Source: Alphaproteobacteria bacterium
GTDB taxonomy: Bacteria; Pseudomonadota; Alphaproteobacteria; SP197
NCBI GenBank assembly: GCA_964291415.2
Contig: OZ219920.1
Span: 576,001 to 640,000 of the forward strand
DNA: 64,000 bases
Reading direction: 5' to 3'
Position numbers and translations under genes: made by a program. The notes beneath the pieces are model-generated. The model did not search any database. It was not told where the DNA came from and saw nothing but the letters and a program-made list of their open reading frames with translations. Positions within the stretch are counted from its first letter, which is position 1; each line of letters begins with the position of its first letter. Shown one piece after another: positions 1 through 64,000 of this stretch.

Positions 1-851
1 GCGGACTCCTGCTCCAGTTCATCGCCTTTCTGGCGCAGCGCGAGGCTCCGTTCATCACCGCCGCGTTGGCGCTCGAGTGGGCCAGCACGCCGCAAGGCGT
101 GCAGCAGGAATGGCGAGCGCGCCGGCTGTCGGAAGTCCGTCAGTTCGCCCGCTATGTTCACGCGCTCGATCCGCGCCACGAGATCCCGCCTCAGCGGCTC
201 CTGCCCTATCGGCGCCAGCGGCCCCAGCCCTACATCTACAGCGATAGTGAGATCGAAGATCTGATCGGCGCCGCGCGTGACCTGTCGGGACGACTCCGCC
301 CGCGGACCTGTTCGACGATGCTGGGCCTGCTGGCGGTGACCGGCATGCGCAGCGGCGAAGTGGTCCGTCTCGACCGCGACGATGTCGATCTCCGGCGCGG
401 CGTGCTGACGATCCGCGAGAGCAAGTTCGCCAAGTCGCGTGTCAACCTGTGCCATGACACAACCGTGCGCGCTTTGGTCGACTACGCTGCCTGGCGCGAT
501 GAGCTCTGTCCTCGGCCGCATTCTCCCGCCTTCTTCCTGAACCAACGCGCGAATCGGATCGACAAGGCACGCTTCCGCATGACGTTCAAGGACCTGGCGT
601 GTCAGACCGGGTTGCGCGACCCCGCGGCCTCCCGAGGGCCCCGCCTTCACGAGCGCCATACCTTCTCCGTCAGAACTCTGATCCGATGGTATCGCGACGG
701 CGTCGACATCGAGCGCCACCTGCCTCGTCTCTCCACCTGGCTCGGCCATAGCTCCATTGCCGGTTCCTACTGGTACCTTACAGCGGTCCCCGAGCTCATG
801 GCGCTTGCCGCCCGGCGTCTCGATGAACAGCAGGGGAGGCGCAGTTCATGA
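1..851 (+). CDS. Tyrosine recombinase (RIT element middle gene, RitB-like), 5'-partial
   Basis: Frame open from window start; motifs TGMRSGE (Arg), RESKFAKSR, H-x-RH, WLGH, YWYL; overlaps next recombinase by ATGA. Confidence 0.9.
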   Translation, partial: GLLLQFIAFLAQREAPFITAALALEWASTPQGVQQEWRARRLSEVRQFARYVHALDPRHEIPPQRLLPYRRQRPQPYIYSDSEIEDLIGAARDLSGRLRPRTCSTMLGLLAVTGMRSGEVVRLDRDDVDLRRGVLTIRESKFAKSRVNLCHDTTVRALVDYAAWRDELCPRPHSPAFFLNQRANRIDKARFRMTFKDLACQTGLRDPAASRGPRLHERHTFSVRTLIRWYRDGVDIERHLPRLSTWLGHSSIAGSYWYLTAVPELMALAARRLDEQQGRRSS

Positions 852-1846
852 GTGCGATCGCCGACTTCGCCAGGCTGCTGACCCTGTTCTTCTCCAGCTA
901 CCTCATGCAGCAGCGTCAGGTCAGCCCCAACACCATCGCCAGCTACCGCGACACCTTCCGGCTGCTCGTCACCTTTGCCAACAAGGTCCTCGGCAAGCCG
1001 CCGCAGGACCTGTCATTCGAGGATCTCGACGCCGACGTTATCGGCGACTTCCTCCATCATCTCGAGCACGAGCGCGGCAACGACGTCCGTACCCGCAATG
1101 CCCGCCTGGCGGCCATCCGTTCCCTGTTCGGTTATGTCGCCATGCACGAACCGCAGCATGCGGCCCTGGCTCAGCGGGTCCTGGCCATACCGACCAAACG
1201 CCATACCCGACGAGAGGTCGACTTCCTCAATCGCGCGGAGAGCGAGGCCCTCCTGCGGGCGCCGGATCAGACCAGCTGGGTCGGGCGACGCGACTACTGC
1301 TTGTTGCTGGTGGCCCTGCAGACAGGCATGCGGAGCTCAGAGATCATCGCCCTGCGCCACGCTGATGTCCGCCTTGACGACGGCGCCCACGTCCGCTGTC
1401 ACGGCAAGGGGCGCAAGGAGCGATCGATCCCGTTGCGCCGGGACTCGGTCGCGGCACTCGACGCGTGGTTCAAGGAGCGTGGCGGCGAGCCCTGTGACCC
1501 GGTCTTCCCCAACCAGCGCGGCAGACCGCTCACCCATGACAGCTTCGCCTATCTCCTGGCTCGCAACCTGGCCGCCGCGCGGTCAGGCTGCCCGTCGCTG
1601 GGAAGCAAGCGGGTGACACCCCATACCCTGCGGCACAGCGCCGCCATGGACCTGCTTCACAACGGCGTTGACCGCGCCACCATCGCCTTGTGGCTGGGCC
1701 ACGAATCCGTCGAGACCACCTACATCTATCTGCATGCCGATCGCGAATTGAAGGAGCGGGCCATGGCCAGAACCGTCCCCACCGGAGCCCCAATGCGAAG
1801 GTACGAACCCGAGGACAACGTCCTGGCGTTCCTGAACGGCTTGTGA
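848..1846 (+). CDS. Tyrosine recombinase (RIT element last gene, RitC-like)
   Basis: SPNTIASYRDTF N-terminus, TGMRSSE, HGKGRKER, HTLRHS, LGHE, TYIY catalytic Tyr. Confidence 0.93.
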   Translation: MSAIADFARLLTLFFSSYLMQQRQVSPNTIASYRDTFRLLVTFANKVLGKPPQDLSFEDLDADVIGDFLHHLEHERGNDVRTRNARLAAIRSLFGYVAMHEPQHAALAQRVLAIPTKRHTRREVDFLNRAESEALLRAPDQTSWVGRRDYCLLLVALQTGMRSSEIIALRHADVRLDDGAHVRCHGKGRKERSIPLRRDSVAALDAWFKERGGEPCDPVFPNQRGRPLTHDSFAYLLARNLAAARSGCPSLGSKRVTPHTLRHSAAMDLLHNGVDRATIALWLGHESVETTYIYLHADRELKERAMARTVPTGAPMRRYEPEDNVLAFLNGL

Positions 1847-1929
1847 TTATCCCGGCATCAAGCGCACAATGTCCGCAGAAATCCACAGGTTGTGGAATGA
1901 CTCCGGAATAATCCGGTGTCCGGGATAGT

Positions 1930-1959
1930 CATCTTTATTCCAGATCTGGAATAAAGATG
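1930..1959. repeat. Perfect 30-bp palindrome CATCTTTATTCCAGA|TCTGGAATAAAGATG
   Basis: Read directly from the sequence. Confidence 0.95.
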
Positions 1960-3225
1960 GTTCGTGTCGATGGGCACGTCGGGATCCTGGAGGCAGATCT
2001 CGAGGCCGCTCTTATGTGGTTGCGGGCGTAGCCGATGGCCTTGAGCAGGGGATCCTGCGGCGGGCGCGTCATGTCATCAGCCATGGCATCGCACCATCGC
2101 CAGAAGGCCTCGACGATCGGCCGGGAATGCTCCCGGCGCCAGAGAAGCTTCTCCCGGCCGCCGAGCTTCTCACTGCGGATCTTCTCCTCCTCCGCATAGA
2201 GATCGCCGATGAGGTCGAGGGCCTCGTCGCAGCGCACCGGATCGAGATCCCGGATCTTCGCAAACTCACGCCTGGCGTGACTCCAGCGGCTGGCGTGGAC
2301 CACCGCCTCCCCGCGGGCCTTCGCATAGGCGTCGTAGCCCTGGTAGCCGTCGCTGAGAAGGGTGCCCGAGAAGTCCCCGAGGAATGCCTCGACATGGCGG
2401 TGTTCCCGGGACGGGGCATAGTGGAAGACGATCTCGTCGCGATCGCCGAAGATCGGCCAGAAAAAGGCCTGGCGCATCTTCCCCGGACCGGTCCTGCCGG
2501 CCTTGATCGAGGTCTCGTCCATGGCCAGAACGGCGCTCTCCAGAACCGATCGGCACTGCGCCTCGAAGATCGGCTCGAGCAACGCCGTCGTTCTCAACAT
2601 CCACGAGGTCAGGCTGGCACGGCTGAGCGTCACTCCCGCTGCCTGCAGGCGCTGGTGCTGGCGATGCAGCGGCAGGTGCCAGACAAGCTTGTCGACGATC
2701 ATCCCCGCCAGGAAGCTGACATCCGCACAGCTGCGCTCAAGAACCGCAGCCGGCGCCGATGCCGCCATCATCTCGCCGGTGTCCCGGCGCTTGAAGGTCT
2801 CGCTCACGTAGCGCAGCACCACCCATGAGCCCGGCTCCTGGGCCAAGCGGTGGGTCACCTTCTCGCCCACCTTCACCCGATCACCTTCTGGGATCGCCTC
2901 GGCCTCGGGGTTGGCAACATGGATCGTCTTCACCGGCACCGTGTCGTCGAACCGCAGGCCTTCCTCGTTGACACAGCCTTCGCGACTCTTACGCCGCCGC
3001 TTCCGCCGCACCACCTCTTTGACTTCCGCGCCCTTGCCGGCCGCGGACGCCTCGCCGAAGAGGTTGCCCATCTCGGATGGGTCCGCCATCAGACGCCGTT
3101 CCGAGGTCGCGCCGAAGATCTGCTTCCTGAACCAGGTCAGCGTCTGCCTGAGCGACGCGACCTCCTCAGCGTCGCTCGGCGTTCTCCTGTTCCAGGGCGG
3201 CGATCGTGTGAGAGGCAACTGCCAT
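1960..3225 (-). pseudogene. tnpC: IS66 transposase TnpC, frameshifted and truncated
   Basis: HLPLHRQ, AMDET, LSDGYQGY, WSHARR motifs; frameshifts near 3170 and 2010; alternate frame ends DPDVPIDTNHL at the RIT junction. Confidence 0.88.
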
Positions 3226-3315
3226 CGAGGACCACATGTCCTTGTAGAGACCGTGGATGGTCCCTACCGTCGGGTGTGGTTCATGTCAAGGAGAACCATC
3301 TGGAGTCATGGGTCT

Positions 3316-3666
3316 TCATGGCTCTCCGGTCCAGCGCCGGCGGCGGCCCGTCACGCGGATCTCCAGGCCATCCACAAGAGCATGGAACTCCGCCCGCGAC
3401 AGCACCCGCTTGTCCGATCTGCCACAACTCAGGGAGGCGAAGAGCCCCTTCTCAAGACGCTTGGCCCAGATGCAGAACCCGCCCGCCTCGAAGCACAGCA
3501 CCTTGCACAGTGTCCGCCGGCGGTTGATGAAGACGTACCAGCGGCCCGACAGGGGATCGTCCCCGAGGTGCTGCCTCACCAGGGCCTGCAGGCCATCAAA
3601 GGACTTGCGCATGTCGACGGGATCGCGGGCAAGCCACACACCGCCCCGCGGCCAGCCACCCAGCAT
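3316..3666 (-). CDS. tnpB: IS66 accessory protein TnpB
   Basis: PVDMRKSFDGL...FINRRRT...KRLEKGLF signature. Confidence 0.93.
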   Translation of the reverse strand: MLGGWPRGGVWLARDPVDMRKSFDGLQALVRQHLGDDPLSGRWYVFINRRRTLCKVLCFEAGGFCIWAKRLEKGLFASLSCGRSDKRVLSRAEFHALVDGLEIRVTGRRRRWTGEP

Positions 3667-3926
3667 CAGGACTTCCGCAGGCGCAGGACCGTGCCGTCGT
3701 CAAAAGCCAGTTCGACATCCCAGGCCGCCGCCTCCGGAGGCGTCACCTCGACAAAGGTCGTCTCCTGCTTGAGCCGCCAGTAGCGCAACGAACTGCACGA
3801 GATGCCGTGCAGGCGACAGAACTCGGCCTGGGTGCCGAGGAAGCGCTCGTACTCTTCGCAGATCTCGCGCCATCGGGCCGCACCCTTCCTCGGCGACCGT
3901 GAGCGAACAACATCGGAAACCGACAT
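3666..3926 (-). CDS. tnpA: IS66 accessory protein TnpA (HTH)
   Basis: QAEFCRLHGIS..SLRYWR..FVEV pattern; position upstream of tnpB; start uncertain. Confidence 0.85.
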   Translation of the reverse strand: MSVSDVVRSRSPRKGAARWREICEEYERFLGTQAEFCRLHGISCSSLRYWRLKQETTFVEVTPPEAAAWDVELAFDDGTVLRLRKS

Positions 3927-4840
3927 GACAATCTCCCTTCGCGCGTGACAAAACGCCAAGGGATAGCGCGAGTCATCACAGCCTCAAGGCCGTCCTGGAA
4001 TGTCCGGTTACCCCGGGACGGCACCGACCCGGGGGTGCATCCGGCGGCCTGACAGCCGGCCACAGTGAAGCGTGAGTGCTCGAGGCAGGTTTCCATCGGC
4101 GCGGGCGAACTGTGCGCCGTCACCGTCTCCATCGACTACAGGTGGGCCGGCGACGGGGTTCCGAATTCCGGTTCCTTGAATTCCTGTCGGATCAGGGCGG
4201 TTCCGGGCCAGAAGATCTCTTTCTCTGCTCAGCGAGCAATGTGCTCCAATTCCGATGAATTCGGCAGTGCCGTTTTCAAGAGAGCAACCATGTCAAATAT
4301 GCCGCACTTTAGTTCGCCCAGCTTCGACCATCAGCGGGTTGGCTTGTGATGGCAAATGGTCAGGCTTGCACAATCCACCTGACCGGAGAAGGAGTGCCGC
4401 GATGACCGCCAACGACTTGACGACCCTATCGACCCCAGTTGGAGACGAGTTCCGACAGCGAATCTTCTTCTCGAGATGATCTAGTTTGCGGCCTGGGCGC
4501 GCCTTATGGTCCTGGAAGTGGAGGGGCTGACTGGTGCCGCGTGTGGATTGGCGTGTCGATGCTGCTCACAGCCAGCGTCGCCAGTAGTCCGGCTGCGGCG
4601 CAGTTCACGGGCATGATGCTCGACTCTTCCTGCCAATGGCGGAGAATGGCGCGCGAGGGTCGCGAATCCCGGCCGACAGCCGACTTCCGCGAGTCGTGTG
4701 AATGCCAGGCCATCGTCGGCATCGTGTTCCCGGCGACATTGCGCGGACCGACCCCAAAAAACTTGCAAATGACGCCTGGCCGATGCGCGAGGCTGCCGGT
4801 CCTTTCGGCACCAACCCATGTTCCGAGCGACGAATTGAAT

Positions 4841-5989
4841 TCAGGGTCCGAGATCGGGACCCCCGTCAAGCGAGAGCACCTCCCGCACGAGGTCGGTCTG
4901 CCGGGAGATGCCGCGTTTCTCGAATATCTGCCGCACGTGCCAGCGGACGGTCCGCTCCGAGCGGCCGGTGGTCGTGGCAATGTTGCGGACGGTCCTGCCT
5001 TCGGCCAGCAGTACCGCCACGCGGCTTTCCGCCGGTGTCAGGCCGAGGGCCGCCGCTGCCATGAGCGGATCGATGACTTTCGGCTCCTGATCGATGACCA
5101 GAACGAGTGCGGCGACGCGCCAGGGGCGGAAGTCGATCTCACCGGCGCCGACAGGATTGATGTGCACCGAGAGCCCGGGCAGACGGTTCGGGCGGCCGAC
5201 CATGAGCGAACCGCCCGCACCCTGTTCGGTCCGAGTTGGCAGCGCGCGCGCCAGCGCTGCCTGGAGCGCGTTGTCGTCGACGGGCAGTCGGGCATGGAGA
5301 CTGCCGGCCCGGTCAAGGAGCGCATCGCCCTTCCTGAGAATTCTTCTCGCGTGTTCGTTCGTCGCGACGATCCGTCCGCGACCGTCGAGATGGACGATAG
5401 CCAGGCCTCTCGTCTCCAGCAGGCCGGTGAGGGATACTCCCAGCGCCTTGGCGTCACGGAGCACCTGCCGGACAACTACGTATTGGCGAATGTGGGGCAG
5501 CAGCGCCCGAATTGCCTCGATCTGATCAAACGACCAGCCGTCCCCATCGACGGGATCGGCCGAACTCCAGGTAATGCGCGATCCGTTCGGCCCATCCATG
5601 CGCACGATGACGCCGTCGTGGTACTCGTTCTTGGGCAGAATTTCATTATAGGTCGCCGACGTCTTCATTTCCTCCTTGGTGTACAGGCTGGCGACGTGGA
5701 CTACCTCGCTGTCGGGCAGGCGAAACACCCGCGGTACCTTCTCGTCCTGCGGGTAGTAGACATCGAAGTATTCACACTCCAGGGTGTAGTGGCGCTCGCC
5801 TCGCAGATAGAGCCGGGCCAGGTAGATTTCCGCTTCGTCCTGGGATTGCCCGCGAGCGAAGGTCAGCATGTTGCCCTTGATCCGGCAGACCTCGTCGATG
5901 AGGGCGGAGCATGGCGGCCAGAGTGTGTCGTCAAGCACGGCATCGTGCAGCATCGCCAGGATGCGATCGAACGTTGTTCTGTCGCTCAT
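4841..5989 (-). CDS. LuxR-type HTH transcriptional regulator with PAS-like region
   Basis: C-terminal GLTPAESRVAVLLAEG...TVRWHVRQIFEKRGISRQTDLV. Confidence 0.88.
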   Translation of the reverse strand: MSDRTTFDRILAMLHDAVLDDTLWPPCSALIDEVCRIKGNMLTFARGQSQDEAEIYLARLYLRGERHYTLECEYFDVYYPQDEKVPRVFRLPDSEVVHVASLYTKEEMKTSATYNEILPKNEYHDGVIVRMDGPNGSRITWSSADPVDGDGWSFDQIEAIRALLPHIRQYVVVRQVLRDAKALGVSLTGLLETRGLAIVHLDGRGRIVATNEHARRILRKGDALLDRAGSLHARLPVDDNALQAALARALPTRTEQGAGGSLMVGRPNRLPGLSVHINPVGAGEIDFRPWRVAALVLVIDQEPKVIDPLMAAAALGLTPAESRVAVLLAEGRTVRNIATTTGRSERTVRWHVRQIFEKRGISRQTDLVREVLSLDGGPDLGP

Positions 5990-6235
5990 GGCGGCGCCAT
6001 CACCGCGACTTGCGCCGGGCAGGCAATCCGTGGACCAGGTGGGACGCTTGAATCAGATGAGCGAGCCGGTTGAAAGACACTCAAGCCTGGCCGGTCGCCG
6101 ACGGTCGCTTCGGTTCTGCCGGTGAACTCATTCCAATGCAGGAAAGCGGACATTCTGTCTGACGCTCAATCCGGTGATTCAAACCCAGCTAATTTCAATC
6201 TCCATCAGCAAGAGTAGGCGGTCCGGGTTCCGGTG

Positions 6236-6256
6236 ACCCCCCAATTTGAGGGGGGT
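6236..6256. promoter_or_regulatory. Candidate operator (inverted repeat ACCCCCC-AATTTGA-GGGGGGT)
   Basis: Dyad in the intergenic region between the divergent LuxR-type gene and receptor remnant; function inferred. Confidence 0.4.
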
Positions 6257-6468
6257 GTGTGAGAACATCTGAAAACTTGGCCCAAGGGAGTTGCAGGAAC
6301 ACCAGATCGAGCGCGGCACGCGGTCCGCTCACATGTCAATTCGGGTTCCTTGTCCTCTCCCGCAGATTGGCACGTTCGCCTTGCGGGATTTCCGCCTCGC
6401 ACCCGCAATGTTGCAGGGGCGGTGGGGCTCTCGATCGTCTACTCCTCCCGACGGGAAGGAGGCTGGTG

Positions 6469-7000
6469 ATGACGCGAATGAGAAGAGTCCTCTCGACGAC
6501 ACTGCACTCTTGTCGGCGCTGGCCGGAACGGCGTCGCTAGGTCAGTCGAGTTGGCGACCGCCACCAAGCGCGATTCGATCGTCCGGGAGGCACCCTTCTG
6601 CGTGAAGGTCCTGTCCGAGGCGGAGGTCCGGCGCCTGAACATTCCGATCATCGAAGATCAATCCCTCGGCGTGCCCGGGCTGTCGATACAGAACCCCGGA
6701 CCCGGACAGAGCGTCTTCGCCATCCGTGGTGTCTCCTCCGGGCAGATCGCGCTCGATCAGCCGGCAACCGCTGGCCAGTCGGGATGCGAGCGCCTTGGCG
6801 GGCAGTGTGGGCGTGGGCCTCAGGTCGGCAGACGAAGCTGTCTGGTTGCCTTCCAGCCTGCGCGAAGCCACCGAGACCGAGCAGATGACGCACGAACTGC
6901 GCCTTGTCTCCGATGAAGGCGGTGACGACCGGCGGCTCGTCGGTGCGTTCTTCTCCAGCGCGGAACGCGACCATTCGCGGAGGTTTCCCATCCCGGGCCG
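6469..7000 (+). pseudogene. Heavily deleted TonB-dependent receptor remnant
   Basis: Plug-like fragments ATKRDSIVREAPF and VPGLSIQNPGPGQSVFAIRGVSS; barrel-like EQMTHELRLVSD in another frame; boundaries approximate. Confidence 0.6.
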
Positions 7001-7263
7001 GAATTCACTCCATGGGAGTTCCGGCGATCTCTCGACACATCCGCGGCGCAAGGACGCTCCGGTCGTGAAGCCCGGTGCAACGACTGTAGCCGTCGGGGCG
7101 TGGGCACGGACCGCGCTCAGCGCCTCGGCACGGAGCTGCATCGGCCATGCCTCGCAATCCAACGCCAATGGCGCTGTCGTAGCGGTCCGGGGCCGCTGTT
7201 GCGAGACCATGAGTGTGAACATCTGCCTGGTGTGCCAGGAGACCATCACAGAGGACAGGAAGC

Positions 7264-7884
7264 ATGAACGACGATAGCAGCAGCGGTGTGGTCAATCCGG
7301 ACGCGAAGAGCGCAAGCGCCTATCCGGCGGACGGACCAGTCGAGGTCCTGGGCTTCGCCTATAGCGATGATCTCTATCTCACTCGCGGGATCGAAGCGGT
7401 CCAGATGCGTGGTGACGAGGAAGATGCGGACTACATCGTCGCTCGACGCTACTGCTCACAAGTCAGGCTCCGGCTGCCGAGCGGTGAAGAGTGCACGTTT
7501 CCGATCGAGGTTCCGTGCGGTCTGTTGACGGACCTTTCCTCGGTTCCGCGGTGGGGTCGCTGGTTCTTGGGCAAGGTCGGGGCCCATCTCGAGGCAAGCA
7601 TCGTGCACGACTGGCTCTACGTTGCATGGCAGCACGAAGTTGCGTGGCAAGGTGAGAACAGGCCTCCCAGGTGGATGCGCAGGTTCGCCGATGACGTCTT
7701 TCTCGCAGCGATGAAGGAAGCCGGTGTCGGCCGGCTCAAGAGATCGATCGCCCATGCCGCGGTGTGCAGGTTGGGCCATGGCAGCTTCTACAAGAAAAAC
7801 AAGGCAACCGTTCGGTGTGTATGGGATATCTCAAGGAACGGCGACGCGAACTGCCTGGGCCAGAAGCCGGTGCCCGACCCTTGA
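7264..7884 (+). CDS. DUF1353-family protein
   Basis: TDLSSVPR...ASIVHDWLY...ADDVFLAAM...GV motif pattern. Confidence 0.82.
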   Translation: MNDDSSSGVVNPDAKSASAYPADGPVEVLGFAYSDDLYLTRGIEAVQMRGDEEDADYIVARRYCSQVRLRLPSGEECTFPIEVPCGLLTDLSSVPRWGRWFLGKVGAHLEASIVHDWLYVAWQHEVAWQGENRPPRWMRRFADDVFLAAMKEAGVGRLKRSIAHAAVCRLGHGSFYKKNKATVRCVWDISRNGDANCLGQKPVPDP

Positions 7885-8147
7885 TCGTCTGGCTGCTATC
7901 GCCCGTCATCAAGCGCTACCCCCATAATCGTATACAAAACTCCGCACCAAGTGCCGAGTTAGCCGGAACTTCATCGACCCTCAAGTGACCTAACTCGCTG
8001 GATTGGTTGATCAATCGGCGTGATTGGGGGTGTGCAAACTGGCAATGTGTTCCCATAACATTTGGCGGACATGTTGGGGGTCAGGGGTGTTGACAGGTGA
8101 CATATGGGGGGCTAGTGTCTGCATGATGTTCCCATAACGGATGCCCC

Positions 8148-8930
8148 ATGGCCTTCAACATCGAACGCGTCCCCAACCAGGCCGGCAAGCCCGCCGTGCT
8201 CTTGAGACAGGCCTGGCGCGAGGGATCCCGAATCAAGAAGAAGACCATCGCCAACCTCTCCATGCTCCCCGATCATGTCGTCGAGGGCTTCCGCACCGTG
8301 CTCAAGGGCGGTGTCGCCGTCGATGAGCTCGGCGCTCTCATGACCGTCGAGCGCTCGCTCGCCCACGGCCATGTCATGGCCGTGCTCGGGACCTGCCGCC
8401 GGCTCGGCCTCGAGCGCCTGCTGCACCGCCATGACAGCCGCCAGCGGCAACTGGCCCTGGCCGCCGTCGCCGCCCGGGTGCTCAGCCCGGACTCCAAGCT
8501 CGCCACCGCCCGCAGGCTGTCGCCGGAGACCGCCACCAGCAGCCTCGGGCCGATGCTCTGTCTGGGGCCGGTGAGCGGCAACGAGATGCTGGCCATGCTC
8601 GACTGGCTGCTCTCCCGCCAGCGCTGGATCGAACGGGTCCTGGCGCGGCGCCACCTGGAGGATGCCACCCTCATCCTCTACGACGTGTCGAGCTCGTACC
8701 TCGAGGGCCGGGCGTGCCCCCTGGCCGCCTTCGGTCACAACCGCGACGGCAAGAGGGGCAAGCAGCAGATCGTGTTCGGCCTGTTGTGCAGTTCACAGGG
8801 CTGTCCCATTGCGGTGGAGGTGTTTGCCGGCAACACCGCGGACCCGGCGACCCTGGCCTCCTGGATCGCCAGGATCCGGCAGCGCTTCGGCATGGCCCGC
8901 GTCGCCCTGGTGGGCGACCGCGGCATGATC
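8148..8930 (+). pseudogene. IS1634-family transposase, 3'-truncated by IS21
   Basis: LYDVSSSYLEG, GHNRDGKRGKQQI, VFAGNTAD, VGDRGMI, then breaks at the IS21 end. Confidence 0.88.
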
Positions 8931-9139
8931 TGTAGCGCGACGATCTGGATGAGAGCCGCGCGTCAATCAGGATGAGATTCCCGGCGGCAGCGGCGAAGGG
9001 ATGATTCCCGTGCCTGGTGGCGATTGCAAGCGTGTTTTTGGTTTGATTGTCGCGGCGCGACAGACAGCGCGACATGGGTGTTGCTGGTGTGGTTGGAGAA
9101 GACCGGCCCGCGGAGGTGATCGCCGCGGGCCGTGAGGGT

Positions 9140-11559
<2,420 letters not shown>

Positions 11560-11604
11560 TCATCCTGATTGACGCGGGAGTCTCATCCTGATTGTCGCGC
11601 CGCA

Positions 11605-11935
11605 CCCGCTGGAAGAAGCCCTTGAAGGCATGATCGAGGCGCTTGAGCGTCCCGCGCTGAATGGCCACCGGCACCGCCGCCATGTCCGGCAGCGCCTTGC
11701 GGCAAAGGGTCAGGGACTTCGCCTGATCGAAGTAGGTGAGTGACGTGCCGGTCTTGCGGTAGCAGTCGATCCGTTCTTCCAGCGCCGCGTTGTAGAGACA
11801 GCGCTGCGCGTCGAGCATGGCCTCCAGCTGCCGCCAGGTGCTGCGCTTCTCGGGCAGCAGGCGAAAGGTGATCTGTCGATAGGTGACAGAGGAAGACACG
11901 CGAGGACTCCGGTATTGCGAGCACTGATTTACCAC
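11605..11935 (-). pseudogene. tnpB: N-terminal fragment of IS200/IS605 TnpB (RNA-guided endonuclease family)
   Basis: TFRLLP...RCLYNAALEER...LKRLDHAFKGFF; cut by the IS21 end; no RuvC domain left. Confidence 0.8.
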
Positions 11936-12177
11936 ACGAATTCATATCGATAACACCATTGGATGTCAAGTCGATTCTGTCAAGTTGCGTATATAATCCC
12001 CTTTGCATTCCTTCCCGGCGGCCGGCCATCGCTGCATCGGGCTCCGGTGATCGCTCGCGAGTTCTCTTCCCGCAACCTCGTGAATCGCGGCGCGCGTGAG
12101 ATCTCCCGGCGGTCCGGCATTGACATGCGGCTTGCCTCGAGATCATGCCGCCTGCAAGCGAACCGGGAGGGGATGAC

Positions 12178-12830
12178 ATGAAGACGAAGGCTGCAGCGCG
12201 ATGCATCGCGCTCGCTTGAGGGCCCTCTGCCATGCGACGGGCGCGGTGTGATCGCCTCTCCTGCGGTTTCCCCTTCCACGCAACCCTGGGAAGCGGTTCA
12301 GCGTCTGGTGCGACCGGGCCGGAACGCGTTGGCACCGTTCGCACCGTGTGGCACGCACCTTGCTTGTATCGGGGCGGTCGTCGGCGGCATCGCTCTCGCA
12401 GTGCTGGTCGCGCCGCGCAGGCCGGAGGCCGCCAGGAAGGTCCACAGCCACGGTCTGGATTTTCGGCCGATCCTGCGCTTGCGCAAGGCGATGAACTTCA
12501 TCGTCGGTCATGCTGGCCACGGGACAGAGCTCTTCGTCATGCGTTTCTGGATCGTGGGGTGTCTCGTGTTCTGTCTTGGCACCGGCGCCGAATTCGAGCT
12601 CGGCGCCACGCTGCTTGCCAACTTGACCGCCACCGTCGCGTTGGTATCGAGTATCGGCGGTGCGGAGCTGGCATTGCGCGTTGGCCGCGTTCGCCTGGTG
12701 ACCGGGGCGATGTTGTCCACGTTCGCGAACAGCGTCATCGTCGGGTTCTCGTCGATCCTGCCCTTTGCCGTGGCCGTGCTCTGTCTGCTTTGTACCATGG
12801 CGATCCAGGCCGATTCGGGCGGCCCTCGCC
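12178..12830 (+). pseudogene. MFS transporter remnant
   Basis: Hydrophobic fragments GHAGHGTELFVMRFW and MAIQADSG; early stop; boundaries approximate. Confidence 0.55.
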
Positions 12831-12905
12831 GCCGCGCCGCAGAGAGGTCAGGAGGTGTGCGGCCTGGAACGAGAGAACTCCGGACCCAGCCGGTGGACCG
12901 GTGTT

Positions 12906-13430
12906 TCAGCCACGGAAATGCCGGACCCTGGGGAGGAGGTCCGGGCCGGGACGGCCGTCGACGGTCGCGGCCCAACCGACGACATCCGGGCGCCGACCGA
13001 ACAACGCGAAGACCTGACCGTCCCGGTCGGGGCCAGGCTGGAGGCCGCCGTCGACGCGCCATCCGTGGGCCGCGCCGGGTTTCAGCGCCGCCGAAGGCGC
13101 GGCGATGCCGTCGGCATGTTCCCGATGCCGCCGGGCGGTTTGCTGGCAGGTGGGCCAGGTGCCCGGTCCGCCGGTCAGCGTTGCGTGTGGCAGGTCCGGT
13201 CGATGCGACGGGGTTTCGCCGATATCGACGGCCCAGAGGGCGCGACGGACGGTGGCGAGATCCTCCGGATCGCGGATCTCCTCGTGTCGAAGAAACTCCG
13301 CCCAGGCCCCGTCCGGCGTGTCGCAGAAGTAGTGGGTCAGCTCGCCCGGCGCGTTCCAGCGGCCAGCGGCTTGCGAGGACTCCTCCCGCAGAAAGGGAAA
13401 GCGGGGATCAGCGTGGCGATAGGCGATCAC
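12906..13430 (-). CDS. RES-domain toxin (NAD+-targeting family)
   Basis: YRH...GRWN...YFCD..GAWAE...APSAA; GTG start overlaps the antitoxin stop (GTGA). Confidence 0.85.
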   Translation of the reverse strand: MIAYRHADPRFPFLREESSQAAGRWNAPGELTHYFCDTPDGAWAEFLRHEEIRDPEDLATVRRALWAVDIGETPSHRPDLPHATLTGGPGTWPTCQQTARRHREHADGIAAPSAALKPGAAHGWRVDGGLQPGPDRDGQVFALFGRRPDVVGWAATVDGRPGPDLLPRVRHFRG

Positions 13431-14047
13431 GTCGCCGGCGACGACATCAGGGCCTGGGCGAGTTCGCGGACCCTTCGGGGCCCGTCGTCTCCCGGCGACC
13501 ACTCGTCGCCGAGTGCCTGCGCGGGCGTGTTACCGTCGAGTCGTTCTCGGGGCCGGTTGAACCAGCGCCGAACCCCGATGTCATTGTATGCGCCGGCCAG
13601 GTCCCCGACGACGAAGGCGAGAAAGTGAAGCCGGGCGGCGATCGTGTCCGGCGTGGAGCGGCTGCCGGAGATATAGCGCCGTGCACTGGACTGGGAGGTG
13701 CCGAGGAGGCGGGCCAGCAATTCTACTCCCAGGGCACCTTGCAGGGTGCGCCATTCATGCGCGGGGGCCGGGGACTGGTCGAGAGCCTCGTTGATCTTTT
13801 CCAGAAGCGTGGAAAGCCGTGCGGCATCGGAGCAGGGCATCCGGTGAAGCTCCGCAAGGAAGCGGCGGCCGATACCGGCCTCGGCCATGCCCGTTTCGAG
13901 TCCCTGAATCGCGGATTCGTCCAGGCAGGTGACGGGACGCAAGAGCAGGCCCATCGCGTCGGCGCGGGTCAACGCCCCGATCGCCGCGGAGGCAAGCCTC
14001 GGGTTATCGAACGGACTACGAATGGACTGGATATGGAGATTCGTCAT
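13427..14047 (-). CDS. Xre/MbcA/ParS-like antitoxin
   Basis: HTH (LARLLGTSQSSARRY) plus C-terminal VRRWFNRPRERLDGNTP; coupled to the RES gene. Confidence 0.8.
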   Translation of the reverse strand: MTNLHIQSIRSPFDNPRLASAAIGALTRADAMGLLLRPVTCLDESAIQGLETGMAEAGIGRRFLAELHRMPCSDAARLSTLLEKINEALDQSPAPAHEWRTLQGALGVELLARLLGTSQSSARRYISGSRSTPDTIAARLHFLAFVVGDLAGAYNDIGVRRWFNRPRERLDGNTPAQALGDEWSPGDDGPRRVRELAQALMSSPAT

Positions 14048-14856
14048 GACCCAAATGTATGCCGGGGCCGCGGTCGGGTCAATGCAGGCTGGTCCGGGCC
14101 GGTGCGGGTTCGTTCAGGTGGCACAGGGGCCGACGTGTCCGAACTCGTCGAGCCAGGTGCCATACGCCATCCGCAGCCTCCGCAAGCACGAAGGCCCGCA
14201 CCGCAGCGCGGGCCCGAGGTTGTCAGCAACGTGCCGGATGATGCGGGACCGGCATCCTCTCCCAGGGGAACGATCCCATGGCCCCTTGAGGCATTCACTC
14301 TACGGGTTCGCTGGAGCGGAACACGTCGACGCTGGAAGTCCGCAATCTCTCGCCCGGGTCTTCCGGCATCGCTTCGCTTCCTCCGGTTCAGCATCGCGTG
14401 ATTCCGCACAAGGGCCGAGTGGAGGAGAGTCCCGAGGGGTGTATCTGCTTTGAGAGCCGTCTGTTCAGACGACGACGCTGCAAGGTTGCCCAGGCTGCTT
14501 TCGCTGGGGAATCCAGGTTGCAGGGCAGACCTGCTTCAGGTGCGCAGAGCATGAGGGGATCATCGCCTTCCGGCCAGAGCGACCTCAGACAGACGGCACG
14601 TTCATGCCCGGCGTGGTCGCTCCTCCTGCCTGTGGTCGGGGAGGGAGCCTGAGTCGTGTCTCCAGCCTGGCAGGGAGACCGCCTTGCCGGCGCCGCAACC
14701 GGACGCCGCGGTGATGCCTCGGTTCTGAAGCGCCGTGCAAGACTTCCGCAATGTTCCGCGACCTGTCCTCAAGGTTGCTCAACAATAGGACGATACTACG
14801 AGCGATCCCGGTTCATCATCGTTGCCTCCGTTCACAACCCCGACGGAGGACTTCAA

Positions 14857-16300
14857 ATGCTCATTCAGACTCCATCACTCCTTGGCGGCGCCATTGTCGC
14901 AGCGCTCGCTTCATCGGCATGGGTTGCGGTGTCGGAATCGCCCCGGCCGTGGTCCCTGGAAGCGGGCTTCGAGGGCGATCCCATGTCCGTCGAGATTGCC
15001 CCTGGCCGGCGGTCCGAACCCGGGCGTTTGCGGTTTCTTTCCGGACGAGCCCCAGCTCGTCCTTGACTACGTCAGTGGAGAATCCGCCCTCAGTATCGGC
15101 ACGGCCAGTCGCGAGGCGGACACCACGCTTGAGGTCACGATGCCTTCAGGCAACGTCCTGTGCGATGATGACAGCGGCGGCGATGGTGACGCGCTCGTGA
15201 CGCTGCAGAACCCGGAAAGCGGCCGGTACGAGATTTGGGTCGGAACCTACTCAAACGCAGAGATCGGCAGCCGTTCCGATGTGTTCGTCACCGAACTCAT
15301 CTCAGGCGATGCCGGCGACAAGGCAGTCTCGCAGTCGACGCACCGGTGGTCCCTGGAAGCAGGCTTCGACGACGATCCCAGGTTCGTTGAGATTGGCGCC
15401 GGCGGCCCGAACCAGGGCGATTGCGGTTTCCTCCCGGACGAACCCCAGCTTGTCGTCGACTACATCAGTGGAGACTACGTGATCAGCTTCGGCACGGCGA
15501 GCTACGAGGCGGACACCACGCTTGAAGTCACAATGCCCTCGGGCCGCGTCCTGTGCGATGACGACAGCGGCGGCGACGGCGATGCGCTCGTGACACTGCA
15601 GAACCCGGAAAGCGGCCAGTACGAGATTCGGGTCGGAACCTTCTATCACGACGAGATCGGCAGCCGATCCGACATCTTCGTCACGGAAATGACAGGCGAG
15701 AGCGACGTTTTTTCCGGAACGGGCTTCCTGGTCTCCGGCCATCACATTGTCACGAACTGGCACGTCGTTGATGACGCTGTTGGCAGCGTGACCGTGCGCG
15801 CGTTGGGTCTGCCGGAGTTCCAGGCCGAGATCGTGACGTACAACGAAGCGGACGACATCGCGCTGCTCTACGCCGAAGAGATGCCCGAAGGGCTGATCGA
15901 GGTTGTCTTCCGCTCGCGGCCGCCGGTCTCCATCGGCGAAACGGTCTTCGCCTTCGGGTTCCCCATGCCGAACGGCAACTTCACGCAAGGCAGTGTTTCG
16001 GCACTGACCGGCGCCGAGGGCGATCTCGCCGGTCTCCAGTTCACGGCCCCGATCCAGCCGGGCAGTTCCGGTTCGCCGCTGTTTGACGCGGAGGGTCATG
16101 TGGTCGGCATGGTGACATCGAGAATCGCGGACGGACAACTGGTCAACTTCGCGCTGCGCGGCACCCTGGTCAGGGTCTTCCTCGACACGAACAATGTCGA
16201 CTACGAGCTCGCGAATTCGGACGACATCCTTCCGCCTGCCGACATCGGCAACCGTGCTCAGGATTCCGTGGTCGAGCTGATCGTAAACTCCGGCCTATGA
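14857..16300 (+). pseudogene. Secreted trypsin-like serine protease with two ~131-aa N-terminal repeats; frameshift near 15003
   Basis: Signal peptide in a different frame from the body; triad motifs TNWHVV, DDIALL, QPGSSGSP; repeat offset 397 nt before and 393 nt after the lesion (4 extra nt). Confidence 0.85.
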
Positions 16301-16465
16301 CGGTCCCCGGTCCCGGGCGCTGCCTCGACGAAGCGGCGCCCGGGACGATTCGTGTCGTGGCGAACCCCTGCTGCAAGACTTCCGCAAGACTCCGAAATCC
16401 CCCGCACATGTTGCGTGGGTCGTCGCTGTGGTTGAATGGGACACTGGGGCTGCAGGGTGGACGAC

Positions 16466-17974
16466 ATGCCTGATCGCAACTGGTGGGTCGCACTTGTCCT
16501 TGGCGCGGCAACGGCAGCGTTGACGGCCGTGGCAGCCTCCGAGCCCGCCGTCAGCGAACCTGAATTCGGCATCAACCGCGGCGCCCTGGCATTCGATGGC
16601 GCGTGCAACGATCCCCGGTTCGTCGCACAAGAGGGTCCGGACACAGGCGATCTCGAGCAGATCTTCGGCGATGCCGCGGACTGTCATGCCGCCTGGAGAA
16701 AGGGAGAGATTGTCTTGCGGCAGACCGGGCACTACCTGGTGAGCCGCATGGCCACGATCGGGCACCTCGACTACGACCTTGGCGACCTTGATCAAGCTTC
16801 CGGCGAAACCGGCGACACCCTGGGCTCCGACCAGGGGCCCTGGTCCTCGGATGGCGTGTGCAACGATCCCCGGTTCGCGGCCGATCCGCGTTGGCGTGGC
16901 GCCGTCGATCAGATCGACGAAGCCGAGGGCAGGGACTCCACTGACTGCCTCCTGGCATACCTGTCTCGCCAGGCGTGGCCGATCCGGTTTCGGCCAACCG
17001 ACGGCGAGGGCCTCGTGTTTGGCGACGACAGCGGCGAGTGGGCCAACGATGGCGAATGTGACGATCCCAGGTTCATCGGAACTGCTGCCGCCGAGAGCGC
17101 CAGCGTGTCGCACCTCCTGCGCGATGCTTCGGACTGTTACGAGGCCTGGACCAACGTGGACGTCACGCTGATCTTGCCGGTCGCTGTCCTCGACAGCCTG
17201 CCGGCCGGATTCGACCTTGGCGGCGACACCAGCGAATGGGTGTTCGATGGCGAATGCGATGACCCGCGGTTCGAAGGGATGGGCATGGCCCGCGATCCGC
17301 TCACCGTGGATCAGGCGCGAGACGCAACCGATTGCGTCAAGGGTCTGCTGAGCGGCGCGGTCGAACTGAAACTCCCACGACTGCAGGACGGGACGGTTCT
17401 GTCCTTCGGAGACAACGCAGGCGCGTGGGCTGGTGACGGCGTGTGCAACGATTCCCGGTTCGTGGCCGATCCACGATGGCCGGATGACGCTCTTCCTGTC
17501 GTTGACGCCCGACACCATGATGGCGCCGACTGCGAGCAGGGGTTCCTCGAGCGCCGCGTCTGGCCGGCATGGGCGTTGTCGGAGGACAGCAAGGGCCTCG
17601 TGTTCGGCGACGACAGCGGCGAGTGGGTCAACGACGGGGAATGTGACGATCCCAGGTTCTTCGGAGTTGCTGCCGCCGAGAGCGCCAGCGAATCGAACCT
17701 CCTGCGCGATGCTTCAGACTGTCACGAGGCCTGGACCAGCGGGCGCGTCACGCTGATCTCGTCGGTCGCTCTGCTCGACAGGCTGCCGGCCGGATTCGAC
17801 CTTGGCAGGGACACCAGCGAATGGGCGTTCGATGGCGAATGCGACGATCCACGGTTTGAAGGCGATAACGTGGCGTCCGAATTGCATCCGGAAAACCAGG
17901 GACGTGACGCAACCGACTGTGGACGCGCCTTCCTGAAGGGCAAGGCAGACATCAGGACGCAAGCGCTGCAGTGA
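16466..17974 (+). CDS. Secreted acidic protein with seven DG(E/V/A)C(D/N)D(P/S)RF...D(A/S/G)xDC repeats
   Basis: Signal-like N-terminus; 7 repeats each with a Cys pair; 585-bp internal DNA duplication. Confidence 0.85.
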   Translation: MPDRNWWVALVLGAATAALTAVAASEPAVSEPEFGINRGALAFDGACNDPRFVAQEGPDTGDLEQIFGDAADCHAAWRKGEIVLRQTGHYLVSRMATIGHLDYDLGDLDQASGETGDTLGSDQGPWSSDGVCNDPRFAADPRWRGAVDQIDEAEGRDSTDCLLAYLSRQAWPIRFRPTDGEGLVFGDDSGEWANDGECDDPRFIGTAAAESASVSHLLRDASDCYEAWTNVDVTLILPVAVLDSLPAGFDLGGDTSEWVFDGECDDPRFEGMGMARDPLTVDQARDATDCVKGLLSGAVELKLPRLQDGTVLSFGDNAGAWAGDGVCNDSRFVADPRWPDDALPVVDARHHDGADCEQGFLERRVWPAWALSEDSKGLVFGDDSGEWVNDGECDDPRFFGVAAAESASESNLLRDASDCHEAWTSGRVTLISSVALLDRLPAGFDLGRDTSEWAFDGECDDPRFEGDNVASELHPENQGRDATDCGRAFLKGKADIRTQALQ

Positions 17975-17993
17975 CCACCGCGCGAGACATCGA

Positions 17994-18848
17994 ATGGACA
18001 GCTACGAATACAAGGTTCTGATCGTCGATGATGAGGATGACGTCCGCAACGGCTGGGTGGCGGGATTGTGCGCGCTGGGAGTGCGCGGACGGGAGTTCTT
18101 CGCCATGGGCGCGAGGACGGCCGGGGACGCTCTTGACCTCCTCTCGGAGGAGAGGGCACGTGGCGCCCCCTTCAACGTCGCGGTGCTCGATCTGCATCTC
18201 GAGGCAAGTGGCGAACCCTACGAGACTGACCGGTGGGCTCTCGCAAGGCAGCTGAAGGAACTCTATCAGCCCTATCCCGACCTGGGGATCATCGTGGTGA
18301 CGGCCATCCACCACGATCCGGCCGATTTCAAGACCGCCAGCGACATTGCCGATGGAGGCTATCTCTCCAAGGCCGCAATCGACGCCGAGAATCTCGCCGA
18401 GGTCATCAGAACGCGCTTTCCGCCGCGAGAGGCTCCCGTCTTCTGGTTCTCTCCGGCGCACCAGGACGACCAGGAAAGGGCCTTCATCCTGAACACGGGC
18501 ACCATGACGCTGCGTCGCCTCCCTGGCCGGGCCAAGGTATCGACGCCGCGCGGCACAGGCGATCTCTGGTTTCTCGAGGTGTTCCTGCGCGAGGCCCTGG
18601 ACAAATCCCCGGAAACTCTGGTCGGGTACGACACAATCTATGCCTACAAGGACGGCCGGCACCAGACGACCATCCCGATACCCTGGCACCTGGGCACTCA
18701 GCGGACCCAGGGAGAGGACAACAGCTGGATTCATCAACCCGTGTCCCGGCTGCGCACTCTCCTCGATCCGGTGGAAAAGGGCATCTTCGAGAACAGGCGC
18801 AATGAAGGCTACGTGGTCGCGGCAAGAGTCAAGAGGGTCGACGATTGA
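17994..18848 (+). CDS. Response regulator (REC plus winged-helix-like output)
   Basis: VLIVDDE, AVLDLHL, IIVVTA, YLSK; C-terminal VSRLR...NRRNEGY. Confidence 0.8.
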   Translation: MDSYEYKVLIVDDEDDVRNGWVAGLCALGVRGREFFAMGARTAGDALDLLSEERARGAPFNVAVLDLHLEASGEPYETDRWALARQLKELYQPYPDLGIIVVTAIHHDPADFKTASDIADGGYLSKAAIDAENLAEVIRTRFPPREAPVFWFSPAHQDDQERAFILNTGTMTLRRLPGRAKVSTPRGTGDLWFLEVFLREALDKSPETLVGYDTIYAYKDGRHQTTIPIPWHLGTQRTQGEDNSWIHQPVSRLRTLLDPVEKGIFENRRNEGYVVAARVKRVDD

Positions 18849-20143
18849 TGGTGTGGCACCCCCTGTTCAGGGTTGTCCGGCCCCTGTCGCTGCTCGCACT
18901 TTCGTTCGTCATCGCCGGTGTCATTCTCCACCTTCTGCATGTCACCGTTCCGCCGTCGTTACCCTCGAACGCCCACGATTTGTTCCGGTCAAAGTGCCAC
19001 CTGAGTGACGCTGCCAGAAAGCACTTTTCGGAAAGCCAGGAGGCTTACGCAGAAACTCGCGCCGACACTGAGTTTCGATGGTACCCAAGCGTCAGCTATC
19101 CGCGGTTCGAGGGCATGCATGGTGTTGTTCTGGGAGTGCCGGACATCCCGGAGGAGGGCGTGTCCGGTCAGAACAAGGAGGGCGCCTACGGCACCAGGGG
19201 CGGGGTCCGCATCTGGCCGGCCGTGGAAGGAGAATGGCCATTTCTCCGGGCGAGGGTGCCGGTGTCCAGGATCATTCATTGTGTCAACAAGGATCCATCC
19301 CTGAAGAACAGCGACGGCGAGGGGACCTACATCCTTGTCGAAAGCACATGGGTGCACGATGACTCGTTCGAGACGAAGGCGATTCTGATTCTGATTCTCT
19401 TCCTGGTCAGCACCGGCGCGTTTGCCCTGGTTGTCTGGTATGCCGGCCGTCGCCGCCAGATGATGGACATCAGGCATGATCTCAGAAACATGTTGAACGG
19501 GCTCGTCAATGTGCTCAGCCAGCAGCTGCGCGAAGAGCATGATCCGCAGACCGCCCAGACGATCATGAAGACCGTCACCACACGCATCGACTACCTGGTC
19601 CAGATGGTGGAACCGGGACGCTACAAGAGCGAAACCGAGATTCTGCATCTTCGTTCGCTGTTTCTCGATCTCGGCATGAACGTCCCGACGGATGTCGAGG
19701 TCGACCTGGACTGCCCGGATGCGATCGACATCGAATGCTGGGAGGAGTACTTCAGGCGGGCCATCGACAACGCTCTCGTGAACGCGGCTTCCGCAGCACG
19801 GGCGGCATCCCATCCCCTGGTGCGAATCCGCGTCCGCGCCACGGCGAGGACGGTGAAGATTGTCATCGAAAACAACGGAAAGCGGGTTCCTGTCCATGTG
19901 TTGCGGAGCTTTGGCCGCCGTCATTCGCTGCGCGTGCGGGGCAGCAGCGTGGGACTTGGCCTCAACATCGTGCGATCCGTGATATGGCGCCATGGCGGCA
20001 GGATCGCGCTCGACAACGTTGCGCCCGGCGACGAAGTCGGCGTGCGTCTGACGCTTCGCCTGCCGCGCCGACAGACTCATCCGTTGTCACTGCTTTCCGG
20101 ACAATCACGATCCAGGGACGCGACGAGCGCCCCCCACCCATGA
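18845..20143 (+). CDS. Membrane sensor histidine kinase
   Basis: Two TM segments; RHDLRN H-box, DNALVNA N-box, GLGLNIV G2 box; ATGA overlap with the regulator. Confidence 0.82.
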   Translation: MMVWHPLFRVVRPLSLLALSFVIAGVILHLLHVTVPPSLPSNAHDLFRSKCHLSDAARKHFSESQEAYAETRADTEFRWYPSVSYPRFEGMHGVVLGVPDIPEEGVSGQNKEGAYGTRGGVRIWPAVEGEWPFLRARVPVSRIIHCVNKDPSLKNSDGEGTYILVESTWVHDDSFETKAILILILFLVSTGAFALVVWYAGRRRQMMDIRHDLRNMLNGLVNVLSQQLREEHDPQTAQTIMKTVTTRIDYLVQMVEPGRYKSETEILHLRSLFLDLGMNVPTDVEVDLDCPDAIDIECWEEYFRRAIDNALVNAASAARAASHPLVRIRVRATARTVKIVIENNGKRVPVHVLRSFGRRHSLRVRGSSVGLGLNIVRSVIWRHGGRIALDNVAPGDEVGVRLTLRLPRRQTHPLSLLSGQSRSRDATSAPHP

Positions 20144-20617
20144 CAGTGGATGCGCCATCGTGTCTGGTCACGAGGATTCGCTTGCGATCCCCTTCCGCCG
20201 GAGAGCCGGACGTGTCCGAATGAGGGCCCCCGGTTCCTCGCATGGCGGCCTTGCTCAGATCGTGCCCCGAGCCGTGGCGTAGAAGCCTGGCGTCTCGGCG
20301 TATTGGGCCGGGGCGTTCAGGCCACCCGCCATGCCGGGGTTCCCCAAGGGCTGGCGCGAGGAGATCAAGGCCGGCCTGGCGGGCCAGGTCGAGGCTGGCG
20401 GAACGCTTTACGGCGTCCGTTCGGACGGTGCTTGCATTGCAAGGACCAGCGAAGGGGAGAGGGTGCTCGGTCCGATCCGAGCGGAAGCCTGCCTGACCCC
20501 GTCTGCGTCGGCCGTCATGCCGACCCTTGTCGTCTCGGCTATCCGCCGCAAGTCTCGTTCGACTCGGGTGGAGTTGCGACTGTCGGGGGCGACACTGCTG
20601 GCACAGTCGGTGTCGAT

Positions 20618-21061
20618 CTAGCTGGTTTCCACGATCCGAAGATGCGGGTCCGGTCGAAGGTGCCGGGGTACAAGCCGGCCCGCACGGCGGTTCAGCGTCG
20701 CCAGGCACCCCGATCTTGTCCGCGCAAGCGACAGGAGGTAGGCATCGGTCACCTGACGATGCCCCGTGAAGAGGATGTCTCGGGAGAACCCGGCCGACAC
20801 GCAGTCAACGTCATCGGACCAGAATTCTTGGCCGTCCATGGCAGTGATGTCCTGCAGCAAGGATGGCGCCGTGGGCGGCGAAGCCGCGCCCGATGTAAAC
20901 GCGGTGTTGGAAGAAAGCGGGACAAATCCGAGCTGGGTCAGCGGACAGGTCGCCCAGCCCGTCGATGCTTCCCGTTCGAATCACGCGTGGGCAGGATCGT
21001 GATGAACGTGCGACGGCCACGCCAGGGCGGGCAGCAGGTTGAGGTCCAGGAGGAAGATCAA
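20618..21061 (-). pseudogene. vapC: VapC PIN-domain toxin with premature TGA at codon 27
   Basis: TTG-IFLLDLNLL..WPSHVHH..A*F...WATCPLTQLGFV...GHRQVTDAYLL; stop at 20981-20983 where Trp is expected. Confidence 0.85.
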
Positions 21062-21285
21062 AGCTCGTCTTCGTACCGCTTCACGCGATCGAGGGTCAGA
21101 ACGGTACCGTCGCGGGAGACATCGAATACGGGAAAACCCTTGCGTTTTCGCACAACCGTCGTCTCCGGTCGCAATCCGCGTCGCGCCAGGTCGGAGAGCA
21201 CCGCGCCCACCGAGAGGTTTCGCTCGTCCGCGATCGACCTGGCCGCCTCGAGAATCTCGTCGTCAATGTTCAGCGTCGTTCTCAT
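21058..21285 (-). CDS. vapB: VapB-type RHH antitoxin
   Basis: MRTTLNIDDEIL...SVGAVLSDLARRGL; overlaps the vapC start. Confidence 0.85.
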   Translation of the reverse strand: MRTTLNIDDEILEAARSIADERNLSVGAVLSDLARRGLRPETTVVRKRKGFPVFDVSRDGTVLTLDRVKRYEDEL

Positions 21286-21709
21286 GCCGGAGAGGATGCC
21301 ATCACGATGCTATGATATCGAGATGTGTTCATGCGGAGTGACATCGGGAACGACGTGGACCTTGCAGCCAGAGCAGGTGAGCAGATTGTCGAGATTGCTG
21401 CGCGGACAGGCAGCGGCCCTGGGGTGGACCAGTGCGGTTTCTCGGTCTGAAGCCGTCGCGCCCGTTACCGTCGCGGGCCATCCACAACTCCTCGTTTCGG
21501 ACCTTGCGGATCCAGGGAGGCATTCTTCTGCCGCGGCTGGAAGGAAGAACTGAGCGAGAGCCAGGTTGGGCGGATCCGCGAGATCCATGACGATCAAACG
21601 AAACGCTTCGGCTCCCTGCCCGAAGGGTCCTGACGAGCGGGTTCGAGCATTCGGGGGGCGCCGGTCAGCGAGCTTCTGATCCCGTCAGCGGCGAACGGGT
21701 CTCCCCTTG

Positions 21710-23029
21710 TCAGATGTCCTCGGGCAGGACCTGGTTCAGCACGATGGCGATGACGGCCGTGGGAAGCAGGCCGGAGACGGCCATGGTGTGAAGGACGCCC
21801 GGCAGGTACTGGACGGCGGTGGGGACCAGGTTGAGGCCGAGCCCGAAGGCCAGTGACACGGCGATGATCACCATGTTCCTGCGGTTCATGGTCACGGTGG
21901 CCAGCATGTTGAGGCCGGCGGCGGCCACCATGCCGAACATCACGATGACGCCGCCACCGAGGACGGGGAGCGGCATGGAGGCGATCACCGCGCCGATCTT
22001 CGGCAGGAAACCGCACACGACAAGGATGATGGCGCCGATCGTGACGACGTGCCGGCTCATGATTCCGGTCATGCCGACAATGCCGACGTTCTGGCTGAAC
22101 GACGTGTTGGGAAGGCCACCGAAGACGGATGCCACCGCGGTCCCGAGACCGTCGGCGTAGGTTGCGCCGGCAATCTCCTTGTCGGTCGCGTCACGGTTGG
22201 CGCCCGCCTTCGCCGTGGCGGAGGTGTCACCGACCGTCTCCACGGCCGATACGATGCAGATCAGCGTCACCGCGATGACGGCGCCAAGGCTGAATTCCAG
22301 CCCGTGGGGGAAAACATCGGGGACGGCGACGATGCCCGCCTTCTCCACCGGGGCGAAGCTCACCATGCCGAGGATGAGCGCCAGGACATAGCCCGCCACC
22401 AGGCCGACCAGCACGGCTGCAGCCGAGATGATCCCGCGGCAGTAGAACTTGGCGACGATGGCCACGATCACGACGACGAGCGCCACGGACCAGTGCTCCA
22501 GCGATCCGAAGCTCTCCGCCTCCATCTGGAACGTGGCGGCGCCCCCGGCCGCGTACTTGACGGCCACGGGGATGAGATAGAGGCCAATCGCCAGGATCAC
22601 CAGTCCTGTCACGAGAGGAGGAAAGAGGAAGCGGATGCGGCCGATGATGGTGCCGAACCCGAAATGGATGATGCCCCCGATGAGACAGGCGGTCAGGGCG
22701 ACGCCGAGGCCCTCGGTGGCGGCAATAGCCGTCAGCACCGAGACGAAGGCAAAGCTGGTTCCCTGCATGATCGGCAGGCGGGATCCGACCGGACCGACGC
22801 CAACCGTCTGGAAGAGGGTGGCGATGCCCGCAAAGAGCATGGCCATCTGGATGAGATAGACCTGTTCGGCGCCCCCGAAGGCCAGACCGGCGGCGCCGGC
22901 GACGATGATGGAAGGGGTGATGTTGGAGGCGAACATCGCCAGCACGTGCTGCAGGCCGAGTGGTATCGCTTCCACCAGCGGCGGCGTGACGTCGGGGTTC
23001 GCGTACCGGTTCTCTGCCTGGCTGGTCAT
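21710..23029 (-). CDS. NCS2 family purine (xanthine/uracil) permease
   Basis: GLQHVLAMF, PIMQGTSFAF, TSFSQNVG signature. Confidence 0.93.
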   Translation of the reverse strand: MTSQAENRYANPDVTPPLVEAIPLGLQHVLAMFASNITPSIIVAGAAGLAFGGAEQVYLIQMAMLFAGIATLFQTVGVGPVGSRLPIMQGTSFAFVSVLTAIAATEGLGVALTACLIGGIIHFGFGTIIGRIRFLFPPLVTGLVILAIGLYLIPVAVKYAAGGAATFQMEAESFGSLEHWSVALVVVIVAIVAKFYCRGIISAAAVLVGLVAGYVLALILGMVSFAPVEKAGIVAVPDVFPHGLEFSLGAVIAVTLICIVSAVETVGDTSATAKAGANRDATDKEIAGATYADGLGTAVASVFGGLPNTSFSQNVGIVGMTGIMSRHVVTIGAIILVVCGFLPKIGAVIASMPLPVLGGGVIVMFGMVAAAGLNMLATVTMNRRNMVIIAVSLAFGLGLNLVPTAVQYLPGVLHTMAVSGLLPTAVIAIVLNQVLPEDI

Positions 23030-23195
23030 GGCTGCCGACGCTCCCTTGTGTTCTTGCCCTGCATCATGAAGGCCGCCGGAGGATTTGTCACACGCGGCCT
23101 CGTCCTTGCGCACGCAATCCGGATGCCGTCTACTCTGGCCCTGCCGGGAACCTTGGTGCCTGGCTCATGACGAGTGCGGGAACCTGTAGCCAGCA

Positions 23196-24707
23196 ATGTT
23201 CAATCTTGCCAGCAACCTGGAAAGCGCCGCCGCCAGTTTCCCGGGGCGCGAGGCCATCGTGTTCGCCGGGCGGCGGTGGACCTACGCCGAGCTGGAGGAG
23301 CAGGCGGGCCGGGTGGCCAACGGCCTCTACCGCGCCGGTATCCGGGAAGGGGATCACGTGGCTCTGGTCTGCCCCAACCGGCCGGAGTTCGTGACGAGCT
23401 ATTTCGGCATCCTGAAAGTCGGCGCCGTGGTCGTGTGTGTCAGCGCGTTGCTGAAGGCCCGGGAGATCGCCTACCAGCTCGAGCACTCCGACGCCGTGGC
23501 CATGATCGCCTATGGCGGCGACGACATGACGATCGGAAACCATGCCCGTGAAGCCTTCGAGGAGGTCGGCGCCTGTCGCCGGGCCTGGTTCATCGGCATG
23601 GAGAGTTTTGATGAACTGGTCGGGGACGAGGACGGGACCTTCGAAAGCGCTTCCGTATCCGGTGAGGCGACGGCCGTCATTCTCTACACGTCGGGCACCA
23701 CCGGATTTCCCAAGGGTGCGGAACTGAGCCACGCCAACATCATCATGAACGTCATGGTGCTGGCCCGCATCAAGCCACCACTTGAGGAAGGCGGAAAGAC
23801 CCTGATCGCGCTGCCGCTCTTTCACGTCATGGCGCAAACCTGTGCCATGCACCTTGCCATCTACAACGCCATGACGATCGTCCTGGTCCAGCGCTTCAGG
23901 GCGGCCGACGTGATCAGGCTGATGCTGGAGGAGGGCATCACCGGCCTTCATGGCGTGCCGACGATGTACAGGGCCATCCTCGACTGCGCGGAGGTGACGC
24001 AAGACGAAAGGACGATGCTGGCCGAGCAGCTCGAGTCATTCTCGGCCGGTGGCGCATCCTTGCTGCCTGAACTGCAGAAGGAGTGCATGGAGACCTATTC
24101 GGTCAGCATGTCGAACGGCTACGGCGCCACGGAAACTTCGCCCGCCTCGTGCTTTCACCAGACAAGTGGCGCCATCCCGCTCGGTTCCATCGGCACCGCT
24201 GCCTGGGGTGTCCGGCTGAAGATCGTGGACGGAACGGGTGGCGACGTGCCGGCAGGCGAGGTCGGTGAACTCCTCGTGCGCGGCCATTGCGTCATGAAAG
24301 GCTACTACAAGGACCCGGAAGCCACGGCCGAAGCAATCCGCGACGGCTGGTATCACACCGGCGATCTCGCGAGAATGGACGGGGACGGCCACGTCTTCAT
24401 TGTCGGGCGCAAGAAGGAGCTGATCATCCGAGGCGGATTCAACGTGTACCCGGCGGAGGTTGAGGGCGTGCTCCTCGAACACCCGGCCATTTCCCAGGCA
24501 GCTGTCGTCGGTGTGTCCGACCCGGTTTACGGGGAAGAGGTGAAGGCCTTCATCACCACGAGGCCAGGATCGTCGCTGAACGCTTCTGATGTTGTCAATT
24601 GGGCAAGGAATGAACTGGGGGCGCACAAGTACCCCCGCCTTGTCGAAATCAGGGAGACCCTGCCACTCGGCCCCACGGGCAAGGTGCTCAAGAGGATGCT
24701 GACATGA
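23196..24707 (+). CDS. Long-chain fatty acid--CoA ligase (AMP-binding)
   Basis: YTSGTTGFPKG, GYGATE, TGDLA, GRKKE, TGKVLK. Confidence 0.93.
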   Translation: MFNLASNLESAAASFPGREAIVFAGRRWTYAELEEQAGRVANGLYRAGIREGDHVALVCPNRPEFVTSYFGILKVGAVVVCVSALLKAREIAYQLEHSDAVAMIAYGGDDMTIGNHAREAFEEVGACRRAWFIGMESFDELVGDEDGTFESASVSGEATAVILYTSGTTGFPKGAELSHANIIMNVMVLARIKPPLEEGGKTLIALPLFHVMAQTCAMHLAIYNAMTIVLVQRFRAADVIRLMLEEGITGLHGVPTMYRAILDCAEVTQDERTMLAEQLESFSAGGASLLPELQKECMETYSVSMSNGYGATETSPASCFHQTSGAIPLGSIGTAAWGVRLKIVDGTGGDVPAGEVGELLVRGHCVMKGYYKDPEATAEAIRDGWYHTGDLARMDGDGHVFIVGRKKELIIRGGFNVYPAEVEGVLLEHPAISQAAVVGVSDPVYGEEVKAFITTRPGSSLNASDVVNWARNELGAHKYPRLVEIRETLPLGPTGKVLKRMLT

Positions 24708-24939
24708 TGGGTGTTTCGCAAAGCGAAGTCATCGTACGTCATGGTATCGCCGCCGGATACAGGATTGGTACGAAGGACGGCCCAGAGACCTTCTTGTCAA
24801 CTCCTCCATCGATCCAGGCAACGGTGCCGGGCCGGTTGTGAAGAGCGGGGCAAGCCCGTTGCAAAGTCGAATTCGTGAAGCGGCGCGGTCAACGTCAATC
24901 AGGTCTGACGTCTTCTCTGGCAATGCCGGACGGTCGGGC

Positions 24940-26259
24940 TTACGGCAGTTTCCATAACCGGGATATTGGTACTGCGTGGAAGCGACTGCCGAAGGGGACG
25001 CATGTTTCACCGTCGTAGAGCACTACGCCGCGAGCGAAACGGTTGCCGACTGCACTTTCGAGTTTGCGCAACCCGCGAAAGTCGGTCGAATTCACTGTGG
25101 CCGCCGCCTTGATTTCCACGCCGGCGACATCACCCGACGCCTGCTCGATGACAATGTCCGTCTCGACACCGTCCTTGTCTCGAAAATGAAAGAACTCGGT
25201 CGGTGTGTCGTGCCAACTGGCTTGCCTTCGCAATTCCTGATACGCGAACGTCTCCAGGAAATGTCCCAGCAGAGTTCTGTCTGCCGCGAGCGCCTTGGCG
25301 TTGGCGCCGAGCAAGGCTGCGGCGAGACCGGTGTCGTTGACATGCAACTTCGGGCTCTTGACCAGCCGCTTCATTCGGTTGCTGTGCCAGGCCGGGAGCC
25401 GTTCCAGCAGGAAAAGCCTCTCAAGGAGCGTGACGTAATCCCGGATTGACGGCCGGCTGAGCTCGAATGGCGAGGCCAGGCTGCTGAGGTTGAAGAGCTG
25501 GGCCGTGTGTGCGGCCGCGGCACGGAGGAGTCTTGGCAGCACGTCGAGCGAGCGGACTCGCGTGATGTCTCGCGCGTCACGCTGGACGAGTGCTTCCACG
25601 TAGTCGCGATACCAGTTCGCCAGGCGCCTCGGGGTCGGGCGCGCCAATGCCGCTGGATAACCGCCGGCAACGATCTTTTCGACAAGCTGCCCTGCGAGAC
25701 GATCGCAATGGAACATTGGGAAACCGTCACCGAACAAGGCGTTCAGAAAGTCCGCATCGGGACAAGACGGGCTTGATCGACCCGTGAGCTCAAACTGTGT
25801 CAAAGGATGCAAGGGCACGATTTGTATGCGTCCCGCGAGGGAATCCGACAATTGCGGAACAAGAAAGACATTGGTGGAGCCCGTAAGCAGGAAACGTCCG
25901 GGTGCCCGCTGGCGGTCCACGGAAATCTTGATGGCCTCGAACAGCTCGGGAACACGCTGGACTTCGTCAAGGATGACGCGCTCCGGCAGGTCAGCAACGA
26001 AACCCGTCGGGTCCGTCCGGGCGCCGTCTCTCGCGACAGGATCGTCGAAACTGAAGTACCTGTAGTCCTGATCGTCCTGAGAATAACCCCAAGCGGGTCC
26101 GCCGCCGCCCCGGTTCACATAGTTCGGCGCACAGGTGATCTGAGCGAGCGTTGTCTTGCCGCTCTGACGGGGGCCGTGAATCAGCACGACCGGTGAATCC
26201 TCGAGCGCTTCGACAAGCCGGCGTTCGACGGATCGGGGGTAGAAGACCGGATTCGACAT
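24940..26259 (-). CDS. AAA_14 ATPase with DUF4143 and C-terminal PD-(D/E)XK-like region
   Basis: GPRQSGKTT, ILDEVQR, LTGS, KSPKLHVNDTGL, ETDIVIE..GVEIK. Confidence 0.9.
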   Translation of the reverse strand: MSNPVFYPRSVERRLVEALEDSPVVLIHGPRQSGKTTLAQITCAPNYVNRGGGGPAWGYSQDDQDYRYFSFDDPVARDGARTDPTGFVADLPERVILDEVQRVPELFEAIKISVDRQRAPGRFLLTGSTNVFLVPQLSDSLAGRIQIVPLHPLTQFELTGRSSPSCPDADFLNALFGDGFPMFHCDRLAGQLVEKIVAGGYPAALARPTPRRLANWYRDYVEALVQRDARDITRVRSLDVLPRLLRAAAAHTAQLFNLSSLASPFELSRPSIRDYVTLLERLFLLERLPAWHSNRMKRLVKSPKLHVNDTGLAAALLGANAKALAADRTLLGHFLETFAYQELRRQASWHDTPTEFFHFRDKDGVETDIVIEQASGDVAGVEIKAAATVNSTDFRGLRKLESAVGNRFARGVVLYDGETCVPFGSRFHAVPISRLWKLP

Positions 26260-26345
26260 CGGCCAAATGTAAGTTCAGAGTGCGGCCAATTGCAAGCTCA
26301 CAGTGCGGCTGATTGTAAGAATTTGTCTCGTCCAATTGGAGGAAG
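26260..26345. repeat. Three to four imperfect 23-bp tandem repeats (core CGGCCAATTGTAAG)
   Basis: Units start at 26261, 26284, 26307 and 26330, directly upstream of the AAA_14 start codon. Confidence 0.75.
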
Positions 26346-26747
26346 ATACGTCCGATGCAGTTGAGCGAGCGTTCGTCCGGCGGCGGTCCAACAGGGGCTG
26401 GCCAGCCAACTCGGGTGCCATGTCCTCGCTATGTGCGCCAGGACAACGCAGTTGAAGGGGCTCTCTTGACAACAGCCTATGCCAGCTCCGCCGGCGTGAT
26501 GTGCGCTCCGATGCTGTCCCCCGGACCGCACAGCTCCCGATTATCGGCGGTCCCTCGCCGAGGGCCAGGTGAAGGAATGGAGCAAGTTATGGAGACGCGC
26601 GTCTTCGGTCCCGGCACGCATTCGAACAAGGTGCCAGACAGTGATGTTCCGTGACATGGGCCGCGTGGTATCGTCCGTGGCGGGGAAGACGTACAGGCGG
26701 CAGGACACGATCGTTGTTCGGCACCATCGGTGCGTGAACGGTAGGGC

Positions 26748-28406
26748 ATGATGGCGAAAGCAACGGACTACATCGTGATTGGCGCAGGGTCCGCCGGGTG
26801 TGTGCTCGCAAGCCGGTTGAGCGAGGACCCGCATGTGACGGTGAAGGTGCTGGAGGCCGGTCCGTCGGATCGCAGCCTGTGGTTGCTGCGCATGCCGGCG
26901 GCGGCGTGGATCATCATCAACGGCAAGCGTTACAACTGGCGGTACTTCTCCGAGCCCGAGCCCGGCATGGACAACCGCCGGCTTCTCTATCCGCGGGGCA
27001 AGGTCCTGGGCGGATCGTCGTCGATCAACGGCATGGTGTACCTGAGGGGCAATCCACTCGACTACGACCATTGGGCGACCAACCGCCTCGACAACTGGTC
27101 GTTCGCCCACTGCCTTCCCTATTTCCGGAAGATGGAAAAGACCGACCGTGGCGACGACGCATTCCGCGGCCGCGACGGTCCTCTGGAGATCACCGTGGGC
27201 GGTGACAGCAGCCCTCTCTATCAGGCCTATGTCGAGGCCGGCCAGCAGGCCGGCTATCCCTTCAACGAGGATGTGAACGGCTATCGCCAGGAAGGGGTCT
27301 TCTTCATGGAGCGCACGGTGCTGGGCGGGGTGCGCAACTCGGCGGCACGAGCCTGGCTTCATCCCGCGCTCCATCGCCCCAACCTCGAGGCCCTGACCAA
27401 CGCCACCATCAACCGCATTCTCTTCGAGGGCAGTCGCGCCGTCGGTGTCGAATACATCCAGGGCGGTCGATCGAAGACCATGCGGGCCGAACGGGGTGTC
27501 GTGCTGAGCGCCGGCACCTTCAACTCCCCTCAGATCCTGCTGCGTTCGGGGATCGGGCATGCCGATGAATTGAGGGAGCACGGTATCGACGTGGTGCGTC
27601 ATCTCCCCGGCGTCGGCCGCAATCTCCAGGACCATCTCGACTGGACCATTCAGTACCAGTGCAAGCAGCCGGTCTCCCATTATCCTGCGACGAAGCCCCT
27701 TGGCCAGGCCCTGGCCGGTGTCGAGTGGCTGCTGGCCAAGCGGGGCGTTGCGGCCTCCAACCTCTTCGAGGCCGGCGGCTACTTTCGCAGCCGTCCCGGC
27801 ATCGAGTACCCCAACATCCAGCATCACTTCGTTGCCGCTGCCATGAATCTTGACGGCTCGGTGCCCTGCAAGGATCACGCCTTCCAGATCCACATCAGCC
27901 AGATGCGCCCGACCAGCCGGGGCTACGTCCGCCTGAAGTCTGCCGACCCCTTCGATCCACCTCGCATCCGGTTCAACCACCTTGAGACCGAGAACGACCG
28001 CCTTGAATTCCGGGAGGGACTTGAACTCACCCGCGAGATCGCCGCCCAGAAAGCACTCGCCCCCTACCGTGGACGGGAATTCGCTCCGGGCGAGGACGTC
28101 TCGTCCCGGGAGGACGTCGATGCCTTTGCACGCCGCGTTGGAGAGACAGAGCATCACCCGGCCTCGACCTGCAAGATGGGCTATGACGACGATGCCGTGG
28201 TCGACCGCGATACCCGGGTTCATGGCTTCGACAATCTTCACGTGGTCGACGCATCGATCATGCCCAATGTGGTCACCGCCAATCTCAATGCGACCTGCCT
28301 GATGCTGGGCGAAAAGGCTGCGGACCTCATTGCCGGACGGGAACCCCTGGCTCCCGACTACACGCCGTTCCATCGGGCGCCCGACTGGCAGACCACGCAG
28401 AGATAG
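26748..28406 (+). CDS. GMC oxidoreductase, choline dehydrogenase-like
   Basis: GAGSAG FAD motif, RGKVLGGSSSING, NLQDH, HPASTC, ANLNAT. Confidence 0.92.
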   Translation: MMAKATDYIVIGAGSAGCVLASRLSEDPHVTVKVLEAGPSDRSLWLLRMPAAAWIIINGKRYNWRYFSEPEPGMDNRRLLYPRGKVLGGSSSINGMVYLRGNPLDYDHWATNRLDNWSFAHCLPYFRKMEKTDRGDDAFRGRDGPLEITVGGDSSPLYQAYVEAGQQAGYPFNEDVNGYRQEGVFFMERTVLGGVRNSAARAWLHPALHRPNLEALTNATINRILFEGSRAVGVEYIQGGRSKTMRAERGVVLSAGTFNSPQILLRSGIGHADELREHGIDVVRHLPGVGRNLQDHLDWTIQYQCKQPVSHYPATKPLGQALAGVEWLLAKRGVAASNLFEAGGYFRSRPGIEYPNIQHHFVAAAMNLDGSVPCKDHAFQIHISQMRPTSRGYVRLKSADPFDPPRIRFNHLETENDRLEFREGLELTREIAAQKALAPYRGREFAPGEDVSSREDVDAFARRVGETEHHPASTCKMGYDDDAVVDRDTRVHGFDNLHVVDASIMPNVVTANLNATCLMLGEKAADLIAGREPLAPDYTPFHRAPDWQTTQR

Positions 28407-28470
28407 GACACACGCGGGTGACCAGGACGGCGCCACGCGACGCAAATGAACGGCAACCAGGGACAATGAC

Positions 28471-29178
28471 ATGACCGATGAACCGACAGCCGACGAGATC
28501 GCCTCGCTCGTCGGTATCGACACGCCGACCATCTGCAACCTGCTGGAGATGGTGGTACCGGAAAGGCGCGGGTTCGGCTTCACCGTTCAGCACCTGCACT
28601 GCCTCTTTCCCCACATGAAACCCATCGTCGGATTCGCCAGGACGGCGACGATGAGAGCCAAGGATCCGGCTGGATGGACGCCGGACGAGGCACGATCCCG
28701 TCGCGACCGGTATCTCGACTACGTTGCCGACGGCGACGTTCCCAAGATCTGCGTGGTCCAGGATGTCGATGAACGCCCGGGGTATGGCGCACTCTTCGGA
28801 GAAGTCAACAGCACCGTTCACAAGGCGCTCGGCTGTCTGGGGCTTGTGACCGACGGCAGCGTACGGGATATCGATCAGCTGGCCCCCGACTTCCAGGTGC
28901 TGGCCGGCCTCGTCGCGCCGTCGCATGCCTTCGTCCACGTCGCCCAGTGGGCATGCGAGGTCAACATCAACGGCATGGTCGTGCAGGACGGAGACCTCAT
29001 CCACGCGGACCGTCACGGTGCGGTCGTCGTTCCGCTGGCGGCGGTGAGAGGTGTCCTCGAGAGCCTGGATCTCATGGTGCGCCGCGAGGCTGTCATACTC
29101 GAGGCGGCGCGGCGTCCCGGGGCCACTGTCGATGACATCAAGGAAGCGTGGAAGCGATCGGACCGGATCAGGGAGTGA
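28471..29178 (+). CDS. RraA/HMG-aldolase family protein
   Basis: DTPTICN, FGEVN, VTDGSVRD, GDLIHADRHG. Confidence 0.88.
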   Translation: MTDEPTADEIASLVGIDTPTICNLLEMVVPERRGFGFTVQHLHCLFPHMKPIVGFARTATMRAKDPAGWTPDEARSRRDRYLDYVADGDVPKICVVQDVDERPGYGALFGEVNSTVHKALGCLGLVTDGSVRDIDQLAPDFQVLAGLVAPSHAFVHVAQWACEVNINGMVVQDGDLIHADRHGAVVVPLAAVRGVLESLDLMVRREAVILEAARRPGATVDDIKEAWKRSDRIRE

Positions 29179-30166
29179 AGCGGTACGCCTTGTCGTTCCG
29201 GTGCCTGATGGGCCCGAAGAGTAGGACTCTGAAACGCTGTTCGACAGTCGTCGCGTGAATGCACCGGTGCTTTCGCAGCTTCCCGACCTCGGCGAACCAC
29301 GTGCTGAGGTTGTGCGGATCTATGTTCAAATCGAAACCTCGATGCACTCATCTGGCGCTATCTGTTCGATCACGGCCACAATCTGCTCGATGCGAGGCCA
29401 AGACGTGCACAGTAGCACCAGCACCGACAAGTTCCGCCTTGCGAGACTCTGTTGATGACGCAAGCTCTGATCCGTCGTGACCAGCGGCTTGAAGCCACCT
29501 GCCTCGGTGCGATTTAGCATTGCGCTGGTGAGAAGGCGCGACCATACGCGCGAAAAAGCGGTCTCCACGCAGTGATTCGACAGGTTTCCGCGCAGAGCGC
29601 GCTGAACCGACGGAGAAGAACGGCTCTACAAGCGCTGTCGTTGACGTTCGAAGGGCTTTCGCGGGGAGGCCAGGACTTGACGCGGGTGGGACTGAGTTGT
29701 CAGCCGGCGACCTCAACAATATCAAGATCCAAGCTTGTCTCAAGGCCGGGGCGATCGACTTCAACGACTTGCTAACGCACTTCGCGCTTGATCATCCATC
29801 ACGCGGTCAGTCCACGAGGTGTGGTGCTAAGTTCAGATCTTTCCGTGACTTCGAGTTTTTGACAATCCCTACCTGCGGCATTGCCAGTTGCGTGCCTGCG
29901 CCGCACTAGAGTAGCCGTTATGGGATGGACTGTTCCTTGGTTAGAGTGCATGTTGTGAGGTCTGTGTTTGGTGTGGCAGTGGTATCCTGCTGACAGAATC
30001 GCGCCTTGCTCAGACCAAGCGCCGATCACCACGGCTGGGACACTTTAAATGGCTATCTGGGTGCAACGCCGGAGCGCTTGTTGTGAGACCAATAGATGTG
30101 TCGGGCTGGGCTGCCGCTCCAAGCGGCGGGAACGAGGCCCATTCCGGTTGACTGTGGTGATCCACG

Positions 30167-31432
30167 GTGACTAGCGAAGCGAGTGCGGGCGAACGCCCTG
30201 CCACGCTCAGAGCGATCCAGGCCCGCAACTATCGTAGCCTGCGGCACGTTGACTTGCGATTCGACGGGAACTTCTACGTCCTCGTCGGTCCGAACGGTAG
30301 CGGAAAGAGCACGCTATTGGACGCGATTGCGTTCTTGACTGACTTCGTTCAGCAGGGACTGGAACGGGCGGTGGGGAAGCGCACGCGAAACTTCCAGGAT
30401 CTCGTGTGGGGCCGCCCGGCTAAGTCGCCTAGCTTCGAACTGGCGGCGGAGTTCGCAGTGGGTACTCAGATGCTTCGCTACGAGTTGCGGGTCGAGGAAT
30501 CCAGCGATGGCGTAAAGGTGGCGCGCGAGAACGGATACCTTGCCCGCCTCACGCCTAAGGAGTTTGAGATAAGCGCAAGATCCAGTTCTATTGTTCAGAC
30601 ATCCGACAGCAGGCCGCAACAAATCTTTGGCCGGAACGAGCGCCGCAACGTCGCGTGGATCCGCTCCGAGAACAAGGAAGGGGGCGAAATTCAAATCGCC
30701 CACCGCCACAACGAGAACAGTGTGATTGATTTCCTTTCGATGTTGCACGGAGTTTCGCTCAGCGACGAAGAAGAGATGGACTTCTCCGTCTCGTTGCGGA
30801 TCACGAACACGCTAAAGCGGCACGGAGTGCAGCGCCTCCAACTGGACGGCCGGAAACTCAGGCAAGCGTCGAAGTCGAACGGGGACGATGGTAGCCGGTT
30901 GGCGGACGACGGCAGCAATTTGCCCCGCGTGTTGGAAAGGCTGAAGTCGGATCCCAAGGAGTGGGAGAGGTGGCTTGAGCACGTGCGCTTCGCATCGCCG
31001 GAGCTTGAGGGGATCAGAATCGTTCATCGAGAGGACGACCGCCACGACTACCTGATGGTCAAACACGCCGGCGTCGAAGTGCCGTCTTGGGGCGTCTCAG
31101 AAGGCACGCTGCGGTTGTTCGCCCTGACCGTGATCGCCTACCTTCAGGAGTTTCCTTTGGCGTATCTGTTGGAGGAGCCTGAGAATGGCATCCATCCGAT
31201 GGCCATTGAGTTTGCCTACCAGGCTTTGTCGGCAGTCTACGGCACACAAGTCTTCATCGCCTCCCACTCGCCGACGTTGCTGCGCTGCGTCGAAGTAGAC
31301 GAGGTCCTGTGTTTCGGTTACGACCCGAAAAGAGGGACGGCAATCGTTCCCGGTGGTGAGCATCCGCGATTAGGGGAATGGCGAGGTTCAGTGGACGATA
31401 GCGTGTTCTGGGCGGCAGACATCCTGTCGTGA
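30167..31432 (+). CDS. ABC-type (AAA_21) ATPase, MAD3/AriA-like
   Basis: NYRSL, GPNGSGKS, SEGTLR, LLEEPENGIHP, ASHSP. Confidence 0.88.
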   Translation: MTSEASAGERPATLRAIQARNYRSLRHVDLRFDGNFYVLVGPNGSGKSTLLDAIAFLTDFVQQGLERAVGKRTRNFQDLVWGRPAKSPSFELAAEFAVGTQMLRYELRVEESSDGVKVARENGYLARLTPKEFEISARSSSIVQTSDSRPQQIFGRNERRNVAWIRSENKEGGEIQIAHRHNENSVIDFLSMLHGVSLSDEEEMDFSVSLRITNTLKRHGVQRLQLDGRKLRQASKSNGDDGSRLADDGSNLPRVLERLKSDPKEWERWLEHVRFASPELEGIRIVHREDDRHDYLMVKHAGVEVPSWGVSEGTLRLFALTVIAYLQEFPLAYLLEEPENGIHPMAIEFAYQALSAVYGTQVFIASHSPTLLRCVEVDEVLCFGYDPKRGTAIVPGGEHPRLGEWRGSVDDSVFWAADILS

Positions 31433-32067
31433 AAGACTTGTTGATACTCGCGGCCGACGCAGATATCGAGGCGACGATGCGTGGCCTTTTGAACCAACGA
31501 CAAGCAGCACTCGGAATACGAAACATTGAATTCACGATCACCAGGCATCCGAACAGGGATCCGGGGTGCCGCCGGCAGGCGGCATCAACTACGCGTGGTT
31601 ACGTCCACGACCACCAGTACGCTTTGGTGCTGTTCGACAAGGAAGGTTGCGGGGACGAGGGGGCGGAACGGCGGTGCATCCAGGGCGCTGTGGAAGAGGA
31701 TCTGAGCCGCAACGGGTGGGAGAACAGGTCGAAGGTTGTTGTGATCGAGCCTGAACTGGAGACGTGGGTGTGGTCCACGTCCCCGAACGTGAGCAAGGTC
31801 CTCGGGTGGAACGAAGGGACCAGAGTGCTCCGGAACTGGCTGCGTCAACAACACCTTTGGCCCGACGGTGAAGCTAAGCCGCCCGATCCGAAATCAGCTT
31901 TGCAACGAGCGATGATGGAGAAGGGTCACCGCCGTCCGACGGTGGCGACATTCATGGCCCTTTCTCGAAACGTGGGTCTCAATGCGTGCGAGGATCCCGC
32001 ATTCCAGGAAATGCGCGACACACTTCAGGAATGGTTCCCCGCTTCCCATGTTCGTGGCGCGTTGTAG
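31429..32067 (+). CDS. TOPRIM-like partner protein resembling MADS MAD4
   Basis: MKDLLILAAD..IE...HPNRDPG...LFDKEGCG...IEPELETWVW; GTGA coupling to the ATPase; family recalled, not searched. Confidence 0.72.
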   Translation: MKDLLILAADADIEATMRGLLNQRQAALGIRNIEFTITRHPNRDPGCRRQAASTTRGYVHDHQYALVLFDKEGCGDEGAERRCIQGAVEEDLSRNGWENRSKVVVIEPELETWVWSTSPNVSKVLGWNEGTRVLRNWLRQQHLWPDGEAKPPDPKSALQRAMMEKGHRRPTVATFMALSRNVGLNACEDPAFQEMRDTLQEWFPASHVRGAL

Positions 32068-32500
32068 TTCGCGGCCCGAAATCGAGCGACGCCCATTTGA
32101 CGATCACATCCTCGGTCACTCCTTCACTCGAACCGGGCGACCGGCGAGCCGTCCCGTAAGGCTTTACCGTCACGGAGAAAGCGACGTCGGTGGCAGACTC
32201 CAGAGCCTCTCAAGGCGGGACGTTGCACACGAAGCACATTGCGCTGCACGAACTGCTCGAACGCACAGAGGATTGGGTACTCCCTGCCTTCTCCGTCGAA
32301 TTGCAATCCATGAACATGCGAATTGGCTGTTCCGACGGATGCGCGTAGTTGAATGGTCCATCAAGACAGATTCGACACGCAAGAAGGAAGAGATCGCACA
32401 GTCTCTCCGCAAAAGCGAGAAAAAGTGACTCAAGACACTCACTCACGGTGCCGTCCCTCCATCACAAAGCGGAACCGCCTGCTTTAGTGGCACAGCACTC

Positions 32501-32728
32501 TCATGAAGCCGCGAGGTCTTTCAGGCGCCGCGTCTCATGATCCAGCACGCTCTCGACTTGCCAGCGCTCAACTCCGGGAAACCAGTCGCGGAACTGCTCG
32601 ATTGTTGCGCCATCCCTGAGGTTTTCGATCAGCGAGGAAACCGGCACGCGGGATCCTCGAAACAGCCACGCTCCGCTGACCTTCTCGGGATCTCGTTCGA
32701 CAGCTGGACAGTGATCCCACGACATCAT
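32501..32728 (-). CDS. DUF433 antitoxin-like protein
   Basis: DPEKVSGAWLFRGSRVPV..LIENL..GATIEQF..WFP. Confidence 0.88.
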   Translation of the reverse strand: MMSWDHCPAVERDPEKVSGAWLFRGSRVPVSSLIENLRDGATIEQFRDWFPGVERWQVESVLDHETRRLKDLAAS

Positions 32729-32882
32729 CGTTCTTCCTTACCTTGCTCTTTCGCGCACTTTCGCGCGATGGGACCGCGTCAGGGTGCTACAGCCCTGGAC
32801 AAGTTGAGAACCGGGAGTACGTCTGCAGAGCCAATCGCACCAGAGCGCATGGTTCTCCGGTGATGCACCCGGAGGATCAAAC

Positions 32883-33338
32883 TTGGCAAATCGACCTGAG
32901 CCCTTTTTGCTGGCAACTACAGTTGGAATTAAGAGGCCATATCACTCTGTCGGAAGAAGTTGTGGAATCCCCTGGGACAGATTGGACACCTCCTCCATCG
33001 GACGCGACCTCCTTAACGGCGATTGCGTTCCTCGACGCCCGCTCATCATTCACATGTGTGATGAGACCATCAGCAGTCACATGTTCTGCTCGTATCAGGC
33101 TCTTCTGATGCAGAAGGAGCCGTTCCTGCGTGACTTGAGAGCAGGGATCGAGATGGAGCGAGCCGGCGTTCTGCGCGAGTTCGACGCGCTCGCCGAGATC
33201 GAGAAAAGCGGCAAGCGTTGCCTTGTGTACTTCTCGGTCAGGGGCATCACGATTGCCGGAAACATCGGTCTGGAGTTGCTGCCGAACGAGACGCTTCGCA
33301 TCACAAGTGCGGTCAGATCATGTCCGTCGAGCTATTAG
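32883..33338 (+). CDS. Hypothetical protein
   Basis: Open frame with protein-like composition only. Confidence 0.25.
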   Translation: MANRPEPFLLATTVGIKRPYHSVGRSCGIPWDRLDTSSIGRDLLNGDCVPRRPLIIHMCDETISSHMFCSYQALLMQKEPFLRDLRAGIEMERAGVLREFDALAEIEKSGKRCLVYFSVRGITIAGNIGLELLPNETLRITSAVRSCPSSY

Positions 33339-33529
33339 GGGCAGGAATCGGCAGCGCCGATGACCTGGATCGGGCGTGATGACATCGAATGAGGTTTCCG
33401 CTGACAGTGGTGGGAGGTGTGCCTGAAGTCTCGACCTGATGGTGCGCCGTGTGGCGACGCTACGTCGAGGTGCCACCGTCAACGAAACCAAGGAAGGACG
33501 GAAGCGACCGGATCAGGGAGCGAAGCGGT

Positions 33530-34450
33530 TTGCTGAGCTTTCTCTTGGCACGATGCGACTGAAGAGCGGACCGCGGAAACGGTCCAGGACGAAGGGTTGA
33601 AGAGCGATCGCCGGAGTTCTCTCCGCCACCAGTTCGGCGATGATGGCCCCGGTTCCGGCTGCGCCGATCATGCCCTGATGGCCATGTCCGAAGGCAAACA
33701 GGATCTGCGGGTGCCATGGCGCACGGCCCAGAACGGGAAGACGGTCAGGGGTGCAAGGCCTTTCTCCCGTCCAGACGGTTCGCCGAGCGAAGGCAAGGCG
33801 TTCAGAGCATCGTTGCGACGACGGTTCGCCGGTTGACCTGGGCGGGCGAATTCGACGGTGTGGCCTGTGCGGATCCCCATCGCCATGGGCGCGATGCTTG
33901 CCGCTGGATCGACCGGCATGACGACGGTGTTGCGTGCGATTTCGGGTTCCTCGAATGTCACATGGCAGCTTCGCTGCGACACCAGGGGTGCCCTGTAGTC
34001 CGGGTCCGCGAGAAGACGGCCCGACCACACGCTCGCGGCGACAACGGCCATGTCATGGCAGCGGATTGTTCCACCGGCTTCGATCAATGCCTGACCGTCG
34101 ACCGCCAGCTGGCTTACGTCCCTGATCACCAGTTTTCCACCGTTGCCGGAGAAGTGATCGGCAAGGCTGGAGACCAGGCGATAGGGGTCTGTCGCGCGGG
34201 CTGTTTCGGGAAGAAACACGCCATGCGCGATCTCTCGCGACAGGGCCGGCTCAAGGCCCCGCAGGTCCTGGGCCCCGAGGCATTCGACAGTGTGGCCCGA
34301 GAGCCTGCACATTTCCGTGGCGAGGCCGTTGTGAAGCCTTTCCGCATGCCCTTGTTCACCACCAGGGCCTCCAGGCCCGCTTCCCCCAAGAGCGGCCTCG
34401 GCAGTGTGAGTGTCGGACCTCGCCTCTTGGCCCCACGCTGAGCGCAAGGC
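33530..34450 (-). pseudogene. FAD-dependent D-amino-acid dehydrogenase (DadA-like) remnant
   Basis: DLRGLEPALS, VVAASVWS, GHTVEFA; after frameshift WTGERPCTPDRLPVLG, AFGHGHQG; N-terminus missing. Confidence 0.75.
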
Positions 34451-34504
34451 CCCGGCCCGCCACGGTCACACCCGTGTGATTTCGTTGACTCGCGGACGGG
34501 AGTC

Positions 34505-34551
34505 TGCCACCTTGTCGTCATTATTCATGGAAAAATGACGACAAGGTGGCA
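34505..34551. promoter_or_regulatory. Perfect 18-bp-arm inverted repeat overlapping the start of the second AAA_14 gene
   Basis: TGCCACCTTGTCGTCATT-11 nt-AATGACGACAAGGTGGCA; GTG at 34546 lies in the right arm. Confidence 0.7.
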
Positions 34552-35707
34552 CGAAACTCATACCCCCGACTGATTTCTGCGCCCGGACAGAGCTTCTTCC
34601 TGCTCGGTCTGCGCGGGGTCGGCAAGAGCACCTGGGCGCGAAGGCAGTTCCCCGATGCCCTTCACATCGATCTCCTCGACGAGGCCCGCTATCAGGATTA
34701 TCTCGCCGATCCATCCATCTTCGCCCTCGATCTGCAGGATGCGGAACCCGGCAGCTGGGTGGTGGTCGACGAAATCCAGCGCCTCCCCAATCTCCTCAAC
34801 GAGGTGCATCGTCATATCGAAGCGCGTCACAGTCAACTTCGCTCTCCTTGGGTCGAGTGCACGCAAGCTCAAGGCGGCCGGTGTCAACCTGCTTGCTGGC
34901 CGGGCATTGCACCTGACCATGCATCCCCTGGCTCCTGGTGAACTCGGCGATGACTTCGATCTCGATGCCGCGCTCGATACGGGGACCATCCCTCTGGTGT
35001 GGGTTGCGGACGACAGGCGTGCGGTGCTCGAGAGCTACGCCCGATTCTACCTCCGCGAAGAGATTCGTGCCGAGGGACTCGTCAGGAACCTGCCGGGATT
35101 TGCACGATTCCTGCCCGTCGCCGCCCTCTGTCACGGCGAGGTCGTCAATGTCTCGAGCCTTGCGCGTGACTGTGGCGTCGCTCGGACCACCGTCGAGGGC
35201 TATCTGGACATCCTGGAAGACACACTGGTTGTCTTTCGACTACCCGCCTTCCAGCCGCGCTTGCGGGCTCGGGAACGTCGCCATCCGAAGCTCTTCTGGG
35301 CCGATCCGGGCTTGGTGCGGGCGGTCAAGAAACTCCATGGACCGATTGCGCCCGAAGAGCGCGGCACACTCCTTGACGGCTGGATCCTGCATCTGCTGCG
35401 GGCCCACGGGGAGGAGGGGGGACTGTTCGAGGACTTGCACTACTGGGCGCCGCATTCCGGAGGACGGACAGAAGTGGATTTCCTGCTTCGGCGGGGCAAC
35501 GAGTTCGTGGCGATCGAGGTCAAATCCCGGCCTCGCTATCACACCGGCATGCTGCCAGGGTTGCGAGCGGTTGATGCACTTGCGGGCGTGGTGCGGCGTG
35601 TCCTCGTCTACGGTGGCAAGAGGTCCTTCCGGACGGCAGACGGAATCGACGTGTGGACCCTTGACCGGCTGCACCACGCGCTCGCCGGGAACACCATATG
35701 GCCATGA
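34546..35707 (+). pseudogene. AAA_14-DUF4143 ATP-binding protein, frameshift near 34830
   Basis: GLRGVGKST and VDEIQR in one frame; LLGSSARKL, HPKLFWADPGL, EVDFLL..AIEVK in another. Confidence 0.85.
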
Positions 35708-35875
35708 GTACACAACCATCGCGGTTGAACGTGAAGCGGGTCGGGCGCCACGACAGCCACATTTTCGGTGTGGGCAGGCGCCATCCCTGAGCGCGCCGCG
35801 CCCGACGCCATCCGTTCCTGCGCGGCGGCGGGTGCCCGGCCCGGGGGCCGCAGTGTTCAGCCGTGCCGGGCTTTC

Positions 35876-37280
35876 CGGATCACCCCTACCAGCGCATGGA
35901 AGCGGTGATCCCGACCCGGTGCTCCGCCGACCTGTCGTCGTCCGCAGGCTCCCAGCGCGTCGCCTCGAAGCCGACGTGGAACGACACACGCTCCGTCTCC
36001 GCGAGACCCAGCGTCCACCCAAGGCGCCAGTCGTGGCCGGCATCGGAGAGACCCAGACCCAGTTCCGGCGTCCCCGTGACGTGACCGCCCAGGAGCGCCA
36101 TGCCGTAGCCCACGCGCGCCTCCAGACGACCGCTCTCCTGCCCGGAGGACGCCCCCGGGCCGATGCCGGTCTGCCACAGCCGGTCGACGGCGCTCGCCGC
36201 CTGGCCCCACGCCGGACGCACGCTGAGCGCAAGGCCCCGGCCCGCGGCGCCCGGATCAAGACGCACCAGGCCGCTCACGCCCCATTCCTCGTAGTCGCCG
36301 CCTTGGCCGACCAGCGTCCGCGCCCGGCCCTCCACGGTCAGACCCGTCGCCTCGTCCGCATAGCCGATGCCGCCCCCGGCCTCGATGCCGCTGCCGGTCT
36401 CGCCGTCGCCCACGTCGTTCCTCATGCCGACCTCGAGGGAAGGCGTGACGAGCGCTCCCGACGCCAGGCGCCGGGTGTGGCTCCCCTCGACCATCAATCG
36501 ATGACGGCCGGCCTCCAGCTCCAGCGCCGCGATGCCGCCCGAGCCGTCCACCTCGGTCTCCGTGAAGGCCGCATCACCCCTGACCCGAAGGCGCGTCGTG
36601 CCGCCCGCGATCAGCTCGTCGCTGGTCATCAGCGTCCCGCTCAGGCCCGCCGCCGCCATCCGCTGCGTCAGGTCGCTCGACTGCGTGCCCGCCGCCTCCT
36701 CGATCTCGACCTCGCCCCAGCCCTGGCCCGCCATCGCCCACAGGCTCATGCCGCCGGGAGCCTGCCAGCCCACGTAGGGGGCAACGCTCGTCACCGTCGC
36801 CGTGAACTCGCCCGCCGAGGCGCCGGTGTAGTCCACCGCGCCCCGCGAGCGGCCCAGCGACACGCCCGCCAGCAGCTCCGCGCTCAGCCGGGTGTCGACC
36901 CCCAGGTTCGCGCTCAGGACGCTGCCGTCGTAGTCGACGCTTTGCGGGTTGCCGCCGGAGATCTTGCGCCAGTCCCCGCTTCCCCACAGCGTCAGGTTGC
37001 CGAGCGGACCCGTGTCCGCGGATCCGGCCGCACCGAGCGGCAACACGAAGGACGAGCCTGCGAGCAGCCGGCCGGGATCGAAGGTGCCGTTGGCCAGCGC
37101 CTGTCCGTTGGCCATCAGCACATCCTCGAGCGTCGAGGCGCCGCCCAGGCTCATCTCCTGCGACGCCGCCTCTCCGGAACCCGCCTGATCGATGCGGCGC
37201 GAGACCGCATCCACCGTGCTCGCCGTCATCGCACGCATCACCTGGGGAAGAATGGTCTCGATCACCGCGTTGGGATCGCC
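35876..37280. repeat. ~1.4-kb near-identical direct repeat, copy 1 (copy 2 at 38825-40229)
   Basis: Offset 2949 bp; only one difference seen by eye (37023 T vs 39972 C, synonymous). Confidence 0.92.
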
Positions 37281-38501
37281 TGCGACCGGAGCCTGAGCCG
37301 CGGTTCCGTAGAAACCCGATCCGACGATGATGTTGACCGGGATGACGCTTCCGTCCGTTCTCTGGATCTGGCTGCTGAACTGTCTCGCATATCCCACCTT
37401 GGGGATGTCGGCGCTGTCGGTGTCGTCGGTGGGATCGTCGAAGTAGTACTCCACGAAGCCGCCGTCCGGACTGCTCTTCGCCGCCTCGATGACCTGCGGC
37501 AGAATCAACTCTCCGGTCACGACGTCACGAACGGTCGGCACCAGGGGCCGACTCTCGTACCTGTCCGGGAACGCTGCGTGAAACGTGATGATGTTGGTGA
37601 CAGTGTCCAGGACGTAGAGATACACGGAGCCGTGCCTCCAGGGCCCGTTGGGATCCCGCAAGGCGATCCTGGCCTGAGAGGCCGCGGCCGTATCCCCGGA
37701 CTTCTGGATTTCAATCATGTAGTGTCCTGCCTGCGTGACGAACTCTTTCAGGGTCTCTCGGTCCATCACCTCACGGGCCGTGATGGTCGGGTCGCCGTAG
37801 TTGATGGTCTCGGCGCTGATGGGAACCAGGTGAGACTCGCCGAGGTCGAACCCGGTGAGCAGCACGATCGGAGCCCGGAAATTGGGCGAGACATAGACGC
37901 TGGCGTAGCCGGAAGCACCGGGTATGCCTGGCCGCAGACCCGGTACGGGAGTGGTGGCATCGAAATCCCCGTCCGGTTCCTGCGACAATGTGGCGAAGAC
38001 CGCGGCGAAAGCGCTGTCGCGCGTGTCAGGATCGGGAGAGGCCAGGTTGGCCAGAGCTGCCGGGTCGACGCCCAGCGCCACAAGGATCTCCGCGTAAATC
38101 GCGGGGTTGAGGAGTCTGCCCGCGAGGGACATGTCCTTGGCGTGAATGAGAACCCGGCCGTCCGGCGTCAGGCTCACGATGTAGGTGGAACCCGAACGCC
38201 AGACACTTTCCTCCTGCCTTATGAGACATCCGATATGCAGCCCCTGCTCCACGGTCGTGGCCGCTCTGGCATATTCCCTGGACCGATCCCTCACGGAGAG
38301 AGCGAACTCCCTCAGGGAACCGGTGCCGTTTTCAACCTCTTGCGCCGTCACGGTCGGGTCCGCGGGCGGCGTCACGCCGGGAGGAAGCGGACAGGCCTCC
38401 TGGGCCAGCGCCGGCCGCGTCCCGGCAAGGAGGCAGACCAGCATGAGGACGCACAGGACGACGGATGCCGGTCCCCAGGTTTTCCACGCGGCGGTATTCA
38501 T
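35886..38501 (-). CDS. Autotransporter-like outer-membrane protein with Cache-like passenger (copy A)
   Basis: Signal peptide; WRHGSVYLYVLD...GGFVEYYFDDP...KVGYA single-Cache-like motif; amphipathic beta-strands; terminal Trp; AGGAG before ATG 38501. Confidence 0.8.
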   Translation of the reverse strand: MNTAAWKTWGPASVVLCVLMLVCLLAGTRPALAQEACPLPPGVTPPADPTVTAQEVENGTGSLREFALSVRDRSREYARAATTVEQGLHIGCLIRQEESVWRSGSTYIVSLTPDGRVLIHAKDMSLAGRLLNPAIYAEILVALGVDPAALANLASPDPDTRDSAFAAVFATLSQEPDGDFDATTPVPGLRPGIPGASGYASVYVSPNFRAPIVLLTGFDLGESHLVPISAETINYGDPTITAREVMDRETLKEFVTQAGHYMIEIQKSGDTAAASQARIALRDPNGPWRHGSVYLYVLDTVTNIITFHAAFPDRYESRPLVPTVRDVVTGELILPQVIEAAKSSPDGGFVEYYFDDPTDDTDSADIPKVGYARQFSSQIQRTDGSVIPVNIIVGSGFYGTAAQAPVAGDPNAVIETILPQVMRAMTASTVDAVSRRIDQAGSGEAASQEMSLGGASTLEDVLMANGQALANGTFDPGRLLAGSSFVLPLGAAGSADTGPLGNLTLWGSGDWRKISGGNPQSVDYDGSVLSANLGVDTRLSAELLAGVSLGRSRGAVDYTGASAGEFTATVTSVAPYVGWQAPGGMSLWAMAGQGWGEVEIEEAAGTQSSDLTQRMAAAGLSGTLMTSDELIAGGTTRLRVRGDAAFTETEVDGSGGIAALELEAGRHRLMVEGSHTRRLASGALVTPSLEVGMRNDVGDGETGSGIEAGGGIGYADEATGLTVEGRARTLVGQGGDYEEWGVSGLVRLDPGAAGRGLALSVRPAWGQAASAVDRLWQTGIGPGASSGQESGRLEARVGYGMALLGGHVTGTPELGLGLSDAGHDWRLGWTLGLAETERVSFHVGFEATRWEPADDDRSAEHRVGITASMRW

Positions 38502-38834
38502 CTGGCGCACTCCTTGCCTGGCAAGAGGAGCATACTGATCCAAGCACCGGATTGTGAAGCGTCAAACTGAACGGCCGGGCCGTGTCCTGTGCCGAATGAC
38601 GTGTTGTCCGTGTGCGAGGGTCACGAGCCCGGCGCCGGAGGTCGGCGCTGTCGGGTTCGAAAGGCGGAGAGCCGGAAATGCGGTCATGGAGGCCGGACTG
38701 AAGCCCGGAAGGAACGCGACAGACCGGCCACCGGATTCTGACGTTGGCGCGCTCGTCGACCGCCGGTTCCGCGGCGGCGGGGACCCGGCCCAGGGGCCGC
38801 AGTGTTCAGCCGCGCCGGGTTCCCCGGATCACCC

Positions 38835-41381
38835 CTACCAGCGCATGGAAGCGGTGATCCCGACCCGGTGCTCCGCCGACCTGTCGTCGTCCGCAGGCTC
38901 CCAGCGCGTCGCCTCGAAGCCGACGTGGAACGACACACGCTCCGTCTCCGCGAGACCCAGCGTCCACCCAAGGCGCCAGTCGTGGCCGGCATCGGAGAGA
39001 CCCAGACCCAGTTCCGGCGTCCCCGTGACGTGACCGCCCAGGAGCGCCATGCCGTAGCCCACGCGCGCCTCCAGACGACCGCTCTCCTGCCCGGAGGACG
39101 CCCCCGGGCCGATGCCGGTCTGCCACAGCCGGTCGACGGCGCTCGCCGCCTGGCCCCACGCCGGACGCACGCTGAGCGCAAGGCCCCGGCCCGCGGCGCC
39201 CGGATCAAGACGCACCAGGCCGCTCACGCCCCATTCCTCGTAGTCGCCGCCTTGGCCGACCAGCGTCCGCGCCCGGCCCTCCACGGTCAGACCCGTCGCC
39301 TCGTCCGCATAGCCGATGCCGCCCCCGGCCTCGATGCCGCTGCCGGTCTCGCCGTCGCCCACGTCGTTCCTCATGCCGACCTCGAGGGAAGGCGTGACGA
39401 GCGCTCCCGACGCCAGGCGCCGGGTGTGGCTCCCCTCGACCATCAATCGATGACGGCCGGCCTCCAGCTCCAGCGCCGCGATGCCGCCCGAGCCGTCCAC
39501 CTCGGTCTCCGTGAAGGCCGCATCACCCCTGACCCGAAGGCGCGTCGTGCCGCCCGCGATCAGCTCGTCGCTGGTCATCAGCGTCCCGCTCAGGCCCGCC
39601 GCCGCCATCCGCTGCGTCAGGTCGCTCGACTGCGTGCCCGCCGCCTCCTCGATCTCGACCTCGCCCCAGCCCTGGCCCGCCATCGCCCACAGGCTCATGC
39701 CGCCGGGAGCCTGCCAGCCCACGTAGGGGGCAACGCTCGTCACCGTCGCCGTGAACTCGCCCGCCGAGGCGCCGGTGTAGTCCACCGCGCCCCGCGAGCG
39801 GCCCAGCGACACGCCCGCCAGCAGCTCCGCGCTCAGCCGGGTGTCGACCCCCAGGTTCGCGCTCAGGACGCTGCCGTCGTAGTCGACGCTTTGCGGGTTG
39901 CCGCCGGAGATCTTGCGCCAGTCCCCGCTTCCCCACAGCGTCAGGTTGCCGAGCGGACCCGTGTCCGCGGACCCGGCCGCACCGAGCGGCAACACGAAGG
40001 ACGAGCCTGCGAGCAGCCGGCCGGGATCGAAGGTGCCGTTGGCCAGCGCCTGTCCGTTGGCCATCAGCACATCCTCGAGCGTCGAGGCGCCGCCCAGGCT
40101 CATCTCCTGCGACGCCGCCTCTCCGGAACCCGCCTGATCGATGCGGCGCGAGACCGCATCCACCGTGCTCGCCGTCATCGCACGCATCACCTGGGGAAGA
40201 ATGGTCTCGATCACCGCGTTGGGATCGCCCGCCACGGCCTCAGGCGCCCTCAGGTAAACGCCCGAACCAATGATGAGGTTGGTGGTGATCTCGGCCCCGG
40301 TACTCGTGGTGATCGTTCTGGCGAACTGCCTCGCATAGCCCAGTTTGGGGATGTCGGCGCTGTCGGTGTCGTCGGTGGGATCGTCGAAGTAGTACTCCAC
40401 GAAACCGCCGTCCGGGTTGCTGGTTGCCGCCTGGATGACCTGCGGCAGGACGAACTCTCCCGTCACGATGTCCTTCACGGTTGGCACCAGGGGCTTGAGC
40501 TCGAACCTGTCGGGAAATGCTCCGTGAAACAGGATGACGTTGGAGGTCCGATCCAGAATGTAGAGATACACGGAGCCGTGCCTCCAGGGCCCGTTCGGAT
40601 CTCTGAGCGCAAGCCTGGCCCTGGCGAAGGCAGCCCTGGATTCCGCGGTCGATGTCACGCCTCTCTGAGTGCCGATGAGGAACTTCAACGCTTCCGTGAC
40701 GAAGGCCTTCAGACTCTCCCGGTCCACCACCTCACTGGCCGTGATGGCCGGATTGCCATAATCGATGGTCTCTTCGGTCAGATGAGAGGCGGTGAGGTCG
40801 AATCCGGCGAGCAGCACAATCGGGCGCCCCGAGTTGACCGAGACATAGACAGCCGCATAGCCAGAGGCGCCCGGAACGTTGGGCACGCTGAACGAGGCGC
40901 CGGTCCTGGCTCCGGGGGACGTGGCCGTCGCAGGGTTGGTCGGGTCGATTCCCAATGCTCGAAGGATCACTCCGTAGATTCGGGGGTCGAGCTTTCCGGC
41001 TGAAAGGGACATGTCCTTGGCATGGAGAAACACCCGTCCATCGAGCGTCAGCGTCACGATGTACGTGGAGCCGGAACGCCACGGACCGTCTTCCAGTCGA
41101 AGCCGGCATCCCGAGTATGCAAGCTGTTGCGCGGTCAGCGTTTCGGAGCCTCTGCGCTCGAACTGCGCTGTCGCGGCCTGCGCGAACTGCGCCAGTGTGG
41201 CGGTGCCGTCTTCCACATCCTGCGCCGTCACGGGCGGGTCCGCGGGCGGCGTCTCGCCAGCGGGAAGCGGACACGCCTCCTGCGCCCGGGCCGAACGCGC
41301 GTCGGTCACGATGCCGGCCAGCATCACAAGGCAAAATGCAACAGCAACCGATGCCCTGATCTTCCACGCTCCGGTATTCAT
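38835..41381 (-). CDS. Autotransporter-like outer-membrane protein with Cache-like passenger (copy B)
   Basis: Paralogue of copy A with identical C-terminal ~465 aa and diverged passenger. Confidence 0.8.
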   Translation of the reverse strand: MNTGAWKIRASVAVAFCLVMLAGIVTDARSARAQEACPLPAGETPPADPPVTAQDVEDGTATLAQFAQAATAQFERRGSETLTAQQLAYSGCRLRLEDGPWRSGSTYIVTLTLDGRVFLHAKDMSLSAGKLDPRIYGVILRALGIDPTNPATATSPGARTGASFSVPNVPGASGYAAVYVSVNSGRPIVLLAGFDLTASHLTEETIDYGNPAITASEVVDRESLKAFVTEALKFLIGTQRGVTSTAESRAAFARARLALRDPNGPWRHGSVYLYILDRTSNVILFHGAFPDRFELKPLVPTVKDIVTGEFVLPQVIQAATSNPDGGFVEYYFDDPTDDTDSADIPKLGYARQFARTITTSTGAEITTNLIIGSGVYLRAPEAVAGDPNAVIETILPQVMRAMTASTVDAVSRRIDQAGSGEAASQEMSLGGASTLEDVLMANGQALANGTFDPGRLLAGSSFVLPLGAAGSADTGPLGNLTLWGSGDWRKISGGNPQSVDYDGSVLSANLGVDTRLSAELLAGVSLGRSRGAVDYTGASAGEFTATVTSVAPYVGWQAPGGMSLWAMAGQGWGEVEIEEAAGTQSSDLTQRMAAAGLSGTLMTSDELIAGGTTRLRVRGDAAFTETEVDGSGGIAALELEAGRHRLMVEGSHTRRLASGALVTPSLEVGMRNDVGDGETGSGIEAGGGIGYADEATGLTVEGRARTLVGQGGDYEEWGVSGLVRLDPGAAGRGLALSVRPAWGQAASAVDRLWQTGIGPGASSGQESGRLEARVGYGMALLGGHVTGTPELGLGLSDAGHDWRLGWTLGLAETERVSFHVGFEATRWEPADDDRSAEHRVGITASMRW

Positions 41382-41729
41382 TCGGCACCCTCCCTGCCTG
41401 GCGAGACAAGCATACTAATTCGTGCGCCGGATTGTGAAGTGTCAAGCTGGGGACAGTCGGGCCGCGCCTGCGGGGTTCCGAGGGAGCACTGTTCGACCTG
41501 ATTCCGTGTCTCTCGTGGTCACAACGACGAGGACCGCCCGGTCGCGAATGCCAGCAAGCTCGCCCGCCGCCAGAATCCTCACGCTCCGCCGTTGTCCGGG
41601 ATCATGGATTGGACCATGATTGCGCGCCTGCTCCGGTGTTCGGAACGAAAGGGTGGTGTGGCGATGCATGCTCGACTTCTGGCCATGGTTGGTGCCGTTC
41701 TCCCGGGTGACGGGTGAGCCACCGGTGTC

Positions 41730-42782
41730 GTGATGCACCAGCCTCACTTCGGCAGCGACAACGCTTCCGGCATCGCGCCGGAGGTCTTCGAGGCCCTGGC
41801 GCGATCAAGCGCCGGTGGAGTCGATTCCTATGGTGGCGACGGACTGACCCTTGCCCTCGAGGAGAGGTTTGGCGAGATCTTCGAAACCGACGTTTCCGTC
41901 TTGCCGGTGGGGACGGGGACCATCGCCAATGCGCTGTCTCTGGCGTTTCTCACACCGCCCTGGGGCAGCGTCTTCTGCTACGAGGAGGCCCACATCGTCG
42001 TTGACGAGGCCAATGCACCGGAGTTCTTCACCAGCGGCGCCAAGCTGATCGGTCTCGAGGGTGACCACGGGCGTCTTCACCCGCGTGACTTGCGGCGCGC
42101 GGCTGCATCCTTCGATGCCGATGATGTCCACCATCCGCGTCCCTCGGTGTTGTCCATCACCCAGGCAAGCGAGTGCGGCACACTCTATTCCCCTGACGAT
42201 GTCCGCGCCCTGGGCGACACGGCGCGCGATCTCGGTCTCGCCGTCCACATGGATGGAGCCCGCTTCGCCAACGCGGTTGCCGCCCTCGAATGCCGGCCCG
42301 CCGACATGACCTGGCGGGCCGGTGTCGACGTGCTCTCGTTCGGCGCCACCAAGAATGGCTGTCTGGCGGCCGAGGCCATCATCGTCTTCGGCGACAGGAG
42401 AAAGGACGTTCCCGTCCTGCGCCGTCACCACAAGAGGGCAGGCCAGCTCTTCTCCAAGATGCGCTTCCTTTCGGCCCAGCTTGATGCCTATCTCGACTCC
42501 GGAAACTGGCTGGCATGGGCGGGCAACGCCAATACCCAGGCACGCAGGCTGGCTGACGGTCTCCAGGAGATCGAGGGTGTCCGTCTCCTCCACCCTGTCG
42601 ACGTCAACGAGATCTTCCTCGAGATGCCGCTCGTCATTTTCGAGCGGCTCAGGAGGACTGGATTCGGATTCTATCCCATTCAGCCCACCGACAAGGACAC
42701 CGGTACCGTGCGTCTCGTCACGTCCTTCAACACGTCTCAGGGCGACATCGACCGACTCCTGACCGCCGCCACGACCGCCTGA
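41730..42782 (+). CDS. ltaE: Low-specificity L-threonine aldolase
   Basis: FGSDN, GTGTIANAL, HMDGARFANA, SFGATKNG PLP lysine. Confidence 0.92.
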   Translation: MMHQPHFGSDNASGIAPEVFEALARSSAGGVDSYGGDGLTLALEERFGEIFETDVSVLPVGTGTIANALSLAFLTPPWGSVFCYEEAHIVVDEANAPEFFTSGAKLIGLEGDHGRLHPRDLRRAAASFDADDVHHPRPSVLSITQASECGTLYSPDDVRALGDTARDLGLAVHMDGARFANAVAALECRPADMTWRAGVDVLSFGATKNGCLAAEAIIVFGDRRKDVPVLRRHHKRAGQLFSKMRFLSAQLDAYLDSGNWLAWAGNANTQARRLADGLQEIEGVRLLHPVDVNEIFLEMPLVIFERLRRTGFGFYPIQPTDKDTGTVRLVTSFNTSQGDIDRLLTAATTA

Positions 42783-42943
42783 TCACGCCTGGCGGTACCG
42801 GCCATATCCGATGGCAACAAGCTCCGCGGTGAACTGACGCGAGTGCTCCTGGTGGAGCAGGCCGCACCGTTTCCATCCATTCGGGGCACCGTGAGATGTC
42901 GCACGATAAGTCCACGGGGCCGGGGCCCAGGCAGAGTTGACTG

Positions 42944-43606
42944 TCACAGCCTGGCTGACAGGAACTCCATCGTGCGGTCCCACGAGGTGCGGGCGCTGGC
43001 GACATCGTAGGCATCGCTCACTTCGTTGAAGAAGGCGTGCTCGGCGTCGTACCGGTGGAGTTCGTGATCGACGCCGCCGGCGTTGAGGTCGGACACCAGA
43101 GCGTCCACGGCTTCGGGCGTGCACCAGTCGTCGATGTTGGCGAAATGGCCCTGGAACGGGATGCGGATGGCCGATGCATCGGCGAATTCCTTTGGCGGAA
43201 TGCCGTAGAATGCGACAGCCACATCGCATTCGGCGACATGAACGGCCGCCGCGATGGTGAGCGCCCCGCCCATGCAGAATCCGGTGACGGCGACGCGGCC
43301 GTTCGACAGGGACTTCAGATGGCCTGCTGCGCCGGCGATGTCCTGGTGGGTAGCTCCCGGGAAGTCGAGCCCCTCCATCATGTGCCCGGCCTCGTCCGCA
43401 TCGCCGGTCACCCTGCCCCGGTAGAGGTCGGGGGCAAGGGCATTGTATCCATGGCGCGCGAAGCGGTCGGCGACACCACAGATCTGATCGTTGAGGCCCC
43501 ACCATTCCTGGAGGACTATGACACCCGGGCGGTCTGCACCTGCTTCGGCCAGCCAGCCCTCGGTGGAACCGCCATCCGGGCGGGAAAAACTGATCATTCG
43601 GCCCAT
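42944..43606 (-). CDS. Dienelactone hydrolase family protein
   Basis: LQEWWGLN, APDLY, GFCMGG, HAFFN. Confidence 0.92.
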   Translation of the reverse strand: MGRMISFSRPDGGSTEGWLAEAGADRPGVIVLQEWWGLNDQICGVADRFARHGYNALAPDLYRGRVTGDADEAGHMMEGLDFPGATHQDIAGAAGHLKSLSNGRVAVTGFCMGGALTIAAAVHVAECDVAVAFYGIPPKEFADASAIRIPFQGHFANIDDWCTPEAVDALVSDLNAGGVDHELHRYDAEHAFFNEVSDAYDVASARTSWDRTMEFLSARL

Positions 43607-43671
43607 CTGGGGACCTCCCTTGTTGTTGTTGTGTTCAATTCTCTCATGTCGGCCGGGATGCGGACAGGGTT

Positions 43672-44809
43672 CTACAGGCCAGGAGGTTCGCGGTAACGGC
43701 CGAACCGCTTCAACACGGCCGTCACCTTGTCCCGGTCGAGTGCCGTTGCCGTGTGCCCGTCCACACCCACCATCTCCTCGCTGACCGCCAGGACATTCAT
43801 GATGGCCTCGTCGACCGCCTGGATGACGGCTTCGAAGAAGGGATCGAGCCATTGGTCGGGAATGATGGCGAGTTCGAGGTAAGGGGCGTCCTTCCCGAGG
43901 GCATCGGATCCTGCCGTCGTGAAGGCAAGGAAGATGTCCCCTGATCCATGGCCGGAAGTCGAACCGCCGCGGCCCACGCCCAGCGACACGCGCCGGGCGA
44001 GACGTTTCAGCTGGTGGGAGACCAACGGCGCATCGGTCGCCACCACGGCAATGATCGATCCTCTTTCCATTGCGTAGGGGTCAGGGCCCGGGAGGTGTTC
44101 GGCCATCGGGATGCCGGCGATCACGAGTTGTGACCTGAGGCCGAAGTTCGCCTGAACGAATGCTCCGACGGTGTAGGGCGTTCCTTCGTGGGTCACCCGG
44201 CGCGAGGCCGTTCCCGATCCGCCCTTCATCCCGTAGAGCATCATGCCGGTGCCGCCTCCGACACTGCCCTCCTCGAGGGGCCCCCCCTGCCGCGGAGTCG
44301 ATCGCCTCGAAGACGTGCTCCCGCTTGACGTGAAAGCCGTTGATGTCGTTCAGCCAGCCATCATAGGTCTCACCGGCGACAGGCAATCCCCAGTCGGCGC
44401 CTTCTCCGTAGGCATCGAAGCGGCGGTTCAGCCACTCGATTGTGGCATCGCGGGCGACACCACAGGAGTGAGTGTTGGTGATGGTGATCGGACCGTCGCT
44501 GTGCCCGACTTCGTCAATCCACCAGCTTCCCGTGAGCTCGCCATTGCCGTTGAGGCTGAACTGGCCGGTCCAGACCGGGAGACTGGCCCTGGCCTTGCCT
44601 CGCGGGATGATGGCCGTGACTCCCGTGCGCACAGGCCCGGAGCCGACGACAAGAGGGCCGCCTTCGCCGCGAATGAGTGTCGCGTACCCGACCTCGACGC
44701 CGCCGACGTCGGTGATGGCGTTGAACGGCCCCGGACAGCCTTCGAAGGGAATCCCCAGCGCCCGGGCTCGTGGCTTTCCGGAAGGCGTGGCGAGAAGGGG
44801 AGAGGTCAT
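43672..44809 (-). pseudogene. dmpA: DmpA/P1-family (S58) aminopeptidase with +1 frameshift in a G7 run
   Basis: NAITDVGGVEVG, NGNGELTG, AGETYDGWLND; resumes EEGSVGGGTGM, GSIIAVVATDAP, GSGDIFLAF; lesion at about 44281-44287. Confidence 0.88.
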
Positions 44810-44856
44810 GGACCCGATCCATTCATCGGTGCTGGCTCCTGCGGTGCGTTACCAGT

Positions 44857-46908
44857 TCAGGACCCATCGCGTATGGGTCGCGTGACATCGTCCAGCCAGG
44901 CGGCTGTCCCGGGATCGACCAGGGGCTTCAGGGTTTCGCGAACGTCCGCGTGATAGGCATCAAGCCAGTCGGCTTCCTCATCACTCAGGTCGTCGGCATT
45001 CACCAGGCGCCGGTCGATCGGCGCCCTGGTGAGTGTCGAGAAACGGAGCATGGGCCGCTCCCCCGGCTCATTGTCCTCTTCCACCACAACGAGGTTCTCG
45101 ATCCTGATACCCCAGGCGCCGGCACGGTAGTAGCCGGGTTCGTTGGAGAGGACCATGCCCGGTTCAAGAGCAGTGTGACCGCGCTTGGAAATGTTCTGCG
45201 GACCTTCGTGGACTCCAAGGTGGCTGCCGACACCATGACCCGTGCCGTGATCATAGTCGGCGCCGAGTTTCCAAAGCGGCGTGCGCGCCAGGGTGTCGAT
45301 GGCCGCTCCGGTCGTGCCTTTGGGAAAGCGCGCCGTGGCGATTGCGATGTGACCCTTGAGCACGGCCGTGAAGTGGCTCTGGTGTTCCTCGCGCGGTTCG
45401 CCGATTGCGATGGTGCGCGTGACATCGGTTGTGCCATCCGGATACTGGCCGCCTGAATCGACCAGGTAGAGAGAACCGGCCTCGAAGGTGCGGTTCGTGG
45501 CATCGCTGGACCGGTAGTGCACCACTGCGCCGTTGGGCCCAAATCCCGATATCGTGTCAAAGCTGTTTCCCCGATAGCCGTCCACGCGCCGCCGACACGT
45601 CTCCAACACCCTCTCGGCCGTCATCTCGTCAACCGTCTCGTTGCTTCCCGGACGGGTTGAGCGATCGAGCCAGCAAAGAAAGGTTGCGAGGGCCGCGCCG
45701 TCGCGAACATGGCAGTTGGCCATGCCGGAGACTTCGGTAGCGTTCTTGATGGCTCGGGGAAGGGCGCACGGATCCTGTTCGACCACGGCCGTGCCCCCGG
45801 CCGCCTCGATGCATTCGTGCAACCACGCGGCACCGGACTGGCGGTCGACAACGATGTTTGCACCGTTTGCAGCGAGTTGGGCCAGTCCATCTGCAAGCTC
45901 GTCTGGAGACTGCACGGCGACATTGTCCGGGAGCCAGGCGACGGCCTCCCGTGTGAACTTCCTGCGGTCGGCGAAGAGACTGACCGAACCATCCTTGCGG
46001 ATGATGGCGAAGCCGAGACATACCGGTGTTCCCGGGAGGTCGCCGCCACGGATGTTGAGCAGCCAGGCAATCGATGTCGGATCGGAGATCACCGCACCGT
46101 CACGGCCCTTCGCCGTGAGTGTTTCAGCGATCCTGTCGATCTTCGACGCGGCGGTTTCACCGGCGAATTCGAGAGGGTGGACCCGGACCGGAGACAGGGG
46201 GGGAGGGGGCTGATTGGTCCAGATCTGGTCCACCGGGTTGCTGGCGCAGGGCACCAGTACGCCGCCTGCCTTGTTCGCCGCATCCCGGAACATGTCGACT
46301 TCGACGCGGCCGTGCAACCACGGATCATAGCCAAGCCTGCCGCCTGCCAGATGAGCGGCAATCCAGTCCGACGGTGGTTCGTTCATCACATGCCGGAATT
46401 CGTAGTCGGCGCCGTTCACCTGAGTCCTGACCTGGAGCGTGTAGCGCCCGTCGACGAAGATGGCGGCCTTGTCGCTCAGCACTACGGCGATACCGGCCGA
46501 ACCGCTGAATCCCGTCAGCCATGCCAGCCGCTCGCTCCGCAGGGGAAGCATCTCGTCCTGATGTTCATCGGCATGCGGTACGACGACACCGTCCAACCCG
46601 GTCCGCCGCAGCTCGTCGCGCAGGGCCTTCAGGCGCCAGGCCGGCGCCGGAACCTCGAGGCCGCTGGAGGTTCTCTTCGCGAGATCCTGCTTCAGTGCCC
46701 GGAGTTGCTGTGCCAGATCATCGTCCGGTGATTCAGCCACCAGGCCCAGCCACAGGTCCGGGTCGACGTCCTCCGGAGCCGCGAGAACGCCGGCGATCAG
46801 GCTGCGGACCTCGGTGACGGTCTTGCCGGTGCGCTCACGCGCCAACATCCGGGCAAGGTAGCTGTCGCCCAGGTAGCGGGCTGGATCAACGGCATCGGAA
46901 CGGGTCAT
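44857..46908 (-). CDS. Aminopeptidase P (M24) with N-terminal extension
   Basis: DEHQDE, TGFSGSAG, DSGGQYPDGTTDVTRT, HGTGHGVG, SNEPGYY, GIRIEN. Confidence 0.93.
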   Translation of the reverse strand: MTRSDAVDPARYLGDSYLARMLARERTGKTVTEVRSLIAGVLAAPEDVDPDLWLGLVAESPDDDLAQQLRALKQDLAKRTSSGLEVPAPAWRLKALRDELRRTGLDGVVVPHADEHQDEMLPLRSERLAWLTGFSGSAGIAVVLSDKAAIFVDGRYTLQVRTQVNGADYEFRHVMNEPPSDWIAAHLAGGRLGYDPWLHGRVEVDMFRDAANKAGGVLVPCASNPVDQIWTNQPPPPLSPVRVHPLEFAGETAASKIDRIAETLTAKGRDGAVISDPTSIAWLLNIRGGDLPGTPVCLGFAIIRKDGSVSLFADRRKFTREAVAWLPDNVAVQSPDELADGLAQLAANGANIVVDRQSGAAWLHECIEAAGGTAVVEQDPCALPRAIKNATEVSGMANCHVRDGAALATFLCWLDRSTRPGSNETVDEMTAERVLETCRRRVDGYRGNSFDTISGFGPNGAVVHYRSSDATNRTFEAGSLYLVDSGGQYPDGTTDVTRTIAIGEPREEHQSHFTAVLKGHIAIATARFPKGTTGAAIDTLARTPLWKLGADYDHGTGHGVGSHLGVHEGPQNISKRGHTALEPGMVLSNEPGYYRAGAWGIRIENLVVVEEDNEPGERPMLRFSTLTRAPIDRRLVNADDLSDEEADWLDAYHADVRETLKPLVDPGTAAWLDDVTRPIRDGS

Positions 46909-46980
46909 GATGGTGCGGCTTCCAGTCTCCTGGTTGAGGATAGTGGGGACGCGGATGGACTGGCAACAGGGCCACGATGA

Positions 46981-47688
46981 ATGATGGACATGCTCCGGCT
47001 CACCTTGCGGCAAAGACTGACCTGGTCTGCGCACCTCTGGAAGGCTCTCGTGCGCCGGCATCACCTCGAGATGCTCCCCCAATTCCGGCCCTTCATTCCG
47101 ACGGACGGTGTCGTGCTCGATGTGGGAGCCCATGCCGGACAGTTCACGAAGCTCTTCGCCGCGATGGTTCCAGGGGGCCATGTGCATGCCTTCGAGCCCG
47201 GCTCCTACGCCCTCTCGATCCTGCGGACCGTGGTGTCGTTCAGGAGGTTGTCGAATGTCACCGTTCATGCCTGTGGTCTCGGCGACACGTCGCAGGCTGG
47301 TGTCCTCAACGTGCCCATCAAGGAATCCGGCAGCGTCGGTTTCGGGCTGAGCTTCGTCGGCGACTCTCAGGCGCGGGAGCGGCGGGCATTGACCGAACAC
47401 ATCGCCATCAAACGGCTCGATGAGGTCGTGATGGAGTGCGGCATGACACGTGTCGACTTCATCAAGGTGGATATCGAGGGCTCCGAAATGCGCATGCTGG
47501 CAGGCGCCAGGGAGACGCTTTCAAGATTCTCCCCGGCACTCTACATCGAGCTGGTGAACGGGCACCTTGCCCGGCGTGGCGACAGCATAGAGAAGCTGAC
47601 GGGCTACCTTGGTGGTCTGGGCTACAGACCGGTCGGAGGGCCCTGCACCCAGGAAGGCAATCAGCTGTTCACAAGGTCCAGTTCGTGA
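46981..47688 (+). CDS. FkbM family methyltransferase
   Basis: LDVGAHAG, HAFEP, FIKVDIEGSE. Confidence 0.9.
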   Translation: MMDMLRLTLRQRLTWSAHLWKALVRRHHLEMLPQFRPFIPTDGVVLDVGAHAGQFTKLFAAMVPGGHVHAFEPGSYALSILRTVVSFRRLSNVTVHACGLGDTSQAGVLNVPIKESGSVGFGLSFVGDSQARERRALTEHIAIKRLDEVVMECGMTRVDFIKVDIEGSEMRMLAGARETLSRFSPALYIELVNGHLARRGDSIEKLTGYLGGLGYRPVGGPCTQEGNQLFTRSSS

Positions 47689-47722
47689 GCCGTTCCATGA
47701 CAAGAGATCCGAAGGCCAGTTG

Positions 47723-49906
47723 ATGAACGAACGGGGTCAGGACAGGCAAGAAGAAGTGATTGCCGGCGTTGTCGAGCACATCTTCTTTCACAGCGAGGAC
47801 AGCGGCTTTTGCGTGATCCGGTCCAAGATCAGGGGCCTGCGTCATCCTGTCACCGTCGTTGGTCGTGCCGCCTCTGTGGCGCCCGGTGAATGGCTGACCG
47901 CAAGCGGTTCCTGGGAGAACGACCGCAATTATGGTCGGCAGTTCCGTGCCCGCTTCATGAGACTGTCCGCCCCGACCACGGCTGATGGCATCGAGAAGTA
48001 CTTTGCATCCGGGACGGTGAGGGGGATTGGCCAGGTCTATGCCCGAAAGCTGGTTCGCGCCTTTGGCGATCGATTGTTCGACATCATCGAGACAGAACCG
48101 GAGCGGCTTGAGGACATCCCGGGCATTGGACCAAAGCGTGTCGAGCGGATCGTCGAGGCGTGGGCAGAACAAAAGGCGGTTCGCGAAATCATGGTTTTCC
48201 TTCACAGCCATGGCGTCGGCGCCACGAGGGCGTTCCGCATCTACAAGACCTACGGGAACGATGCCCTGCAGATCATGTCGGAAAACCCCTACCGGCTAGC
48301 CCGCGACATCCGAGGCATCGGTTTCACGACGGCCGATGCGATTGCCATGAAACTCGGCATCCCTCCGGACGCCATGGTGCGCCTTCGCGCCGGCGTGAAC
48401 CACGCGCTTTCCGAGGCCGCGAGCGAAGGGCACTGCGGTCTTCCTGTCGAGGAACTCGTGTCGGTCACGGTGGAACTCCTCGCGTGTCCTGAACCGCTGG
48501 TGCGCGAGGCACTCGACCTTGAGATCACTGAAGGCAGGGTTGTTCCGGATCGGATCGGCGAAAACGACTGTGTTTTCCCGGCCGGTCTCCACTACGCCGA
48601 GACAGGAATTGCTCGGATGCTGGTCGACCTCCTTGAGCGCCCGTCGCCCTGGCCGGCAATCGATGCCGGCAAGGCGATTCCCTGGGTCGAGGGGCGTACC
48701 GGCATTGAACTGGCGGCAAGCCAGAAGGAGGCAGTGAGAGACGCCCTGGCGGCCAAGGTCATGGTCATCACCGGAGGTCCGGGTGTCGGCAAGACGACCA
48801 TAGTCAACGCCATCCTCGCCATTCTTGCCGTCAGAAAGGTGAAGGTTCTGCTTGCCGCTCCGACCGGGCGGGCGGCGAAACGGATGAGCGAGACAACGGG
48901 CATGGAGGCGAAGACCATTCATCGCCTTCTCGAGATCGACCCCCGCAACGGCCGATTCCGGCGCAATGCGGATGACCCCCTGGAGTGCACCCTTCTCGTC
49001 GTGGACGAGATGTCCATGGTCGATGTGCCCTTGATGCATGCCCTCCTTGCAGCCTTGCCGAAGGAGGCTGCGTTTCTGGCCGTCGGGGACGTCGACCAGC
49101 TGCCGTCCGTGGGTCCCGGCAAGGTCCTTGGTGACATGATCGACAGCGGACGTATCCCGGTGACCCGCCTCCACGAAGTGTTTCGCCAGGCAGGGCAGAG
49201 CCGCATCGTCATGAATGCCCACAGGGTCAACGACGGGATCATGCCCGATCTTGACGCCCCGGACAGCGCCAGCGACTTCTACTTCGTGCCCGCCGAGAAC
49301 CCTGCCATCGCGGTCGATCGCCTCGTGAAGGTTGTCTGCAACCGCGTACCCAAACGGTTCGGTGCGGATCCGGTACGAGACGTCCAGGTCCTGTGTCCCA
49401 TGAACCGCGGAGCCGTTGGCGCCGTTTCGCTCAACACCGAACTGCAGCGCGCCCTCAATCCGGCAAGAACTGACGTCATCGAGAAGTTCGACCGATCCTT
49501 TGCGCCCGGCGACAAGGTGATGCAAGTCGAGAACGACTATGACAGGGAGGTCTACAACGGCGACATCGGCCATGTCGATCAGGTGTCCCAGGAAGAGGGA
49601 ACAGTCACCGTGGCCTTCGATGGCCGCCTGGTGACCTACCATTCCGCCGATCTCGACTCCCTGGTTCCAGCCTACGCCGTCACCATTCACAAAAGTCAGG
49701 GATCCGAATACCCCGTCGTCGTCATCCCCATCCTCACCCAGCACTACGCCATGTTGCGCCGCAATCTCCTCTACACCGGCATCACCCGCGGCCGCCAGTT
49801 GGTCGTCCTCGTCGGCCAGCACAAGGCCATCGCCATCGCCGTCCGTGATTCCGCGGGCAGCCATCGCTGGACACGCCTTGCTGGCATCATGATCAACAGC
49901 GTATAG
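47723..49906 (+). CDS. recD2: RecD2-like ATP-dependent DNA helicase
   Basis: HhH repeats, TGGPGVGKTT, APTGRAA, VDEMSMVD, GDVDQLPSVG, TIHKSQGSEY. Confidence 0.93.
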   Translation: MNERGQDRQEEVIAGVVEHIFFHSEDSGFCVIRSKIRGLRHPVTVVGRAASVAPGEWLTASGSWENDRNYGRQFRARFMRLSAPTTADGIEKYFASGTVRGIGQVYARKLVRAFGDRLFDIIETEPERLEDIPGIGPKRVERIVEAWAEQKAVREIMVFLHSHGVGATRAFRIYKTYGNDALQIMSENPYRLARDIRGIGFTTADAIAMKLGIPPDAMVRLRAGVNHALSEAASEGHCGLPVEELVSVTVELLACPEPLVREALDLEITEGRVVPDRIGENDCVFPAGLHYAETGIARMLVDLLERPSPWPAIDAGKAIPWVEGRTGIELAASQKEAVRDALAAKVMVITGGPGVGKTTIVNAILAILAVRKVKVLLAAPTGRAAKRMSETTGMEAKTIHRLLEIDPRNGRFRRNADDPLECTLLVVDEMSMVDVPLMHALLAALPKEAAFLAVGDVDQLPSVGPGKVLGDMIDSGRIPVTRLHEVFRQAGQSRIVMNAHRVNDGIMPDLDAPDSASDFYFVPAENPAIAVDRLVKVVCNRVPKRFGADPVRDVQVLCPMNRGAVGAVSLNTELQRALNPARTDVIEKFDRSFAPGDKVMQVENDYDREVYNGDIGHVDQVSQEEGTVTVAFDGRLVTYHSADLDSLVPAYAVTIHKSQGSEYPVVVIPILTQHYAMLRRNLLYTGITRGRQLVVLVGQHKAIAIAVRDSAGSHRWTRLAGIMINSV

Positions 49907-49953
49907 TCCCTTCCACATGAAAGTAAGCGTGTCTGAGTTAGAACCGCCTATAG

Positions 49954-50760
49954 ATGAAGCCCTCAAGTCATGGCTGCTCAAGAGACTCATCCGATCATGA
50001 CTCATGGGGTGAGTCACATTCAGGATTGTTCATTGCAAGCGTCGTTCATCCAGCAGAGGACTATGCAACATTGAAGCGCTTGCTTAGCAGGCTGATACGT
50101 CCCTTCGGTCTACGCGTCGTAGAAGCTTACCATACACAACCGGTGTACTTTCACGACTATCCCGGAGGCTACAAGCAGTATCGAGAAGTGCAAATCCGGC
50201 ACAACAGGCGTAAACTCGACCACGTATGGGCCGATGAATACACGCTGAAGGCGATCGAGAACAATCTCCGCACTCATGGCCTCGGACGCACCGGCATCTG
50301 TCACGGCGCACGCAATGGCTTCGAAGTCATGTGGTTCCGGGAACATCTGTCGGGAGACATAGTCGGCACTGATATGGCCGAGACTGCGTCCCAATTTCCT
50401 CACATGCATGTTTGGGATTTTCATGACGACAATCCCGAATGGATGAGAAAGTTTGACTTTGTTTACAGCAACTCACTCGATCAGGCCTTGAACCCGGCTC
50501 GCGCCCTGGATGCATGGGCCAGACAACTCACTCCGAGGGGACGCATGTACATTGAGCACACGATGGCTCATTCGGTGGAAGGTGCCGGCGAAATGGACCC
50601 TTTTGGAGCTCACCCGATGGTGATGCCCTATTTGTTTTTTGTCTGGGCCCGCGAGGGAGAACGATATCATCTGGATGCGATCTTGGAGATAGATGCCAAG
50701 CAGAACAACGGCATGCAGGTGTGGGTCTTCGTACTGGTTCTGGACTCGCAACCGGTGTAG
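49954..50760 (+). CDS. Hypothetical SAM-methyltransferase-like protein
   Basis: CHGARNGFE, FDFVYSNSLDQ; true start probably downstream. Confidence 0.65.
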   Translation: MKPSSHGCSRDSSDHDSWGESHSGLFIASVVHPAEDYATLKRLLSRLIRPFGLRVVEAYHTQPVYFHDYPGGYKQYREVQIRHNRRKLDHVWADEYTLKAIENNLRTHGLGRTGICHGARNGFEVMWFREHLSGDIVGTDMAETASQFPHMHVWDFHDDNPEWMRKFDFVYSNSLDQALNPARALDAWARQLTPRGRMYIEHTMAHSVEGAGEMDPFGAHPMVMPYLFFVWAREGERYHLDAILEIDAKQNNGMQVWVFVLVLDSQPV

Positions 50761-50781
50761 AGAGCGATCTGGATCGGCGAA

Positions 50782-51510
50782 TTGCATGTTGCATATGTAA
50801 CTGATTCAGCCACAAGCAAGAGTTGTCATGTGATGCAGCGACTCAAGTATCGCCTCCTGCAGCACCTTCCCGGACGACATGGGTGCCGCTACTCCCGCAA
50901 GTACAAGTCCGTTCTGGCACTTGACGAGTTTGAAGCTGCCGTTGCCCGGTCTGCTGGGAAAACATGCATTGATCTTGGCGCCAATGTCGGTCACTACACG
51001 CGGAAGATGGCGATGGTGGCAAGGGAGGTAATCGCTTTCGAGCCTGATCCGTGGGCAGTTGAGCAACTTCGATACAATCTCGGTGCGTTTCCCAACGTTC
51101 GAGTCGAGGAAGCAGCGGTAAGCACTCGAAGTGGGGTAGGCGTACTTTGGCGCCGCGCCCAGTTTTCTGATGATCCGCGTGGACATTCAGCTTCTAGTTC
51201 GCTAGTGAAGAGAAAAATCCAACCGATCAGCCCCAATCAATCAGTGGTGGTTACTTTGGTAAATTTCGTCGAGTATCTCGATGGCCTGAATCCGAATTCG
51301 GATATCGGTGTGGTGAAGATGGACATTGAAGGAGAGGAGCTTGATATCCTGGATGCGTTGCTGTGCAGGCATGACCTTCTCACTCGAATGGACTCCATCT
51401 TTGTCGAGACACACGAACGACAAATCCCGGACCAGAAAGATCGTGTGTTGGAGTTGAAGACAAGAGTTACGAATGTATCTCGCCCACGGATTAATCTTGA
51501 TTGGCATTGA
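50782..51510 (+). CDS. FkbM family methyltransferase
   Basis: IDLGANVG, AFEPDP, VKMDIEGEE, FVETH; start uncertain. Confidence 0.88.
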   Translation: MHVAYVTDSATSKSCHVMQRLKYRLLQHLPGRHGCRYSRKYKSVLALDEFEAAVARSAGKTCIDLGANVGHYTRKMAMVAREVIAFEPDPWAVEQLRYNLGAFPNVRVEEAAVSTRSGVGVLWRRAQFSDDPRGHSASSSLVKRKIQPISPNQSVVVTLVNFVEYLDGLNPNSDIGVVKMDIEGEELDILDALLCRHDLLTRMDSIFVETHERQIPDQKDRVLELKTRVTNVSRPRINLDWH

Positions 51511-51892
51511 TGAGTTATGACTGCTACGAAGCAACTGTGTACACAGGGGATTGCTATCTCGCAGCTGCGCAGTATCGAGCGTGGGACGTTGTCCCAGACC
51601 GGCTTGACGGTGGAACGCTGGCGGGCAGGTCGTGCATGGGACGCTTGTGATTTAGCTTCACTTCAGAGTTGCGGACGGAATGTGGTCCGGCACAAGAGTG
51701 GGGATGGCATGTCCATGACTGGGAGGAGGAAACCCTTGCTGTCTGGAAGCTTCCTGATCTTGGACTGTTCAAGGGATTTCTTTTGATCTTAAAACATGGA
51801 ACATCGAGAAGGCGAAGTTCCACAAATCTTGCGAGTGGGTTCTTGTCTTGGATACTTTGGTGCCGCCACAGCCGCAGTAGCTGGAACTAGCA

Positions 51893-53167
51893 ATGTCAGT
51901 TAAGTCGAGTCGACGCACCTTTGTTCCGACAGGCAGACAGTTTCGTTTCGAGTTGATGCGGCGACTCGAACCGGTGATGCCGAGTTTGTGCTTGTCAATT
52001 GGCTCTGTTACGCGGGAGGCGGACTTCAGTGCACTGGCCAAGTGGGGTCCTCTGACTGTTGTGGAAACACCGGAGGCGCCCCTGCCGGCCGAATGGATGC
52101 GGAAGTTCAGCGCCGAGTTTGAATTGGAACATCGGCGCGAGGGACACGTGTCGGCAACTTCTGAGCTCGAGTTGCAATTGGCAATGTTCGGGGACGTGTG
52201 GGTCTTCGGGCACACCGGGCAGATTGTGGATGCAGGAATGGGGCGGTCGATTACACCGGTTCACCGTGGTTCCACAATGCCGGGACTGTTGCGTGCTCGG
52301 CGGCTCGATGGAGTGGCGTTCAGTCTGTTTACCGGAGTGCCGGGAAAGAGGAGGAACTACTATCATTTCCTGATGGAGAGTATCCCCGAGAAGTTGGAGG
52401 CGCTTCGCTTGGCTGTAGAGGCTTTCGGTCACCTCACTCTGCTTCTGCCCACGTCCGACCATCCGCTCGATGTGGCACTGGTTTCAGAGGCACGGAGACT
52501 GTTCCCCGGGCTCCCAGTTCAACAGCTTCGAAAGTCCGAGAGACTTCGGTGCGAGTCCGTTGTGTTCCATCGCGTGCGACGATCGAGCATATTCCGGTCG
52601 CCGGCAAGCGGACGATTGCTTTCCCTTGCGGTGGAGGCGATGCGACATTCGTTCCAAACTCGGCCGAGAACAAAGGGGTCGATGGGCAATCTTGCGAGAC
52701 GACGGCTCTTCGTTTCTCGCGCCGATGCCAACAAGAGACGTTTGTTGAACGAAGACGATGCGCTTAGGCGCATTGAGCATCTCGGGTTCCAGCACGTGAT
52801 GCCGGGACGCCTTCCGGTTGAGGACCAGATTGCACTGTTCTCCGAAGCGCAGATTATCGCCGGACCGCATGGGGCGGGTCTGACCAATCTGATCTTCATG
52901 CCGAAGGGTGGAGCAGTGGTTGAGAACTTTCATCCAGGCTGGGTACAAGGCGCCTTTGCGTGGCTCTCGCACCTCACTGGACAGACTTACGGTCATGTTG
53001 TGGCGGACAAACTTGCGACAGATCTGGACTACCAGCTGTCGGGTGTGGGGCTCGATGCCTTTGAGCGAGAGGTCGAAGCGGCGCTTGAGAGAGTCACTGC
53101 GACCAAGGAATGGGCTTCTGTGCCTGACGGGGAACGCAGCTCCCTGCGGGCGAAAGAATCTCCATGA
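51893..53167 (+). CDS. Glycosyltransferase family 61
   Basis: NYYHFLME, FVSR, RRLLNED, GPHGAGLTN. Confidence 0.88.
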   Translation: MSVKSSRRTFVPTGRQFRFELMRRLEPVMPSLCLSIGSVTREADFSALAKWGPLTVVETPEAPLPAEWMRKFSAEFELEHRREGHVSATSELELQLAMFGDVWVFGHTGQIVDAGMGRSITPVHRGSTMPGLLRARRLDGVAFSLFTGVPGKRRNYYHFLMESIPEKLEALRLAVEAFGHLTLLLPTSDHPLDVALVSEARRLFPGLPVQQLRKSERLRCESVVFHRVRRSSIFRSPASGRLLSLAVEAMRHSFQTRPRTKGSMGNLARRRLFVSRADANKRRLLNEDDALRRIEHLGFQHVMPGRLPVEDQIALFSEAQIIAGPHGAGLTNLIFMPKGGAVVENFHPGWVQGAFAWLSHLTGQTYGHVVADKLATDLDYQLSGVGLDAFEREVEAALERVTATKEWASVPDGERSSLRAKESP

Positions 53168-53979
53168 CCCGGCAATTCAAGGAACCGCCACTCCTCATTG
53201 AGTGGATCTATGCCGTCATGAACCAGACATACAGATGCGGTTATGTCGGTCGCAGGGTGTTCGGTCGCTTGCGTTGGATTGAACAGAAACTCCTGTTTGG
53301 CGAGCGCCGTTTCCTTGATGTGAGGAGGTACGGCATGCGATGGAGGGTTAGCCGATTCGGCAATGTCTCTGAATCGCGCATACTGCGCAGGCCAAGTTCT
53401 TTCGAAAAGGAGGAGGTTGACTTCGTTCTGGCGTTGGCGGTCGACAATTTTGTATTTGTTGATGTCGGTGCGAACTGCGGTTTCTGGTGCTTGAGGGTTG
53501 CGGAGAAGCTCGCCGGTGGCGGCACGGTCATCGCCATTGAACCACAGCCAGTCCTGTTGGAGCGGCTTTGTTACAATGCGATGATCAATGACGTTGAACT
53601 GGATGGCGTTCATGGATGTGTGATCGGAGATCGAGCCGGCCGCGCATTGTTGGAGGTGGACGATCACAACCTGGGAAGGAGTCGCGTCTCGGAGTCCGGC
53701 ACAAAGGACGTGGAAATGAGGACCTTGTTGGAGATCATTCAGGGACATGGACTGAGATGCATCGATGCTATCAAGGTGGATGTGGAGGGCTACGAGGATC
53801 GTGTCCTGAAGCCATTTCTTGACAGTGCTCCTGTGCACTTGTTGCCAAGAGTGATCGTGGCAGAGTGCTCATGGTCGGAAAACTGGAACTGCGATTGGAT
53901 GGCGATAGCCCGCCGAATGGGGTACAGGGAACTGAAGCGGACACGGAATCACAATGTCATATTGATGCGAGAGATGTGA
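53164..53979 (+). CDS. FkbM family methyltransferase
   Basis: VDVGANCG, AIEPQP, IKVDVEGYE. Confidence 0.9.
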   Translation: MTRQFKEPPLLIEWIYAVMNQTYRCGYVGRRVFGRLRWIEQKLLFGERRFLDVRRYGMRWRVSRFGNVSESRILRRPSSFEKEEVDFVLALAVDNFVFVDVGANCGFWCLRVAEKLAGGGTVIAIEPQPVLLERLCYNAMINDVELDGVHGCVIGDRAGRALLEVDDHNLGRSRVSESGTKDVEMRTLLEIIQGHGLRCIDAIKVDVEGYEDRVLKPFLDSAPVHLLPRVIVAECSWSENWNCDWMAIARRMGYRELKRTRNHNVILMREM

Positions 53980-54089
53980 CAGCGGTGGTGCCAGTAAACT
54001 TGAATATCACGATTGCGTAGACACAGTGGTGAGTGGATCAGTCAAGTGTCGAAGCCTCTCCTTAGCCTTCTCGAAGTGTAACCGGTCTT

Positions 54090-54866
54090 GTGAAGATCAC
54101 GGTTATCAGTCTGGATCGATCGAAGGATCGACAACGTGAAATCTCAGCGCATCTGGGAGCGTTGGGATTGGACTTTGACTTCCACCGCGCGGTTGATGGC
54201 GTGAAATTCCCGGATGAGTGTCGAGCATTGGTGGACTGGAATGGATCCCGTCGCAATGGCATCTATGTCCAGATGGGTTCCGTGGCCAACTGGATCAGCC
54301 AGTGCCAGGTGTTCCAAGACATGGTGGAGAATGGCCCTGAAGTCATGACTGTGCTGGAGGATGACGCCGTACCAACCGGGGAATTGGCGTCGGTTCTGGG
54401 ATTGCTTGAGACCATGACCGACCAGTTTGACATCGTCTTTCTTCACTCCGGTCCGGACCGGCCATTCATACCGGCACTTGATCTTCCAACTGGTCACCGG
54501 TTGGGGAGACTGCGGTGGTCGCACTTTGGAACGCAGGGTTACGTGATTACCAGGCGGGCAGCGGCGACTTTTCTGCAACACTATCCCCTGGCAAGGACCG
54601 GAATTGATCGTGCTCTCGCAAGCTATTGGAGACATGGTTTGAGGACGTTCTGCCTGCGTCCCGCGGTTGTTCACCATGCGGAGCACTTCCAGCATGAGAA
54701 TTCGCTGAAGTGGCAAGCGGCTGTCATCAGGTGGGAGGATCCCCTGTGGCGTCTGCGTCGTGGATGGTTCAGGACGAAAGAGGGTGTAGCCAAGAGGATC
54801 GCGTTTTCGCGGCTCATGATGGAGGCGCATGGCCCATTGGACGGTCTTCGCAAAGTGCTTTGGTGA
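54090..54866 (+). CDS. Glycosyltransferase family 25
   Basis: VISLDRSKDR, AVDG, VLEDDA, GTQGYVIT. Confidence 0.88.
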   Translation: MKITVISLDRSKDRQREISAHLGALGLDFDFHRAVDGVKFPDECRALVDWNGSRRNGIYVQMGSVANWISQCQVFQDMVENGPEVMTVLEDDAVPTGELASVLGLLETMTDQFDIVFLHSGPDRPFIPALDLPTGHRLGRLRWSHFGTQGYVITRRAAATFLQHYPLARTGIDRALASYWRHGLRTFCLRPAVVHHAEHFQHENSLKWQAAVIRWEDPLWRLRRGWFRTKEGVAKRIAFSRLMMEAHGPLDGLRKVLW

Positions 54867-55067
54867 ATTGTCTTGTTGCTTGGCGTTCCTTGTTGCTTGG
54901 CGTTCTTGGCACCTATCAGTTCTTTCTGCGGTGCTACCGGGACTTGTGCGCGCATCCGTGGAGAGCTGAATACAGGAAGTGGCGCGCTCGCTGCTTCTTG
55001 GGCTGCCCCAGCTGGCGCGCCGGTGCAGGACCGCCACGTTGTCGGTCGCATTGTGGAATTCTCGGGC

Positions 55068-55537
55068 ATGACGCAGCCGATAAGCCTCGACGTCAACGGC
55101 AAGACGTACAGCCTCGAGGCGGGTCCGGACGAGCCCCTGGCGCTCGTCCTGCGCAACCGTCTCGGGTTGACGGGCGTCTAGGTGGGCTGCGGAGTTGAGC
55201 AGTGCGGCGCCTGCGCCGTGCTCGTCGATGGGGAGTCCACGCTGAGCTGTTTCCGGCCGGCGGCCGAATTCGCCGGACAGGAGATCGAGACGGTGGAGGG
55301 GCCGGGAGGCCCCGAGCGCCCCGGTCCGGTGCGCTAGGCGCTCATCGATGCCGGCGCGGTGCAGTGCGGATACTGCACGGTCGGACCGGTGGTCGCGATC
55401 ACGGGCCTGCTGCGCAGTCGGCCGTGGCCGGACCAAAAACGCGATCCGTGCCGCGCTGGTGCCGCATCTCTGCCGCTGCAGCGCCCAATCCAGGGTGCTG
55501 CGCGATGCGGGCACTGGCGGCTGAGAGGGACCGGTGA
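55068..55537 (+). pseudogene. (2Fe-2S) small subunit of a molybdoenzyme, with in-frame stops
   Basis: LGLTGV*VGCGVEQCGACAVLVDG, QCGYCT; TAG at 55179-55181 and a second near 55335. Confidence 0.82.
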
Positions 55538-55908
55538 CGGGCAACCCAAGTCTGGCGGCCTATTCGAATGTCGAGGACTGGATTGCCGTGCGCGCGGATG
55601 GCGGCGTGGAGGTCCGTTCGGGAAAGGTGGAGATCGGGCAGGGGATCGACACCGCGGTGGCGCTCATCGTGGCGGACGAACTGGGGGCGCCCGTCGATCG
55701 GGTTCTCATGACACCGGTCAGCATCGGTCTCGTGCCGGACGAGGGTTACACGGCAGGCAGCAGCTCGCTGGAACACTCGGGTCAGGCGCTGCGCCTTGAC
55801 GCCGTCACAGCACGGCGTGAGCTTCTCCGTCCGGCCTCGCGGCACCTGAGCGTCGATGCCGCGGATCCGAAGACCGGGACACGATGGTCCGTTTGCGCGG
55901 GCCCTTGA
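55534..55908 (+). pseudogene. Molybdopterin-binding large subunit, N-terminal fragment
   Basis: SGKVEIGQGIDTA..IVADEL, PDEGYTAGSSS; truncated. Confidence 0.8.
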
Positions 55909-56036
55909 TCTCACGGAGAGCGGCGACAATGGAACATTGCGGAGGAATGTCCTTCGGGCCTTCAGCCGGTTCTGCAAGTGCAACGTGCACCGCTGTGGCT
56001 GGAAGGGAGGACACAGGAACTTGCTCATGGGCCTGA

Positions 56037-56567
56037 TTGCAAGCCTCCACTACCTGCTTTCCCAACTCGGGGCATGTCTTGAATTGCGGGGTTGTCGAGG
56101 GCCGATCCGCCTCTGAAGTTTCCCGGGAGCATGAGACGGGTGACGTGAACAGTATGGAAGAGGCCTTCGGGGAAACGGAAACGGCGGCCGGGGTGACAGT
56201 GAAGGCAGCATCGCGTGTGCTGTCGCAGGCCCGCGCCATGGTCAAGGCGGCGCAGTCCGGCAACGTCGCGGCCATCAGGCGTGCAGGACAGCATCTTGAT
56301 GTCGCGTTCTCGGGCCTGGTTGAGTGCGCGGAGGATGCCTGCGAGAGCTGGACGTTCGACGAGGAACAGGAACGGCAGTTCTTCGAGACCCGGTTCGTGG
56401 CGGAACTGAAGGCGGCCACTGCGGAAAGAGGGCTGACGCTCCACGAACGCGAAGGGCTCCTGATGCGCTACCCGTCGATCGTTCGTGCGCTGGCGGGCGA
56501 GTGCGCCGTCAGGATGGACAGAAAGAAGGTGTCGACGGTGCGGCCGTCGTTTCTGGACTCGATGTGA
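56037..56567 (+). CDS. Hypothetical helical protein, possibly 3'-truncated
   Basis: Protein-like ORF; no family recognised with confidence. Confidence 0.45.
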   Translation: MQASTTCFPNSGHVLNCGVVEGRSASEVSREHETGDVNSMEEAFGETETAAGVTVKAASRVLSQARAMVKAAQSGNVAAIRRAGQHLDVAFSGLVECAEDACESWTFDEEQERQFFETRFVAELKAATAERGLTLHEREGLLMRYPSIVRALAGECAVRMDRKKVSTVRPSFLDSM

Positions 56568-57061
56568 ACGGGCGATGGCCGGTCACAGCAGACCCTTTTT
56601 GCGGGTGTCGGAAATCATCCGCTTCTTCGGCATGGTGCGCTGCATCACGGCGAGGCCCACCCTCCACCCGCCAGGTTGCGATGATGACGTTCTTGGCCCG
56701 GAACGTGCGTGCCGCGAAGGGTGCTCACCGTGACGCGATCGTCTTCGGCTGCGATGTCGTCGACCTCCGCAATCGTTCGGTGGCGCGGCAGGACGGCGCC
56801 TCCATGAAGAGTTCCGGATGCCGGAACCATGTGCCATTCGAAGGGGACGCCGTCGGGCGATTCCCTGAAATGCCCCGCCATCGCCAACCGTATCCCTCAG
56901 GCCCGGGCCTTAAGGCAGGAAGCGGAACCTGGCCTCCCGTACACGTCCCATCGGCCAGGCGGGCGGCTTGATCAGCCATGTCGGATCGCTTCTCGGCCTT
57001 GTCCACGTTTCTTTCCCGCTCGGGGAATTTCATTCCATGAGGGTCGTTTGCCTCTTGTGTG

Positions 57062-57123
57062 ATCCTTATCGGGACATTTTAGTTGACAGAACCCAGGAAC
57101 CAAGGCATGTTCCCGTTCGGTAA
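57062..57123 (+). promoter_or_regulatory. hipBA promoter and operators
   Basis: TTGACA (57083-88)-17 nt-CATGTT, flanked by imperfect dyads TCCTTATCGGGA and TTCCCGTTCGGTAA. Confidence 0.55.
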
Positions 57124-57128
57124 ACTCC

Positions 57129-57371
57129 ATGCTCCACCGAACCCTCACACCCGCAGACATTGGCCGCGTCGTCAGAGCCACCCGCAAGTCCGCCGGGCTG
57201 CGCCAGGACGAACTAGCCGGGGCGGCCGGTGTTGGCCTGCGCTTCCTCGTTGAGCTCGAACGCGGAAAGCCGACCGCACAAATCGGCAAGGCGCTTCAGG
57301 TCCTGCAGGCCCTCGGTTGCTCACTGGACATCGCGACACCGCCGGAGCCCGAGGACACGGAGAAGGGATGA
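57129..57371 (+). CDS. hipB: HipB-like HTH antitoxin
   Basis: LRQDELAGAAGVGLRFLVELERGKPT. Confidence 0.9.
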   Translation: MLHRTLTPADIGRVVRATRKSAGLRQDELAGAAGVGLRFLVELERGKPTAQIGKALQVLQALGCSLDIATPPEPEDTEKG

Positions 57372-58628
57372 GGCGTGTTCTCCACGTCTGGTGGGACGGG
57401 AAACCTGTCGGCCAGCTGACTCAGGATCGCTACGGCGACCTCGGGTTCGCCTATTCCGAGAGTTGGCTTCGCGATGAGAGTGCCCAGCCTCTCTCCGCTT
57501 CCCTGCCCAAGCGCGAGGAGCCGTTTTCCCCGCCGCGAGTGCCGCCCCTTCTTTGCCGGCCTGCTGCCCGAGGACAGTCAGCGCAACGCCGCCGCCCAGG
57601 CGTTGGGCGTATCCAGCGGCAACGACTTTGCGCTTCTCGAAGGCCTTGGCGGCGACGTGGCAGGCGCACTTCAGCTCCTGCCGCCTGGAGAGCCTCCAGG
57701 AGACTCCGACTTCGACAGCCAGCCGTCTCCACTCGATGAGGCGGAGCTGATCGGCGTGCTTGACGCATTGCCGACACGCCCATTGCTTGCGGGCACAGAG
57801 GGGCTCAGGCTCTCACTCGCCGGCGCCCAGTCCAAGTTGCCGGTTGTTCTCGTGGATGGCGATATCGCTTTGCCCCTGTCCGGGCAACCGACCACTCACA
57901 TTCTGAAGCCGCCGGTCGCAAGGTTTCCCGGTACCACAGAGAATGAAGCCTTCGTGATGCGGCTCGCCGCAGACATCGGTCTTGATGTCGCACGGGTGGA
58001 ACCGCGCCTGATCGGCAACCGGCCGTTCCTCCTGGTTGAGAGGTATGACCGTTTCGTGGGTGCCGATCGCAGAACCCGGCGCATCCACCAGGAAGACTTC
58101 TGTCAAGCGCTCTCGGTGCCGCCGGAACTGAAGTATGCCGAAGAGGGAGGTCCGACGCTTGAAGACTGCTTTCGCCTTCTCCGCTCTCTCTCCATTCACC
58201 CGGCACTCGACATCCTGAAGCTGCTCGATGCGGTCATTTTCAATCTGATCGTCGGCAATGCCGACGCGCACGGAAAGAACTTCTCCATCCTGTACCGCAG
58301 GAGCGGGCCCCGTCTCGCGCCCCTCTACGATCTGCTGTCGACCGTGGCCTGGCCCGAGCTGTCGCCCAGGTTCGCCATGACGATCGGCAAGCGCGCGACG
58401 CTCGCGGAACTGGACGCCGAGGGCTGGGCGGCATTCGCTTCTGGCGCCGTCCTGGGGTTGCCTTTCGTGCGCCGTCGCGTTGCCGACATCAGCCAGACCA
58501 TCAAGACACGGGCGGAAAGGGTGGCATGCACACTGAAGTATCCGGGTCTGGATGCGGGGATTCTCTCGCGTATGGCCAAACGCATCGCAGACCGGGCGGA
58601 GCGGTGCGTCCATACGATCCGGGAGTGA
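57368..58628 (+). pseudogene. hipA: HipA kinase toxin with +1 frameshift near 57530
   Basis: HipA_N PLSASLP, then shift in TTTTCCCC to FFAGLLPE; SLAGAQSK, IHQEDFCQ, GNADAHGKN, LAPLYD. Confidence 0.88.
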
Positions 58629-59141
58629 CGTCGACTCCGATATGATGTTCTTGCGGCACCCTGACGGTATCAGAGTGCCGTGGCGTCCGGTCGAAAATCA
58701 CCCGACACACTGCCGAAGTGCGTGGTTCCGGGCCTGAGTGGAGTGCTTTGTCAGATGCTCATCCGCCGAGACTGAAAGAGCTTTCAAGCGGCGCGGGCGT
58801 GGTGCCCGAGCGTTCGAAAAGATGGAGTGGCGGAACAGCTTGTGCGACATTGGCGGCGTCTCTCGTCGATATCATCGTCACCGAGGCAAGCTCCTCGGCG
58901 GTCTTCTTGCAAGATCGCCAGGTGCGCTCTCCCCAAGATCTCGATCAATCTGAGCGAATCAACCCCGAATCGCCGCTGAAAGCCTACGCCCGCTCCGTCG
59001 TGAGCTTGGGCGGGTGAGAGTGTCGGTGAAGGAAGATTGTTCGGCTTGAAATGATGTTGACGGCACGGCCCCTGCCACTTGCGGTCGAACACTTGGGGCT
59101 CTATATGTTCTGTTATTGTTCCATCGTGCAAAGCCCGTCCA

Positions 59142-60089
59142 ATGTCGTTGCCGTCGCAGCCTCATGATACGCTCTTCCGGGCGATCGTCTCCGCACCGCC
59201 GCTTGCCGCAGCGCTGCTGGCAGACTATCTCCCGGGCGAACTCGGCGCCCTCCTTGACCCCGCCAAGCCGCCGGAGCACGTCGAGGGCACGTTCATCGAT
59301 GACGAGGGGGGCAGATGCCAGTGCGACGCGCTCTTCCGTGCGCGCCTTGCCACGGGCGAGCCTCTTCACATTTACGTGCTCGTCGAGCACAAGAGCCAGG
59401 TTGACGGGACGACGCCTCTGCAGTTGCTGGGCTACATGGTGAACATCTGGCGCCGGGATCTTGCGGACGGGACGGGAAACGTGAAGCCGATCGTTCCCCT
59501 GGTCTTCTACCACGGTCGGCAGGAATGGCGGGTGCCACTGTCGGTGGCGGCGATGATCGACGCGCCGGAGGTTCTGGCGCCGTATGTGCGGGACTTTGCC
59601 TACACGGTGCACGATCTGGGCCGGATTGCGCCGGAGCGGCTCAGCCGCGATCCGGAAGTGCGCTCGGCGCTGGTGGCGACGGCGACGGACATGGGCCCGG
59701 AGGATCTGGACCGGATCGGCGCCGCTCTGGTTGCCGACGGCGTCATGGAACGTGATATTCTGCACTACCTTGCCGAGGTGGCGAATCTGATGCCGGCGGC
59801 GATGAAGGCTTCGTTGAGGCGCACACAGCCGGAACGATGGGAGATGCTGATGGGCACGATGGCAGAAACGTGGCTTGAAGAGGGACGGACAGAGGGACGG
59901 ACCGAGGGTCGGACCGAGGGAAAGGCCGAGCTGCTCCTGCAATTGATGGAACGGCGTTTCGGGGAGGTGTCAGAGACGGTGCGATCGCGCGTCTCCGGAG
60001 CCTCGACGGACGAGCTCGAGGCCTGGGGTGACGCGTTGCTTGAGGCGGCGAGCCTCGACGAGGTCATTGCTCGCGCATCCCGGCACTGA
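59142..60089 (+). CDS. Rpn-family recombination-promoting nuclease / putative transposase with DUF4351-like C-terminus
   Basis: PHDTLFR, CDALF, VLVEHKS, PLVFYHG..W; EGRT repeats then LLLQLMERRFG..ELEAWGDALL. Confidence 0.92.
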   Translation: MSLPSQPHDTLFRAIVSAPPLAAALLADYLPGELGALLDPAKPPEHVEGTFIDDEGGRCQCDALFRARLATGEPLHIYVLVEHKSQVDGTTPLQLLGYMVNIWRRDLADGTGNVKPIVPLVFYHGRQEWRVPLSVAAMIDAPEVLAPYVRDFAYTVHDLGRIAPERLSRDPEVRSALVATATDMGPEDLDRIGAALVADGVMERDILHYLAEVANLMPAAMKASLRRTQPERWEMLMGTMAETWLEEGRTEGRTEGRTEGKAELLLQLMERRFGEVSETVRSRVSGASTDELEAWGDALLEAASLDEVIARASRH

Positions 60090-60196
60090 CGACTCCCCGC
60101 TGTGTTCGTCCGACCTTGGCCGCGTCGCAGGATCTGATGCCGACGGCGATGGAGAGTTCGCTGAGGCGCACGCAGCCGGAACGATGGGAGATGCTG

Positions 60197-60412
60197 ATGG
60201 GCACGATGGCGGAAACATGGATTGAAGTGGGCCGAACCGAGGGAAAGGCAGATCTGCTCCTGCGGCAGATGAAGCTGCGCTTTGGGGAACTGCCGGGGGC
60301 GGTGCGCACACGCATTGCCGGCGCCTCGACGGAGGAGCTTGACGCCTGGGGAGCGGCATTGCTGGACGCGCCAACCATCGAAGACGTCATGACCTCCTGT
60401 TCCCGGCACTGA
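60197..60412 (+). CDS. Rpn C-terminal cassette 1 (71 aa, RpnS-like)
   Basis: GGAG-6 nt-ATG; MGTMAETW...LDAWGAALL...SRH; homologous to the Rpn C-terminus. Confidence 0.75.
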   Translation: MGTMAETWIEVGRTEGKADLLLRQMKLRFGELPGAVRTRIAGASTEELDAWGAALLDAPTIEDVMTSCSRH

Positions 60413-60519
60413 CGACTCCCTGCTGCGTTCGTCCGACCTTGGCCGCGTTGCAGGACCTGACGCCGACGGCGATGCAGAGTTCGCTGGGGCGCACGCAGCC
60501 GGAACGATGGGAGATGCTG

Positions 60520-60735
60520 ATGGGCACGATGGCGGAAACATGGATTGAAGAGGGTCTGACTCAGGGTCAGGTAAGGGTGCTGCTGCGACTGATGGAGCGG
60601 CGGTTCGAGGAGGTGCCGGAGGCGGTGCGTGCACGCGTCGTCAGGGCCTCGATGGACGAGCTCGATGCCTGGGGCGATGCGCTGGTGGACGCGGCGACCC
60701 TCGACGAGGTCATCGCTCGTGCATCGCGGCACTGA
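60520..60735 (+). CDS. Rpn C-terminal cassette 2 (71 aa, RpnS-like)
   Basis: Exactly 323 bp after cassette 1; same leader, diverged body. Confidence 0.75.
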   Translation: MGTMAETWIEEGLTQGQVRVLLRLMERRFEEVPEAVRARVVRASMDELDAWGDALVDAATLDEVIARASRH

Positions 60736-61088
60736 CGGTACCGAACTGCGTTCGCCTGGCCATGGACAATGACCCGGACAAGCGGTGGCGGAGGGGTGGC
60801 GTCGTGCCGCCGGAAGGCACGATGGCACGGACGTGGTTTGAACAGGGTTTTGCCGAGGGTTTGGGCGAAGTGCGTGCCGAATGGGACAGGGAGCGTGCCT
60901 TCGGAATGGCGGAACTGCTGTCAATCCCAACCGAAAATTGCTCACTTTTCGGAATCGAAAATCTCTCACTGTGGCTGGGTGCAGCTGTGGGTAACTGGCC
61001 CGCCGCAGCGACCGCCACGAGTCTGGCGGCGGGGGGCCAGTTATCCACAGCGGGCGTCTCGCGCTGAAGTTGTTGTTGTTGGCGGCGA

Positions 61089-61880
61089 TCATGATCCGTC
61101 CTTCTTCCGGCGCCGCTCGGCGCCGGCCTGCAGCAGGTTCTGGTGATCGCGCATGCGATAGCTGTTCCCGCGGATGTTGACGATGTGGCAGTGATGGAGC
61201 AGGCGGTCGATCAGAGCTGCCGCCATGACCTCGTCGCCGAGCACGGCGCCCCACTCCTCGAAGCCCTTGTTGGAGGTGAGCACGGTCGAGGTCCTCTCGT
61301 GTCTGGCGTTGATGAGCTGGAAGAAGAGCACGGCGCCGTCCTGGCTGACGGGCAGGTAGCCGATCTCGTCGACGACGAGGAGAGGTGGATGGGTGAGCAC
61401 GCGCAGTCGGCGCGCCAGGTTGCCGGCGGCCCTGGCCTCGGTGAGGGAGTCGATGAGCCCTGTGAGCGTGCCGTAGTAGACGCGCCGTCCGGCCTCGGCC
61501 GCGGCAATCGCCAGGCTGATGGCCAAGTGAGTCTTCCCGACCCCTGGCGGGCCGAGCAGGATCACGTTCTCGCGGCGCTCGACGAAGCCGAGTTCGTGCA
61601 GGCTCTCGATCTGCTCGCGCTTGATGGAGGGCTGGAAGGCGAAGTCGAACTCCTCGAGGGTCTTGACCGCGGGCAGCCTGGAGGAGCGCATGGCGGTCTG
61701 CAGCCTGCGGTTGTTGCGCAGCACGATGTGGGCGTTCAGCAGCTGCTCGATGGCCTCGGCGGCTGAGATGGCGCCGCTGTCGGCCTGCGCCAGGATGCCG
61801 TCGACGGCCTCGAGGGCGCCGGGCATCTTGAGGTCGGCGAGCATGGCCCGCAGCCGGTCGCGGCGTGTCGGGGCCTTCAT
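61089..61880 (-). CDS. istB: IS21 helper ATPase IstB
   Basis: GPPGVGKTHLA, LLVVDEIGY, IDRLLHH. Confidence 0.93.
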   Translation of the reverse strand: MKAPTRRDRLRAMLADLKMPGALEAVDGILAQADSGAISAAEAIEQLLNAHIVLRNNRRLQTAMRSSRLPAVKTLEEFDFAFQPSIKREQIESLHELGFVERRENVILLGPPGVGKTHLAISLAIAAAEAGRRVYYGTLTGLIDSLTEARAAGNLARRLRVLTHPPLLVVDEIGYLPVSQDGAVLFFQLINARHERTSTVLTSNKGFEEWGAVLGDEVMAAALIDRLLHHCHIVNIRGNSYRMRDHQNLLQAGAERRRKKDGS

Positions 61881-62895
61881 TGCAGTGCCTCGGCGTAGAC
61901 GCTGAGCGGCCGCCGCTCGACGTCCACGGCGGCCGGCAGGCGCCGCGGCGCCGGATCCGGGGTCTGGCGCAGACCGAGCCGTCGGTAGGGGCTGTTGGCC
62001 AGGGGCCGCAGCACCGCGCTTTCGTCGCGTTCGAAGCGGTCGACGGGGCGCTCCCCGGTCGTGCCGTGCCGACGCACGTTGGCCACCGCGTCGAGCCAGC
62101 CTGCGGCCTGCAGGTTGAGATCGTCGTCGTTGGCGAACTCCCGACCATAGAAGAAACTCTCCCGGATGTAGCGGATCGGGCGCTCGACCTTGCCCTTGGT
62201 CCGCGCCCTGTAGGGCCTGCACGAGCGGGGCAGGAAGCCCCAGTGCCTGGCGAAGCGCAGGAACTCCTCGTTGAGCACCAGGCCGCCGCCGGCGGCGCGG
62301 TCGTCGGACAGCACGACAGCGCGCATCTGGTCGAACAGCATCTCGTCGGGAACCCCGCCGAATGCCTCGAAGGCGCTCTCCAGACCCTCCATCAGGACCG
62401 GCATCGTCTGGCGGTGGTAGAAGCGCAACCACAAGAGCCGGGAGTAGCCGAGGACGACCACCAGCGCGTGACGCCGGCCCCAGGGAAGCCGGAAGGTGCC
62501 GAAGTCCACCTGGCCTTGGCGCCCTGCCGGCGTCTCGAACCGCACCGCCGGCTCGACCGGCTCACGCGGCCGAACCGTGCGCACGTACTGCCGCACGCGA
62601 TCATAGCCGCCCGGATAGCCGGCCGCGCGGACCTCGTCGAACAGACGCTTCGCCGACAGCTTCGGAAACTCCTCGAGACGTGTATCGATGATCGCCTTGT
62701 GTCCAGCTTGTGAGCCATCGGCGGGCGTGGCGAATATCCCTTCGGACCGGCCTCGAGGTCCCGGTCCAACTGACCCGTCTCGATCCAGTGGTGGATCGTG
62801 CGACGGTTCACCCCAAAACGCCGTGACAACTCCGCCTTCGAGACGCCCCGGTCCAGATAGTGCTTGAGCAACATCCTGGTCTCCCATCTGTACAT
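61877..62895 (-). pseudogene. istA: IS21 transposase IstA, frameshift near 62700
   Basis: HTH N-terminus ending HKLD in one frame; RFETPAGRQGQVDF, LFDQM, TKGKVER in another. Confidence 0.88.
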
Positions 62896-63253
62896 CCGCG
62901 CACCGCTTCCCGCTGCTGTTGGCTTCGCCAACAGCAGCGGTCCGGTGCACCTCAGTGACAACCCCAAAGTGAGAAACTTTGAGTGCGCATATGTGGGAGA
63001 TTTACGATCAGCACTAACAACTGCTCCTGCAATTGATGAAACGGCGCTTCGGGGAGGTGTCAGATACGGTGCGATCACGCGTCTCCGGGGCCTCGACGGA
63101 CGAGCTCGAAGCCTGGGGCGACGCGTTGCTTGAGGCGGCGACCCTCGACGAGGTCATGACTCGCGCATCCCGGCACTGACGACACCGAGCTGCGTTCGCC
63201 TGGCCACCGACAAGCGGTGGCGGAGGGGTGGCATCGCGCCGCCGGCAGGCACG

Positions 63254-63289
63254 ATGGCACGGACATGGTTTGAACAGGGGTTTGGTTGA
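63254..63289 (+). pseudogene. Rpn C-terminal cassette 4, truncated (MARTWFEQGFG*)
   Basis: Leader 63180-63253 is similar to the cassette 3 leader 60736-60821. Confidence 0.7.
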
Positions 63290-64000
63290 AGCGCCTGCCC
63301 GTCGCTTGACATAGGGCCCTTCACAACGTGGATGCAATCATGGCAACGACGGCCCCGGCCACGATGATCGTCCCGCTGCCGTCAGGAAGTGGGTGCAAAG
63401 GGACCTGGCGGCCTACGAGCCCTGTCGCAGTGACCCCCGAGAGGAATCCTCGATGAGCCGCCCGGTGGATTGCGACGTCCCGGGCTTCGATGCCGGAGCC
63501 CCGCGTGCACCTGTGTTGCTCACTTTGACCTGGCGGCCGTGTTCCGCTCGCCGAAGTCCGGGCCCTATGGCCCGGCATCCTCCTTGAGCATCCATGTTTC
63601 GGTGCAAGGTTTTGTGAGCGTGCGTGAAGATGTTTCCCTGGTCTGTCCCCATGCGGTGTGACGTTCCGACATCGCGGTGTCTACGCCCCGTGGCCAGGGA
63701 GACGTTGAGTTCGTGATCCCGGCAGCATGAGGGGGTGTTCGGAATATGAAGTCAGGATCATGTCCGCGCTCCGTGGTCAGTGTGCACAGGAAGCCGGTTC
63801 GGCATGGAGATCAGTCGACATCACGGTTTCCAAGACGTTCTTCATGCATGCCGATTCTCGTTCAGGTGCCACCGGGAACTCGTGCGTTGGTCAGCGGCGA
63901 GAGGAATTCGGACACCCCGGTCTCAGGCTGGATACGGGGAGTTCGGCGGGCTCGCATGGTCCAGGACTGCTTCGGTTGGCGCGCCGGTGGAGGGCCGCTA

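Follow-up and report, generated by a model that had tools for sequence, protein, structure and literature searches.

A tandem array of diverged rpnS-type tail cassettes downstream of a putative rpn toxin-antitoxin gene

In the window analysed here, a 64,000-nt stretch of DNA (GCA_964291415.2, contig OZ219920.1, positions 576,001–640,000; all locus coordinates are window positions), one rpn gene is followed by head-to-tail copies of its own 3′ end, all on the + strand. Two intact 323-bp units come first, followed by a third that is split by a 2,101-bp IS21 element and a truncated fourth (Table 1). We consider it probable that these free-standing rpnS-type units are translated into extra RpnS and, in addition, provide donor material for the rpn tail.

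Organization of the rpn locus

The rpn product matches PF04754 (Transposase_31, YhgA-like, PD-(D/E)XK) over residues 6–177, with an E-value of 8.1e-38 and 130.5 bits (cut-off 21), and PF14261 (DUF4351) over residues 255–307 (E 2.2e-11), which bears out both domain assignments of the original prediction. The NCBIfam model for an Rpn subfamily, TIGR01784, scores 33.8 bits, under its cut-off of 52.1. No other PF04754 gene was found in the 4.44-Mb genome, so that this rpn holds its single nuclease domain of that type. In Rpn (YhgA-like) systems, a toxic RpnL is neutralised by RpnS, made from an internal start ahead of the tail, and the two together confer phage protection. We propose that the locus is an rpn toxin-antitoxin gene, in which the antitoxin frame RpnS would be embedded in the tail of the nuclease RpnL. 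The start of RpnS is placed at ATG 59850 on sequence grounds; 4-residue repeats begin about 11 residues after this methionine, and in the family they begin 8–20 residues after the start.

Table 1. Positions of the genes, repeats, cassettes and insertion element of the rpn locus
Feature	Position	Strand	Details
rpn (RpnL, 315 aa)	59142..60089	+	start ATG 59142; alternative start TTG 59079
Start block copy 1, 38 nt	59826..59863	+	copies 2 and 3 at 60173-60210 and 60496-60533
Putative embedded RpnS frame, 79 aa	59850..60089	+	second in-frame ATG, 6 nt after GGGAG (59839-59843)
12-nt (4-residue) repeats, helix 1 of tail	59879..59921	+	about three units in gene; Tandem Repeats Finder period 12, 3.6 copies
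Cassette 1, 323 bp	60090..60412	+	PF14261 E 8e-12
Cassette 2, 323 bp	60413..60735	+	PF14261 E 3.3e-9
Cassette 3, 5′ part, type-B leader	60736..60918	+	ATG 60762; 47/52 residues match P0012
IS21-family element, 2,101 bp	60919..63019	-	IstB E 4.1e-82, rve E 5e-12
istB	61089-61880	-	IstB ATPase
istA	~62896 down to 61877	-	rve integrase; one frame break near 62700 in assembly
Cassette 3, 3′ part, DUF4351 core	63020..63179	+	PF14261 E 2.2e-7; opens with the 5-nt duplicated target
Stub of fourth unit, type-B leader only	63180..63289	+	ends at start of variable helix region

The repeated layout is evident from several searches. The shared ending CGGCACTGA occurs on the + strand at 60089, 60412, 60735 and 63179, exactly where the original prediction had placed it, and has six matches in the window against 1.15 expected, a number reached in none of 100 shuffles. 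Tandem Repeats Finder reports a period of 323 with 2.6 copies and 78% matches over 59904–60737, and a repeat search returns four copies at spacings of 323, 323 and 2444. Together with the Pfam matches, this period agrees with the earlier description of an Rpn nuclease followed by repeated DUF4351/RpnS tails. An assembly artefact was ruled out, as each of the three junctions is spanned by short contigs of run X1: between the gene and cassette 1 (59945–60168, no differences), between cassettes 1 and 2 (60198–60491, two differences) and between cassettes 2 and 3 (60525–60844, one difference). ORF and Pfam listing of the locus gave no separate immunity ORF between the units, and PADLOC contained no matching model for it.

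Cassette 1 carries an ORF (60116–60412) of 98 aa from a TTG, or 71 aa from the conserved ATG 60197, and was taken by a gene caller as a 91-aa protein (P0001). The ORF of cassette 2 (60439–60735) likewise encodes 98 aa, or 71 aa from the conserved ATG 60520. Relative to the gene core, the tail core of cassette 1 has 52% protein identity (dN/dS 0.39); the core of cassette 2 is itself closest to that of the gene, at 76%, and the core of cassette 3 reaches 90%. Cassette 3 is a mosaic of a foreign leader and a gene-like core (149/160 nt identical to the gene), and its counterpart in another assembly is an intact 103-aa protein, P0012, which matches 45/50 residues of its 3′ part. Across the insertion its frame is continuous (312 nt, 104 codons including the stop), and cassettes 1 and 2 and the parts of cassette 3 beside the element are free of frameshifts and stops. 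In the stub, the segment 63184–63284 aligns to the 5′ part of cassette 3 at 83% identity, and its frame runs into a stop after 11 codons. A third unit split by IS21 and a fourth reduced to a stub had both been anticipated and are both seen.

The IS21 element is bounded by imperfect inverted repeats beginning TGT and by a 5-bp target duplication, ACTGC, at 60914–60918 and 63020–63024, and the genome contains no second full copy. The insertion is recent, and cassette 3 is present without it in two contigs of run X1 and one contig of run X2, the latter with an additional 12-nt deletion in the helix. As in this strain the third unit tolerates the element and the fourth is a stub, not every unit is needed.

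The start block and translation of the units

The block common to the gene and cassettes 1 and 2, which the original prediction had pointed out, proves to be 38 nt long, with exactly three perfect copies in the window against 0 expected. In three other species (G019, G002 and G010), rpn has 0–1 mismatches over these 38 nt at an overall identity of about 80%, and of 25 copies of the block in relatives, 24 retain the ATG and 24 the GGGAG. These properties suggest that the block comprises a ribosome-binding site and start codon that are near-invariant across the genus. In type-B units the block is missing, and the internal ATG is preceded by no more than a weak GAAGG.

If the block acts in this way, a transcript through the array should be translated. 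No terminator-like site was found between the units; judging from their sequence, these are most likely carried on the rpn transcript and yield additional small RpnS proteins. The start block, the open frames, a dN/dS below 1 and the intact counterparts in other strains indirectly support the reading of the cassettes as expressed antitoxins.

Alternatively, the cassettes may not be usefully translated and may form only a silent reservoir, comparable to silent pilin cassettes and orphan toxin tips, from which donor DNA replaces the tail of the nuclease gene by way of the conserved block, in a deletion or gene conversion. We regard this as unlikely. The exact 38-nt block common to the gene and cassettes 1 and 2 would suit such exchange, and so would the mosaic divergence along the units, the reassortment of modules and the occurrence of a near-identical rpn with another tail (see below); no promoter-like site was found inside the array, and downstream rpnS genes are reported to have fused with the nuclease domain (Zhong et al. 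2023, PMC10400941). However, the crossover block itself appears to be the family-wide ribosome-binding site and start codon, and for the one downstream copy examined in E. coli, synthesis of the protein is reported (Zhong et al. 2023, PMC10400941). Selection on the protein would also fit the dN/dS values below 1 between cassettes and the frames left intact in several strains, although both features could stem from an earlier period as part of a complete gene.

Related loci and the frequency of arrays

In other assemblies, several intact small DUF4351 genes share a contig with rpn. A 68,530-nt contig carries MDE0239421, -422, -424 (a 315-aa Rpn) and -425, a 7,607-nt contig carries P0019, P0011, P0004 and P0025, and an 83,736-nt contig carries P0003 and P0012, with placement on the same contig taken from equal contig sizes and neighbouring accessions rather than from DNA. 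Intact counterparts of cassettes 2 and 3 and relatives of cassette 1 are present elsewhere: the core type of cassette 2 recurs in P0019, and cassette 1 matches cassette proteins of other assemblies at 40–44 of 51 residues, its best match among the genus tails compared being 68% (the G002 gene). Cassette 1 departs from a pattern in which a downstream copy groups with the tail upstream of it; cassette 3 conforms, and cassette 2 has the gene core as its nearest relative. In a distant genome, L069, a DUF4351-tailed gene is followed by two cassettes.

Larger arrays are uncommon. Three or more tails in tandem occur in 1 of 23 genus genomes, two or more extra tails in none of 30 related loci, and no larger array was found among the 55 fully listed matches in five other genomes. 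Arrays of whole rpn genes are present in the relatives G010, G005 and G141, and matches to rpn paralogues number 21 in G010 and 33 in G005, with fragments and tail-only hits included. No conserved flanks were found at rpn loci among relatives.

Constraint and recombination among the cassettes

Over the last 50 codons, dN/dS is 0.27–0.52 in all six pairs and 0.38–0.52 between cassettes, at dS up to 0.73. Such ratios are consistent with selection on the proteins rather than with the neutral evolution that the original prediction had allowed for. These values bear on a second alternative, in which the units are the debris of tandem duplication and slippage in a gene prone to recombination, perhaps provoked by Rpn, and slowly decay as functionless by-products. 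The truncated fourth unit, the tolerated insertion in the third, the presence of arrays of three or more in a single genus genome and the lack of conserved rpn flanks among relatives are all in keeping with such an origin, and RpnL may itself start recombination of this kind (Zhong et al. 2023, PMC10400941). Decay is nevertheless difficult to reconcile with a constraint of this strength, with the perfectly kept start block and with frames free of frameshifts and stops in cassettes 1 and 2 and beside the insertion; intact counterparts of cassettes 2 and 3, together with relatives of cassette 1, are likewise present in other assemblies, and two runs hold a cassette 3 free of the element. We accordingly give this explanation little probability.

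Divergence is unevenly distributed along the units. Cassettes 1 and 2 are identical at 130 of 137 positions in their 5′ part but at 130 of the 186 that remain (Fisher p 4.6e-9), and at 22 of 22 third codon positions in the block versus 29 of 51 in the core. Among strains, leaders A2 and B are each found with both gene-type and c1-type (cassette 1-type) cores, giving all four combinations. The many combinations in related assemblies suggest that leader, helix and core modules recombine.

Exchange also appears to reach the gene itself. Upstream of the core, P0014 and the resident Rpn share 119 of 125 residues, but within the core they share only 36 of 51 (Fisher p 2.1e-5); for P0010 the corresponding values are 226 of 237 and 50 of 51. 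A near-identical rpn with a different tail, as had been sought among strains, is thus represented by P0014, a protein call whose source copy is damaged by an out-of-frame start and an internal deletion. The earlier reading of recombination that swaps tails gains from P0014, the mosaic divergence and the module combinations. We propose that tandem duplication created the series, after which the units recombined repeatedly with one another and with other alleles of rpn; crossovers would most likely fall in the near-invariant start block and in the 12-nt repeat region.

Helix repeats and predicted pairing

The repeats lie in helix 1, which is 27 residues in the gene, 19 in cassettes 1 and 2 and 34 in P0012, the counterpart of cassette 3. 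P0010 has one repeat fewer than the gene (23 versus 27), P0014 has a helix of 19, and repeat number among relatives ranges from 0 to about 14; a contig from an RNA library has 12 nt fewer in the repeat region of the gene tail. Repeat number has been reported to set the pairing of RpnL with RpnS (Zhong et al. 2023, PMC10400941), and the helix lengths listed here fit this repeat rule. By this rule, the proteins of cassettes 1 and 2, with helices of 19 against the 27 of RpnL, are not expected to neutralise the resident RpnL.

RpnS of this family forms a bundle of three helices, of which the long first one dimerises. An AF2 model of the cassette 1 protein (pLDDT 86.3) has helices at 4–29, 34–41 and 45–55. 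Foldseek returned no PDB hit for the model at E up to 0.001, a wide structure search gave generic helical proteins with a best Z of 6.5 and no specific PDB match, and sequence searches for a PDB match also found none. For the RpnS of the gene with the cassette 1 protein, the predicted pairing score is 0.51 against 0.01 for the best control; among 80 solved complexes 58 reach the pairing mark, and among 110 mismatched pairs 2 do, and those reaching it with a score of at most 0.60 are only 7 of the solved complexes and both of these mismatches. Contacts are at least 97% the same between runs, and the pLDDT of the partner does not fall below 74. The model weakly suggests that the two proteins may pair.

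The cassettes could also protect against incoming toxins by neutralising RpnL variants carried on plasmids, phages or other mobile DNA, in the manner of the orphan immunity genes of bacteriocin and contact-dependent inhibition systems. Cassette helices of 19, 19 and 34 differ from the resident 27 and match alleles of other strains (19 in P0014), and the many paralogues in genus relatives indicate that such toxins circulate; but the genome has no resident non-cognate toxin, no Rpn was seen here on a mobile element of the lineage, and an arriving toxin would bring its embedded antitoxin, leaving the host little reason to pre-empt it. We rate this as the least probable of the explanations considered. 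The original prediction of a bank directed at different Rpn toxins likewise finds no targets in the genome, where rpn is the sole PF04754 gene.

Discussion

The favoured explanation remains that of free-standing units that are both translated and available for exchange, although it has to accommodate helices of 19 that should not neutralise the resident RpnL, type-B units lacking the start block, units interrupted or truncated, the rarity of larger arrays and the damage to the P0014 copy. Cassettes 1 and 2 would be free-standing rpnS-type genes, as cassette 3 would have been until IS21 inserted, and the units would also be material that replaces the tail of the nuclease together with its own antitoxin. 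From these sequences we infer transcription, translation and binding of the products, and a possible effect on toxicity or phage defence.

A broader and more doubtful possibility is that rpn loci in this symbiont lineage are modular tail-switching systems, built on a portable 38-nt crossover site, where the nuclease gene would exchange the tail that gives its specificity, and so its embedded antitoxin, with a translated cassette bank downstream, and in which displaced tails would stay expressed as 'legacy' antitoxins. If so, legacy antitoxins would allow toxin specificity to change without death from old toxin molecules, and diversification of the polymorphic-toxin kind would extend to an intracellular defence toxin-antitoxin.

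Comparison with known systems

In CdiA-CT/CdiI and Rhs loci, a main gene is followed by promoterless variable C-terminal copies with short homology, and modules are reassorted. Polymorphic-toxin loci and the array have in common that cassettes begin with short homology to the main gene and that modules exchange. In contrast to these delivered toxins, Rpn is an intracellular toxin-antitoxin nuclease; its toxic domain is N-terminal and its variable tail is the pairing and antitoxin module, whereas polymorphic toxins have a toxic C-terminal tip. The array also has no separate immunity genes, and its homology block would double as a translation start.

A second parallel concerns the helix. In the type I restriction enzymes EcoR124I/II, specificity switches with the number of TAEL repeats (cited in Zhong et al. 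2023, PMC10400941). As there, altering how many 4-residue repeats a long helix contains would alter specificity in the array, but the EcoR124I/II case has neither a cassette array nor toxin-antitoxin pairing.

The closest precedents are the E. coli rpnE-ypaA/rpnESs and rpnC-rpnCSs loci, which have single translated downstream RpnS genes; these genes can reportedly disappear, either deleted or fused with the nuclease domain, and rpn arrays formed by tandem direct duplication are described as well (Zhong et al. 2023, PMC10400941). The original prediction that no Rpn cassette array had been described was too strong in view of these single RpnS genes, fusions and rpn arrays. As in the array, the standalone E. 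coli RpnS is encoded by a small DUF4351 gene that adjoins the 3′ end of rpn on the same strand, derives from that end and carries variable 4-residue repeats. The E. coli loci have one downstream unit that clusters with its gene, whereas the array has three full units and a stub, its units have diverged from the gene, and it alone has two kinds of leader and modules reassorted among strains. The rpn duplication arrays resemble it in tandem duplication without target-site duplications, but repeat the whole gene where the present array repeats only the tail. The type of system is already known; what is new is a multi-unit, diverged and modular array, which extends the single-copy downstream RpnS arrangement of E. 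coli.

Organization of the rpn locus

The rpn gene is followed by a tandem array of partial copies of its own 3′ end, here called cassettes 1–3, and by a fourth unit that is reduced to a stub. Pfam models identify the gene as an Rpn nuclease with a C-terminal DUF4351 domain, as originally predicted, and the array itself is likewise confirmed. The final nine bases of rpn, CGGCACTGA, recur at 60412, 60735 and 63179, and Tandem Repeats Finder gives a repeat period of 323 bp. Exact copies of a 38-nt block are located at 59826, 60173 and 60496. The split of cassette 3 by an IS21-family element, also foreseen, is supported by the IstB and rve matches and by a 5-bp target duplication (ACTGC) flanking the element. 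The two halves of this cassette share one frame of 312 nt, or 104 codons including the stop.

Features of the rpn locus, in window positions
Feature	Position	Strand	Description
rpn gene	59142–60089	+	315 aa; Transposase_31 (YhgA/Rpn) E 8.1e-38, C-terminal DUF4351 E 2.2e-11
Cassette 1	60090–60412	+	open DUF4351 frame
Cassette 2	60413–60735	+	open DUF4351 frame
Cassette 3	60736–60918 and 63020–63179	+	interrupted by IS21-family element
IS21-family element	between 60918 and 63020		2,101 bp; IstB E 4.1e-82, rve integrase, ends beginning TGT
Stub (fourth unit)	63180–63289	+	leader only; stop after 11 codons

The 4.44-Mb genome contains no Transposase_31 gene other than rpn, and its four DUF4351 matches all fall within the rpn locus. 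The proposal that the cassettes form a bank of antitoxins against other resident toxins is therefore unsupported, as the genome has only one toxin.

The surroundings of rpn contain a hipA-type gene, genes for sugar-modifying enzymes and molybdenum-enzyme genes, with no large defence island. The hipA-type toxin gene lies directly upstream (57317–58628, + strand) and is apparently split, its Couple_hipA (HipA N-terminal) domain being spread over two overlapping frames, 57317–57739 and 57474–58628; this arrangement points to either a frameshift or an indel in the assembly. Rfam gave no match over 57000–64000, and a sigma-70 scan returned 0 sites. Only 2 terminator-like sites were found, both upstream of rpn and without excess over shuffled sequences, and no PADLOC model matched Rpn or the cassettes.

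The array in other sequencing runs

We compared the locus with contigs of other sequencing runs, a comparison that reports presence only and gives no measure of abundance or transcription. Contigs of run X1 span all three junctions, with 0 differences at gene/cassette 1, 2 at cassette 1/cassette 2 and 1 at cassette 2/cassette 3. These bridging contigs, together with related assemblies, rule out an assembly artefact. In the RNA library X5, one contig covers the rpn tail (59836–60037) and none lies over 60108–60862, which has no bearing on cassette transcription. One joint in run X2 (59398 to 60194) was considered as a gene–cassette fusion and dropped, given that it is carried by a single contig with a side of only 21 nt and that its two points are not homologous.

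Cassette 3 is joined across the insertion site in X1 (two contigs) and in X2, a run of a separate study (one contig). The IS insertion is thus recent and not fixed, since both runs hold the cassette without the element. The X2 form of cassette 3 also lacks 12 nt in the helix region. A second 12-nt length polymorphism lies outside the tail, in the rpn linker behind 59671: these 12 nt (4 residues) are missing from the window and present in contigs of X1, X2 and X3, as well as in P0010, P0014, P0018 and other related proteins from other assemblies.

Within the element, istA shows a single frame shift (~62700, − strand) that separates the helix-turn-helix part from the integrase core, so the sole full copy in the genome may be disabled, unless this is an assembly indel. 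Over the istB region 61165–61315, summed contig depth reaches 4,516 in X1 and 403 in X5, far above the flanks, which indicates that related IS21 copies are abundant across the organisms of these samples. A 26-nt inverted repeat (60984–61051; 88% complementary, 16-nt spacer) is located inside the left end of the element, past the istB stop.

Mosaic units and module exchange

The cassettes have a mosaic make-up. In their 5′ part, which includes the 26 nt after the preceding stop, cassettes 1 and 2 agree at 130 of 137 positions, against 130 of 186 in the rest (Fisher p 4.6e-9). At third codon positions, all 22 are identical in the block and 29 of 51 in the core, the last part of the tail. The leader of cassette 3 is unrelated to that of cassettes 1 and 2 and is shared with the stub. 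Identity to the core of the gene is highest for cassette 3 (149/160 nt), followed by cassette 2 (131/160) and cassette 1 (114/160). The stub ends at the start of the repeat-prone helix region, and we infer that it is the remnant expected from a tandem duplication with its breakpoint there.

With cassette 1 and a relative as protein queries, small intact DUF4351 proteins were recovered from several assemblies; a number of them probably share contigs, judging by equal contig size and accession numbers. A 68,530-nt contig of an NCBI MAG, outside the 33 representative genomes of the order, encodes MDE0239421 (183 aa), -422 (103 aa), -424 (a 315-aa Rpn) and -425 (89 aa). Two contigs from ENA carry comparable sets: P0019 (161 aa), P0011 (103 aa), P0004 (74 aa) and P0025 (94 aa, an Rpn fragment) on one of 7,607 nt, and P0003 (the C-terminal part of an rpn orthologue) and P0012 (103 aa) on one of 83,736 nt. 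P0012 is the intact form of cassette 3, as it matches both halves of the latter (47/52 and 45/50 residues).

Aligned, the tail proteins each combine three modules, namely a leader of type A1, A2 or B, a helix that either consists of serial repeats or is long and repeat-free, and a core of gene, cassette 1 or cassette 2 type. Leader A2 occurs with both gene-type and cassette 1-type cores, as does leader B, and recombination between leader and core is therefore required. Tail replacement appears likely in the nuclease gene itself. Compared with the resident Rpn, P0014 is identical at 119 of 125 upstream residues but shares just 36 of the 51 core residues (p 2.1e-5), while P0010, equally close upstream (226/237), keeps its core (50/51); P0014 comes from a damaged copy. 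Together, the mosaic units, the module combinations and the P0014 tail lend comparative support to the earlier idea that the cassettes recombine with the gene.

Start block, coding constraint and predicted product

Within the 38-nt block, an in-frame ATG lies 6 nt after GGGAG, and putative products of 79 aa in the gene and 71 aa in cassettes 1 and 2 would start from it. In rpn genes of other species of the genus, the block differs by 0–1 mismatches, though the genes are only ~80% identical overall. Of 25 copies, 24 retain this second ATG and 24 retain the GGGAG; in place of the first in-frame ATG, 10 have GTG. Such a pattern is compatible with the internal start of RpnS, the antitoxin frame inside rpn, described in the main text of Zhong et al. 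2023 (PMC10400941).

Pairwise dN/dS among the gene and the cassettes, a comparison proposed with the original prediction, is 0.27–0.52 for the final 50 codons in all six pairs (dS up to 0.73). The units of the array look like genes rather than wreckage, and translation of the cassettes is plausible.

The predicted structure of the cassette 1 protein has one long helix and, after it, two shorter helices (pLDDT 86.3). It had no specific match in the PDB: Foldseek returned none at E up to 0.001, and the top hits of a wide structural search (Z up to 6.5) were generic helical proteins. Searches of PDB sequences for a solved RpnS, by phmmer and by profile, likewise gave nothing specific. Modelled as a pair, the gene's RpnS and the cassette 1 protein scored 0.51, against 0.01 for the best control. 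In the benchmark, 58 of the 80 solved complexes reached this mark, as did 2 of the 110 mismatched pairs; of these, only 7 complexes and both mismatches had scores of 0.60 or less. Pairing is thus weakly supported.

Helix repeats

The tails conform to the published repeat rule. The gene tail contains about three 12-nt (4-residue) repeats, beginning ~11 residues past the presumed start. Helix length, taken from the conserved GTMA up to the core, is 27 residues in the gene, 19 in cassettes 1 and 2, and 34 in the cassette 3 type. Repeat number ranges from 0 to ~14 among relatives, and downstream copies differ in it from their own gene, for example 5 versus 11 in the congeneric genome G010. According to the main text of Zhong et al. 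2023 (PMC10400941), one added repeat abolishes neutralisation unless it is present in both partners. Under this rule, neither cassette 1 nor cassette 2 would be expected to neutralise the resident toxin.

Occurrence in related genomes

Within the genus, DUF4351 was found in 9 of 23 genomes, and three or more tandem tails only in this one. G010 and G013 each carry a single additional tail; in G012 and G016, the additional tail takes the form of a small ORF upstream. Among 30 related loci, drawn from species representatives with a single-protein query, three show a single additional tail and no locus reaches two. In a sample of the phylum, at least 61 of 401 genomes contain DUF4351, among the matches listed. 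In one distant genome, G121, a DUF4351-tailed 311-aa gene precedes two tail cassettes (L069:1693-3325; G121:C114) that are >90% similar, with patches of mosaicism, and a further pair lies at a contig end. The N-terminal domain of the 311-aa gene was matched by no model of Pfam or NCBIfam, so the tail-cassette habit may reach beyond PF04754 nucleases. All 55 matches in five other genomes yielded one gene-plus-one pair and nothing larger.

Flank synteny with the rpn loci of relatives was absent, the match being limited to the gene itself. A metagenome scan with P0007, a related protein, gave no loci, and one with Rpn gave 4 distant ones. In G010, at least 10 rpn copies or fragments lie within ~40 kb (G010:C2:713000-750000; loci L026 and L027), their nuclease domains nearly identical (~87% to that of the window) and their tails varying in repeat number. 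This cluster is a whole-gene rpn array like those in the main text of Zhong et al. (PMC10400941).

Comparison with known Rpn systems

In the published system, RpnL is the toxin and RpnS its intragenic antitoxin, and repeat number tunes their pairing. Downstream of rpnE and rpnC there is an additional RpnS copy that is translated; it derives from the upstream gene and can be lost by deletion or by fusion to the nuclease domain. Tandem duplication gives rise to rpn arrays (Zhong et al. 2023, PMC10400941, main text; Koonin commentary, PMC10400984). The present locus is therefore a member of the Rpn system. No multi-cassette RpnS array appeared in the titles and abstracts of the literature searched; the supplement of Zhong et al. 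may hold multi-copy cases. Unit number, depth of divergence, the two leader types and the reassortment of modules at population level go beyond the main text of that study.

Zhong et al. (PMC10400941, main text) leave two questions open: the fast diversification of Rpn tails and the purpose of the extra downstream RpnS copies. The locus and its relatives in other strains form a natural series for both, combining one nuclease domain, a common start block and several diverged tails of differing helix length with reassorted modules and a near-identical gene bearing a different tail. Two ideas become directly testable: standalone RpnS genes may act as spare or legacy antitoxins, or they may donate the sequence with which tails are replaced. 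Should the latter be true, cassette switching would occur not only in delivered toxins and surface antigens but also in an intracellular defence system.
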